Virus record (IMG/VR): IMGVR_UViG_2671180828_000012
Coordinates: 1 to 6,934 of that record
DNA: 6,934 nucleotides
Direction: 5' to 3' (one strand)
Source: a virus
Lineage: Duplodnaviria > Heunggongvirae > Uroviricota > Caudoviricetes
Shown here: one piece after another, positions 1 to 6,934 of the stretch
How the letters are laid out: the number at the start of each line of letters is the position of its first letter
How positions within the stretch are numbered: the first letter of the stretch is position 1
Made by a program: the position numbers and the translations under genes
The notes under the pieces: generated by a model
What the model was told of the DNA's origin: nothing
Databases searched by the model: none
The model's input: only the letters and a program-made list of their open reading frames with translations

Positions 1-20
1 ATCAGACAGGCAGGATTATT

Positions 21-3000
21 TCAGCGCATATCATAGAGGAGGTCATGGTGGATAAGGGAAAAGAGATTCTTGCAGTACGAAATGCAGCCAGCAACGAATA
101 TGGCGGGATAAACTGTGAGGTGCAGTTTGAAGACGCGGTGAATGAAAAAGGGGAACAGGTATGGCTGCCGTATACTGCAACGGAACACATCGTTCATGAA
201 CAACTGATTCCCCTGCGCCACAAATAACGGCGTGGTGTTGCCGTCCTCCGGGTTAATCATCGCAATACGGTCAGCCAGCAGCAGTATGTTGCTCAGGGGC
301 TGGCCATCAGTATCCTCAATCCCCGCTCCAATACCGGCAACATAGGGTATGCCATTTTTTGTTTTCTGTACCTTCAGCATGTAAAGTGCAGCAAGGTCAT
401 CATTTGTGTCCTTCTGCACGCGCTGTATCTGCTGTATGGTGGCGCTCTGGTCCTCCAGCGTTTTACTGACCGTCTGTGTGATTTCATTGCGGGTTTCGGT
501 GATGGTGGTCTTCATCTCCGCCATCTCATCCGCAAGCTGGCTGTTGTCTATCAGCTCCCACAGCCCCTGAGCCAGATGCAGTTTTCCTATTTTTTCCCGA
601 AACAGCCCCAGATACCCTTCTGCATCATTGCTGGCCCGTCCACTGGCTTCAACAAAAGCAGATTTCCCCACCAGGTTAACGCTGCGTACATAAAACCAGA
701 AATCCTTCCCGGGCTTAATGTGCGGGCCGGAGACAGTCCACTGACTGCCAGTCCCCAGATAACGGGCAGATTTTTCCACCTGTGCCGTGTTCGTGATGCG
801 TTTTTCTGAGAACCAGAATTCAAACTGTACCGTCGGGTCATACACCGCAAGACGCGGGACCGCTGTTATCTGAAAATACCCCGGCGTCAGTTCAATGGTG
901 GCGGGTTTTGCTGGCGCGTTAATCCGGAAGGTGGTGGTGGCCGGTTCGCCCTGCTGGCCATAACTGTTAATTGCCCTGACTGTCAGGGTGTATTCCCCGA
1001 GCGGCAGACCACTGAAACGATGCTCTGTATCCGCAGTGATAGCGGTGGTCACCAGACGGCTGTCTTCTCCGCTTCCGCTGGTCAGTCGCAGACTGAAGCG
1101 CACCCCCTTCACCACCCGCGGCGTGTCCCATTTCGCCTGTGCCAGATACTGGCCGTCAGCTGCGCTCACCTCCACCGTCAGGTGCTGCACTGCCGGTGGG
1201 ATGACGCTGTTCAGGGAGCCTGACTGCGGCTCAAAGCGGGCACCGTTATCCACGATGGCTTCTTTTTCCGGTACGTGCTGCACTGCCGTGATGGCAAAGG
1301 TGCCGTCCGTGTTTTCCCGGATGGAGACACAGCGGAACAGGCGACGACGCAGTGACGGCAGGGAGAGTCCCCATACACCGTATGTCTCCACACCATCAGG
1401 CAGGGTGCTGACCTGTATCCGGTCCGGCGCGGGGTGTGCAGTGATGGCCACGCTCACCGGCTTACCGCTGCCGTTAATCAGGTTCACCGTGGCGGCACCG
1501 GTCTCCGGCAGGGTCACCTCACGGTCCAGTGTCAGGGTGCGGCTGGCGGCATCGATGGACAGGACACGTCCGCCGGTCATGGTCCCGGCATAGTCGTTAT
1601 CACAGATTTCAATAATGTCACCGGGTGTGTGACGCAGCCCCTGTGACCCGAGCGTGAAATCCACCGTCTGCGTTTCCAGCAGTCCGGTCTTTATCACCCA
1701 CAGCCCGGCACGGTGGGCCTGACCGCGACTGGTGCAGCCGAACGCATCCATCTTCAGCAGGTTGCGCCCGTAGCGCAGTATGGCTTCCGGGTCTTCCACC
1801 AGTTCCGTGGAGGTCTGCCAGCCGTTCTGCGGGTCGGTGTAATTCACCTCCACCGCCGTGTGCCGGTCCTTCAGGGCACTGAAGCTGTAGCGAAACCCCA
1901 CGCCGTTATCATCCACCACCACATCGCAGTTGGTGTACGGCCACACCACATCCGACAGGCGGTCCTGAACAAACGTCAGCATCTGGCCGTTCCATACCGG
2001 CATACAGCGCATCGCCGAGCAGAAATCACTGAGAACATCCCACGCCTTACGCTGTTGTGCCAGGTACGCATTGAAGGTCATCCGCGGCTCGGTGCCCCCG
2101 AAGCCATCCGGCACCATCTGGTCGCAGTACTGCCCGATGGCATACAGCGCCCACTTGTCCACATCCGCCGCCCCCAGACGTTTTCCCATGCCGTAGCGCG
2201 GGTGAGTCAGCATGTCCCACAGACACCAGGCCGGATTGTTGCTGTATGCCGGTTTCAGACTGCCGTCCCAGATACCACTGTACGTGCGTTTTTCCGGGTC
2301 ATAGTTTGACGGCACCTGGATGATGCGACCGCGGATATGGTAGTTCACCGTCATCTGCTGACCACCAAACTGCTCCGCATCCACCTGCAGCCCCACAATG
2401 GCCGTGTTCGGGTAGCACTGTTTCACATCGATAATTTCAGTGTACGATGACCAGAGCGTTCTGTTCTGCAACTGGTCCGTGGTGCTGTCCGCCGTCTCCC
2501 TGACCATCCGGATGTTAAAGGGCCGGGGCGGCAGATTATCCAGAATCACCGAGGCCAGGAACTGTGAGGTGGTCTTGCCGTTAATGGTGACGTCCTTTTC
2601 CGTCACCCAGCGACCATTACGCTGTAACTGAATCAGAATCCGGACAGAGGAAGGATTACGGTCGCCCTTTGACGTGGTCTCCACCAGTGACTGCACCCCG
2701 AAGGTCACCCGCAGGCGGTCAATGTTCGCGGACGTAATGGTGCGCGTCACCGGTTTTGCCTTCGTCACTTCCACGCCCAGTCCGGTTTCAGCTCCGGAGG
2801 ACTCAAAGCCTTCAGGTGGTGTCTGCTCCTGCTCCCCGGCGCGCCAGACCGCCGTCACACCGTGTATCACGGGATTACCGTCCGTGCCCGTCAGCGGGGT
2901 TTTGTTCACCAGAATACTCTGCAGGCCTTTCACCGGGCCTTCTATCGGTCCCTCACCAATCGCATCAATCACACTCATCATCTGCGTGGATTTGAGATTA

Positions 3001-3047
3001 TCCTTCGCCTCACGAGGCGTGTGTGCCTTACCGCCACCTTTTCCCAT
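21..3047 (-). CDS. J: Lambda J-like tail tip / host specificity protein, C-terminally truncated (1008 aa versus ~1130 aa in lambda)
   Basis: Translation starts MGKGGGKAHTPREAKDNLKSTQ and is collinear with lambda gpJ as I recall it for ~955 residues, through FVAQGNQLFMNDVF. The last 53 residues (RCSIRQPYLFPFF...) are unrelated and end at TGA 21-23. ATG at 3047-3045 with AGGGGAAGG upstream. Confidence 0.9.
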   Translation of the reverse strand: MGKGGGKAHTPREAKDNLKSTQMMSVIDAIGEGPIEGPVKGLQSILVNKTPLTGTDGNPVIHGVTAVWRAGEQEQTPPEGFESSGAETGLGVEVTKAKPVTRTITSANIDRLRVTFGVQSLVETTSKGDRNPSSVRILIQLQRNGRWVTEKDVTINGKTTSQFLASVILDNLPPRPFNIRMVRETADSTTDQLQNRTLWSSYTEIIDVKQCYPNTAIVGLQVDAEQFGGQQMTVNYHIRGRIIQVPSNYDPEKRTYSGIWDGSLKPAYSNNPAWCLWDMLTHPRYGMGKRLGAADVDKWALYAIGQYCDQMVPDGFGGTEPRMTFNAYLAQQRKAWDVLSDFCSAMRCMPVWNGQMLTFVQDRLSDVVWPYTNCDVVVDDNGVGFRYSFSALKDRHTAVEVNYTDPQNGWQTSTELVEDPEAILRYGRNLLKMDAFGCTSRGQAHRAGLWVIKTGLLETQTVDFTLGSQGLRHTPGDIIEICDNDYAGTMTGGRVLSIDAASRTLTLDREVTLPETGAATVNLINGSGKPVSVAITAHPAPDRIQVSTLPDGVETYGVWGLSLPSLRRRLFRCVSIRENTDGTFAITAVQHVPEKEAIVDNGARFEPQSGSLNSVIPPAVQHLTVEVSAADGQYLAQAKWDTPRVVKGVRFSLRLTSGSGEDSRLVTTAITADTEHRFSGLPLGEYTLTVRAINSYGQQGEPATTTFRINAPAKPATIELTPGYFQITAVPRLAVYDPTVQFEFWFSEKRITNTAQVEKSARYLGTGSQWTVSGPHIKPGKDFWFYVRSVNLVGKSAFVEASGRASNDAEGYLGLFREKIGKLHLAQGLWELIDNSQLADEMAEMKTTITETRNEITQTVSKTLEDQSATIQQIQRVQKDTNDDLAALYMLKVQKTKNGIPYVAGIGAGIEDTDGQPLSNILLLADRIAMINPEDGNTTPLFVAQGNQLFMNDVFRCSIRQPYLFPFFIHRVFKLHLTVYPAIFVAGCISYCKNLFSLIHHDLLYDMR
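45..227 (+). CDS. Hypothetical protein, probable 5' fragment of a gene truncated at the prophage deletion junction (60 aa; last ~14 codons lie in antisense J-homologous DNA)
   Basis: ATG at 45 (or GTG at 48) directly preceded by AGAGGAGG (35-42), a strong Shine-Dalgarno. The ORF is convergent with J and runs ~45 nt past the point where J homology begins (~183), so the C-terminus is probably junk from fusion. No family recognised. Confidence 0.35.
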   Translation: MVDKGKEILAVRNAASNEYGGINCEVQFEDAVNEKGEQVWLPYTATEHIVHEQLIPLRHK

Positions 3048-3150
3048 ACAGCCTTCCCCTGAATAAATTAACCGCCACTTGCCATTCCGTACAGAAGTCG
3101 GATATCCTTCGCCCGAAAAGCATGAAACACATTTCTGCCATGCTAAAGAG

Positions 3151-3186
3151 AAACCCCGGTATCAGCAGATACCGGGGTTTTCTTTC
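3151..3186. terminator. Perfect 13-bp inverted repeat with 4-nt loop, flanked by T-rich sequence on both strands (putative bidirectional intrinsic terminator)
   Basis: aaaccccggtatc (3151-3163), loop agca, gataccggggttt (3168-3180) is a perfect 13-bp stem. It is followed by tctttc on the plus strand and by ctcttta on the minus strand. It lies ~100 nt upstream of the J start codon. Confidence 0.5.
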
Positions 3187-3252
3187 ATGCCCACCGATAA
3201 TCCTGTTGGTTAAAACCGGTAATGGCATAAAAATTCTGAATATCTTCACATT

Positions 3253-3280
3253 TTCACAAACTGACCGTGGCGCGTATAAT
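3253..3280 (+). promoter_or_regulatory. Sigma70-like promoter: -35 TTCACA (3253-3258), 16-bp spacer, -10 TATAAT (3275-3280), with an A/T-rich upstream tract
   Basis: Consensus -10 hexamer TATAAT and a 5/6 match to TTGACA at 16-bp spacing. The A/T-rich stretch 3219-3245 is UP-element-like. Predicted start near G3287. Confidence 0.4.
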
Positions 3281-3286
3281 TTCTCT

Positions 3287-3385
3287 GCGTTAATTTTTTT
3301 GTCGTGATATAAGAATAATTCCTTACACTTAATCTTCGTAACTCTCCCGCAGTTCCTGTCCGCGATCACTGCGGGATTTTTTTAT
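3287..3385 (+). ncRNA. Candidate ~100-nt small RNA (moron-like), antisense to the late tail operon in the I-J intergenic insert
   Basis: Bounded by the promoter at 3253-3280 and the intrinsic terminator at 3345-3392. No ATG-initiated ORF lies between them. The body is AU-rich with C/U-rich tracts (UUCCUUACACUU, CUCUCCC) and ends in a GC stem plus U-tract, as in Hfq-type sRNAs. Ends are predicted, not measured. Confidence 0.3.
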
Positions 3386-3392
3386 TCTTTTT
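3345..3392 (+). terminator. Rho-independent terminator: 9-bp GC-rich stem, 14-nt loop, U-tract
   Basis: tcccgcagt (3345-3353) pairs perfectly with actgcggga (3368-3376), followed by tttttttattcttttt. It is only terminator-like in the plus orientation; the minus-strand flank is not U-rich. Confidence 0.55.
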
Positions 3393-3609
3393 ACCCCTGC
3401 CGCCCGATAACCACGACCTTTCCGCCCCCGCCTTCATCACGGGTGCTGATGTCCTGGGATATACGGCGGGAGCCAACCAGCATTTCACCGGAGATATTCA
3501 CGCAGGGGAAATATCTTTCCCCCTCCGGCGTGCTTACCACGAAGCCGCACGACTCCGCAGGCGCACACCGCCGGGCATGCGCCAGAATCGCTGATTCAGT
3601 CTGTGTCAT
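3391..3609 (-). pseudogene. In-frame fusion remnant of tail assembly genes K (N-terminal ~42 aa) and I (C-terminal ~30 aa)
   Basis: ORF from ATG 3609 encodes MTQTESAILAHARRCAPAESCGFVVSTPEGERYFPCVNISGE, matching the lambda gpK N-terminus as recalled, then MLVGSRRISQDISTRDEGGGGKVVVIGRQG, which resembles the lambda gpI C-terminus (...GEMRVGSRVVSQEISTADEGDGGQVVVIGR). Stop TAA at 3393-3391. The K catalytic region and most of I are missing. Confidence 0.7.
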
Positions 3610-3619
3610 AAACCGGGAT

Positions 3620-4318
3620 TTACTGCGAAAGTTTATTAATGGAAAGGAAACCGCCAAAATTGCCGACATTCCTGCGCAGTTCACACCCGCGCATGCACTT
3701 GCTGCATCTGTCCTTACGGATATCCGTGGTGGGTTTATCGAACTCATCCGCCACAGCCCCGCCCGTGTAACCACACTCATCAGAGCGGTAGGTCCACATA
3801 CAGGTGTTCGCCAGCATGATACGACCGGGAAACAGCGCCCCGTCCGTCTCGGTCGGTGTGGCCAGCACAAACGAGGCCGTCATGGCTGTCAGCTGCGACA
3901 TCTGCTCCACCACCCAGCGGTCACTCAACTCCTGCTCCGGGTCCGCCGCCGGATTGCCCGCAACGAAATTCACCGCATCCAGAAAACGGGCATACACCCG
4001 GCGGCGGACCACCGTGGCCCCCACCAGACTCTGCAGGTCTTCCGCCATCCCGGTGACCAGACCGAACAGATTGGACACCGTCAGCGACGGTCTGGCACTG
4101 CTGCCCTTCCCGCTCATCTCAAAACCGCTGCCGTCAATCGGGTATGCCTGATATTGCCGCCCCTGCCAGGTGACCGGCTCCCCTTTTTCATTCAGCTCAT
4201 TACAGAAAAAATACCGCTCACCACCCTGCACCGTCAGGTCAATTTCCCAGAGTACCACCCGCGGTGACTGCTCTGATTTAACCGACTCGCTCAGACTTTC
4301 TTCGTGAATATCCTGCAT
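3620..4318 (-). CDS. L: Lambda L-like tail tip assembly protein (232 aa)
   Basis: MQDIHEESLSE...VVLWEIDLT...GGERYFFCNE...GNFGGFLSINKLSQ is full length and collinear with lambda gpL. The ATG overlaps the M stop codon (ATGA), as in lambda. Confidence 0.93.
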   Translation of the reverse strand: MQDIHEESLSESVKSEQSPRVVLWEIDLTVQGGERYFFCNELNEKGEPVTWQGRQYQAYPIDGSGFEMSGKGSSARPSLTVSNLFGLVTGMAEDLQSLVGATVVRRRVYARFLDAVNFVAGNPAADPEQELSDRWVVEQMSQLTAMTASFVLATPTETDGALFPGRIMLANTCMWTYRSDECGYTGGAVADEFDKPTTDIRKDRCSKCMRGCELRRNVGNFGGFLSINKLSQ

Positions 4319-4647
4319 CAGTTCACCACCTGCTTAAACTCCGCGCTGAACTCAACGCGCAACATCCCGACCCGCGCAGACCACCCGGCACAGGTCACCT
4401 TTATCTGCCGGTATGCATAGGGTGGCTTCCACAAAAATGCCTTCCAGCCACCGTGCTCTGCCAGGAACGCTTCCAGATGCCGGGCCTCCTCCCGGGTCAC
4501 GGAAAGCGTCACCCTGTATGTTTTCAGGTCAGCATTCAGCCCTGCCGCCATACGCTGTGAGTACCCGTCACCAAAACGCACTTCACGCACCGATGGCTGC
4601 GAGTTCACCTCCATATCCGGCTTCACTTTCCAGCGAAAGGTTTTCAT
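4318..4647 (-). CDS. M: Lambda M-like tail tip assembly protein (109 aa)
   Basis: MKTFRWKVKPDMEV...VRFGDGYSQR...MLRVEFSAEFKQVVN is collinear with lambda gpM. The start overlaps the H' stop (ATGA) and the stop overlaps the L start. Confidence 0.93.
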   Translation of the reverse strand: MKTFRWKVKPDMEVNSQPSVREVRFGDGYSQRMAAGLNADLKTYRVTLSVTREEARHLEAFLAEHGGWKAFLWKPPYAYRQIKVTCAGWSARVGMLRVEFSAEFKQVVN

Positions 4648-5840
4648 CCACCGCTCCCTGATAACATACCGCCATCACGCAACTGCAGCCGGAGTTCATC
4701 CTGTGCCCCCTTGCGGGCCATCTCATACACCGCTTTCATCAGCTGCGGCCCTGCCCGCCCGTTGGGGCCGTCGTTCTGAATCACCACGTGATTGTTCTGA
4801 TTAAAATTAATGCCTTCCGCCCGCCGCATCTGCGCCGGACTTCCGGCACCGCCGACATAACCACCTTCCGCATAGCCCCGCATCAGGCGGTACAGATTGC
4901 CGACACCAATCCGGCTGGTCGCCTCCTTCGTGAAGACAAACTCCCCGCGATGAACAATCCCCGCAGGTTCATATTTACCCCCCGTCCCCGTAAATCCCCC
5001 GGTCGCGAAATGGAAGTTCGCCGCCGCAGCCTGAATGGCCGTCCCCGTGGAGGCAGACGCACCACCACCGAAAGCACCGCCAATGGCGCTGCCGATACTC
5101 CCGACTATCCCCACCATCGCCTGCTTCAGAAAAATCTCTGTCAGCATGGACAGCACAGAACGGGTGAAACCACGCCAGTTCTGTTCGCTGCCGGTCAGCA
5201 TCGCTGCCATATTCTGTGCAATACCGTCAAAGGTCTGCGTGGCCGCGTTTTTAACCTGCGAAAAACTGTCCGTCGCACTTTCCGCCCACTCGCCCCAGCC
5301 GGACTTCATCCCGGCCATCCAGCTTCCACGAAGCTGCTCCTCCGCAGACCAGGTGTTCTTCAGTGCAGATGTGGCCTTCGCCAGCGCAGCCGGATTATCA
5401 CCGTACACCTCACGAAGGCGCTGCTCTTCCGACTCCCGCTGCGCCTGACGGTCGGTGAGTCCGCGGGCTTTTGCGCTGATTGCCGCCTGCTTCGCGCTCT
5501 GCTGCTGTTCAAACCGCGCCGCCTGCTGTGCCAGCTCATTCAGCCGTTTCTGGTGTTCAATCTTGTCGCCCAGCTCAGCCAGCTGGCGTTTGTACTCCAG
5601 CGTTTCTTTCTCATGGGCCAGCAGGGATTTTTCCTGCTCAGATACCATGCGGCATTTAGCGGCATTCATCGTACACTCAACGGTTAGCTCTTCATTCGTG
5701 GCATTCACCTGAAAGGTCCGGGAGTGTAATTGCGTACATTTACCACTGAACGAACCTTCAACAAGAACACGACCACGCTGCAAAATACGGAACGGAATTG
5801 TTCCCTGAAAAGGCTTTACGGTTACCAGTAATTTCTTCAT
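4644..5840 (-). CDS. H: Chimeric tape-measure protein: foreign ~61-aa N-terminal module fused in frame to the C-terminal ~335 aa of a lambda H-like tape measure (398 aa)
   Basis: From SEQEKSLLAHEKETLEYKRQLAELG to the end (...KAVYEMARKGAQDELRLQLRDGGMLSGSGG) it is collinear with the lambda gpH C-terminal third as recalled. The N-terminus MKKLLVTVKPFQGTIPFRILQRGRVLVEGSFSGKCTQLHSRTFQVNATNEELTVECTMNAAKCRM is unrelated. ATG at 5840 has GGAG 7 nt upstream. The listed ORF start at 5858 is a TTG and less likely. Confidence 0.8.
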   Translation of the reverse strand: MKKLLVTVKPFQGTIPFRILQRGRVLVEGSFSGKCTQLHSRTFQVNATNEELTVECTMNAAKCRMVSEQEKSLLAHEKETLEYKRQLAELGDKIEHQKRLNELAQQAARFEQQQSAKQAAISAKARGLTDRQAQRESEEQRLREVYGDNPAALAKATSALKNTWSAEEQLRGSWMAGMKSGWGEWAESATDSFSQVKNAATQTFDGIAQNMAAMLTGSEQNWRGFTRSVLSMLTEIFLKQAMVGIVGSIGSAIGGAFGGGASASTGTAIQAAAANFHFATGGFTGTGGKYEPAGIVHRGEFVFTKEATSRIGVGNLYRLMRGYAEGGYVGGAGSPAQMRRAEGINFNQNNHVVIQNDGPNGRAGPQLMKAVYEMARKGAQDELRLQLRDGGMLSGSGG

Positions 5841-5863
5841 GCATTCTCCGGATAACAAAAATA

Positions 5864-6331
5864 CTAGTTAATACACTGAGTGCGGATATAGTCCTGCGCC
5901 CCTTCCAGTTGCTTCTGCATTGTCATCAACCGCTCTCTGAGGGTGAAATAATCCCGTTCAGCGGTGTCTGCCAGTCGGGGGCCGGTTGCATTATCCACGC
6001 GGGCGGTGCCGGTGGCTTCACGCACGGAACCTGGACAGGTGGCGTTGATACGCAGGCTGCGGCGACCAGCGGCAACGTCAGCGCGCAGAGTTTCATTTTC
6101 AGCTCTCGCATCGGCTAACTCCTTTGTGTATTTTTCATCCAGCGCAACAACATCACGCTGACGCTGCTGCATGTCAGTAATGGTTGTGTTTGCCAGCTCC
6201 AGCTCTCTGGCTTTTTTATCGCGCTGCGCTTTGTAGGTGATGGCGTTATCGCGGTAATGATTCAGCCCCAGACTAAGCACACCACAGGCTACCAGCAGGA
6301 CAATAATCACCACACACAGAACACGGTTCAT
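5864..6331 (-). CDS. Rz: Rz-like i-spanin (inner-membrane spanin subunit, 155 aa)
   Basis: [48 protein letters not shown]...[29 protein letters not shown] is collinear with lambda Rz: N-terminal transmembrane segment then coiled-coil periplasmic domain. ATG at 6331; the longer ORF listed to 6415 is an upstream extension. Confidence 0.9.
5926..6111 (-). CDS. Rz1: Rz1-like o-spanin (outer-membrane lipoprotein), fully embedded in the +1 frame of Rz
   Basis: [61 protein letters not shown] has a signal peptide with lipobox-like AAAC and a proline-rich body, and is collinear with lambda Rz1. Confidence 0.85.
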
Positions 6332-6332
6332 A

Positions 6333-6419
6333 TCACCACCAACGGATTGCCCAGACCAGAACAGCAATGGCCACAATACGAATGGCAAATGCCATTGCCC
6401 GAATAAGTTCAGCACTCAT
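6333..6419 (-). CDS. Possible 28-aa hydrophobic peptide ([28 protein letters not shown]) whose stop lies 1 nt before the Rz start
   Basis: ATG at 6419-6417, TGA at 6335-6333, Rz ATG at 6331. The product is essentially one transmembrane helix. The RBS is weak (AAAAAG) and the frame is open a further ~30 codons upstream without an ATG, so it may be a gene remnant. Confidence 0.2.
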
Positions 6420-6430
6420 CTTTTTAAAGT

Positions 6431-6613
6431 TCACGATTTCAGCGCAATGACCAGTTTTGCCAGCCCATACAGTATCGGAGACACAGCGATACCAACCGCC
6501 ACCCACTTAATAGCAAAAGCCAGCGCTCTGCTGATGTCATCAGTTACTGGCGCTTTCAGTTCAAGGCCGTTTTTCATAGTCAACCTCAACAGAATTCGTT
6601 TATACTTTTCCAT
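6431..6613 (-). CDS. Small tail-anchored membrane protein (60 aa) at the position where a lambdoid lysis cassette carries its holin; family not recognised
   Basis: ATG at 6613-6611 preceded by AAGGGAGAAC. Product MEKYKRILLRLTMKNGLELKAPVTDDISRALAFAIKWVAVGIAVSPILYGLAKLVIALKS has a basic soluble N-terminus and a single C-terminal transmembrane helix. Stop TGA at 6433-6431. It does not resemble lambda S or phage 21 S as I recall them. Confidence 0.45.
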   Translation of the reverse strand: MEKYKRILLRLTMKNGLELKAPVTDDISRALAFAIKWVAVGIAVSPILYGLAKLVIALKS

Positions 6614-6646
6614 GTTCTCCCTTGCCTTATCCAAGGTCAGAAACAC

Positions 6647-6690
6647 AAAACCCCGCTTGCAGCCAACAAACGGGGTTTTTACTTTTATTC
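6647..6690. terminator. GC-rich hairpin flanked by T-runs on both strands (bidirectional intrinsic terminator), ~30 nt upstream of the 60-aa ORF
   Basis: aaaaccccg (6647-6655) pairs with cggggtttt (6671-6679) around a 15-nt loop, followed by ttacttttattc on plus and by ttttgtgtttctgacc on minus. Its position relative to the lysis genes recalls lambda tR', but no convincing upstream late promoter was found. Confidence 0.4.
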
Positions 6691-6702
6691 ACTTAGTTTT
6701 TG

Positions 6703-6934
6703 TTAGTTCGCAGGATTTCGTGTTATCCGTCCGTGTGAGCAAACCGCATTTTTCAGCAAAATATTCTGCTTATCTGTCAATTCCCCAGCACGCCAGCGCA
6801 CTCTCCTGGTCGCGACGGGATACCTGACCGTAACAGTTGTTTGAGCGAATACGGCAGTCTCTGCCACCGTCCTTAATCCACCAGCGAATCGCTTCGCATG
6901 CTCCCCTGCGATCACCTGCATTAATTCGTCTGTA
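6703..6934 (-). CDS. 3' end of an ORF entering from beyond the right edge (at least 76 codons); unknown function
   Basis: Open frame from the window edge to TAA at 6705-6703 (...ELTDKQNILLKNAVCSHGRITRNPAN). In a lambdoid layout this slot would hold the Q antiterminator or a nin-region gene, but I see no Q-like zinc-finger motif. The internal ATG at 6921 has no Shine-Dalgarno. Confidence 0.25.
   Translation of the reverse strand, partial: TDELMQVIAGEHAKRFAGGLRTVAETAVFAQTTVTVRYPVATRRVRWRAGELTDKQNILLKNAVCSHGRITRNPAN

Follow-up and report, generated by a model that had tools for sequence, protein, structure and literature searches.

The DNA stretch analyzed in this study (the window, 6,934 bp) corresponds to the reverse complement of an entire draft contig (CDQN01000124.1; assembly GCA_000938575.1), and window position 1 is therefore a contig end. 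The minus strand carries lambda-type tail genes, namely a truncated tape-measure gene, M, L, a K-I remnant, and a 1008-codon open reading frame (ORF; 21..3047) which opens with a canonical J N-terminus. An ORF of 60 residues is located on the plus strand at 45-227. An Rfam search of the window returned no match.

Homology to the J gene was examined by megablast against 5,426 complete E. coli genomes, where it covered window positions 182-1200 and never extended below 182 in 1,995 records. BLASTP alignment of the 1008-aa ORF with the intact 1157-aa J of an orthologous prophage (L001, described below) revealed 939 identities over 955 positions (98%), covering residues 1-955, with no match afterwards. 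These J codons occupy 183..3047 (minus strand); they span the hub, FNIII, and Ig domains as well as the alpha-helical shaft, and probably end within the central straight fibre, of which the first part remains. The ORF closes with 53 foreign codons (24-182; 21..182 including the stop codon, minus strand), which are antisense to the 5' end of a DUF4376 gene, its Shine-Dalgarno (SD) sequence, and the 3' end of the tail-fibre gene stf. A total of 202 residues are missing when compared to the 1157-aa J of the orthologous prophage, and approximately 177 when compared to the 1132-aa lambda J. A preliminary description of the locus had placed the end of J homology near position 183, about 180 residues short of lambda J, and had regarded the last 53 codons as the antisense of the plus-strand ORF; the protein alignment, which fixes the breakpoint after residue 955 (182-185), and the DNA mapping agree with it on all three points. 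In an exact-protein look-up, the 53-residue tail was confined to products of the rearrangement described below.

Pfam analysis of the J ORF matched PF24801, PF13550, PF24421, and PF24489, all with E <= 1e-36, and the domains FNIII-A_GpJ, Phage-tail_3, Ig_J, and Ig_J_second are intact. Phage_Tail_Tip (PF09327) was matched at profile positions 2-84 of 139 only. The receptor-binding domain Ig_GpJ_C (PF12421), which occupies residues 1027-1157 of the intact orthologue, was absent from the truncated J by Pfam, as anticipated in the preliminary description. A comparison with structure chains of lambda gpJ gave E = 0. The domains of lambda gpJ are arranged in the order of hub, two FNIII domains, alpha-helical shaft, central straight fibre, and receptor-binding domain (PMC11101478). 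Because the break lies inside the Phage_Tail_Tip match and upstream of the receptor-binding domain, it is probably located in the central straight fibre. As the complete central fibre and the C-terminal Ig domain are missing, the 1008-codon ORF would be classified, judging from its sequence, as a truncated member of the TipJ/gpJ family, i.e. a pseudogene. It resembles lambda gpJ/TipJ (PDB 8IYK, 8XCJ/8XCK) in that residues 1-955 retain the shaft and every hub, FNIII, and Ig domain and reach into the beginning of the central fibre, and in that the gene comes after M, L, (K, I) in both. It differs from this family (PF13550, PF24801, PF24421, PF24489, PF09327, and PF12421) in lacking the distal half of Phage_Tail_Tip and the whole of PF12421, and in ending with 53 unrelated residues.

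On the other side of the break, window positions 1-185 match the 3' end of stf and the start of the DUF4376 gene with 100% identity (E = 3e-91) in 11 listed complete E. coli genomes. Among the 5,426 complete genomes, 14 records matched this segment at >=99% and 40 genomes had any match; in most of these 40, genes annotated as "prophage tail fiber N-terminal domain" and "DUF4376 domain-containing protein" were found together under the match. At the DNA level, nothing similar to window 1-200 was found in phage GenBank records. The last 11 codons of stf and its TAG stop (34-36) are located at 1..36 on the plus strand, inverted relative to J and 100% identical to L001 8001-8036, and the remainder of the gene lies beyond the contig end. 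Translation of this segment (IRQAGLFQRIS followed by the stop) yields the C-terminus of the 404/406-aa stf ORF present on a longer contig (L003, see below), and the full stf protein contains the Pfam domains phage_tail_N and Collagen. The SD sequence AGAGGAGG (35..42, plus strand) overlaps the stf stop and is followed by the ATG of the DUF4376 gene at 45. Window 34-47 is identical to the intact loci, in which the SD sequence and start codon of the DUF4376 gene likewise come directly after the stf stop (the same layout in intact L001 and L011).

The plus-strand ORF consists of the first 47 codons of the DUF4376/phrog_1141 gene (45..185, 100% identical to L001 8045-8185) and a read-through tail of 13 codons plus stop (186..227), which is a meaningless antisense sequence of J. 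Residues 4-49 matched positions 2-41 of the 194-position phrog_1141 profile (E = 9e-10), so the ORF is a fragment and not a complete small protein. No Pfam match was obtained for the 60-aa ORF, and the DUF4376 domain (residues 81-188 of the full protein) lies outside the fragment. The full-length product in intact loci has approximately 202 aa, or 223-224 aa if counted from the upstream start that PGAP selects. It matches phrog_1141 ("tail fiber protein") over its full length (E = 4e-80) and shows 37-45% identity to P-Eib ORF-191 and to coliphage proteins with a tail fibre or tail fibre assembly annotation. P-Eib ORF-191 is a DUF4376/phrog_1141 relative, and the family is variously annotated as "tail fiber protein" or "tail fiber assembly protein". 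Homologues of the plus-strand ORF are about 194-223 aa long, not 60 aa, and the full-length relatives measure 202-223 aa. The ORF is thus a fragment of the prophage's own DUF4376/phrog_1141 gene, i.e. phage DNA and not host DNA. Like the DUF4376/phrog_1141 proteins encoded after stf in lambdoid prophages, it has the family N-terminus and the native SD sequence after the stf stop; it differs from them in that only 47 of approximately 202 codons are present and the domain is missing, the other 141 codons being located 1.5 kb away in the opposite orientation. The near-perfect SD sequence and plausible N-terminus pointed out in the preliminary description are real, being 100% identical in intact loci, and the SD sequence is just the native translation start of the split gene. 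The two homology blocks found by BLAST, 1-185 and 182-3490, overlap by 4 bp (182-185). Both show near-perfect matches over hundreds of bases, which is far beyond chance.

Gene order in the orthologous prophage and in the rearranged contigs

The reference L001 belongs to E. coli S1-CAM-01-A and contains an orthologous prophage at the same chromosomal site (potB). Its genes are arranged on one strand in the order of M, L, K, I, J (1157 aa), lom, stf (404 aa), DUF4376, and a ykgJ-like gene, after which the host genes potB, potA, pepT, roxA, and phoQP follow. In strain 55989, a J-lom-stf-DUF4376-ykgJ-like module with the same order is located at a prophage end at the tRNA-Ser/hya site. This arrangement corresponds to the lambda-like gene order J-lom-stf-tfa and was taken as ancestral in this study. 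Since the ancestral state is represented by an orthologous prophage of 97.6-98.4% identity, the breakpoints given here may be off by a base or two.

Window 182-3490 is the reverse complement of L001 5482-2174, and window 1-185 corresponds to L001 8001-8185 in forward orientation with 100% identity. An exact-protein look-up identified the same 1008-aa ORF on two longer contigs, which allowed the locus to be extended leftward. L002 is part of a 127-kb metagenome scaffold (ERZ28581908), and L003 is a 14.5-kb contig of GCA_000939695.1, in which the reverse complement of 1697-8630 equals the window with one mismatch. Three consecutive segments of L002 could be mapped onto L001: 2741-8222 corresponds to L001 1-5482 (forward), 8219-9763 to L001 8185-6641 (reverse, 100% identity), and 9760-17714 to L001 8229-16185 (forward). 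L003 has the same structure as L002 relative to L001. Thus, 1158 bp (L001 5483-6640), comprising J codons 956-1157 and most of lom, have been lost; 1545 bp, extending from the final 117 bp of lom through its terminator and the whole of stf to nucleotide 141 of the DUF4376 gene, have been inverted; and a second loss removed 43 bp of the DUF4376 gene (L001 8186-8228). Beyond the inversion, the 3' remnant of the DUF4376 gene (141 codons, annotated as an ORF of 134 aa), the ykgJ-like gene, and potB retain their original orientation. The gene stf is still present directly to the left of the window; it is intact (404 aa, DNA identity of 100%) and lies in flipped orientation. The joint within the window is hereafter referred to as junction A, and the joint at the far end of the inverted block as junction B.

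Based on these data, window 1-230 very probably represents junction A of a local inversion-plus-deletion in the tail-fibre end of a defective lambdoid prophage beside potB. The preliminary description had recognized a rearrangement scar in a prophage, which is borne out by the mapping of L002 and L003 onto L001, but several of its details need to be revised. It had interpreted the scar as the prophage boundary, where a simple deletion fused J tail-to-tail with an unrelated, natively convergent gene, either host DNA or a leftward-transcribed accessory gene, and had considered the side-tail-fibre genes absent. Within the 230 bases alone, two convergent ORFs overlapping at their 3' ends are compatible with such a deletion. 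However, the native orientation of the fragment is that of J in every intact locus examined, where the DUF4376 gene follows stf. Leftward of the window, the longer contigs show the inverted 1545-bp block with stf and the lom remnant and then the rest of the same DUF4376 gene in its original orientation; the host flank potB lies approximately 2.3-2.4 kb beyond the junction, separated from the scar by the DUF4376 remnant and the ykgJ-like gene, and the genes on either side of the junction belong to one and the same prophage. What has been lost is most of lom and the C-terminus of J, and not stf. The simple-deletion model is refuted by this mapping, and we consider it to have very little chance of being correct.

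Two further scars were observed in the window, with overlaps of approximately 4-6 bp between the flanking homology blocks. At the second scar (3485..3494), about 1.1 kb has been deleted and most of the tail genes K and I removed: window 3494-4560 corresponds to L001 1067-1, which leaves a gap relative to the block 182-3490. L002 has the same J scar but intact K (247 aa) and I (193 aa) genes, indicating that the inversion preceded the K-I deletion. At the third scar (5641..5644), DNA from downstream of the lysis genes abuts the last 334 tape-measure codons. Tape-measure identity is limited to residues 537-870, its homology ends at 5644, and lysis-region homology covers 5641-6929. Because the end of the tape-measure gene is joined to DNA beyond the lysis genes, all head and proximal tail genes have been lost.

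Junction sequences and alternative explanations

The sequences of junctions A and B are CATGAACGATGTGTTCCGTTGCAGTATACGGCAG and AAACTGCACGCCAGCAGGAACGTACGGAAGCG, respectively. Exact-match extension showed that the parental sequences have four bases in common at both joints, namely TTCC at junction A (182..185; TTCC as read on the J strand, GGAA on the plus strand) and CAGC at junction B. A random joint would have an overlap of >=4 bp with a probability of 0.016, and two such joints with a probability of 2.4e-4.

Junction A was found in GCA_000938575.1, GCA_000939695.1, and the metagenome scaffold ERZ28581908. One further sample was reported to have the same contig as the window. Junction B was found in L002, L003, and L006, a 90-kb metagenome contig (ERZ27246823). 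The assemblies carrying the junctions comprise at least four independent ones, with different contig naming schemes. Neither the 5,426 complete E. coli genomes nor, for a 34-mer across the junction, the GTDB species representatives, IMG/VR, and JGI metagenomes contained junction A; the absence of 34-mer matches indicates that it is rare. The carriers differ by approximately one mismatch in 3.5-6.9 kb, and such near-identity fits a recent event that would have occurred in one lineage. Two sets of candidates were rejected during these searches. A match in O157:H7 FRIK944 (H55), which appeared to span the entire window, consisted of two neighbouring prophages of a different structure that the hit-merging rule had joined. 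Contigs containing the 134-aa DUF4376 remnant were considered as intermediates with junction B only, but three of the five (L007-L009) had the normal gene order, with the gene otherwise disrupted.

We weighed several other explanations against the local inversion-plus-deletion. One is that the junction is a chimera created during short-read assembly: it lies 181 bases from the end of a 6.9-kb draft contig, which makes up the whole window and terminates within stf, it is adjacent to a repetitive collagen-like gene, and it occurs in no complete genome. However, the identical junction was found 5.9 kb and 10 kb inside two contigs of other samples, one of them the 127-kb metagenome scaffold, and the complementary junction B is present in those contigs as well as in the 90-kb contig. 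The occurrence of the same junction in at least four independent assemblies argues that it is not an artefact, and the position of the joints many kb from any contig end in two contigs makes an assembly chimera very unlikely.

Another explanation is that the truncated J (J', 955 J residues plus a new 53-residue tail) is a retained, functional, domesticated protein. This would be consistent with an ORF that is identical in all carriers, one of which has intact K and I. Yet the carriers differ by so few positions that identity reflects recent common origin and not selection; the tail is antisense junk, and in the lineage of the window K, I, most of H, and all head genes have been deleted. Retention of J' for a function is therefore regarded as highly improbable.

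Invertible segments are known in the tail-fibre regions of E. coli phages and prophages, and the flipped block does contain a tail-fibre gene, as do the Din-family segments (Mu G/Gin, P1 C/Cin, and e14 P/Pin). A programmed, invertase-driven tail-fibre switch captured in its other orientation was thus also considered. No inverted repeats were found at the breakpoint pairs 5482/8185 or 6640/8228 of L001. Din-type crossover cores of the AAACCnnGGTTT type were absent near the breakpoints, and their total count was at chance level. Neither an insertion sequence (IS) nor an invertase gene was present among the called genes of the region in L001, L002, and L003, and no serine invertase gene was found between J and potB or tRNA-Ser. 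Moreover, 1158 bp and 43 bp have been lost and two genes destroyed with no exchange of alternative exons, and the inverted orientation occurs in 0 of the 5,426 complete genomes. Unlike Din-family segments, which have crossover sites (approximately 26 bp, AAACC-NN-GGTTT core), an invertase, and alternative exons, the segment described here has none of these features, is accompanied by deletions, and exists in one fixed orientation. The probability of a programmed switch is considered to be close to nil. Finally, a large chromosomal inversion between two prophages was rejected, with an inverted block of only 1545 bp beyond which the same prophage continues.

Possible mechanism of the rearrangement

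The local inversion-plus-deletion probably originated from illegitimate, microhomology-mediated recombination, as suggested by the sequences at its joints: there are 4 bp of microhomology at each of them, no long homology, and no mobile element. The most economical scenario would be two template switches within one replication event. Synthesis would have proceeded forward through J to L001 5482, switched to the opposite strand at 8185, and copied back to 6641; after a second switch, synthesis would have resumed at 8229. Alternatively, the same product could have arisen in two steps, by a reciprocal inversion and a single later deletion across one of the joints. The mechanism is read from the end product alone, and the one-step and two-step routes give the same sequence. 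An intermediate with only the inversion, which would encode the same 1008-aa ORF, was not seen among the contigs from the exact-protein look-up, although this is weak evidence.

It is conceivable, albeit doubtful, that the paired joints are the footprint of a single MMBIR/FoSTeS-like event in a natural E. coli lineage; less likely still, J' with its new 53-residue tail may have been retained for a function, e.g. as an assembly-poisoning or exclusion factor. The arrangement resembles FoSTeS/MMBIR-type rearrangements and RecA-independent short-homology deletions in E. coli in its two 4-bp joints, an inverted segment that takes the place of a larger interval, and the lack of long homology; it differs from them in being known here from the product sequence only.

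Consequences for the prophage

The rearrangement is predicted to leave a J' in which 53 nonsense residues take the place of the distal central fibre and the receptor-binding domain. A consensus match scan placed a terminator-like hairpin just ahead of the inverted stf and detected no promoter-like site from junction B up to this gene. The gene stf would now be oriented against late transcription and located behind the lom terminator, and is probably silenced. J', stf, and the split DUF4376 gene are all likely to be pseudogenes without function. For annotation purposes, the 1008-aa "J", the 60-aa ORF, and the 134-aa "DUF4376 protein" (WP_248784249.1) all derive from broken genes and need to be labelled as pseudogenes. 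No functional tail tip is possible from this prophage.

In other lambdoid prophages of E. coli that have become defective, such as Rac, DLP12, Qin, and the Sp/CP-933 remnants of O157, morphogenesis genes have also been lost progressively by internal deletions, leaving remnants next to the integration site; here, three scars are found within 7 kb. The present scar differs from these in that it is an inversion flanked by deletions, and not a plain deletion or an IS insertion, and in that it is confined to a small lineage. The gene families involved and the decay of prophages by illegitimate recombination are well known, and this particular inversion-deletion is unmatched in the complete genomes searched. 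The scar is of an ordinary kind, lineage-specific, and neither represents a new genetic element nor opens a new biological question. The two junction sequences can be used as a lineage marker for the few carrier strains. As a clean natural example of an inversion with flanking deletions via 4-bp microhomology, the locus illustrates the decay of lambdoid prophages.

Deletion scars in the tail operon

Besides the J scar (the inversion-deletion junction that truncates J), two further joints were found among the tail genes of the window. In window 4644-5858, only residues 537-870 are left of the 870-aa tape-measure protein, and at 5641-5644 this remnant abuts DNA that is natively located downstream of the Rz/Rz1 lysis genes, with the two homology blocks overlapping by ~4 bp. 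Therefore, the head and proximal tail genes are all absent. This joint was not found in any complete E. coli genome. At the second joint, window 3485-3494, ~116 nt from the start of tail gene K run straight into ~100 nt from the end of tail gene I; ~1.1 kb has been lost, and the BLAST blocks have up to 6 bp in common. Because L002, a longer contig with the same J scar, is without this K-I deletion, the latter must have occurred after the J scar.

Between I and J lies an AT-rich spacer of ~340 bp (window 3048-3390), a place at which lambda is not known to have one. Within this spacer is a perfect GC-rich hairpin, AAACCCCGGTATC...GATACCGGGGTTT (about 3148-3185), which has T-rich runs on both strands and looks like a bidirectional terminator within the late operon. 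This feature is conserved in the intact orthologous prophage (L001), and Rfam gave no match here.

Side-tail-fibre repeats and the DUF4376 gene

Just to the left of window position 1, stf encodes collagen-like repeats (8865-9280 of L003, a longer contig carrying the J scar), a Gly-X-Y array whose numerous self-matches are shifted by 45-bp steps. These repeats probably account for the stopping of the short-read contig of the window 36 bases into stf.

With regard to the DUF4376 gene that follows stf, the RefSeq start (L001 7982-8653) lies 63 nt upstream of an ATG at a strong SD and gives a product of 223-224 aa and a 55-nt overlap with stf. Translation from that ATG (L001 8045-8653), located 9 nt past the stf stop, yields a 202-aa product that fits the phrog_1141 profile starting at its position 2 and agrees with many entries in the databases. 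Of the two, the start giving the shorter product is probably correct. In three other samples (L007 4001-4609, L008 470-1078 and L009 65-756), the gene occupies its normal place after stf and is broken in two: the upstream piece is a short ORF, of 37 aa in L007 and L008 and of 88 aa in L009, and the other is the same 134-aa ORF as on the contigs with the J scar; the L008 gene differs from that of L001 by substitutions only, with zero gaps. The DUF4376 gene is inactivated independently in these samples.

Right end of the prophage

Prophages of this type carry a ykgJ-family cysteine-cluster gene at their far right end, on the opposite strand (L003 10554-10940, minus strand; L001 8796-9125; L011 9796-10124). 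Since it is present both at potB and at tRNA-Ser/hya, which are distinct integration sites, the gene travels with the phage in a moron-like manner; the copy in strain 55989 (L011) is frameshifted. On the ykgJ side, potB directly follows the prophage (L001 8796-10153 and L003 10554-11911), and the interval that separates potB from the ykgJ-like end gene lacks potC. Judged from this end, the arrangement suggests that the prophage interrupts the potABCD operon.

Follow-up and report, generated by a model that had tools for sequence, protein, structure and literature searches.

The cryptic lambdoid prophages of Escherichia coli K-12, DLP12, Rac and Qin, have had morphogenesis genes deleted while keeping a lysis cassette with S, R and Rz/Rz1 homologues and scattered tail or fibre genes; they are old, fixed in their lineage and rich in point pseudogenes. 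F-pyocin clusters have a layout that superficially resembles a lysis cassette joined to tail genes without heads. Prophages of this kind can also harbor small RNAs. For instance, EPEC PasB depends on Hfq for its stability, has been validated by northern blotting and pairs with tens of partners in RIL-seq data (Pearl Mizrahi et al. 2021, PMC8550237). A preprint by Zhu, Shabalina and Storz (2026) finds PasB more often outside predicted prophages, and suggests that this may reflect decay of the neighboring phage genes.

The DNA considered here (the window) is the entire 6934-bp contig CDQN01000124.1 of a short-read draft genome of E. coli, and represents the late region of a lambdoid prophage between potB and potC. 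Like DLP12, Rac and Qin, this element has lost its morphogenesis genes by deletion and retains a lysis cassette with some tail genes; unlike them, it has accumulated 0–1 substitution since its deletions and occurs in a handful of assemblies. It is a case of ordinary prophage decay. We consider it very probable that the locus is an ordinary lambda-like E. coli prophage broken very recently, whose surviving genes are intact because there has been too little time for decay, and not because they serve a new host function.

The insertion site is defined by the sister contig L007 and the metagenome scaffold L006, in which the locus adjoins potB-potA-pepT-roxA-phoQP-purB. The same site is occupied by intact relatives of about 47 kb, the closest of which, in strain S1-CAM-01-A (NZ_CP145714.1, approximately 2728.6–2775.6 kb), carries int and xis beside potC. 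Phage DNA at an attachment site used by intact relatives, together with the loss of virion-essential genes and base-level mapping of the three junctions on L001, L004, L009 and L010, identifies the element as a defective prophage. Other close relatives are found in 23CRST047 and 55989 / O104:H4, and in phage PhiR5_1. The window shares with the S1-CAM-01-A prophage both its site and the order H-M-L-K-I-(PasB spacer)-J-lom-stf-DUF4376. Identity to intact relatives is 100% in the H remnant (H'), M, the PasB spacer and stf/DUF4376, and 97.6–98.8% across window 182–5644; the lysis cassette is a different allele, approximately 78% identical to that of S1-CAM-01-A. By blastn, homology to intact prophages wholly covers window 1–5644 (1–185 inverted, 182–3490 and 3485–5644), and 5641–6934 matches lysis cassettes, with about 10% of the stretch left unaligned. 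No insertion sequence or foreign DNA is present at any junction of the window.

Table 1. Features of the 6934-bp window, with the evidence for each.
Feature	Position	Strand	Basis
stf (404-aa side tail fibre gene), last 11 codons and stop, inverted; remainder past contig end	1..36	+	L007 gene 8595-9809 (-)
Non-J end of the 1008-codon ORF, 53 codons, read-through into inverted DNA	21..182	-	Comparison with relatives
DUF4376 (tail fibre assembly-like) gene, first 47 codons, inverted relative to J	45..185	+	100% identity to S1-CAM-01-A, 55989 / O104:H4
Junction 3a, J codon 955 / inverted DUF4376 codon 47	182..185		4-bp microhomology, overlapping blastn segments
J' (J codons 1-955 of 1157; C-terminal ~202 receptor-binding residues lost)	183..3047	-	Pfam domains, end of homology
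Strong palindromic hairpin, bidirectional terminator-like, I-J spacer	3146..3190		Fold z-scores -6.6 (+), -5.1 (-)
Sigma-70 promoter-like site TTCACA-16-TATAAT (11/12), upstream of PasB-like sRNA	3253..3280	+	Consensus scan
PasB-family sRNA gene, ~84 nt, opposite to tail operon	3300..3383	+	65/83 nt identical to EPEC E2348/69 PasB
K'-I' in-frame fusion, 72 aa: K(1-42) + I(164-193)	3391..3609	-	Comparison with L001 K and I translations
Junction 2, K / I	3485..3490		Imperfect microhomology CGGTGA/CGGGGA, ~1.1 kb deleted
Minor tail protein L, 232 aa, full length	3620..4318	-	Pfam PF05100, E 5.5e-92
Minor tail protein M, 109 aa, full length	4318..4647	-	Pfam PF05939, profile 1-108/108
orf74-H' chimera, 398 aa, in frame: orf74 codons 1-67 of 74 (phrog_2571) + last ~333 codons of tape-measure H	4644..5840	-	Translation match
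Junction 1, orf74 / H codon ~538	5641..5644		4-bp microhomology TATC
Rz i-spanin, 155 aa, full length	5864..6331	-	Pfam PF03245 (Phage_lysis), E 9.6e-50, profile 1-125/126
Rz1 o-spanin lipoprotein, 61 aa, embedded in Rz, other frame	5926..6111	-	Pfam PF06085, E 4.3e-21, profile 1-40/41
Small hydrophobic ORF, 48 aa (71 aa from GTG at 6646)	6431..6577	-	phrog_1115, unknown function, E 8e-33
Terminator-like hairpin, 14-bp stem, between R and small ORF	6647..6679	-	Consensus scan only
Endolysin R, C-terminal 54 codons, gene continues past contig end	6770..6934	-	PHROG phrog_7 endolysin, E 1.9e-14

The lambda-like order of the tail-tip module, H, M, L, K, I, J on one strand, is kept, and its Pfam families remain recognizable (Tape_meas_lam_C, Phage_min_tail, Phage_tail_L, a Prok-JAB fragment and the J domains). 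The six genes are not all full length, however: H retains approximately 333 of 870 residues, K and I together 42 + 30, and J 955 of 1157. An earlier note, made from the letters of the window, had proposed at least three separate lesions and an element unable to build a virion; both are real, and the junctions are now mapped against intact prophages. The losses comprise terminase, portal, capsid, Z, U, V, G and T, the N-terminal two thirds of H, most of K and I, and the receptor-binding end of J. With these head, tail and J parts missing, a virion cannot be assembled from the locus's own genes.

The largest lesion fuses orf74 to H. The chimera reads as orf74 of L004 and L005 through ...CRMVS and as H from there on, with Tape_meas_lam_C at chimera residues 172–246 and homology to H of L001 starting at window 5644. 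At the junction the parents read GCATGGTATC|CGCTG (L004) and GCAGTTATC|TGAGC (L001), and the window reads GCATGGTATCTGAGC. H has lost its first 537 codons, and the whole loss, from Nu1 to H codon 537, would amount to about 12–14 kb of packaging, head and tail-shaft genes, as estimated from gene coordinates in L010. The earlier note had placed this deletion between Rz1 and the last third of H; the extent of the H remnant agrees, but the break lies inside orf74, downstream of Rz, and not at Rz1. Its reading of M and L as full length is borne out by Pfam matches along both proteins. Of the ATGA overlaps it described as conserved, that between the H' stop and the M start is present (GGATGAAAA), whereas M and L overlap by a single nucleotide (TGATG). 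M is identical at the DNA level in L001, L006 and L010. The collapse of K and I to 72 codons had been called exactly: PHROG matches assign residues 1–42 of the fusion to K families and 41–71 to an I family, and blastn places window 182–3490 on L001 6001–9309 and window 3485–5644 on L001 10407–12561. Both deletion fusions are in frame, an outcome with a chance of roughly 1 in 9 and not statistically meaningful as a hint of selection.

The third lesion is more intricate than the loss of the J C-terminus and all downstream fibre genes that had been supposed. The end of J is indeed gone, but stf survives, inverted, and is intact in L007. Likewise, the 1008-codon frame taken as an uninterrupted J body is open throughout, but only its first 955 codons are J; homology to J of L001 and L010 stops at window 182, and the 53-codon extension is antisense to the start of the inverted DUF4376 gene and the 3' end of stf. 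The truncated protein keeps the whole of FNIII-A_GpJ, Phage-tail_3, Ig_J and Ig_J_second, and Phage_Tail_Tip breaks off at profile position 84 of 139. Measured against an intact prophage of 100% identity (L009), the event comprises a 1158-bp deletion (J codons 956–1157 and most of lom), a 1545-bp inversion (the 3' end of lom, stf and DUF4376 codons 1–47) and a 43-bp deletion. L007 follows L009 through J to 2482, then continues with L009 5185 to 3641 inverted and 5229 onward, all segments being 100% identical with a 4-bp overlap at each of the two joints; the overlap at the J joint is also seen between the window and L010. The inverted stf of L007 matches phrog_366 (tail fiber, E 2.6e-102), shows 100% identity to its counterpart in L009 and precedes the C-terminal 134 codons of DUF4376, a gene annotated in 55989 / O104:H4. 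A plain deletion removing all fibre genes is accordingly rejected.

Upstream of the tail genes, the lysis region conforms to type. As the earlier note held, Rz and Rz1 are intact: as in lambda, Rz1 lies entirely within Rz in a different frame, the Pfam matches of the two proteins run end to end, Rz has a hydrophobic N-terminal segment as membrane anchor, and the Rz1 signal sequence ends LVAAAC, with the lipobox cysteine after LVAAA. Nothing notable separates the pair from that of lambda, and the allele is common, at 94–95% identity to many E. coli prophages. R is cut by the contig end; L007 holds the full 177-aa protein with Pfam Phage_lysozyme. The 48-aa ORF is without a Pfam match and is predicted as a gene in L007 and L008. 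The contigs stop upstream of the holin gene, and the window's contig does not reach the early region, Q or the remainder of the source-strain prophage.

Between I' and J lies a 344-bp gap which, judged from intact relatives that have the same gap, is not a product of decay. It holds a gene of the PasB family, recognized by its position in the I-J spacer, its orientation opposite to the tail genes, and homology that includes the -35 and -10 hexamers and the terminator stem. The same spacer houses PasB in E2348/69 (NC_011601.1 1466343–1466261), where the promoter-like site is conserved, and the published northern probe (PMC8550237, supplementary table) matches the window at 20 of 23 nt. A fold predicts an intrinsic terminator with its stem at approximately 3345–3376 followed by a U run. 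Length is comparable (about 84 nt versus 83 nt in EPEC), and the differences fall mainly in the 5' half, making the window copy a sequence variant, known here from its sequence. Rfam has no model for the gene, and a search against it gave no hit. The K-I deletion halts approximately 100 nt before the PasB terminator and leaves the sRNA gene spared, a proximity that is not statistically meaningful.

Comparison with related contigs gives the order of events. The J-junction k-mer is found in L006, L007 and L008, and those of the K'I' and orf74-H' junctions in L007 and L008 only. L006 carries the identical J' junction yet encodes intact H (870 aa), K (247 aa) and I (193 aa); by this comparison the H and K-I deletions are younger than the J' junction, and very recent. 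Across 2160 aligned bp of H'-M-L-K' the window differs from L006 at no position and from L007 at one, and all three encode one and the same J' protein of 1008 aa. This timing rests on 0–1 substitution in three independent contigs, plus a second sample with the window's contig, and does not convert to years. None of the junctions occurs among 5426 complete E. coli genomes, in JGI metagenomes or in GTDB representative genomes; the example is known from only a few draft or metagenome assemblies.

The earlier note had left two possibilities, recent deletions or retention of some products for the host, and had proposed comparison with related strains and dN/dS as checks. The comparison with L006, which shares the J' junction but has H, K and I whole and matches the window at all 2160 aligned bases, decides in favor of recent deletions. 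The hint of retention fails: since there has been no time for decay after the deletions, the intactness of M, L, J' and Rz says nothing about it. Relative to intact prophages dN/dS is low for L and J (0.07–0.12), but this is no evidence of retention, since the truncated H', surely non-functional, shows the same ratio; the low values are inherited from the phage lineage.

If any remnant product acts in the host, the PasB homologue, rather than M, L, J or Rz, is the only plausible one. In this alternative the remnant would be retained around a PasB-family, Hfq-dependent sRNA that would be expressed from a silent prophage under its own promoter and terminator, with tail genes hitch-hiking. The conserved promoter (11/12) and terminator at window 3253–3383, the northern validation and RIL-seq partners of the EPEC homologue (PMC8550237), the presence of the locus in 1836 of 5426 complete E. 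coli genomes, its frequency outside predicted prophages (Zhu, Shabalina and Storz preprint) and its escape from the K-I deletion by some 100 nt all speak for it. Yet the window copy is 100% identical to those of the intact prophages L001 and L010 and has had no time to decay, and selection is not demonstrable from a single locus; we consider this reading unlikely. It is very unlikely that decay was non-random and spared a host-useful core of PasB and possibly an SOS-triggered S-R-Rz/Rz1 altruistic suicide module, with the two in-frame fusions letting the remnant operon be transcribed and translated without toxicity. Were that true, the locus would capture prophage domestication around an sRNA in its earliest steps.

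Two further readings concern what the junctions are and what they make. Chimeric short-read joins between prophages of one genome might be suspected in a 6.9-kb draft contig that ends in R and stf, genes that many E. coli genomes carry repeatedly in their prophages. However, the K'I' and orf74-H' junctions recur in two different assemblies, the J junction also appears in an independent metagenome assembly, and the joins share only 4–6 bp, far too short for a k-mer graph mis-join, which leaves artefact extremely improbable. An existing or emerging F-type tailocin is suggested by the large deletion, which sets S-R-Rz/Rz1 right upstream of H'-M-L-K'I'-J' with no head genes, but the tail tube and chaperones (Z, U, V, G, T) and the first 537 codons of H were lost together with the head genes, K and I are destroyed, J is without its receptor-binding end, and stf is inverted with its assembly gene split. 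No particle could assemble. Lysis-tail adjacency and headlessness notwithstanding, the absence of a complete non-contractile tail set refutes a tailocin, and we give it next to no credence.

The preferred account, recent breakage of an ordinary prophage, would thus involve a few illegitimate rearrangements, mediated by microhomology through short-homology recombination or template switching. Relative to S1-CAM-01-A, a complex right-end event came first (1158 bp deleted, 1545 bp including stf inverted, 43 bp deleted), followed by the deletions of about 1.1 kb and an estimated 12–14 kb that fused K to I and orf74 to H'. R', Rz/Rz1, M, L, J' and the PasB sRNA would be intact for want of mutational time, probably in the absence of selection. 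The remaining M, L, K'I', H' and J' proteins are unable to form a tail tip, and if the early region still works, induction would switch on S-R-Rz/Rz1 and end in cell lysis with no virions made.

Deletional decay of E. coli lambdoid prophages is textbook biology, and this example carries little weight as a discovery. Its use lies in being resolved to the base, with the order of decay legible from sister contigs, from right-end inversion-deletion to the K-I and Nu1-H deletions. It also counsels caution: intact genes of low dN/dS in a broken prophage are no evidence of domestication when no substitution has followed the breaks, and genes may look missing merely because a contig ends. Among the passengers, only the unannotated gene for a PasB-family sRNA in the I-J spacer is of biological relevance.

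The locus is real but ordinary: a freshly crippled lambdoid prophage, in which all the substantial open reading frames of the window lie on the minus strand. Its exact 1008-residue "J" product is found on three contigs—CDQN01000124.1 (6934 bp, GCA_000938575.1), which is the window itself and makes the window a complete draft contig; CDRC01000015.1 (14,490 bp, GCA_000939695.1), a longer sister contig called L007 here; and L006, a 127-kb human-gut metagenome scaffold. L007 extends upstream into holin S, a DUF1327 gene and endolysin R, and downstream into an opposite-strand 404-aa gene, a 134-aa DUF4376 gene and then potB, potA and pepT. Together with the L006 flank, which runs on to roxA, phoQ, phoP and purB, this identifies the host as E. 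coli. At exactly the same site, between potB and potC, the complete genome of S1-CAM-01-A harbors an intact lambdoid prophage of ~47 kb, whose int and xis adjoin potC. This element, the prophage of strain 23CRST047 (L001) and phage PhiR5_1 served as references.

Features of the prophage remnant (window positions unless L007 is named)
Feature	Position	Strand	Basis or remark
Near-consensus promoter, TTCACA-16-TATAAT	3253-3280	+	consensus scan
AU-rich body of PasB-family sRNA gene, about 84 nt	within 3253-3383	+	no prior annotation
Intrinsic terminator of PasB-family sRNA	end 3383	+	scan, fold
K(1-42)-I(164-193) in-frame fusion, 72 aa	3391-3609	-	compared with L001; PHROG matches split likewise
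Chimeric ORF orf74(1-67)-H(538-870), 398 codons	4644-5840	-	start 23 bases past Rz stop
Rz	5864-6331	-	Pfam model matched end to end; membrane anchor visible in sequence
Rz1, embedded in Rz	5926-6111	-	Pfam model matched end to end; lipobox visible in sequence
Inverted segment, 1545 bp: last 117 nt of lom, whole stf (404 aa, collagen-repeat), DUF4376 codons 1-47	L007 8446-9990		left end = window 1-185

Homology to J ends at position 182 of the window, 955 codons into a gene of 1157, and the remnant (J') keeps the Pfam Phage_Tail_Tip domain only to position 84 of 139, bearing out the loss of the J C-terminus proposed in the earlier note. The uninterrupted 1008-codon J body described there holds for codons 1-955, but the last 53 codons continue by read-through into antisense DNA: in opposite orientation, window 1-185 matches at 100% identity the end of stf and codons 1-47 of the tail-fibre-assembly-like DUF4376 gene in S1-CAM-01-A, 55989 and O104:H4. 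Against the S1-CAM-01-A locus L009, L007 8380-10480 resolves into three segments, each 100% identical: J up to 2482, 5185 back to 3641 inverted, and 5229 onward. This layout implies that 1158 bp were deleted, 1545 bp inverted and 43 bp deleted, with the 1158-bp deletion taking the remainder of J together with most of lom, and a 4-bp overlap at both joints. The side tail fibre gene stf is intact in L007 (phrog_366, E 2.6e-102) but faces J', and the assembly gene is split; that all downstream fibre genes were missing was an artefact of the contig end.

At the opposite end, S, R, Rz and Rz1 are intact in L007, and the integrity claimed for Rz/Rz1 is confirmed in the window, down to the expected membrane anchor and lipobox. 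The loss beyond them, previously placed between Rz1 and the last third of H, is real, but the break lies within orf74, not at Rz1. Codons 1-67 of the resulting chimera are those of the 74-codon post-Rz gene (phrog_2571, unknown function) of the relatives L004 and L005, and from window 5644 downward it is the tape-measure gene H, of whose 870 codons the last ~333 remain; TATC is common to both parental sequences at this joint, across which the reading frame is kept. Two contigs, from two samples, carry the 398-aa chimera exactly, and L007 carries it with one residue changed. We infer the loss here of Nu1, A, W, B, C, D, E, FI, FII, Z, U, V, G, T and H codons 1-537, roughly 12-14 kb (about 12 kb plus the cos region when sized on S1-CAM-01-A gene coordinates).

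The lysis cassette also contains, between R and Rz, a terminator-like hairpin with a 14-bp stem (6647-6679, minus strand) and, after it, a hydrophobic ORF of 48 aa (phrog_1115, unknown function), the two spanning 6431-6679 in a moron-like layout; relatives carry other small ORFs or a DNA methyltransferase in this R-Rz slot. In the S1-CAM-01-A locus L010 (23742-25371, Rz to Nu1), a "beta family protein" and an "sce7726 family protein" replace orf74. This position, directly after the lysis genes, takes variable cargo and may be a home of defence-type morons.

Between these ends, M (109 aa) and L (232 aa) are both complete, as anticipated. Of their reportedly conserved ATGA overlaps, that of H'/M stands, but M and L share a single base (TGATG); 10 nt lie between L and K'. 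In L001, the counterparts of window 182-3490 and 3485-5644 are 6001-9309 and 10407-12561, a split that places about 1.1 kb missing at K-I, and the predicted collapse of these genes into a 72-codon fusion is exact. The orf74-H' and K'-I' joints are both in frame, for which the chance is about 1 in 9, and this is probably a coincidence. A 344-bp gap between I' and J is shared with intact relatives and is therefore not decay. The anatomy first proposed is thus largely right, with four corrections: the orf74 break, the non-J tail of J', the inverted fibre gene and the single ATGA.

The three contigs also order these events. A 41-mer across the J junction is found in L006, L007 and the window, whereas k-mers across the K'I' and orf74-H' junctions occur only in L007 and the window, and in L006 H (870 aa), K (247 aa) and I (193 aa) are all still encoded in full. 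The inversion-deletion at the right end must accordingly have preceded the other two deletions. In the 2160-base alignment of H'-M-L-K', no position separates the window from L006, and a single one, non-synonymous and in H', separates it from L007; the J' protein is identical in all three (1008/1008 aa), the J segment being compared with L006 at the protein level only. The one difference is T/G (L007 2987-5146, alignment column 839; window about 4806), changing AAT to AAG and Asn to Lys; no further substitution since the deletions was seen. None of the junctions occurs among 5426 complete E. coli genomes, and exact matches to the J-junction 41-mer number 0 in JGI metagenome contigs and 0 in GTDB representative genomes. 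This near-identity and absence elsewhere make the deletions younger than the first substitution in about 2 kb, and confine them to a few closely related samples.

How the joints arose is suggested by their sequence. All four show 4-6 bp of microhomology and run from phage DNA straight into phage DNA, which points to illegitimate recombination or template switching; IS-mediated deletion is rejected, as no junction contains IS sequence. Nor is the inverted fibre gene attributable to site-specific (Pin/Gin-type) inversion, because the breakpoints fall inside J and DUF4376, have only 4 bp in common and coincide with deletions, a pattern that marks a complex rearrangement made in one step, not the work of an invertase. 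An assembly artefact is excluded because the junctions recur in assemblies made independently and the overlaps at the joints are tiny. A lysis cassette abutting tail genes without heads might recall a tailocin, but this reading fails, the tube genes having gone along with the heads. Among complete E. coli genomes, the top whole-window matches (85% cover over 11-13 kb) do not have this structure; the match inspected (H5, the O157:H7 FRIK944 locus L003) comprises two adjacent prophages, which between them supply the tail and lysis pieces in another order.

The earlier note left two explanations for the surviving genes, recent deletion or retention for a host function, and proposed dN/dS to examine selection. 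With the intact prophages L001 and L010 as comparison, the ratios are low: 0.07-0.09 for L and 0.10-0.11 for J(1-955), with M identical to both references. However, truncated H', which is certainly useless, is as low (0.12 against L001, and identical to L010), so the ratios are inherited from the time of a working phage and are silent on the remnant. Differences from L001 are clustered, as expected from mosaic recombination among phages. Retention of M, L, J and Rz is thus left without support, and recent deletion is favored by the 0-1 differences in 2160 bases and by the undeleted H, K and I of L006.

As had been surmised, the locus should be incapable of making a virion: it is without terminase, portal, capsid, tail tube, chaperones, K and I, and retains only the C-terminal third of H and a J without its receptor-binding end. 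The lambda tail tip assembles in the order J, then I, L and K, then H/G/GT, then M, from which the surviving M, L and J' would be unable to complete a tip. Were Q and the early region, which lie outside these contigs, functional, induction would lead to cell lysis without progeny.

The I-J spacer carries a homologue of PasB, a known Hfq-bound prophage sRNA. PasB of EPEC E2348/69 (83 nt, Hfq-dependent and northern-validated; NC_011601.1 1466343-1466261; PMC8550237) has the same spacer position and orientation, and the window sRNA matches it at 65/83 positions with promoter and terminator conserved. An Rfam scan of the whole window (E <= 1) gave no match in the I-J spacer, its sole match being a chance-level rimP leader (27.6 bits against a gathering score of 47). 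The spacer also holds a weak promoter-like site (3079-3108, plus strand) and a very stable palindromic hairpin (3146-3190, both strands; 13-bp GC-rich stem, fold z-scores -6.6 and -5.1), the hairpin lying in a part that varies between relatives and is unaligned to PhiR5_1. It could terminate transcription in both directions and so insulate the PasB unit, or close a second small transcript at its 3' end.

The intact prophages L001 and L010 carry the window variant of the sRNA at 100% identity, and homologues occur in 1836 of the 5426 complete E. coli genomes (about one third), with no annotated feature among the records listed. PasB is embedded in phage structural operons and lies outside predicted prophages more often than other Pas sRNAs (Zhu, Shabalina and Storz 2026, preprint). 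Here it is intact simply for want of time to decay; if anything in the remnant acts on the host, this PasB-family sRNA is the candidate.

Follow-up and report, generated by a model that had tools for sequence, protein, structure and literature searches.

A divergent allele of the PasB/EcOnc22-24 small RNA family in the I-J gap of a heavily deleted prophage

The genes lom and bor of phage lambda are classical lambdoid morons; the moron concept reportedly goes back to Juhala et al. in 2000. Prophages of pathogenic E. coli also encode short, Hfq-bound, moron-like non-coding RNAs. Two of them, AgvB and AsxR, sit downstream of PR', convergent with stx or moron cargo, and mimic mRNA targets of GcvB and FnrS. 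Another one is PasB (E2348CN_0006), which belongs to prophage PP6 of the EPEC O127:H6 strain E2348/69. PasB is 83 nt long, has been validated by Northern blotting, showed log2 fold changes of -6.8 and -2.4 in delta-hfq and was found in 37 RIL-seq interactions (Pearl Mizrahi et al. 2021, Sci Adv, PMC8550237). In EHEC O157:H7 Sakai, EcOnc22, EcOnc23 and EcOnc24 were assigned to the prophages Sp15 (Stx1), Sp14 and Sp11, respectively. EcOnc22 gave an Hfq-CRAC peak and a Northern signal of about 85 nt, and was destabilised in delta-hfq (Tree et al. 2014, Mol Cell, PMC4104026). Our literature searches yielded neither a validated target or phenotype for any of these PasB and EcOnc RNAs (a review gives the target of EcOnc22 as 'unknown') nor a further name for the I-J sRNA locus.

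We analysed a stretch of 6,934 nucleotides, called the window hereafter, which comprises positions 1 to 6,934 of the IMG/VR virus record IMGVR_UViG_2671180828_000012 (Caudoviricetes). With a probability of roughly 80%, the region 3227-3383 is an autonomous gene of an Hfq-bound, trans-acting sRNA, namely the W allele of the PasB/EcOnc22/23/24 family. The kind of element is already known, as it is a divergent allele of an Hfq-dependent prophage sRNA that has been named before. The features of the region are compiled in Table 1.

Table 1. Features identified in and around the I-J insert of the window (positions refer to the window)
Feature	Position	Strand	Remarks
J, tail tip gene	21-3047	-	Truncated to 1008 aa; Pfam GpJ domains; compared with intact prophage L001
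Left module of the insert	3048-3226		Recombines independently of the sRNA gene
Hairpin shaped like a bidirectional terminator	3145-3186, core 3151-3163/3168-3180		Very stable
A/T-rich conserved region ATAAAAATTCTGAATATCTTCACA	3227-3252	+	Directly upstream of the -35 hexamer
Sigma70-type promoter	3253-3280	+	-35 TTCACA (3253-3258), 16-bp spacer, -10 TATAAT (3275-3280)
Predicted primary sRNA, W allele	3287-3383	+	97 nt; start deduced from the -10 hexamer
(ARN)3 run AAG-AAU-AAU	3311-3319	+	Candidate Hfq distal-face motif; putative function
Single-stranded core UUCCUUACACUUAAUCUUC	3319-3337	+	Anti-Shine-Dalgarno-like UCCUU, followed by AAUCUUC
Allele-specific stretch GUAACUC	3338-3344	+	Directly 5' of the terminator; proposed seed site of PasB
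Intrinsic terminator	3345-3383	+	9-bp stem (3345-3353/3368-3376), 14-nt loop, U7 (3377-3383)
K'-'I fusion remnant	3391-3609	-	BLAST against L001; weak Prok-JAB match

The initial annotation of this DNA, made from the letters alone, had described an AT-rich insert of about 340 bp between J and an I remnant and had given the spacing in lambda as only a few tens of nucleotides. All of this was corroborated. Between the start codon of J (3045-3047, minus strand) and the stop codon of the I remnant (3391-3393) there are 343 bp, compared to 60 bp in lambda (I end 15444, J start 15505). The G+C content was determined to be 0.354 over 3187-3344 and 0.416 over 3048-3393, versus 0.575 in J. The term remnant is also appropriate, since BLAST against the intact prophage L001 revealed a 1,103-bp deletion (L001 positions 6444-7546) at the junction 3490/3491, by which the 5' part of K (119 nt, 3491-3609) was joined to the 3' part of I (100 nt, 3391-3490). 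Furthermore, the 3' end of J is fused to an inverted tail-fibre fragment (1-185), and the surrounding prophage is devoid of K, of the greater part of I, of one half of H and of its head genes. The cassette itself is 100% identical to a copy in an intact prophage; being intact inside a heavily deleted prophage, it has outlasted its own prophage. Typical features of lambdoid morons are present: the insert is extra DNA between conserved genes, has a promoter and a terminator of its own and deviates in G+C. It occurs, or is exchanged, as a module. Like classical morons, the cassette is extra DNA (lacking in lambda at the I-J position) and is lower in G+C, and its homologues were shown to be expressed from the prophage. 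Unlike them, its cargo is a non-coding RNA instead of a protein and is oriented against the operon that surrounds it.

The signals that had been proposed for a short transcript proved to be correct as well. The promoter agrees with the consensus at 11 of 12 positions and lies exactly where it had been placed, the predicted stretch of about 100 nt devoid of a usable ORF corresponds to the 97 nt of the putative RNA, and the terminator possesses the described 9-bp stem, followed by a tract of seven T. Within 3287-3383 there is no ATG and no NTG-initiated ORF of more than two codons. The two arms of the terminator, TCCCGCAGT and ACTGCGGGA, are perfectly paired; their 7-bp core (CCCGCAG/CUGCGGG) and U7 are invariant in all alleles. 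Because of this invariance, base-pair covariation was not detected in a consensus structure of 10 diverse alleles. The only predicted element was the invariant 7-bp stem, so that the structure adds no evidence beyond the terminator. The body of the RNA is predicted to be unstructured apart from the terminator. The attributes of Hfq-dependent sRNAs, a 3' hairpin with at least six U residues as the module for the proximal face of Hfq and single-stranded U-rich or ARN sequence ahead of it, are found here in the 9-bp stem with U7, along with the unstructured body and the run AAG-AAU-AAU. A run of at least three ARN repeats exists once in each of the three allele classes, located at nucleotides 22-25 from the predicted start, while the sequences of the runs differ. 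The 5' end of the W RNA is uncertain by approximately 15 nt, as the annotated 5' end of PasB lies about that far downstream of the start derived from the -10 hexamer. The homologous position in the window is approximately 3302, which would give an RNA of 82 nt. With its own promoter and U-tailed terminator, the W allele is therefore predicted to yield either 97 nt or 82 nt, to be compared with the 83-85 nt known for the family.

A distance of 5 nt separates the end of the PasB gene (NC_011601, 1466343-1466261, minus strand) from the stop codon of I, and the 3' end of the window RNA (3383) is 7 nt from the stop codon of the I remnant. On locus L002, PasB covers 4262-4344 between I (ending at 4256) and J (starting at 4497). 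Hence PasB and W have the I-J slot, a distance of a few nucleotides to the I stop codon, the antisense orientation and a similar predicted size in common. The initial TGCGTTA and the -35 and -10 hexamers of E2348/69 PasB are identical to those of W, and the whole promoter region is co-linear and nearly identical. Both RNAs contain the core UCCUU...AUCUUC as well as an identical 25-nt terminator 3' arm with U7, and positions 3359-3378 of the window are complementary to the Northern probe for PasB. Differences reside in the 5' third, in the terminator-adjacent stretch proposed as the seed and in the terminator loop, which is 5 nt longer. In the alignment of W with PasB (L002 4344-4262, minus strand), 64 of 89 columns are identical. 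Global alignments gave 72-74% identity of W to each of the other classes (PasB; Sakai EcOnc22). By local blastn against the window, PasB matched the terminator only (25 nt, E 5e-9), and EcOnc22 matched over 75 nt at 73% (E 8e-8).

For EcOnc22-24, the relationship emerged from the probe. The common Northern probe of these RNAs matches the Sakai I-J cassette exactly over 23 nt, and all three EcOnc peaks fall into I-J gaps, in antisense to both genes. The coordinates given by Tree et al. are apparently 118-150 nt off the cassette, which is accounted for by the version offset of the Sakai record (about +128 to +146, checked on AgvB). Independently of coordinates, the probe sequence settles the assignment. 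EcOnc22-24 resemble W in slot and orientation, in the core UUAAUCUUC, in the (ARN)3 run at the same position and in the terminator (CUCUCCCGCAG...CUGCGGGAUUUUUUU). The identity between EcOnc22 and W is 72%. The upstream module of EcOnc22-24 is of the U2 type, and their promoter region diverges from W in that another sequence stands in place of the second TTCACA and the -10 hexamer reads AATAAT. Judged by the Northern probe matches and sequence matches, PasB (EPEC, 2021) and EcOnc22-24 (EHEC, 2014) represent allelic forms of a single gene that resides at a single phage locus. We did not find this link stated in the PasB or EcOnc literature, and the PasB table names no EHEC homologue. AgvB and AsxR were rejected as candidates for the identity of the element, which occupies a different site and does not match the models RF02702 and RF02703. 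An Rfam 15 scan of the whole window with E values up to 1 returned nothing in the I-J region. The same scan produced a weak rimP-leader-like match at 6615-6704.

The claim of a moron-like non-coding RNA, bounded by a promoter and a terminator and antisense to the tail operon, is thus supported by established sRNAs in the same slot and orientation. The initial annotation had also asked whether the same cassette resides between I and J elsewhere. This is the case in intact phages and prophages, where neither RefSeq nor the gene caller of the collection places a gene in the I-J gap. As far as their alignment tells, the family consists of at least three roughly equidistant allele classes (W, E and S), which share the promoter, the (ARN)3 run, the UCCUU...AAUCUUC core and the terminator, and which differ at the proposed seed site. 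The alleles L051, L062 and L077 are intermediates or hybrids bridging the classes. W, PasB and EcOnc22-24 all lie in the I-J gap of lambdoid prophages, run in antisense to the tail genes and end next to the I stop codon.

Conservation is distributed unevenly. Among 37 unique alleles from 120 loci, the region 3227-3252 is nearly invariant, while further upstream unrelated modules alternate; matches to Stx2c phages set in at position 180 of the query, corresponding to window position 3227. The region includes the first copy of the direct repeat TTCACA-TT-TTCACA. The hexamers and their surroundings are better conserved across alleles than the sRNA body, and the -10 sequence is kept in nearly all alleles. 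Within the body, the core is the best-conserved part among the W, E, S and E. albertii alleles and may act as a seed or as a contact site for Hfq. The combination of an invariant promoter, core and terminator with a 5' region and flanks that vary and recombine is a pattern typical of a functional sRNA gene. The left module recombines on its own: that of the window is also combined with an E-type sRNA body, e.g. in phage PPompW, and all four module-by-body combinations occur. The 346-bp span consists of two independently recombining modules. The hairpin of the left module (-27 to -28 kcal/mol, z values of -6 and -5) is flanked on both strands by an A-run before and a T-run after it.

Several other explanations of the insert were considered. 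A protein-coding function of the gap, in the form of a 113-aa ORF (minus strand, 3028-3369) or a 94-aa ORF (plus strand, 3023-3307), is hardly conceivable and was rejected. Both ORFs exist mechanically, and one phage record has a 'hypothetical protein' annotated in the matching segment, but neither ORF has a Pfam match, and RefSeq and the gene caller left the gap empty. Moreover, 1-nt changes of T-runs and other indels that are not multiples of three break the frames between alleles, and the ORFs span module boundaries that recombine freely. We regard it as very improbable that the W cassette is a relic which merely terminates or insulates transcription, with inactive or irrelevant hexamers and no stable RNA. 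Such a relic would agree with the scans, as three promoter-like sites were observed versus 1.1 +/- 1.1 in shuffled sequences (consensus scan) and one terminator-like site versus 1.0 +/- 1.1, neither being significant alone. It would also agree with an E. albertii copy from which the conserved promoter is entirely missing, and with the fact that expression of the W allele is deduced from homologues. The signals nevertheless stand above chance because the same elements are conserved across diverged alleles and because experimental data exist on two homologues. The 11/12 consensus match likewise speaks against a relic, and so do the hexamers with their surroundings, which are identical in W and in the expressed PasB gene and vary less across alleles than the sRNA body does.

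A role in cis, with the late transcript of the tail operon as the target of the RNA and/or of its convergent promoter, appears unlikely as the principal function. Since the RNA is perfectly complementary to the I-J mRNA spacer, pairing would create a long duplex right after the I stop codon, which could lead to RNase III cleavage or changed expression of J. Promoter collision together with the terminator-like tail-sense hairpin 3145-3186 would block unscheduled transcription into J, lom and the tail-fibre genes in lysogens. Antisense orientation and position are strictly kept in every allele and genome examined, and a GC-rich hairpin is located between the sRNA promoter and J in 105 of 111 IMG/VR loci. 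In two modules examined closely, this hairpin is followed by a T-run in tail sense, while the hairpin sequences are unrelated. On the other hand, PasB was identified as a hub with 37 partners in trans, and this in lysogens that had not been induced and whose late operon is silent. In the window, the cassette has stayed intact despite the destruction of the tail operon, so that its retention here cannot be ascribed to a role directed purely at the phage. Roles in cis and in trans could coexist. Still less probable is a sponge or anti-sRNA that, instead of regulating mRNAs, sequesters a different Hfq-bound RNA in the manner of the phage-encoded AgvB and AsxR. The same strains are known to have prophage anti-sRNAs, and the one PasB pair recovered from the accessible part of the RIL-seq data involves a non-coding intergenic RNA next to pasA and not an mRNA. 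The partners of Pas sRNAs are, however, reported to include core and virulence mRNAs (PMC8550237). AgvB and AsxR occupy another genomic slot, the PR' moron site, and share neither sequence nor covariance-model similarity with W. No Rfam match to them was obtained in the window, and with E values up to 0.01 no Rfam family matched the Sakai I-J loci. The same search recovered AgvB itself in a control locus.

We therefore return to the trans-acting sRNA. Most likely, the W cassette encodes a constitutively transcribed, Hfq-bound RNA acting by base pairing in trans. In the proposed mechanism, a strong and probably constitutive sigma70 promoter would generate an RNA of approximately 82-97 nt, which would bind Hfq by its U7-tailed terminator and the (ARN)3 run. 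The C/U-rich unstructured body (UUCCUU...AAUCUUC plus the allele-specific stretch) may then pair with mRNAs of host and prophage, with purine-rich ribosome-binding regions as the probable sites, and thereby alter their translation or stability. For W, homology, position, orientation, promoter, terminator and the lack of an ORF were read from the DNA; a discrete RNA of 83-85 nt in lysogens, Hfq-dependent stability and numerous Hfq-mediated partners are properties of the homologues only. As the terminator-adjacent stretch differs between W, E and S, these alleles would probably differ in part of their targets. The PasB version of the stretch (UGUCUGUC) is a perfect 8-mer complement to a partner in the accessible part of the RIL-seq data, a match that was equalled by 8% of shuffled sequences; the W and S alleles do not contain the 8-mer. 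This k-mer complementarity test was used instead of the long-window duplex output, which was little informative, also for the PasB RIL-seq partner. When the W RNA was paired in duplex predictions with the translation-initiation regions of tail fibre, lom, J, I, K, L, M, H, T and G, ten genes of the prophage in all, no outlier emerged, and all |z| values were below 1.6. A broader interpretation, which we put forward as a rather doubtful one, takes the I-J insert as a conserved two-part control module of lambdoid phages, composed of an allele-specific antisense sRNA that rewires the host and a tail-sense terminator hairpin that controls J. The W, E and S seeds would then rewire ExPEC or commensal, EPEC and EHEC lineages differently, and hairpin and sRNA would make the expression of J dependent on Q antitermination and RNA processing.

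W-type copies with at least 90% identity were detected in about 850 of 5,426 complete E. coli genomes (approximately 16%), many of them from human isolates, and the cassette was also present in Stx phages and other phages. Carriers of the W allele include E. coli ML35 (NZ_CP025747.1, 2110406-2110751), MS7163 and S1-CAM-01-A. The distribution of PasB has been surveyed with a word size of 28 and a query coverage above 75% (Zhu, Shabalina and Storz 2026, bioRxiv 10.64898/2026.05.13.724894). The longest word shared by W and PasB comprises 25 nt, and therefore the published survey would miss W. As W is common but invisible at these BLAST settings, the prevalence and host range of the family are probably under-estimated. 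The taxonomic breadth was studied by scanning the genome collection with the pattern CCCGCAG-N(9-18)-CTGCGGGATTTTTTT, which was swamped by generic terminators of unrelated phyla. Among the matches listed, profile filtering left E. albertii (two loci) and one probably mis-binned MAG contig as true homologues.

With this element, a prophage sRNA family that was already known has been correctly rediscovered from the raw letters of the DNA. Any target or phenotype found for the PasB/EcOnc22-24 family would be new. On the rather doubtful interpretation of the insert as a two-part control module, W would be a regulator that has so far escaped recognition, with targets of its own in about one sixth of E. 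coli genomes, and the W allele would have been retained by the host after decay of the phage.

The initial annotation had described the DNA between the tail gene J and the remnant of I as an AT-rich insert of about 340 bp with a promoter, a short cargo lacking a usable ORF, and a terminator. All of these details were correct. A distance of 343 bp separates the start codon of J (3045-3047) from the stop codon of the I remnant (3391-3393), and the few tens of nucleotides given for lambda correspond to a gap of 60 bp (I end at 15444, J start at 15505). The G+C content is 0.354 at 3187-3344 and 0.416 across the full gap versus 0.575 in J. The promoter hexamers match the consensus at 11 of 12 positions, and the terminator is a perfect 9-bp inverted repeat. 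From the expected start at approximately 3287 to position 3383 there is no ATG, the longest ORF beginning with NTG having at most two codons. In Rfam 15 no family matched the gap sequence. Consensus scans of the window gave three promoter-like sites (1.1 +/- 1.1 in shuffled sequence) and one terminator-like site (1.0 +/- 1.1). As these scans alone are within the shuffle expectation, the case for a small RNA (sRNA) rests on comparative and experimental evidence, by which the interpretation was supported.

Features of the window in and around the I-J gap (positions in the window)
Feature	Position	Strand	Remarks
Inverted tail-fibre fragment	1-185		100% identical to L001 616-432
J	21-3047	minus	1008 aa, GpJ domains
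Upstream module, type U1	3048-3226
Weak promoter-like site	3079-3108	plus	TTGCCA-18-TATCCT, 9/12
U1 hairpin	3145-3186	both	core stem 3151-3163 / 3168-3180
Direct repeat TTCACA-TT-TTCACA	3245-3258		overlaps -35
-35 hexamer	3253-3258	plus	TTCACA, 16-bp spacer to -10
-10 hexamer	3275-3280	plus	TATAAT
Predicted sRNA	3287-3383	plus	97 nt
Terminator stem	3345-3353 / 3368-3376	plus	14-nt loop
T7 tract	3377-3383	plus
K'-'I remnant, L, M, C-terminal part of tape-measure gene		minus	in this order after J, then Rz
K-I junction	3490/3491
Rearranged region (H 5' half and lysis region)	~5645-6934
Rz	5864-6415	minus
rimP leader match	6615-6704	plus	below gathering score

PasB of EPEC E2348/69 is an 83-nt RNA encoded on the minus strand of NC_011601 (1466343-1466261) within prophage PP6, between E2348C_1436 and E2348C_1437 (Pearl Mizrahi et al. 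2021, PMC8550237). It was strongly decreased in Δhfq (log2FC -6.8 and -2.4), took part in 37 RIL-seq interactions and reached a higher level in the non-activating condition (PMC8550237). Inspection of the region revealed that PasB resides in the I-J gap of E2348/69, antisense to the tail genes, its 3′-end lying 5 nt from the I stop. Alignment with the window cassette disclosed a common A/T-rich upstream element, the same two promoter hexamers at the same spacing, the same first transcribed bases TGCGTTA, the core UCCUU(N)ACA(N)U(N)AUCUUC, and the 25-nt terminator arm plus U7. Furthermore, window positions 3359-3378 match the reverse complement of the PasB Northern probe (AATCCCGCAGTGATCGCGGAGCT; PMC8550237).

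The gap also harbors EcOnc22, EcOnc23 and EcOnc24 of O157 Sakai, which were assigned to the prophages Sp15 (Stx1), Sp14 and Sp11, respectively, and reported as mutually homologous plus-strand RNAs of ~85 nt on Northern blots, destabilised in Δhfq (Tree et al. 2014, Table S2, PMC4104026). All three peaks fall inside I-J gaps of identical sequence, where the tail genes are encoded by the minus strand. The Sakai coordinates of Table S2 are shifted by ~128-146 nt against the current NC_002695.2 (checked on AgvB; loci L122-L124), and uncorrected mapping onto this record would put EcOnc22-24 over the upstream hairpin and not over the sRNA. Regardless of the coordinates, the EcOnc Northern probe (GGGAGAGAACGATGAAGATTAACTGATGAGTTA) matches, as its reverse complement, an uninterrupted 23-nt stretch in the body of the Sakai cassette, GTTAATCTTCATCGTTCTCTCCC. 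The target of EcOnc22 was given as unknown in a 2021 review, the PasB table contains no EHEC homologue entry for PasB (PMC8550237), and our literature search found no published connection between the two names. Judged by their sequences, PasB and EcOnc22-24 are two published names for one gene. The window element is of a known kind and belongs to this known family, of which it apparently represents a common but undescribed allele class.

To define allele classes, 119 IMG/VR loci found by the shared terminator pattern were compared together with reference loci, yielding 37 unique alleles. Three body classes emerged: W (window), E (PasB together with its C27A variant PasB-2; Zhu et al., bioRxiv 2026) and S (Sakai; L077 is S-like). 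Pairwise identities are 74% (W-E), 72% (W-S) and 73% (E-S), with hybrid alleles, e.g., at the loci L051 and L062, linking the classes. The promoter region, the -10 hexamer, TGCGTTA, the core, CCCGCAG...CUGCGGG and U7 are (nearly) invariant, while sequence differences occur in the 5′ third and in the 7-12 nt that immediately precede the terminator. In every class, a single stretch of three or more A-R-N triplets is located at nt 22-25 as counted from the predicted start, its sequence differing between the classes (W, AAG-AAU-AAU; E, AGU-AAC-AAA-AAC-AAC; S, AAA-AAU-AAC). For ten diverse alleles, RNAalifold predicted only the terminator stem, the remaining RNA being single-stranded; covariation is absent because the stem is invariant in these alleles. 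The direct repeat at the -35 hexamer is kept in W and E alleles, but half of it is replaced in the Sakai allele. A regulator might bind there, a possibility for which the higher PasB level in the non-activating condition is of interest. A fourth, W-like body variant with a shorter terminator loop was observed in E. albertii NBRC 107761 (L128 1764-1872), where unrelated sequence replaces the conserved promoter region, so that this copy is either promoter-less or under a different promoter.

Of 5,426 complete E. coli genomes, 1,659 contain the gap sequence, which invariably lies between gpJ and the 'tail assembly protein' (I) and has no annotation. Among deposited phage genomes, 52 have it, Stx1a, Stx2a and Stx2c phages being among these. 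With promoter and sRNA alone (3227-3383) as query, the best place was at least 90% identical in 853 records (475 + 170 + 208); a further 810 records matched at ~81%, which we infer to combine E-type bodies with a U1-like flank upstream. The E2348/69 cassette occurred in 1,099 genomes. In the PasB survey of Zhu, Shabalina and Storz (bioRxiv 2026), an 83-nt E2348/69 query (blastn word size 28, coverage >75%) gave 1,158 hits, and PasB variants were reported as differing by few nucleotides. Against the window, the 83-nt query gave no match at word size 28, and at word size 11 only the 25-nt terminator (30% coverage). Judging from their method and from the resemblance of their count to our E-type count, the W class is very probably missing from that survey. 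Outside E. coli, one genome-collection scan, in which generic terminators dominated, confirmed among the matches listed only E. albertii, with one W-type copy and another without the conserved promoter. The scan also listed a near-identical W-type cassette with the window-type left module on a MAG contig labelled Collinsella sp. (L229 3958-4105), almost certainly a misbinned contig of an E. coli prophage.

The initial annotation had treated the 346 bp as a single insert. The sRNA cassette was affirmed but not its unity with the DNA between its promoter and J, which is a separate module. The U1 hairpin of the window (-27 to -28 kcal/mol; z -6 and -5) is preceded by an A-run and followed by a T-run on both strands, the shape of a bidirectional intrinsic terminator. 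In E2348/69 and Sakai, the hairpin of module U2 (CAGGCAYC...GRTGCCTG) is unrelated to this one and, read in the tail sense, precedes TTGTTTTTG. One or the other hairpin is present in 105 of 111 loci. Since all four module-body combinations occur among the 111 loci (U1-W 46, U1-E 24, U2-E 29, U2-W 5), the feature consists of two independently recombining modules; phage PPompW, for instance, joins a window-type left module to a PasB-2 body. The modelled U1 hairpin might serve as insulation or make J dependent on Q antitermination. The weak promoter-like site upstream of it, if active, would yield another small RNA of ~78 nt from the plus strand, which would be antisense to the J leader.

The window, which is the entire draft contig CDQN01000124.1, represents part of the minus-strand tail region of a lambdoid prophage that is a multiply deleted remnant. 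Compared to the intact prophage L001, 1,103 bp (L001 6444-7546) with most of I and K are lost; 119 nt remain from the 5′-end of K, and at the junction these are joined to the last 100 nt of I. In place of its own 3′-end, J carries the inverted 185-bp tail-fibre fragment. The 5′ half of H (tape-measure) and all head genes are missing, so that H' abuts Rz, and the lysis region is shortened, part of it missing relative to L001. No complete RefSeq E. coli genome matched more than 85% of the window. Stepwise decay is indicated by a metagenomic relative in which J is truncated in the same way while H, K and I are intact. The rimP leader match (27.6 bits, gathering score 47, E 0.27), basically a GC hairpin and a U-run, is most likely a chance match to a generic lysis-region terminator. 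The sRNA cassette is 100% identical to that of intact prophages. Its intactness in a decayed prophage fits the remark that PasB occurs more often outside recognisable prophages (Zhu et al., bioRxiv 2026), but is not proof of selection.

By its near-consensus predicted promoter and its intrinsic terminator with U7, the cassette appears to be an autonomous transcription unit, with homology and synteny to two validated sRNAs. Its RNA body is non-coding, C/U-rich and predicted to be unstructured. A discrete RNA of 83-85 nt, Hfq dependence, and numerous partners contacted via Hfq, core and virulence mRNAs among them, pertain to the homologues only. In the window RNA, Hfq would bind via the terminator U-tail and the A-R-N run, and the single-stranded body would pair in trans. 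As the conserved UCCUU is complementary to Shine-Dalgarno sequences of the AAGGA type, the simplest model is that the RNA occludes ribosome-binding sites. Among the initiation regions of prophage tail genes, no target of the W RNA stood out. The RNA could also act in cis, by forming a duplex with the late mRNA in its I-J spacer, by promoter collision and by cooperation with the tail-sense hairpin. Such a role may coexist with pairing in trans but cannot explain why the cassette was retained in this decayed prophage.

For pairing in trans, Zhu et al. (bioRxiv 2026) proposed a PasB seed just 5′ of the terminator. PasB UGUCUGUC (nt 58-65, immediately before the terminator) shows perfect complementarity to GACAGACA (NC_011601 743510-743517, plus strand; locus L251), which lies, in the portion of the RIL-seq data covered here, at the edge of one PasB partner, an intergenic RNA next to pasA. 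Though 8% of shuffles reach the same length, this complementarity is suggestive and consistent with such a seed. At this position W has GUAACUCUC and S AUCGUUCUCUC, both without the PasB 8-mer, which suggests allele-specific target sets.

Our additions are useful to specialists rather than surprising. They comprise the link between the names PasB and EcOnc22-24, a blind spot in the published PasB survey, a conserved hairpin partner module, and a three-allele structure with a variable putative seed.

Follow-up and report, generated by a model that had tools for sequence, protein, structure and literature searches.

A putative two-way intrinsic terminator at the J-proximal boundary of the PasB cassette in lambdoid Escherichia prophages

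The perfect 13-bp palindrome that lies between tail genes I and J in the analyzed DNA is probably a two-way intrinsic (Rho-independent) terminator, and would represent the J-proximal boundary of the PasB cassette (a moron) carried by lambdoid Escherichia prophages. The DNA in question is a 6934-nt stretch of viral sequence (referred to below as the window), in which all phage genes are on the minus strand. An earlier sequence-only reading had singled out the palindrome as a potential bidirectional terminator or attenuator. We found that it has the anatomy of a terminator on both strands, and that an unrelated module occupying the same place in other phages carries an analogous hairpin and U-tract; termination itself is what these features suggest. 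The palindrome consists of the following elements.

3151-3180, no strand assigned: perfect 13-bp inverted repeat with the loop AGCA at 3164-3167
3154-3163 paired with 3168-3177: G+C-rich core stem of 10 bp
3178-3186, plus strand: T-tract TTTTCTTTC (7 of 9 T) after the core stem, proposed release site on the plus strand
3145-3153, minus strand: AAAGAGAAA on the plus strand, which reads TTTCTCTTT (7 of 9 T) on the minus strand; proposed release site on the minus (tail-gene sense) strand

In a repeat search, the two arms of the palindrome, AAACCCCGGTATC (3151-3163) and GATACCGGGGTTT (3168-3180), were found to be 13 nt each, 100% complementary and separated by the 4-nt loop AGCA. No other perfect inverted repeat in the 6934-nt window has arms of 9 nt or more and a loop of 3-10 nt. 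Moreover, its pattern, even with up to three mismatches allowed, did not occur in any of 200 dinucleotide-preserving shuffles. The initial description of a perfect 13-bp palindrome is thus fully borne out, both in position and in complementarity. As RNA, the hairpin together with its flanks is predicted to fold with -25.6 kcal/mol on the plus strand and -27.1 kcal/mol on the minus strand (z-scores of about -6.5 and -6.2, respectively), and none of 200 shuffles folded as stably. The G+C-rich core by itself yields -18.5 kcal/mol (plus) and -19.1 kcal/mol (minus). If the A/U extensions of the predicted fold are counted, the stem reaches ~18 bp.

The composition of the palindrome is that of an intrinsic terminator: the G+C-rich stem falls within ~5-14 bp, the loop within 3-8 nt, and a U-rich tract follows directly 3' of the stem on both strands. 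T-rich sequence on both sides had been noted before and is indeed present (7 of 9 T on each strand). The elements are laid out as AAAGAGAAA-stem-TTTTCTTTC, with the T-tract on each side complementing the A-tract on the other side. The palindrome shows the combination looked for in bidirectional terminators, as either strand has the features of a terminator and the U-tract is mirrored by an A-tract. The U-tracts, UUUUCUUUC on the plus strand and UUUCUCUUU on the minus strand, have seven U in nine positions each, and each is broken by C; because of this interruption, the efficiency of termination may be partial. A terminator scan of the sequence did not call the palindrome. The scan probably counted the pairing between the A-tract and the T-tract as part of the stem, which would leave a non-T tail.

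Elements of this kind are thoroughly familiar. Bidirectional intrinsic terminators usually sit between two convergent genes. Those of E. coli and its phages share with the palindrome the 10-bp G+C stem, the tetraloop, U-tracts on both strands and the mirrored A-tract. The palindrome departs from the usual pattern in that no known plus-strand gene is located upstream (this is the antisense side of J), the minus-strand side lies inside an operon rather than at its end, and the U-tracts are broken by C. Transcription can reach it from the tail operon on the minus-strand side, whereas on the plus-strand side there is only J antisense and a weak promoter match (9/12). To put the palindrome into its genomic context, we list the surrounding features.

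21-3047, minus strand: tail tip protein J, ATG at 3047; truncated distally, where a tail-fibre fragment is joined to it (window 1-185)
3048-3226, no strand assigned: type A module (~180 nt), bounded by the J start codon and by the A/T-rich stretch ahead of the PasB promoter
3253-3280, plus strand: PasB promoter TTCACA-16 nt-TATAAT (11/12 consensus), preceded by a conserved stretch at 3229-3253
3287-3383, plus strand: PasB sRNA homologue with the terminator stem 3345-3353/3368-3376, then seven T
3391-3490, minus strand: 3' remnant of tail assembly gene I, stop codon at 3391-3393

The palindrome is part of a 343-nt insert between genes I and J, ~70 nt from the -35 element of the PasB promoter. 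The gene layout proposed earlier was confirmed, as the I remnant, the insert and J follow one another in this order on the minus strand. The palindrome had also been placed directly upstream of J. It is indeed upstream, although not immediately adjacent, as the J ATG is 104 nt away. The J open reading frame includes the Pfam domains Ig_J, FNIII-A_GpJ and Phage-tail_3, and its ATG at 3047 is the one given in the RefSeq annotation of an identical locus.

The prophage itself is heavily eroded. A 1103-bp deletion at 3490/3491 has removed the rest of gene I and most of gene K, fusing K' to 'I. At the other end, J is joined at ~182-185 to a DUF4376 tail-fibre fragment, and elsewhere in the window (5644-5864) a shortened tape-measure gene adjoins an Rz lysis gene. 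Despite this erosion, the I/J spacer is 100% identical to the spacers of intact prophages.

Judging by sequence similarity, the plus strand of the insert codes for a homologue of PasB, a published Hfq-dependent sRNA. PasB was annotated in EPEC as an 83-nt RNA (NC_011601, 1466343..1466261) of prophage PP6, between E2348C_1436 and E2348C_1437 (PMC8550237, table S6). The same study reports it as a Northern-validated sRNA with Hfq-dependent stability that acts in trans (PMC8550237), and a later preprint describes it as embedded in a phage structural-gene operon (bioRxiv 10.64898/2026.05.13.724894). From the promoter onward, the window can be aligned with the EPEC locus, and the homology at the I/J junction includes both the probe site and the terminator. 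The published Northern probe AATCCCGCAGTGATCGCGGAGCT (AATCCCGCAGTGATCGCGGA; PMC8550237, table S6) matches the minus strand of the window at ~3357-3378. The 5' end of the PasB homologue would be at ~3287 if transcription starts 7 nt past the -10 element, or at ~3301 if it corresponds to that of the annotated 83-nt EPEC RNA. In EPEC (positions 1762-1844 of locus L003, from NC_011601; compare 3275-3301 of the window) the annotated 5' end is found 21 nt past TATAAT, compared with the usual ~7 nt. Two explanations offer themselves: processing of a ~97-nt primary transcript into the 83-nt RNA, or an imprecise placing of the 5' end, which was derived from coverage. Ahead of its conserved terminator, the body of PasB varies (the window type versus the EPEC/ASU11 type), and the adjacent hairpin module is nearly invariant.

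The layout of the insert agrees with that of published lambdoid-prophage morons, promoter-gene-terminator cassettes located between late genes (PMC4104026, which cites Juhala et al. 2000). Like them, the insert is self-contained, has its own strong promoter and terminator between adjacent, conserved structural genes, and is mosaic, with modules being exchanged in other phages. It differs from other morons in two respects. Its cargo, an sRNA, is transcribed in the direction opposite to the operon, and the hairpin is positioned behind the promoter rather than after the cargo, which makes it an additional boundary element. Being in the tail region, the insert is distinct from the anti-sRNA morons described by Tree et al., which are located downstream of PR', and for the same reason of position we discarded an assignment to the AgvB/AsxR type of anti-sRNA. 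Another candidate, HnrS (EcOnc10-12), was also rejected, as it resides elsewhere in prophage Sp12.

We then considered how widely the palindrome is distributed. At a threshold of at least 95% identity, 1446 of 5426 complete E. coli genomes were found to contain the 96 nt around the hairpin; carriers have a median of one copy and a maximum of four. When at least 80% of the query had to be covered, 1445 genomes remained for the 96-nt query around the hairpin and likewise 1445 for the 361-nt query, which includes the entire insert; the hairpin and PasB are thus almost never found apart. All of the 72 copies that we retrieved share an identical 30-mer, all are in the I/J spacer, and almost always they adjoin PasB; wherever the contig extends to J, the J start adjoins as well. 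In EHEC Sakai, the hairpin is located at 2217494-2217523 of NC_002695.2 (prophage Sp12), where it falls between ECs_2235 and ECs_2236. Among GTDB species representatives, the module was detected only in E. albertii, and the other 57 matches to the 10-bp core turned out to be unrelated hairpins with different loops and flanks. One IMG/VR locus (L109) has kept the hairpin module and lacks PasB, its sequence diverging altogether within the -35 region of PasB, ~64 nt right of the hairpin; it looks like a rearrangement or a chimeric contig.

These data bear on the suggestion that the palindrome is simply a copy of a generic dispersed repeat of the REP/BIME kind. There is a superficial likeness, since REP/BIME elements are also G+C-rich intergenic palindromes. 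In addition, the outer motif AAACCCCGG...CCGGGGTTT recurs in unrelated viral contigs, and the 10-bp core in unrelated bacteria. However, these recurrences differ in inner stem, loop or flanks and thus represent independent hairpins. REP elements are present in many copies per genome in unrelated intergenic regions, whereas the 96-nt element occurs in E. coli carriers typically once and at most four times, and the inspected copies are all at the prophage I/J junction, that is, in a single context. The possibility of a generic repetitive palindromic element, raised from the sequence alone, is refuted by this distribution, and we assign to it practically no probability. The outer motif deserves a separate comment. 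In the form AAACCCCGG(N12)CCGGGGTTT, dozens of unrelated viral contigs (IMG/VR loci L007-L125) carry it around inner stems that differ. Rather than defining a family, the motif appears to be a solution that has recurred for making two-way hairpins of the terminator type. Matches to a degenerate pattern of the type A hairpin were mostly unrelated hairpins as well.

Comparison of PasB loci revealed that the region between J and the PasB promoter exists in two unrelated forms. The type A module, carried by the window, EHEC Sakai Sp12, PPompW phages and ASU11, is nearly invariant among loci. Elsewhere (EPEC E2348/69, Stx2c phages and PhiR5_1) it is swapped wholesale for an unrelated module of ~75 nt, type B. 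In the sample of 134 PasB loci, 74 were of type A and 58 of type B, one had lost the hairpin and one had an IS element beside it; type A is over-represented in these counts, as the hairpin served as the seed of one of the two scans. The type B module also has a hairpin, ACAGGCAYCC-loop-GGRTGCCTGT, the end of which is 19 nt from the conserved stretch upstream of the promoter. This hairpin is preceded on the plus strand by CAAAAACA and hence followed on the minus strand by UUGUUUUUG, and it has no T-tract on the plus strand. The EPEC E2348/69 PasB locus has the same I/J position, promoter and terminator, and the Northern probe defined there matches the window. Yet this locus is of type B, and so the 13-bp palindrome is absent from the very strain in which PasB was defined. 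In NC_011601, its type B element lies between 1466343 (PasB 5' end) and 1466496 (J start).

Substitutions within the type B stem provide a thin indication of the strand on which it matters. Among ten distinct sequences of the stem there is one co-varying pair (U-A in five, C-G in three). One-sided changes preserve a G·U pair on the minus strand and produce a mismatch on the plus strand in 8 of 8 cells. Overall, 99% of the cells are paired on the minus strand compared with 92% on the plus strand, a bias that reflects about three independent substitutions against one in the opposite direction and is not significant in a shuffle control (47 of 500). Its direction agrees with the orientation of the U-tract. 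For type A there is no covariation to score, given that the 72 retrieved copies share the same 30-mer, and the single arm variant (L173) keeps the pairing on the plus strand and loses it on the minus strand. Because type B replaces the sequence while keeping both the shape and the orientation, we favor an RNA-level role on the tail-gene strand. The presence of two unrelated modules with the same kind of hairpin in the same place suggests, at the level of sequence comparison, functional replacement. The passages of the PasB literature that we consulted (PMC8550237; bioRxiv 10.64898/2026.05.13.724894) do not describe this two-module arrangement, nor do they describe the region between the PasB promoter and J.

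The same comparison is informative about whether the palindrome might act as DNA, either as a site for a dimeric protein, as had been proposed from its symmetry, or as a recombination or deletion hotspot at a mosaic boundary. A perfect 13-bp palindrome that is invariant across carriers would fit such a role, as would the fact that rearrangements end at or beside it. However, the invariance extends over the whole ~180-nt module and is not specific to the palindrome. In addition, the module boundaries coincide with the J ATG and ~3226 rather than with the hairpin. Most importantly, the hairpin that type B has at this place is unrelated in sequence, and its stem shows a compensatory change as well as G·U pairs, as expected for RNA structure. 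The alternative module keeping shape and not sequence makes a dimeric protein-binding site a disfavored explanation, and we consider action at the DNA level very unlikely. An RNA terminator is preferred over a sequence-specific DNA site because two unrelated sequences give a hairpin with a minus-strand U-tract at the same place.

Individual rearrangements were recorded at several loci. In NZRM4165 (L004, locus ~1528-1541), gene I has suffered a deletion with one endpoint at the base of the left arm. Another locus (L019) has an IS insertion 18 nt right of the palindrome. In the IMG/VR locus L156, the hairpin has been lost through a precise 46-nt deletion between TTTCT direct repeats. As this natural locus lacks the hairpin, the latter is dispensable, at least in the prophage.

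Taking the palindrome as a two-way terminator, its operation on the two strands may be pictured as follows. On the minus strand, a polymerase without the Q modification would form the stem CCCCGGUAUC/GAUACCGGGG and be released in UUUCUCUUU. The transcription stopped in this way could derive from leaky read-through of the upstream tail genes or from divergent initiation near the strong PasB promoter. In the lysogen, stray sense transcription would thus be halted ahead of J, and during late transcription the Q-antiterminated polymerase would read through the hairpin. The passage of Q-modified polymerase through terminators is well established for lambda late transcription. On the plus strand, the stem followed by UUUUCUUUC would stop J-antisense transcription before it reaches the PasB promoter. 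Regarding the possible source of divergent transcription, a consensus scan of 2900-3600 returned no minus-strand promoter, not even at 9/12, and candidates divergent from PasB that were picked by eye matched only 7-8 of 12 positions and were rejected.

A related case for the proposed minus-strand function is tR' with the 6S/StxS RNA of lambda and Stx phages (PMC7547250), an intrinsic terminator of the late region at which unmodified polymerase stops in lysogens, whereas Q-modified polymerase passes. We propose that the palindrome may behave likewise. The two differ in that tR' directly follows the constitutive promoter PR' and yields an abundant short RNA, whereas the palindrome has no evident minus-strand promoter upstream. 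A full-text search with the hairpin sequence did not match any paper in the library searched. The available EPEC RNA-seq tables list low counts for I and J in lysogens, too low to inform on termination.

A hairpin on the sense strand of an mRNA could also serve the stability or processing of that mRNA. In the case of the late tail transcript, it might be a barrier to 3' exonucleases protecting the upstream part, or a protective 5' stem for J after cleavage of a duplex with PasB. Throughout its length, the PasB gene is antisense to the late transcript in the I-J spacer, and a ~83-bp RNA duplex could form just upstream of the hairpin. The length of the stem (~18 bp with the A/U extensions) and the retention of a hairpin on the tail-gene strand in both module types would be in line with this explanation as well. 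On the other hand, a stability element has no need for a U-tract, yet both modules have one on the minus strand. Furthermore, our data contain no sign of processing, and PasB is reported to be a trans-acting, Hfq-dependent RNA (PMC8550237). We therefore regard a role in mRNA stability or processing as unlikely. Similarly unlikely in our estimation is a more elaborate scheme, in which the whole I-J insert is a two-part switch rather than a passive moron: the sense-strand terminator, which either of the two unrelated modules can provide, would put the host-range protein J under strict Q dependence, PasB would pair with the late mRNA, and the hairpin would protect the resulting J/I fragments, the two parts together tuning tail-tip gene dosage.

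The terminator hairpin has a neighbor on the minus strand that is relevant to the remaining alternatives.

3186-3228, minus strand: second predicted stem-loop (about -18.6 kcal/mol), abutting the terminator hairpin

This stem-loop is a feature of the type A module only. In the predicted fold, its 3' arm can pair with the 5' arm of the terminator (about -11 kcal/mol). Consequently, the hairpin might be a regulated attenuator that sets transcription into J through competition with the 3186-3228 stem-loop. When the 5' arm of the upstream stem-loop is unavailable, its 3' arm would pair with the terminator 5' arm, which gives the 1:2, 2:3 and 3:4 geometry of attenuators. Nevertheless, the alternative pairing is far weaker than the terminator itself (-11 versus -19 kcal/mol). 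The only AUG-initiated open reading frame across the region has neither a recognizable ribosome-binding site nor a family match, and no riboswitch or leader of Rfam matches. Also, the upstream hairpin is missing from type B, and one natural variant breaks a pair of the 3186-3228 stem without compensation. Hence, of the attenuator proposed initially, the alternative pairing stands, whereas a leader peptide with a ribosome-binding site, an Rfam match or a type B counterpart did not emerge, and regulated attenuation seems highly improbable. In ASU11 (L002, 1489-1689, corresponding to 3028-3228 of the window on the minus strand), the annotation includes a 66-aa 'hypothetical protein' whose frame passes through the hairpin into the J start. 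This gene call is probably spurious, since no family matches it and type B lacks it.

Two adjoining stem-loops with an A-rich linker on the minus strand resemble the 3' domain of an sRNA. It may be argued that a distinct small RNA encoded in type A has its 3' end at the hairpin, namely either a plus-strand RNA of ~70 nt initiated from 3079-3108 or a minus-strand RNA of ~90 nt comprising the 3186-3228 stem-loop and the terminator. A second small transcript had been suggested from the sequence alone, and the promoter-like TTGCCA-18 nt-TATCCT at 3079-3108 on the plus strand (9/12) goes some way in its favor, as does the near invariance of the module over hundreds of prophages, which exceeds that of the PasB body. 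However, the plus-strand promoter match is weak, nothing stronger was found in its support, and on the minus strand there is no promoter even at 9/12. Rfam at gathering thresholds gave no matches for the whole window. In permissive mode, the matches for the region 3000-3450 all stayed below threshold and concerned unrelated sRNAs; they reflect the generic shape of a terminator and the resemblance of the two hairpins to an sRNA 3' domain. In the Hfq-CRAC tables for EHEC consulted here (supplements to Tree et al. 2014), no Hfq-bound RNA is entered at the Sp12 site (Sakai 22174xx-22177xx). Finally, the type B module leaves no room for such an RNA, and the U-tails of the type A hairpin are interrupted. 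A separate small RNA is therefore a rather unlikely explanation, and the two-way terminator remains the reading that we prefer.

These findings leave current views of phage gene regulation unchanged. They have some value for annotation, as the I/J spacer is present in about one quarter of complete E. coli genomes, where it is either unannotated or carries the dubious 66-aa open reading frame. In the window, this spacer is predicted to consist of a PasB homologue and a boundary terminator. If termination on the tail-gene strand does take place, it would help explain how a strong sRNA promoter active in lysogens can be accommodated in a late operon without driving J. The two unrelated modules, each of which supplies such a hairpin at this site, would offer a small and clean case of functional replacement in phage mosaicism.

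Follow-up and report, generated by a model that had tools for sequence, protein, structure and literature searches.

How does a reading frame that begins as the lambda tail gene K come to end as its neighbour I, and does its product do anything? The question is raised by the window, by which we mean the whole of the 6,934 nt of DNA analysed here, a complete draft contig (CDQN01000124.1 of GCA_000938575.1) that is recorded in two samples. On its minus strand, at 3391..3609, lies an open reading frame of 72 codons (ATG at 3609-3607, stop codon TAA at 3393-3391) with the translation MTQTESAILAHARRCAPAESCGFVVSTPEGERYFPCVNISGEMLVGSRRISQDISTRDEGGGGKVVVIGRQG*. A preliminary description of the window had taken this frame for an in-frame K::I fusion left behind by an internal deletion. 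Our analysis arrives at the same reading in a more specific form: with a probability of about 0.92, the fusion is the by-product of one recent 1,103-bp illegitimate deletion in a lambdoid prophage.

A reading frame with two parents

To characterize the frame, we compared its product with the K and I proteins of lambda and of a closely related undeleted allele (L003, described below). Residues 1-42 are those of K in L003 (42/42 identical) and residues 41-72 are amino acids 162-193 of I in the same allele, Gly41-Glu42 being common to the two parts. A PHROGs search splits the product between K families (residues 1-42) and I families (residues 41-71). When aligned with lambda, residues 41-70 matched gpI 194-223 with 23/30 identities (77%, E=1e-12), and the C-terminal part also matched the gpI chains in PDB entries 8IYK, 8K35 and 9E7M. 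Residues 1-42 are, by our reading of the lambda translation, identical to the codons (45) that lie just 3' of L. The fusion starts 10 nt after the L stop codon and thus occupies the place of K, directly downstream of L, and the sequence upstream of its start is the same as in the parental allele. The 72-aa in-frame K::I frame of the preliminary description is therefore real, with an exact translation composed of K(1-42) and the last 30 residues of I, and the alignment that it had proposed as a check places those 30 residues in gpI.

At the nucleotide level, the part that derives unambiguously from K spans 3487..3609 on the minus strand (codons 1-41 minus the last two, ambiguous, bases) and is 100% identical to L003 3692-3816. 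The part that derives from I spans 3391..3484, also on the minus strand; it comprises the last 30 I codons and the stop codon, corresponds to lambda gpI 194-223 and is identical to L003. The deletion junction lies between them, at 3485..3490 (minus strand). The frame was left uncalled by the gene callers in both assemblies that carry it, and because gene callers skip it, an exact look-up of the 72-aa product returned no record.

A single clean deletion from an undeleted allele

The undeleted allele was found by looking up the unusual J product of the window, which L003 encodes in identical form. L003 is a 127-kb metagenome scaffold in which K (247 aa), I (193 aa) and the tape-measure gene H (870 aa) are intact. 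On the K side of the junction, window and L003 show 0 mismatches in 2,160 bp; on the I/J side there is a single mismatch in 3,490 bp, a T/G difference that falls inside the junction repeat itself. The window allele is L003 minus exactly 1,103 bp (L003 3817-4919). Since both flanks are identical to one intact allele, one deletion of 1,103 bp explains the fusion. No foreign DNA is present at the join, nor any IS or att sequence, and the single junction is set in an otherwise identical parent. This demonstrates that the fusion is the product of a single clean internal deletion. The comparison with intact relatives that the preliminary description had called for gave the same picture among complete E. 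coli genomes, where the best intact relative (L001, strain 23CRST047) aligns with the window in two collinear blocks of 98.0-98.6% identity that overlap by 6 nt, the ~1.1 kb between the blocks being missing from the window.

A base-by-base three-way comparison located the breakpoint. On the coding strand, K reads ...TCCGGTGA/GCCGG and I reads ...TACGGGGA/AATGCTG (the slash marks the break), and the window reads ...TCCGGTGAAATGCTG. The two parents share the imperfect repeat CGG[T/G]GA at the junction, with an exact GA at 3485-3486. The T at 3487 is of the K type and the A at 3484 is of the I type, which places the crossover in the GA. The joined codons are GGT GAG (Gly-Glu) in the codon 42 region of K and GGG GAA in I, 32 residues before the end of I; the claim that the junction lies in frame on a shared Gly-Glu is thus confirmed by L003. 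The K and I frames are offset by 2 and 1103 mod 3 = 2, and for this reason the fusion is in frame, an outcome with a prior of 1 in 3.

Could K have come from one prophage and I from another, joined by recombination? Lambdoid prophages are mosaic and recombine often, and relatives have the I-J spacer in common to varying extents. However, the 2.2 kb on one side of the junction and the 3.5 kb on the other are 100% identical to L003, a single contiguous allele, and the join offers no homology beyond 2-6 nt for a homologous exchange, which leaves next to no room for a mixed origin.

We then asked how widely the junction is distributed. The same junction is present on a 14.5-kb contig of a second assembly (L004, GCA_000939695.1), set apart from the window by a single SNP at 4806. 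It is found in at least two, and probably three, draft assemblies; all of the deleted-allele sequences are short-read draft contigs and may stem from one project. Elsewhere it was absent: when the 219-bp ORF was searched by megablast, none of the 13,565 K or I places in 5,426 complete E. coli genomes spanned the junction, and none of the 185 matching phage records did so either. Scans for the exact junction pattern gave 0 matches in GTDB representative genomes, 0 in IMG/VR and 0 in JGI metagenome contigs.

These data also bear on whether the junction exists in any genome at all, as K and I sequences from a single lambdoid prophage, or from two in the same cell, might have been put together by a short-read assembler. 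The window is a draft contig that ends in repeated phage sequence, and repeats are plentiful, the number of K or I places per E. coli genome having a median of 2 and a maximum of 21. Against this, the exact identity between K and I at the join extends over just 2 nt (5 of 6 in the imperfect repeat), which is much shorter than any assembler k-mer; both flanks match one allele, L003; and the junction was recovered again in a second assembly with a SNP difference and in a further sample. An artefact is on these grounds extremely improbable.

A different objection is that the 72-aa frame might be a natural short K-family gene belonging to a functional phage lineage, an outcome under which the preliminary description would have given up the fusion. 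A 76-aa family of this kind does exist, phrog_7305, and its first 42 positions match the ORF with E=2e-26. Yet phrog_7305 matches none of the I-derived half, and judging from its length and position it is probably the out-of-frame N-terminal K ORF of lambda-type records. Moreover, no phage record and no complete E. coli genome covers at least 80% of the ORF in a single place, and the near-identical undeleted allele proves derivation by deletion. We give this alternative practically no weight, and no short K variant of the proposed kind turned up among intact phages in the phage records or in the complete E. coli genomes.

The lambda records themselves show a difference in this region. In NC_001416, the codons of the K N-terminus (MTQTES...ISGEPEA; L006 1134-1276, that is lambda 14133-14275) precede the annotated K of 199 aa and are not in its frame. 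Compared with the K homologues of 247 aa, lambda is without one G (GGAGGC-TATTT), and the N-terminal K ORF there has 76 codons. K is annotated from an internal start in an independent lambda deposit (KT232076) as well. The 76-aa phrog_7305 probably represents the short ORF that results from this frame difference in lambda K.

As to how the 1,103 bp were lost, E. coli is known to undergo RecA-independent deletions between short repeats, for example at the lacI deletion hot spots and by replication slippage. The K-I junction resembles such events in being single and clean with one repeat copy kept, and a neighbouring deletion (orf74::H, below) has a 4-nt repeat. It differs from them in the brevity of its repeat (2 exact nt, 5/6) for a span of 1.1 kb, so that chance is possible. 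To gauge this by simulation, we placed 200,000 pairs of K-I breakpoints at random on L003. Of these pairs, 17% had an exact microhomology of at least 2 nt (P about 0.17) and 3% had a 5-of-6 window (P about 0.03). As the exact repeat is only 2 nt and the probabilities are of this order, a microhomology mechanism for the K-I deletion is plausible and modestly supported. One copy of CGG[T/G]GA was retained, with the crossover inside the GA, and the most likely route would be RecA-independent slipped mispairing or end-joining at the short repeat. Of the proposal that one microhomology-mediated deletion made the fusion, the single deletion therefore stands, and the microhomology (exact for GA, imperfect at 5/6) is weakly supported.

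Domains lost, the rest of the remnant and the fate of the fusion

What remains of K and I in the fusion was assessed from their domains. Parental K carries a Prok-JAB domain (residues 3-97) and an NlpC/P60 (C40 peptidase) domain (PF00877, residues 111-224). Its JAMM motif, VHSHPAGLPWLSEAD at 67-81, takes the form H68-x-H70...S77-x-x-D80 (HSHP...SEAD, 68-80) and lies wholly inside the deleted segment, HSHP being residues 68-71. The K-derived part of the fusion corresponds to the first third of Prok-JAB without the HxH...S..D motif. When searched against PF14464 (Prok-JAB), the fusion matched over residues 3-39 only and scored 22.2 bits, below the cut-off of 25; it had no Pfam match to NlpC/P60, and no NCBIfam model matched it. 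The fusion is thus predicted to keep only the first beta-alpha unit of the K JAB/MPN fold, with no HxH/S..D metal site. Compared with lambda gpK, it has the same N-terminus (42 residues) and the same position after L, and lacks residues 43-247, that is, the JAMM motif, the remaining JAB and the whole of NlpC/P60. The preliminary description was correct on the loss of the catalytic region with its HSHP motif.

The loss on the I side is as extensive as had been described, nearly all of the gene, with the last 30 residues remaining. Parental I has an N-terminal Lambda_tail_I domain (PF06805), which a Pfam search of the fusion did not find; the deletion also removes the hydrophobic segment and most of the plug region. 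In lambda, gpI residues 135-223 make up a trimeric plug by which the gpH C-terminus is held in the lumen of the tail tip, and residues 137-152 are the hydrophobic segment (PMC10721106). Only the equivalent of 194-223 is left of this plug region in the fusion. Set against lambda gpI, then, the last 30 residues of the fusion are 77% identical to 194-223, and the Lambda_tail_I domain, the 137-152 segment and the plug residues 135-193 resolved by cryo-EM are missing. In lambda, gpK is absent from virions (PMC10721106) and tail assembly requires gpK (PMC12617516). Judged by its domain content, the fusion could supply neither K nor I function. The preliminary description was right that the tail-tip assembly pathway cannot work, though the point is moot, as all head and tube genes are missing from the prophage as well.

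The remainder of the window shows why. The tail genes of the prophage are on the minus strand, where the coding order is Rz/Rz1, the orf74::H ORF, M, L, the fusion ORF, a 343-bp spacer and J, so that the lysis genes are now directly upstream of the tail remnant. Rz, a spanin gene, occupies 5864..6415 (Pfam Phage_lysis, 1.6e-49), with Rz1 embedded in it at 5926-6111 (Pfam Rz1, 4.3e-21). A weak match to the Rfam rimP leader on the plus strand at 6615-6704 (27.6 bits against a gathering score of 47, E=0.27) sits in the lysis-region end of the window and is most likely due to chance. The tail gene M (4318..4647, 109 aa; Pfam Phage_min_tail, E=3.7e-38) and the tail tip gene L (3620..4318, 232 aa; Pfam Phage_tail_L, E=5.5e-92) are intact.

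Between Rz and M lies a second fusion, orf74::H (4644..5840, 398 aa), which consists of ~65 aa of orf74 followed by H from aa ~538 to 870. orf74 is the small gene after Rz, and in related prophages it is normally followed by the terminase genes. Lysis-region homology ends at 5641 and H homology starts at 5644; the junction reads ...CGCATGGTATC/TGAGCAGG, shares TATC (5641-5644) and is in frame. The deletion removed the terminase and head genes, Z, U, V, G and T, and everything up to H aa ~538. An exact microhomology of 4 nt such as TATC has a theoretical P of about 0.016, and the orf74::H deletion fits the same class of illegitimate recombination as the K-I deletion. Every contig with the deleted allele carries both deletions.

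The tail tip gene J (21..3047) is truncated, matching Pfam Phage_Tail_Tip at profile positions 2-84 of 139 only. Its homology ends at window position 182 (~aa 955 of ~1,157), after which 53 unrelated residues follow, and J is thereby without its C-terminal receptor-binding end. Because L003 shares this lesion, the J truncation predates the K-I deletion. The idea of one deletion rather than gradual decay thus holds for the K-I lesion and fails for the locus, given the orf74::H deletion and the truncation of J. Altogether, the prophage is defective and non-viable independently of the K-I deletion.

Cryptic or defective lambdoid prophages are known from E. coli and Shigella, among them DLP12, Rac, Qin and many defective O157 Sp prophages. 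Like these, the remnant has a lysis cassette joined to partial tail genes and has undergone multiple independent deletions or rearrangements, and its place in the chromosome, next to potB, is fixed; in L003 and L004 the flanking chromosomal DNA (potB, potA, pepT, roxA, phoQP, purB) is ~99% identical to E. coli. Unlike these, the present allele is rare and very young, with zero substitutions relative to an allele in which H, K and I are intact.

Since the prophage is dead independently, the fusion ORF is best regarded as neutral debris of ordinary, very recent prophage decay, and nothing in the sequence indicates a function. The preliminary description had held that the frame keeps its start context and could be translated, and the upstream context is indeed unchanged from the parent. 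If late transcription reaches the ORF, translation may for that reason occur by coupling to L.

One might instead suppose that the in-frame state was selected, either to avoid Rho-dependent polarity on L, J and the tail-fibre genes or for an interfering peptide, one that keeps the J-binding strands of the gpI C-terminus and disturbs tail-tip assembly of superinfecting lambdoid phages. Each of the two deletions joins its genes in frame, L, M and J(1-955) are still open, the start context of the fusion is unchanged, and gpI contacts gpJ by beta-sheet augmentation (PMC10721106). However, two in-frame junctions arise by chance with P = 1/9, which is mildly unusual and not significant. Furthermore, just 2-3 closely related assemblies and 0/5,426 complete genomes carry the deleted allele, which is thus rare and shows no sign of spread or retention, and zero substitutions have accumulated since the event. 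Selection in either form is thus very unlikely. The specific proposal that the 72-aa peptide docks on gpJ of superinfecting or co-resident lambdoid phages and poisons their tail-tip assembly is highly improbable; if it were true, a dead prophage would provide interference at the level of assembly, and the in-frame state of both deletions would reflect selection and not luck.

For the reading of neutral debris, the kind of event, prophage decay by deletion, is already well documented. What the locus offers is a tidy textbook case of one decay step, with the parental allele still circulating, the breakpoint known to 2 nt and zero later substitutions. In annotation, the fusion ORF is best marked as a pseudogene remnant of K/I and not as a gene.

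The I-J spacer, the left end of the window and the start of I

The 343-bp spacer between I and J (3048..3390, no strand assigned), with its antisense promoter/terminator unit, may deserve more attention than the fusion. The same 343-bp gap is present in L001, showing that it was not made by the deletion, and the spacer is found in 1,445 of the 5,426 complete E. coli genomes. It is absent from lambda, in which the I-J gap is 60 bp, and it is unannotated in every record shown. A promoter scan identified a near-consensus sigma-70 promoter-like site on the plus strand at 3253-3280 (TTCACA-16-TATAAT, 11/12), and an intrinsic terminator (CCCGCAG...CTGCGGG plus T7) lies on the same strand at 3359-3375, followed by its T-run. 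Both are antisense to the tail operon, and in an alignment of diverged copies they are conserved while the body between them varies. On this basis, the plus-strand segment 3253-3385 is a candidate for a small RNA of ~100 nt. Rfam searches of the whole window and of the spacer gave nothing near gathering scores, no positional match to the named prophage sRNAs (AgvB, Pas family) was seen in the literature, and the literal spacer sequence was not found there. The spacer also contains a ~40-nt palindromic or inverted-repeat element at 3145-3185, which gave a self-reverse BLAST match with the corresponding region of L001; several unrelated Rfam hairpin sRNA models match it weakly, far below their gathering scores.

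At the left end of the window (region 1-227, plus strand), a 404-aa tail-fibre gene (L004 8595-9809) runs on the strand opposite to J and ends at window position 36. It is followed by an AGGAGG Shine-Dalgarno sequence and then by the N-terminus of the tail-fibre-associated family phrog_1141 (window 45-181, profile positions 2-41). The family's C-terminal part (DUF4376, positions 63-193) lies at L004 10007-10411 in the opposite orientation, which implies that an inversion or other rearrangement divided the gene and cut J short. For window 1-181, megablast found nothing in the 5,426 complete E. coli genomes, and neither plasmids nor, by tblastn, phages gave a match; L004 8600-9987 had no megablast match in the best-ranked complete E. 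coli genomes. The origin of window 1-181 is given only by PHROGs, as the N-terminus of this tail-fibre-associated family.

Finally, gene I in intact relatives is annotated from a GTG codon, giving 193 aa (L003 4333-4432 region). Its frame is open further upstream to an ATG (MATTNAFCLASPPLARICLHGDLQRFGRR...), a start that matches the N-terminus of lambda gpI. From this ATG, I would have 226 aa and overlap K by ~100 nt, as in lambda. The first profile position that I matches in Pfam is 26, as would be expected if the annotation of the gene is truncated.

What the first reader, a model, noticed from the sequence alone, without database searches (positions are those of the whole stretch)
4644..5858. 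Chimeric tape-measure gene: foreign low-GC N-terminal module with its own RBS fused to the last third of H, directly after Rz/Rz1
Between the Rz stop (5864) and the H-homologous region there are no cos, terminase, portal, capsid, tail-tube or tail-chaperone genes, and no N-terminal two-thirds of H. Instead a ~185-bp segment (5656-5840), visibly lower in GC than its flanks, provides an ATG with GGAG and 61 codons that read in frame into H at ...CRM|VSEQEKSLLAH. The N-terminal module has no coiled-coil character and carries three Cys. It may be the start of a moron or accessory gene captured by the deletion. The resulting 398-aa protein keeps the H C-terminal region and is translationally coupled to intact M and L through ATGA overlaps.
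Basis: partly seen in the sequence, partly recalled or inferred. Interest (0 to 1): 0.55.

Follow-up and report, generated by a model that had tools for sequence, protein, structure and literature searches.

The report
Deletion-made fusion gene, decayed prophage
A deletion of about 12-13.5 kb in a lambda-like prophage of E. coli joined the start of a small gene of unknown function to the last 38% of the tail tape-measure gene, leaving an in-frame but almost certainly functionless fusion, which is ordinary prophage decay.

Summary
A 398-codon ORF (ATG 5840, stop 4644-4646, minus strand) starts 23 nt after Rz with a GGAG ribosome-binding site. The N-terminal module is the start of a conserved 74-aa hypothetical gene (WP_000735655.1, phrog_2571). 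In intact lambdoid prophages and in the inducible Stx2 phage ASU11 that gene lies directly after Rz. A deletion across a 4-nt microhomology (TATC, 5641-5644) removed its last codons, cos, all head genes, the tail genes Z to T, and H codons 1-538 of 870. The loss is 13,548 bp measured on prophage CB6837 and 11,626 bp measured on ASU11. No phage record and no complete E. coli genome carries this joint. The same 6.9-kb contig holds two more unique rearrangements: an in-frame K::I deletion, and J truncated by an inversion-type joint. The element is therefore a heavily decayed prophage and the fusion is a relic. One side observation is unexplained: other independent joints break the small gene within about 3 nt of the same position.

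The parts
6770..6934 (-). 3' end of the lysozyme gene R, cut by the contig end
   Evidence: Window 6934-6615 aligns to L003 5899-6219, and the lysozyme CDS there ends at 6063. The annotation under the matches reads 'lysozyme'.
5864..6331 (-). Rz (i-spanin), 155 aa, intact
   Evidence: Pfam Phage_lysis, E 9.6e-50. A gene is called at this position in L002.
5926..6111 (-). Rz1 (o-spanin lipoprotein), embedded in Rz
   Evidence: Pfam Rz1, E 4.3e-21.
5846..5849 (-). GGAG ribosome-binding site, 5 nt before the ATG at 5840
   Evidence: Read directly from the sequence.
4644..5840 (-). Fusion ORF of 398 aa (small-gene 5' part joined to the H 3' part)
   Evidence: phrog_2571 matches residues 1-68 and tape-measure PHROGs match residues 58-397.
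5645..5840 (-). The part derived only from the 74-aa hypothetical gene (codons 1-65 and the first base of codon 66), GC about 45%
   Evidence: Residues are identical to WP_000735655.1. The DNA is 100% identical to phage ASU11 over 220 nt and 95.7% identical to the CB6837 prophage.
5641..5644 (-). Deletion joint: TATC microhomology shared by both parent sequences
   Evidence: The left arm ends at 5641 and the right arm starts at 5644. Three-way alignment.
4644..5640 (-). H-derived part, residues 539-870 of an 870-aa tape-measure protein. It includes the Tape_meas_lam_C domain and the C-terminal tip helix.
   Evidence: 329/332 residues identical to the L003 H. Pfam match. Aligns to lambda gpH 513-852 in PDB 8IYK.
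4318..4647 (-). M (distal tail protein), intact, overlapping the fusion stop by ATGA
   Evidence: Pfam Phage_min_tail. 109/109 residues identical to the L003 M. Overlap read.
3620..4318 (-). L (tail tip hub protein), intact, TGATG overlap with M
   Evidence: Pfam Phage_tail_L, E 5.5e-92. 228/232 residues identical. Overlap read.
3391..3609 (-). K'::'I in-frame fusion (72 aa): K codons 1-42 joined to the last 30 codons of I. Joint at 3485-3490. 1,103 bp deleted.
182..3047 (-). J truncated after codon 955 of 1157; the C-terminal part is lost
   Evidence: Pfam domains of J are listed.
1..185 (-). Inverted piece of the DUF4376 tail-fibre gene joined to J (inversion-type joint, 4-nt overlap at 182-185)
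   Evidence: 100% identical to E. coli S1-CAM-01-A and O104:H4, but in the opposite orientation relative to J.

Best explanation
The ORF is a by-product of prophage decay. The parent was a lambda-like prophage of the kind integrated next to potB in E. coli CB6837 and 23CRST047. Its gene order is R, Rz/Rz1, a 74-aa hypothetical gene, a variable region, cos, the head genes, Z U V G T H M L K I J, and the tail-fibre genes. One illegitimate recombination event across a 4-nt microhomology (TATC) joined codon 66-67 of the 74-aa gene to codon 538-539 of H. It removed about 11.6-13.5 kb, including cos, terminase, portal, capsid, tail tube, the tail chaperones and the N-terminal 62% of H. The deleted length happens to be a multiple of three, so the small gene's start codon and ribosome-binding site now drive translation into the H C-terminal region. 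The native ATGA and TGATG overlaps then carry translation on into M and L. Transcription, if any, would come from the phage late promoter upstream of the lysis genes (inferred; that promoter lies outside the contig). The product cannot do a tape-measure's job. It lacks the N-terminal two-thirds and the G/GT chaperones and there is no tube protein. On the same contig K and I are destroyed and J is truncated. It is best regarded as a recent, strain-specific pseudogene-like relic. Shown here: the two parent sequences, the joint, the deleted content, the uniqueness of the joint, and the companion rearrangements. Inferred: the mechanism (replication slippage or end joining), the lack of function, and the route of expression.
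For: The left arm is the 74-aa gene that follows Rz in intact prophages. It is 100% identical over 220 nt to the mitomycin-C-induced phage ASU11, where the gene is separate from H. The right arm is H from codon 539, at 98% DNA identity and 329/332 aa identity to 23CRST047. The joint is the TATC microhomology. The deleted interval is 13,548 bp in CB6837 and 11,626 bp in ASU11. cosN (GGGCGGCGACCT) lies inside the deleted interval, at L005:2437. The joint is absent from 5,426 complete E. coli genomes, 50,697 phage records, the GTDB representatives and JGI metagenomes. The protein is seen only on this contig and in a Logan assembly. Two further unique rearrangements on the contig destroy K and I and truncate J. 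According to the lambda tail structure, the gpH C-terminal helix needs the gpI trimer in the tip lumen (PMC10721106). Here only the last 30 codons of I survive. A parallel case exists: H truncated next to the lysis genes by an IS3-family element in strain OkiPb01688.
Against: No single reference carries both arms at 98% identity or better. CB6837 is 95.7% and 96.0% identical; 23CRST047 lacks the small gene. The exact parent is therefore not in hand. Two of the three rearrangements are in frame, and M and L are intact and identical or nearly identical to functional copies. A sceptic could read that as selection, but the chance of two in-frame joints is about 1 in 9 and the high identity fits recency just as well. 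Read-level support for the contig could not be examined.
Confidence: 0.87

Rival explanations
1. The joint is an assembly or library artefact: a chimeric draft contig with no such gene in the cell.
For: The window is a complete 6.9-kb short-read contig. It carries three joints that are found in no complete genome. One of them is an inversion-type joint, a common form of library chimera.
Against: The overlap at the joint is 4 nt. A k-mer graph assembler cannot create such a join. The exact 398-aa protein is also recorded from an independent Logan assembly, and two samples carry the contig. ORFs read cleanly through two of the joints. A comparable joint 2 nt away (P0038) is present in at least 20 contigs from several assemblies made by different groups, so deletions of this kind do occur.
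Confidence: 0.06
2. The joint arose by illegitimate recombination between two different resident lambdoid prophages (or a prophage and an infecting phage), not by a deletion inside one prophage.
For: The best matches of the two arms come from different references. The left arm matches ASU11 and CB6837; the right arm matches 23CRST047, whose own Rz is not followed by the small gene.
Against: Lambdoid prophages are mosaic, and CB6837 shows that one prophage can carry both arms in the right order and orientation at the potB site. An exchange between prophages in direct orientation would delete all the chromosome between them. A single intra-prophage deletion is simpler.
Confidence: 0.05
3. The fusion, together with M, L and J', is a retained, expressed module that benefits the host or a co-resident phage, for example a tail-tip decoy or a reservoir for recombination.
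For: The joint is in frame, the ribosome-binding site is intact, and translational coupling to the intact M and L is preserved. The Tape_meas_lam_C domain and the C-terminal helix are retained.
Against: It is seen in one isolate only. K and I are destroyed and J has lost its C-terminal part. No promoter was found next to it. Nothing can be said about selection from a single sequence.
Confidence: 0.02

Closest known systems
Lambda tape-measure protein gpH (PDB 8IYK chain H; Pfam Tape_meas_lam_C)
   Same: Residues 58-397 of the fusion align to gpH 513-852 (E 1.7e-165). The Tape_meas_lam_C domain is present. M and L follow with the native overlaps.
   Different: The N-terminal 62% is missing. The G/T chaperone genes and the tube gene V are absent. 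The N-terminus is replaced by 65-67 residues of an unrelated all-beta protein.
The 74-aa hypothetical protein downstream of Rz (WP_000735655.1; phrog_2571), found in about 20% of complete E. coli genomes and in Stx2 phages
   Same: The first 67 residues are identical. The ribosome-binding site and the 23-nt spacing after the Rz stop are the same.
   Different: The last 7 residues and the stop codon are replaced by 331 residues of H. The predicted final beta-strand (residues 66-71) is lost.
IS-associated truncation of H in defective STEC prophages (for example E. coli OkiPb01688)
   Same: The lysis genes are brought next to a 5'-truncated H followed by M, L, K, I and J. cos and the head genes are lost.
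   Different: In that case an IS3-family element sits at the joint and the H remnant is annotated as a pseudogene without a start. Here there is no IS, the joint is a 4-nt microhomology, and the remnant gained a start codon and ribosome-binding site.
Cryptic lambdoid prophages of E. coli K-12 (DLP12, Rac, Qin) and prophage decay by deletion in general (own knowledge: Casjens 2003; Bobay, Touchon and Rocha 2014; Asadulghani et al. 2009)
   Same: A lysis cassette is retained, structural genes are lost through large deletions, and there are multiple independent lesions.
   Different: Those elements are old and fixed in their lineages. This one is about 98-100% identical to intact prophages and was seen in one isolate, so it looks recent.
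Second deletion allele at the same site (P0038; loci L007-L009)
   Same: The left endpoint is after ATGGTA of the same small gene, 2 nt from the endpoint in the window. The microhomology is 4 nt (GGTA) and the deletion runs rightwards into the structural genes.
   Different: The right endpoint is at the end of gene C, just upstream of D (6.97 kb deleted). The fusion is out of frame and stops after 39 codons. It is present in at least 20 contigs.

Membership tests
Lambda-type tail tape-measure protein (gpH family) | C-terminal Tape_meas_lam_C domain and the C-terminal helix that sits in the tail tip | tested here: met
   Pfam PF09718, E 4e-22, residues 172-246. Aligns to gpH up to residue 852, which covers helix 818-842.
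Lambda-type tail tape-measure protein (gpH family) | Full-length protein of about 850-870 aa with the N-terminal TMP region that sets tail length | tested here: not met
   Only residues 539-870 of 870 are retained. Intact homologues carry PF06791 TMP_2 at the N-terminus; the fusion has no such match.
Lambda-type tail tape-measure protein (gpH family) | Encoded directly after the G/T tail-chaperone genes, within a complete tail operon | tested here: not met
   Rz/Rz1 lie upstream instead. Z, U, V, G and T are absent from the contig.
phrog_2571 / WP_000735655.1 small post-Rz protein | A protein of about 74 aa with conserved C35 and C56 and a conserved N-terminal 56 residues | tested here: inconclusive
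   Residues 1-67 are identical and both conserved Cys are present. The natural C-terminus and stop codon are replaced, so this is a truncated member fused to H.
phrog_2571 / WP_000735655.1 small post-Rz protein | Position immediately downstream of Rz in the late operon | tested here: met
   The gap after the Rz stop is 23 nt in the window and in the CB6837 prophage.
Microhomology-mediated deletion product in a defective prophage | Both arms are collinear, in the same orientation, with one intact prophage, and the interval between them is missing | tested here: met
   L005 573-1202 and 14747-16897 flank the joint. The same order is seen in ASU11.
Microhomology-mediated deletion product in a defective prophage | A short shared sequence at the joint, with no mobile element and no long repeat | tested here: met
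   TATC is the only sequence shared by the two parents at the joint.
Microhomology-mediated deletion product in a defective prophage | Loss of genes essential for phage production | tested here: met
   cos, terminase, portal, capsid, tube and chaperone genes all lie in the deleted interval.
Moron (autonomous accessory gene in a phage late region) | Base composition different from the neighbouring genes | tested here: met
   45.5% GC against 54.5% (Rz) and 60% (H).
Moron (autonomous accessory gene in a phage late region) | Own promoter and terminator flanking the gene | tested here: not met
   No sigma-70-like site on the coding strand before the gene, and no terminator after it in the intact parent, by simple consensus scans. 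These scans are weak evidence.

The most novel reading that the evidence does not exclude
The left endpoint of this deletion may not be random. The small post-Rz gene is broken within about 3 nt of the same position (after ..ATG GTA, codon 66) in several independent joints. These are: this window (to H); the P0038 allele (to the end of gene C, at least 20 contigs); a joint to the interior of an IS3-family transposase gene; two variants that lead into different packaging modules; and a 9-nt in-frame deletion. This could mark a site-preferred DNA break or template-switch point. Such a point would seed both prophage decay and the exchange of lysis and packaging modules among lambdoid phages.
Probability: 0.2. 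Interest if true: 0.5.

Novelty: new member of a known kind. Interest (0 to 1): 0.15.

Why it matters
For this window the result is a clean, fully resolved example of how a prophage decays. One microhomology deletion removes cos and about 17 genes and creates, by chance, an in-frame chimeric ORF. Gene callers then label that ORF 'tape measure protein'. This is useful as an annotation caution and for dating prophage inactivation, but it does not change what is known. The only part that might repay more work is the apparent clustering of independent breakpoints at one spot in the small post-Rz gene. If that is real, it would point to a specific fragile or recombinogenic site at the boundary between the lysis and packaging modules of lambdoid phages.

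Tried and rejected
Searches for the joint elsewhere all came back empty: an exact 36-mer in the GTDB representative genomes, a 28-mer in JGI metagenomes, megablast against complete E. coli genomes, and blastn against phage records.

No Rfam family is present in the window.

Own promoter or terminator for the small gene: none found.

Explanations tested for the recurrent breakpoint:
- It is not cos. cosN lies 1.24 kb downstream.
- The local hairpin is not significant. The 8-nt inverted repeat is at chance level and the fold z-score is 0.48.
- No E. coli CRISPR spacer matches the adjacent 32-mer in the orientation that would give rightward Cas3 deletions.
- A Chi site lies 800 nt to the left. 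A simple model of a double-strand break followed by RecBCD degradation would not preserve the left end.
- IMG/VR scans for non-canonical bases after GGTA, GGTAT and GGTATC found only the 9-nt deletion.
- A spread sample of complete genomes showed no further broken copies.

An IS-mediated origin of the window's joint is rejected because no IS sequence lies at the joint.

Full report
WHAT THE WINDOW IS. The 6,934 bases are one entire draft contig, CDQN01000124.1 of assembly GCA_000938575.1. All genes are on the minus strand. In order they are:
- the 3' end of the lysozyme gene R (6770-6934);
- a spacer with a small ORF of unknown function (phrog_1115);
- Rz (5864-6331) with Rz1 embedded (5926-6111);
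- the ORF under study (4644-5840);
- M (4318-4647) and L (3620-4318);
- a 72-codon K'::'I remnant (3391-3609);
- the normal low-GC I-J spacer;
- J truncated after codon 955 (182-3047);
- 185 nt of an inverted tail-fibre gene fragment (1-185).

THE OBSERVATION. It holds in nearly every detail.
- Rz ends with TAG at 5864-5866. After 23 nt comes an ATG at 5840, preceded by GGAG at 5846-5849 with a 5-nt spacer.
- The ORF has 398 codons.
- GC is 45.5% in 5641-5840, against 60.0% in the rest of the ORF and 54.5% in Rz.
- Cys residues are at 35, 56 and 63.
- The fusion stop overlaps the M start as ATGA. The M/L overlap is TGATG rather than ATGA.

WHERE THE TWO HALVES COME FROM.

The left arm: A 701-nt probe across the joint matched complete E. 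coli genomes only up to window 5641/5639. The annotation under those matches is 'lysis protein | hypothetical protein', and none of 5,426 genomes covers 80% or more of the probe. In E. coli CB6837 the hypothetical protein is WP_000735655.1, 74 aa, starting 23 nt after Rz. Its first 67 residues are identical to the fusion.

The right arm: The whole-window search matched from window 5644 onward to 'phage tail tape measure protein', M, L, K, I and J, at up to 98.4% identity. In prophage 23CRST047, H has 870 codons, and the fusion continues from S539 with 329/332 identical residues.

The joint: A three-way alignment shows that the only sequence shared by the parents at the joint is TATC, at 5641-5644.

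The deleted interval: The CB6837 prophage sits next to potB and carries both arms in the same order and orientation. In its coordinates the missing interval is 13,548 bp. It contains the last codons of the small gene, a TonB-like gene, ynfO, cosN at L005:2437, Nu1, A, W, B, C, D, E, FI, FII, Z, U, V, G, T and H codons 1-538. Phage ASU11, obtained by mitomycin C induction, has a left arm 100% identical over 220 nt. It carries the small gene (unannotated there) and a separate full-length H. Measured on ASU11 the deletion is 11,626 bp. The deleted length is a multiple of three relative to the two reading frames, which is why the fusion is in frame.

Both were run.
- In 50,697 phage records, 184 match one half or the other and none matches both halves contiguously. 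The same is true of the complete E. coli genomes. Exact-joint scans of the GTDB representatives and of JGI metagenomes were empty. The exact protein is on record only from this contig and a Logan assembly.
- The N-terminal module is not a lambda structural protein. It has no Pfam match and belongs to phrog_2571, of unknown function.

WHY THE FUSION IS A RELIC. The retained H part keeps the Tape_meas_lam_C domain and aligns to lambda gpH 513-852. That includes the C-terminal helix (818-842), which in the lambda tail structure forms a three-helix coiled coil in the tip lumen, held by a trimer of gpI residues 135-223 (PMC10721106). The partners it would need are gone:
- there is no tube protein and there are no chaperones;
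- the length-determining N-terminal 62% of H is missing;
- a second, unique 1,103-bp deletion fuses K codon 42 in frame to the last 30 codons of I;
- a third unique joint attaches J codon 955 head-to-head to an inverted DUF4376 tail-fibre fragment.

M is 109/109 and L is 228/232 identical to copies in intact prophages. Together with 98-100% DNA identity of the arms, this fits recent events in one lineage rather than long-term retention. Expression would depend on the phage late promoter, which is off the contig. That step is inference.

RIVAL EXPLANATIONS.
- Assembly artefact: unlikely. A 4-nt overlap cannot be produced by a k-mer graph, and an independent Logan assembly yields the same protein. 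Reads could not be inspected.
- Recombination between two different prophages: cannot be excluded, because no single reference has both arms at 98% or better. CB6837 shows that the simple one-prophage deletion is sufficient.
- A selected function: unsupported. It is seen in a single isolate and the tip genes are broken.

RELATION TO KNOWN THINGS. This is standard prophage decay. A close parallel is E. coli OkiPb01688, where an IS3-family element sits between the lysis region and a 5'-truncated H followed by M, L, K, I and J. The difference here is a clean microhomology joint that happens to supply a start codon.

A SIDE OBSERVATION THAT REMAINS UNEXPLAINED. While characterising the small gene I found other proteins whose sequence departs from the family at the same codon.
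- P0038: at least 20 contigs from several assemblies. It is a 6.97-kb deletion from ..ATGGTA to the end of gene C, just upstream of D, with GGTA microhomology.
- P0040: joins ..ATGGTATC to the interior of an IS3-family transposase gene. It comes from a short, low-coverage metagenome contig, so it is weak evidence.
- P0041 and P0075: they lead after the same GTA into two different packaging modules.
- Four IMG/VR contigs carry a 9-nt deletion that starts at the same GGTA.
- Breaks elsewhere in the gene are fewer, near residues 41, 49 and 51.

I tested and rejected several explanations: cos, a significant hairpin and a CRISPR spacer. Further scans of IMG/VR and of complete genomes added no new cases. 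A protein-based search sees only breaks inside the ORF, and the C-terminal residues of the family are variable anyway. The clustering is therefore suggestive, not established.

VERDICT. It is a new instance of a known kind of event, and its interest is low. The possible breakpoint hot spot is the only lead worth a follow-up.

Noticed in passing
window 3391-3609 (joint at 3485-3490): A second unique deletion (1,103 bp) fuses K codon 42 in frame to the last 30 codons of I, giving a 72-aa ORF that the contig's gene caller did not call. No complete E. coli genome carries this joint.
   Followed up: yes
window 1-185 (joint at 182-185): J is cut after codon 955 and joined, across a 4-nt overlap, to a DUF4376 tail-fibre gene fragment. 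The fragment is 100% identical to O104:H4 and S1-CAM-01-A but lies in the opposite orientation relative to J. This is consistent with a roughly 2.7-kb inversion (J 3' end, lom, stf, DUF4376 5' end). Only one of the two expected junctions is on the contig.
   Followed up: partly
window 5639-5646; L005 1196-1202; L007 1674-1677; L010; L011; L012/L013: Independent novel joints break the small post-Rz gene within about 3 nt of the same position (after ATGGTA, codon 66): two large deletions, a joint to an IS3-family orfB, two different packaging modules, and a 9-nt deletion. The mechanism is unknown. It is not cos, there is no significant hairpin, and no CRISPR spacer was found.
   Followed up: partly
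L005 1175-1200 (equivalent to window 5643-5668): The 3' end of the small gene also carries small indels in other genomes: a 10-nt slippage deletion between the direct repeats ATGCCGC (P0047, 21 member sequences), a 2-nt insertion (P0045), and a 12-nt deletion (L026). The last roughly 18 residues of the family are its variable part.
   Followed up: partly
window 6647-6679, minus strand: A long hairpin (14 pairs, AAAACCCCG...CGGGGTTTT) lies between the end of R and a 71-aa ORF of unknown function (6431-6646, phrog_1115), inside a 440-nt R-Rz spacer. It looks like a terminator in the middle of the late operon.
   Followed up: no
window 3050-3400: The lowest-GC stretch of the window (38-41%) is not an insertion. 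It is the normal I-J intergenic spacer of this prophage type, 99.6-99.8% identical in CFT073, S88 and many other strains.
   Followed up: yes
L138 (E. coli OkiPb01688, NZ_AP042535.1 1104504-1118248): This is another defective prophage in which an IS3-family element lies between the lysis region (with PerC and ynfO) and a 5'-truncated tape-measure gene followed by M, L, K, I, sodC and J. It shows that loss of cos through the 5' part of H recurs by different mechanisms.
   Followed up: partly
L005 970-1242 compared with L003 6820-6838 and L137: The small post-Rz gene is a 273-bp presence/absence cassette among otherwise homologous prophages. Its right boundary (1242/1243) falls in the right arm of an 8-nt inverted repeat whose left arm (1192-1199) abuts the recurrent breakpoint.
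   Followed up: partly

Follow-up and report, generated by a model that had tools for sequence, protein, structure and literature searches.

Layout of the locus and state of the prophage

The stretch of DNA analysed here (hereafter the window; 6,934 nt) carries on its minus strand, in this order, the 3' end of an endolysin gene, a terminator-like hairpin, two small open reading frames, designated ORF A and ORF B', and the spanin genes Rz/Rz1. The endolysin portion (6770..6934) comprises the last 54 codons and the stop of an R21-type (GH24) lysozyme gene that is cut at the window edge (phrog_7 endolysin, 1.9e-14). Its minus-strand translation from 6934 to 6770, YRRINAGDRRGACEAIRWWIKDGGRDCRIRSNNCYGQVSRRDQESALACWGIDR followed by the stop, matches the C-terminus of a 177-aa lysozyme in E. 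coli relatives, the full-length form of which is recognized by Pfam Phage_lysozyme (3.3e-24). The hairpin (6647..6679, minus strand), detected by a terminator scan between the endolysin gene and ORF A, has a 14-bp stem with an A-run before it and a T-rich tail after it. ORF A (6431..6613, minus strand) encodes a protein of 60 aa, MEKYKRILLRLTMKNGLELKAPVTDDISRALAFAIKWVAVGIAVSPILYGLAKLVIALKS; its ATG at 6613 lies 3 nt behind a Shine-Dalgarno (SD)-like AAGGGAG at 6623..6617, and its stop ends at 6431. ORF B' (6333..6419, minus strand; 28 aa) starts with an ATG at 6419, 11 nt past the ORF A stop, and terminates with a TGA at 6335..6333, so that a single nucleotide (6332) separates it from the Rz ATG at 6331. 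Rz, the i-spanin (5864..6331, minus strand; 155 aa), matches Pfam Phage_lysis over 1–125 of 126 (9.6e-50), and Rz1, the o-spanin lipoprotein (5926..6111, minus strand; 61 aa), is embedded in it in the +1 frame (Pfam Rz1, 4.3e-21).

An earlier, sequence-only reading of this DNA had described two small single-TM ORFs between a terminator and an intact Rz/Rz1 pair, the 60-aa one with a good ribosome-binding site and one C-terminal TM helix, and the 28-aa one ending 1 nt before the Rz ATG. All of this is confirmed by the coordinates, the Pfam matches, the hairpin, the AAGGGAG element and the one hydrophobic helix present in each ORF. The same reading had taken the cassette to be devoid of an endolysin, with no space for a muramidase, and had thought it odd that a spanin pair was kept nonetheless. 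This part does not hold. The 3' end of the lysozyme gene lies upstream of the terminator; the endolysin was missing from the ORF list because its gene runs off the window edge, and ‘spanins without an endolysin’ are thus a window-edge artefact. Indeed, relatives 99.8–99.9% identical to the window hold the complete lysozyme. Furthermore, a 71-aa phage-21-type holin (Pfam Phage_holin_2_1, 9e-33) is encoded upstream of the lysozyme in the near-identical relatives L004, L231 and L234; the pinholin position falls beyond the window edge, and its presence is read from relatives that match the window up to that edge. The synteny comparison proposed earlier therefore places a lysozyme and an S21-type pinholin upstream, the small genes themselves occupying the slot before Rz. 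The suggestion that the small ORFs are holin remnants fails as well, given the true S21-type pinholin upstream in the relatives and the full-length status of ORF A within its own family. With the headline oddity gone, nothing unusual is left to explain about spanins without an endolysin.

The state of the prophage can be read from the same relatives. Four of them (L004, L005, L231 and L234) align with positions 6934..5641 of the window at 99.8–99.9% identity, which stops at 5641, ~220 nt downstream of Rz. The intact prophages among them, L231 and L234, carry Q, nanS-p, holin, lysozyme, A, B', Rz, Nu1, terminase and portal genes. Past the deletion junction (~5641), the window has the C-terminal remnant of a tape-measure gene (4644..5641, minus strand; Pfam Tape_meas_lam_C, 4.2e-22) and then the tail genes M, L, K-like and J (21..4647, minus strand; Phage_min_tail, Phage_tail_L and GpJ domains). 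The source prophage, being without packaging, head and proximal tail genes, is thus defective, as had been supposed when it was called cryptic. The lysis cassette itself was left intact by the deletion. Overall, the window represents the distal part of an ordinary phage-21-type (pinholin/SAR-endolysin/spanin) lysis cassette in a deletion-damaged lambdoid prophage.

ORF A, ORF B' and their family

Profiles and alignments place both ORFs in an orphan family of single-pass membrane proteins of 28–87 aa that is found in temperate phages of enterobacteria, ORF A as a full member and ORF B' as a paralogue shortened at its N-terminus. Divergent members of this family share a basic N-terminus, the motifs MKNGLE(V/L)xAP and (R/K)AxAFAI(K/R), and one TM helix, and their C-termini end in either (R/K)WW or ALK(S). 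ORF A carries the whole set, with the first motif as MKNGLExxAP, and matches the phrog_1115, phrog_4493 and phrog_3246 profiles as a full-length member (6.6e-42, 3.5e-29 and 8.6e-19, respectively). Its 119 close homologues, from E. coli, E. marmotae and Salmonella, are every one annotated as ‘hypothetical’. An exhaustive profile search of 1.84 billion representatives returned 34 relatives, all of 22–87 aa except for one marginal match in a 926-aa protein. The idea that the 60-aa ORF might be the C-terminal fragment of a longer known protein was rejected on this result, the search having given no longer, characterised relative of which ORF A could be a piece. A scan of genome contigs yielded no confirmed relative of ORF A, perhaps because the species-representative genomes covered by it do not carry the module. 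Pfam, NCBIfam and PADLOC have no match for A, B', full-length B or ORF C, the last being a different 43-aa TM peptide (phrog_4906) that is a partner gene of the family. Within PHROGs, A, B' and full-length B match only families annotated as ‘unknown function’ (full-length B against phrog_4493, 1.4e-24). In the literature, we found no paper describing these genes, and literal peptide strings matched 0 papers.

ORF A consists of a basic N-terminal segment and one C-terminal hydrophobic stretch (scored 17-aa window, residues 42–58), after which only ‘KS’ remains; the charge of the N-flank is +8/−4. The AlphaFold (AF2) model contains a confident helix spanning residues 23–59 (pLDDT 81–87) and a weak, low-confidence helix at residues 2–14. 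The basic N-flank, under the positive-inside rule, predicts an N-in, tail-anchored-like topology. The C-terminal helix would accordingly be inserted N-in, and the (R/K)AxAFAI(K/R) motif would lie at the cytoplasmic face.

ORF B' amounts to little more than one TM helix with RWW at its end, and of the family motifs it has only RAxAFAI(R) and the helix. Its profile matches are confined to the C-terminal half of the family (phrog_4493, 3.8e-6, profile positions 24–54 of 56; phrog_3246, 9.2e-5), consistent with an N-terminally short paralogue, the TM half, of the B-type branch. It aligns with full-length B of phage GER2 and is collinear with it from the AFAI motif to the Rz junction. In the DNA alignment, the collinearity of the full-length B gene switches at the shared AFAI-coding motif, from ORF A ahead of it to ORF B' from there on. 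ORF B' thus equals residues ~22–50 of a B-type protein, with an ATG of its own; the B-type counterpart stretch is ASLDLTRAAAFAI. The earlier reading had named, as an outcome that would count against it, that the 28-aa frame is the residue of a deleted endolysin. The frame is indeed a partial copy, but its source is a B-type paralogue of ORF A and not an endolysin, and on profile and DNA alignment we rejected both a holin and an endolysin as its origin. Moreover, chimeras of every kind exist, joining an A-type N-terminus to a B-type TM helix (P0116), a short N-terminus to an A-type TM helix (P0109) and ORF C to A (P0090), which evidently makes the AFAI motif a hot spot of recombination.

Substitution patterns among unique alleles point to constraint on the encoded proteins. 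The dN/dS ratios (Nei–Gojobori; pairwise averages, which are phylogenetically non-independent) are 0.063 for full-length B, 0.235 for ORF A (41 alleles), 0.30 for ORF B' (6 alleles) and 0.31 for ORF C, against 0.6–4.8 for the other two frames of the same DNA (0.64 and 2.4 in the case of ORF A). Variable sites are distributed over the three codon positions as 9/1/28 in full-length B (p = 2.5e-7), 17/8/36 in ORF A (p = 4e-5) and 8/1/10 in ORF B' (p = 0.029), the last being a weak test with few alleles, in which part of the signal was possibly inherited from full-length B alleles via recombination. By this measure, A and B' are real genes, more than chance ORFs, with purifying selection acting in the annotated frames only. 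A 126-aa ORF on the plus strand (6447..6827) was dismissed as spurious, since the selection signal sits in the minus-strand frames.

The junction between the small genes and Rz has features of its own. The last codons of B' (GGTGGTGA, 6340..6333, encoding …WW and the stop) double as the SD region of Rz. The same junction, TGGTGGTGAtATG, with 1 nt from stop to start, connects B or B' to Rz or to a lipoprotein gene in 105 loci; in GER2 and phiSTEC1575-Stx2k, it is a full-length B-type gene that shows the TGAtATG junction to the next gene, as in the window. In one locus (L008), a methyltransferase gene has been inserted in front of Rz and GGTGGTGAtATG is nevertheless retained at the Rz start, implying that this segment doubles as the Rz ribosome-binding region. 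With its 3' codons serving as the SD region of Rz, the last small ORF probably hands ribosomes to Rz, and its translation would couple them onto the spanin gene.

These features also admit another reading of B' itself, namely that it is a recombination leftover that acts mainly at the level of RNA and translation, supplying the Rz SD and delivering ribosomes, and makes no functional peptide. This reading concerns B' alone: only ORF A (or full-length B) would make a functional protein, and it fits either view of ORF A. The region upstream of B' has no SD and offers only a conserved AT-rich context, TTTAAA(A/C)AGATG, so that translation of B' is presumptive. Its correspondence to residues ~22–50 of full-length B, the junction that belongs to Rz and survives behind another gene, and the small number of alleles behind its selection test are likewise as expected of a leftover. 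However, B' recurs with its ATG, frame and stop kept in at least five diverged allele backgrounds, in one of which it begins 93 nt from the upstream stop. Furthermore, its DNA has diverged from full-length B, yet the changes are mostly synonymous or conservative, and the short N-terminus is also found fused to the A-type TM helix in the chimera mentioned above. We consider a mainly regulatory B' somewhat less likely than not.

Genomic slot, prevalence and transcription

The family occupies a fixed slot. All 234 loci share the order endolysin, an optional 93-aa protein, the family gene or genes, and then either Rz/Rz1 or a 60-aa lipoprotein (phrog_7528). These loci were gathered by similarity to the family, using A-type, B-type and Salmonella-type queries, and some contigs were fetched twice; the census is thus not an independent sample and its counts are approximate. 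Lys-A-C-Rz (74 loci) is the most frequent layout, followed by Lys-B-Rz (44 loci); A'-B' was found in 12 loci and the layout of the window, Lys-A-B'-Rz, in 8. The endolysin ahead of the family genes belongs to one of three unrelated types, an R21-type lysozyme, a GH108 muramidase or an M15 peptidase; within the fetched flanks, no Rz/Rz1 was seen in the GH108 and M15 cassettes. Given that the family occurs with three types of endolysin, two or more of holin and two of downstream gene, a specific partner, as in SAR release, is unlikely for these proteins, and a general membrane or timing effect is more plausible. A SAR-endolysin-specific, releasin-like role was downgraded for the same reason, the family also standing behind GH108 and M15 endolysins.

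The module is optional. In the Qin prophage of K-12, the slot holds no homologue and no curated small protein, and rrrQ overlaps rzpQ directly; lambda and phage 21 are likewise not known to carry family genes. In E. coli at large it is common, however: the A/B' segment is found, in part, in 1,740 of 5,426 complete genomes (about one third), and full-length B in 673–1,156 genomes, including those of the O104:H4 outbreak lineage. Over the full length of the query, precisely the A + B' layout is limited to 2 complete genomes, although many draft assemblies have it. Family members are present in plaque-forming phages (PhiR12_x, PhiR5_x, GER2 and phiSTEC1575-Stx2k), as well as in prophages that have terminase and portal genes; PhiR12_2 (PV340550), which carries A and C, grows on K-12.

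The hairpin ahead of the small genes is a conserved part of this arrangement. In the window (6679..6647), it folds with a dG of −21.6 kcal/mol (z = −4.0), and 0 of 200 shuffled sequences fold equally well. In relatives, a strong hairpin flanked by an A-run and a T-run is kept 26–58 nt ahead of the first small gene, in two versions that differ in the sequence of the inner stem. A search of Rfam (E ≤ 1) around the hairpin gave nothing credible: the rimP leader reached 27.6 bits, where its gathering score is 47, and the other matches fell well short of threshold. No sigma-70-like promoter was predicted on the coding strand within 5800–6934, and the plus strand has one weak promoter-like site, at the level expected by chance. 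Having a terminator upstream and no promoter of their own, the small genes are probably transcribed only within the Q-antiterminated late operon. Q-modified polymerase would read through the hairpin and would be the sole source of small-gene transcripts.

Proposed function and comparison with known systems

Collectively, A and B' are conserved, selected genes for single-pass membrane proteins that are embedded in the late operon, in a fixed slot, and abut a downstream gene for outer-membrane disruption. We propose that they are most likely late-expressed, single-pass, inner-membrane accessory lysis proteins, a role to which we give about an even chance on the basis of genomic context. The broader account, that of a phage-21-type cassette with an accessory small-protein module, is the best explanation of the locus as a whole and is, in our judgement, slightly more probable than its negation. 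The small proteins would insert in the inner (cytoplasmic) membrane and, being neither holin, endolysin nor spanin subunit, could serve as non-essential accessory factors tuning the timing or mode of the membrane step, that is, holin triggering or loss of the proton-motive force.

Several observations weigh against an accessory lysis role. The proteins have no homology to lysis proteins, the case being built on position, co-orientation and coupling. Related cassettes, such as that of K-12 Qin, do without the module, which is hence dispensable. The module is AT-richer than its flanks and is present or absent in the manner of a mobile insert, as cargo genes are. Finally, B' lacks an SD, and its selection signal may be partly inherited from full-length B.

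Some of these properties are those of cargo, and A and B' could be moron-like membrane peptides unrelated to lysis, carried by a mobile hairpin-plus-small-gene insert that rides the late operon. Their purpose might then be superinfection exclusion, interference with host membrane proteins or defence/counter-defence, for example, and adjacency to Rz would reflect a permissive site for insertion or recombination. The presence or absence of the module among otherwise similar cassettes, its GC content (43–47% versus 50–58% in the flanks), its modular, highly recombinogenic alleles and chimeras, and its independence of any single endolysin or holin type all agree with this possibility. Classical morons, however, combine atypical composition with a promoter of their own upstream and a terminator downstream, and the promoter/terminator layout here is the reverse, with no promoter of its own and the terminator upstream. 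Moreover, in virtually every locus the module is tightly coupled to the lysis gene that follows it, its slot is constant even beside unrelated endolysins, and PADLOC gives no match. A cargo function thus appears unlikely. More speculatively, and with a still lower probability, A/B (and C) might constitute a new class of lysis-cassette component: either a general inner-membrane trigger or timer for any holin/endolysin pair or, in GH108/M15 cassettes, a compact means, other than spanins, of breaching the outer membrane, provided by the translationally coupled pair of B-type protein and phrog_7528 lipoprotein.

In a looser sense, A and B' may be membrane-active small proteins, but the earlier option of toxic peptides, under which a cryptic prophage would retain them as depolarising, type-I-toxin-like products of an addiction or stress module, is very unlikely. 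In size, in hydrophobicity and in its aromatic/basic C-terminus, B' does resemble small inner-membrane toxins such as Hok, TisB and Ibs. Type I toxin–antitoxin systems, however, pair a toxin of this small, hydrophobic kind with an antisense RNA that overlaps it or lies next to it, and with a promoter of its own; neither an antisense RNA family (Rfam, above threshold) nor a promoter was detected at the locus, the proteins have no homology to known toxin families, and the genes belong to the late operon in phages that are viable and prophages that are complete, rather than being confined to cryptic ones. Least tenable of all is the notion that the cassette lost its endolysin and that the small ORFs are holin remnants or a holin/antiholin pair, which follows from the absence of a complete muramidase ORF from the ORF list of the window and is contradicted by the endolysin 3' end inside it, by the whole lysozyme and S21-type pinholin upstream in near-identical relatives, and by the membership of the small ORFs, themselves without a holin-family match, in a separate family.

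The accessory lysis reading can be set against the membrane proteins of known lysis systems. Holins, which make lethal holes that energy poisons can trigger, are one comparison. As the sequence-only reading had noted, neither small ORF resembles lambda S or phage 21 S, and holin family models (Pfam and NCBIfam, E ≤ 1) gave no match for A or B'. Both proteins also lack the charged hydrophilic C-terminal tail of holins, their TM helix lying at the extreme C-terminus with tails of only ‘KS’ and ‘RWW’. An i-spanin consists of an N-terminal TMD and a periplasmic coiled-coil domain of roughly 100 aa, whereas A and B' have essentially no residues past the TM helix. Antiholins and holin-like accessory proteins, such as S21-71, T4 RI and P1 LydB, are small inner-membrane proteins that are co-expressed with the holin and tune lysis timing. 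A and B' have no sequence relationship to them, and their genes follow that of the endolysin and do not accompany the holin gene.

The cassette of phage 21 and the Stx phages (S21 pinholin, R21 SAR endolysin and Rz/Rz1) is standard for Stx-like lambdoid phages (PMC8136144). The lysozyme C-terminus, Rz and Rz1 of the window, together with the pinholin of its relatives, are ordinary members of this cassette; the window differs in having a hairpin and two small genes between R and Rz, and such small ORFs go unmentioned in the survey of Stx-phage cassettes (PMC8136144). Extra small genes in lysis cassettes will hardly surprise a specialist; the present module, however, is common and under selection, a widespread and uncharacterised family at a fixed slot in lysis cassettes of lambdoid phages, the Stx type among them. 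It can be regarded as a candidate for one more accessory function in lysis, a process whose timing governs the release of both phage and Shiga toxin.

Two recently described accessory proteins serve as precedents. Lcc6 of the Shewanella phage LambdaSo is a protein of ~60–65 aa with a single TM helix, harmless alone and needed at the holin step, where pinholin-level depolarisation requires it (bioRxiv 10.1101/2024.01.23.576932). It is similar to ORF A in size and in having one TM helix, and it likewise belongs to a lambdoid system with a pinholin, a SAR endolysin and Rz/Rz1. However, its TM helix is N-terminal (aa 5–22) and is followed by a 43-aa cytoplasmic tail, a topology opposite to that predicted for ORF A, and its gene lies near xis, far from the lysis genes (bioRxiv 10.1101/2024.01.23.576932); the two are set apart here by description, not by sequence. 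The releasin of phage Mu, gp25 (DUF2730), is a 99-aa accessory lysis factor whose TMD is N-terminal (N-out/C-in) and whose anionic cytoplasmic domain comprises 73 aa; it is encoded a few genes from the SAR endolysin (PMC9239132). It resembles A and B' in being small, membrane-tethered and encoded near a SAR endolysin, and in the accessory role proposed for them, whereas ORF A has the opposite arrangement, with 60 aa, a C-terminal TM helix and a short basic N-terminus, neither A nor B' matches DUF2730, and the A/B' family also accompanies non-SAR endolysins. Together, Mu releasin and LambdaSo Lcc6 show that holin, endolysin and spanin are not always the full parts list (PMC9239132; bioRxiv 10.1101/2024.01.23.576932). 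The sequences of the present family are already in databases as ‘hypothetical’ and, if lysis-active, would extend the known accessory membrane proteins of lysis cassettes.

Deletion junctions and doubtful reading frames

Identity between the window and the complete prophages (L231/L234 among the fetched loci that carry the family of small membrane proteins) ends at about position 5641, within a 74-aa ORF downstream of Rz, and past this point comes what is left of a tape-measure gene, its C-terminal part. The deletion at ~5641 took out the packaging, head and proximal tail genes. A 404-aa ORF with a TTG start (4644-5858, minus strand), also listed in the window, was rejected as a fusion artefact of this junction. 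In another E. coli assembly (L230), the endolysin is followed, as in the window, by ORF A, the 60-aa family member, and its 28-aa paralogue B', and Rz is cut to 70 aa (L230:6283-6495); tail-tip, Lom and Hok genes directly adjoin the truncated gene. This deletion is independent of the one in the window and occurred at nearly the same place.

Two further frames of the window are doubtful. The tail protein K-like ORF (3391-3870, minus strand), which gave a weak JAB-domain match, begins with TTG and shares about 250 nt with the Phage_tail_L ORF (3620-4318); probably, either the gene really starts at a more downstream codon or it is damaged. Antisense to ORF A, a 126-aa ORF (6447-6827, plus strand) spans both ORF A and the terminator-like hairpin, and its equivalent is annotated as a gene in some assemblies (L229:5787-6002). 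Since a search for a family match to this ORF found none and the selection signal at this site is on the opposite strand, it is probably spurious.

ORF C as the usual partner of ORF A

In most loci with the order endolysin, A, C and Rz, the place of B' is taken by ORF C, the usual partner of A, a 43-aa single-TM peptide of phrog_4906 (MSDKLITLAKILCVIVGISFSLMLVALF…; L003:3198-3329). ORF C has a strong SD and a dN/dS of 0.31, and its stop abuts or overlaps the Rz start. In some prophages (L008, L040), an N6/N4 DNA methyltransferase gene is inserted with ORF C on one side and Rz on the other; L232 (6337-7272) also has this gene. The GGTGGTGAtATG junction to Rz also closes the inserted gene.

A lipoprotein gene in place of Rz/Rz1

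Cassettes with a GH108 or M15 endolysin carry, 1-5 nt past the family gene, a 60-aa lipoprotein gene (phrog_7528; L085:1649-1831 in phiSTEC1575-Stx2k) in place of Rz/Rz1. Besides L085, some 70 loci have this layout, L140 and L171 among them, and no Rz was seen inside the fetched flanks of these cassettes; Rz and the lipoprotein gene occur together in 9 loci. In L085 and about 25 other loci, a gene for a cysteine-rich 93-aa protein (L085:1121-1402) of phrog_33497, a family of unknown function, separates the family gene from the endolysin gene (M15 or GH108). The phrog_7528 lipoprotein, which has the lipobox LVGC and two more Cys residues in a mature part of about 29 aa, may represent an alternative outer-membrane-disruption factor.
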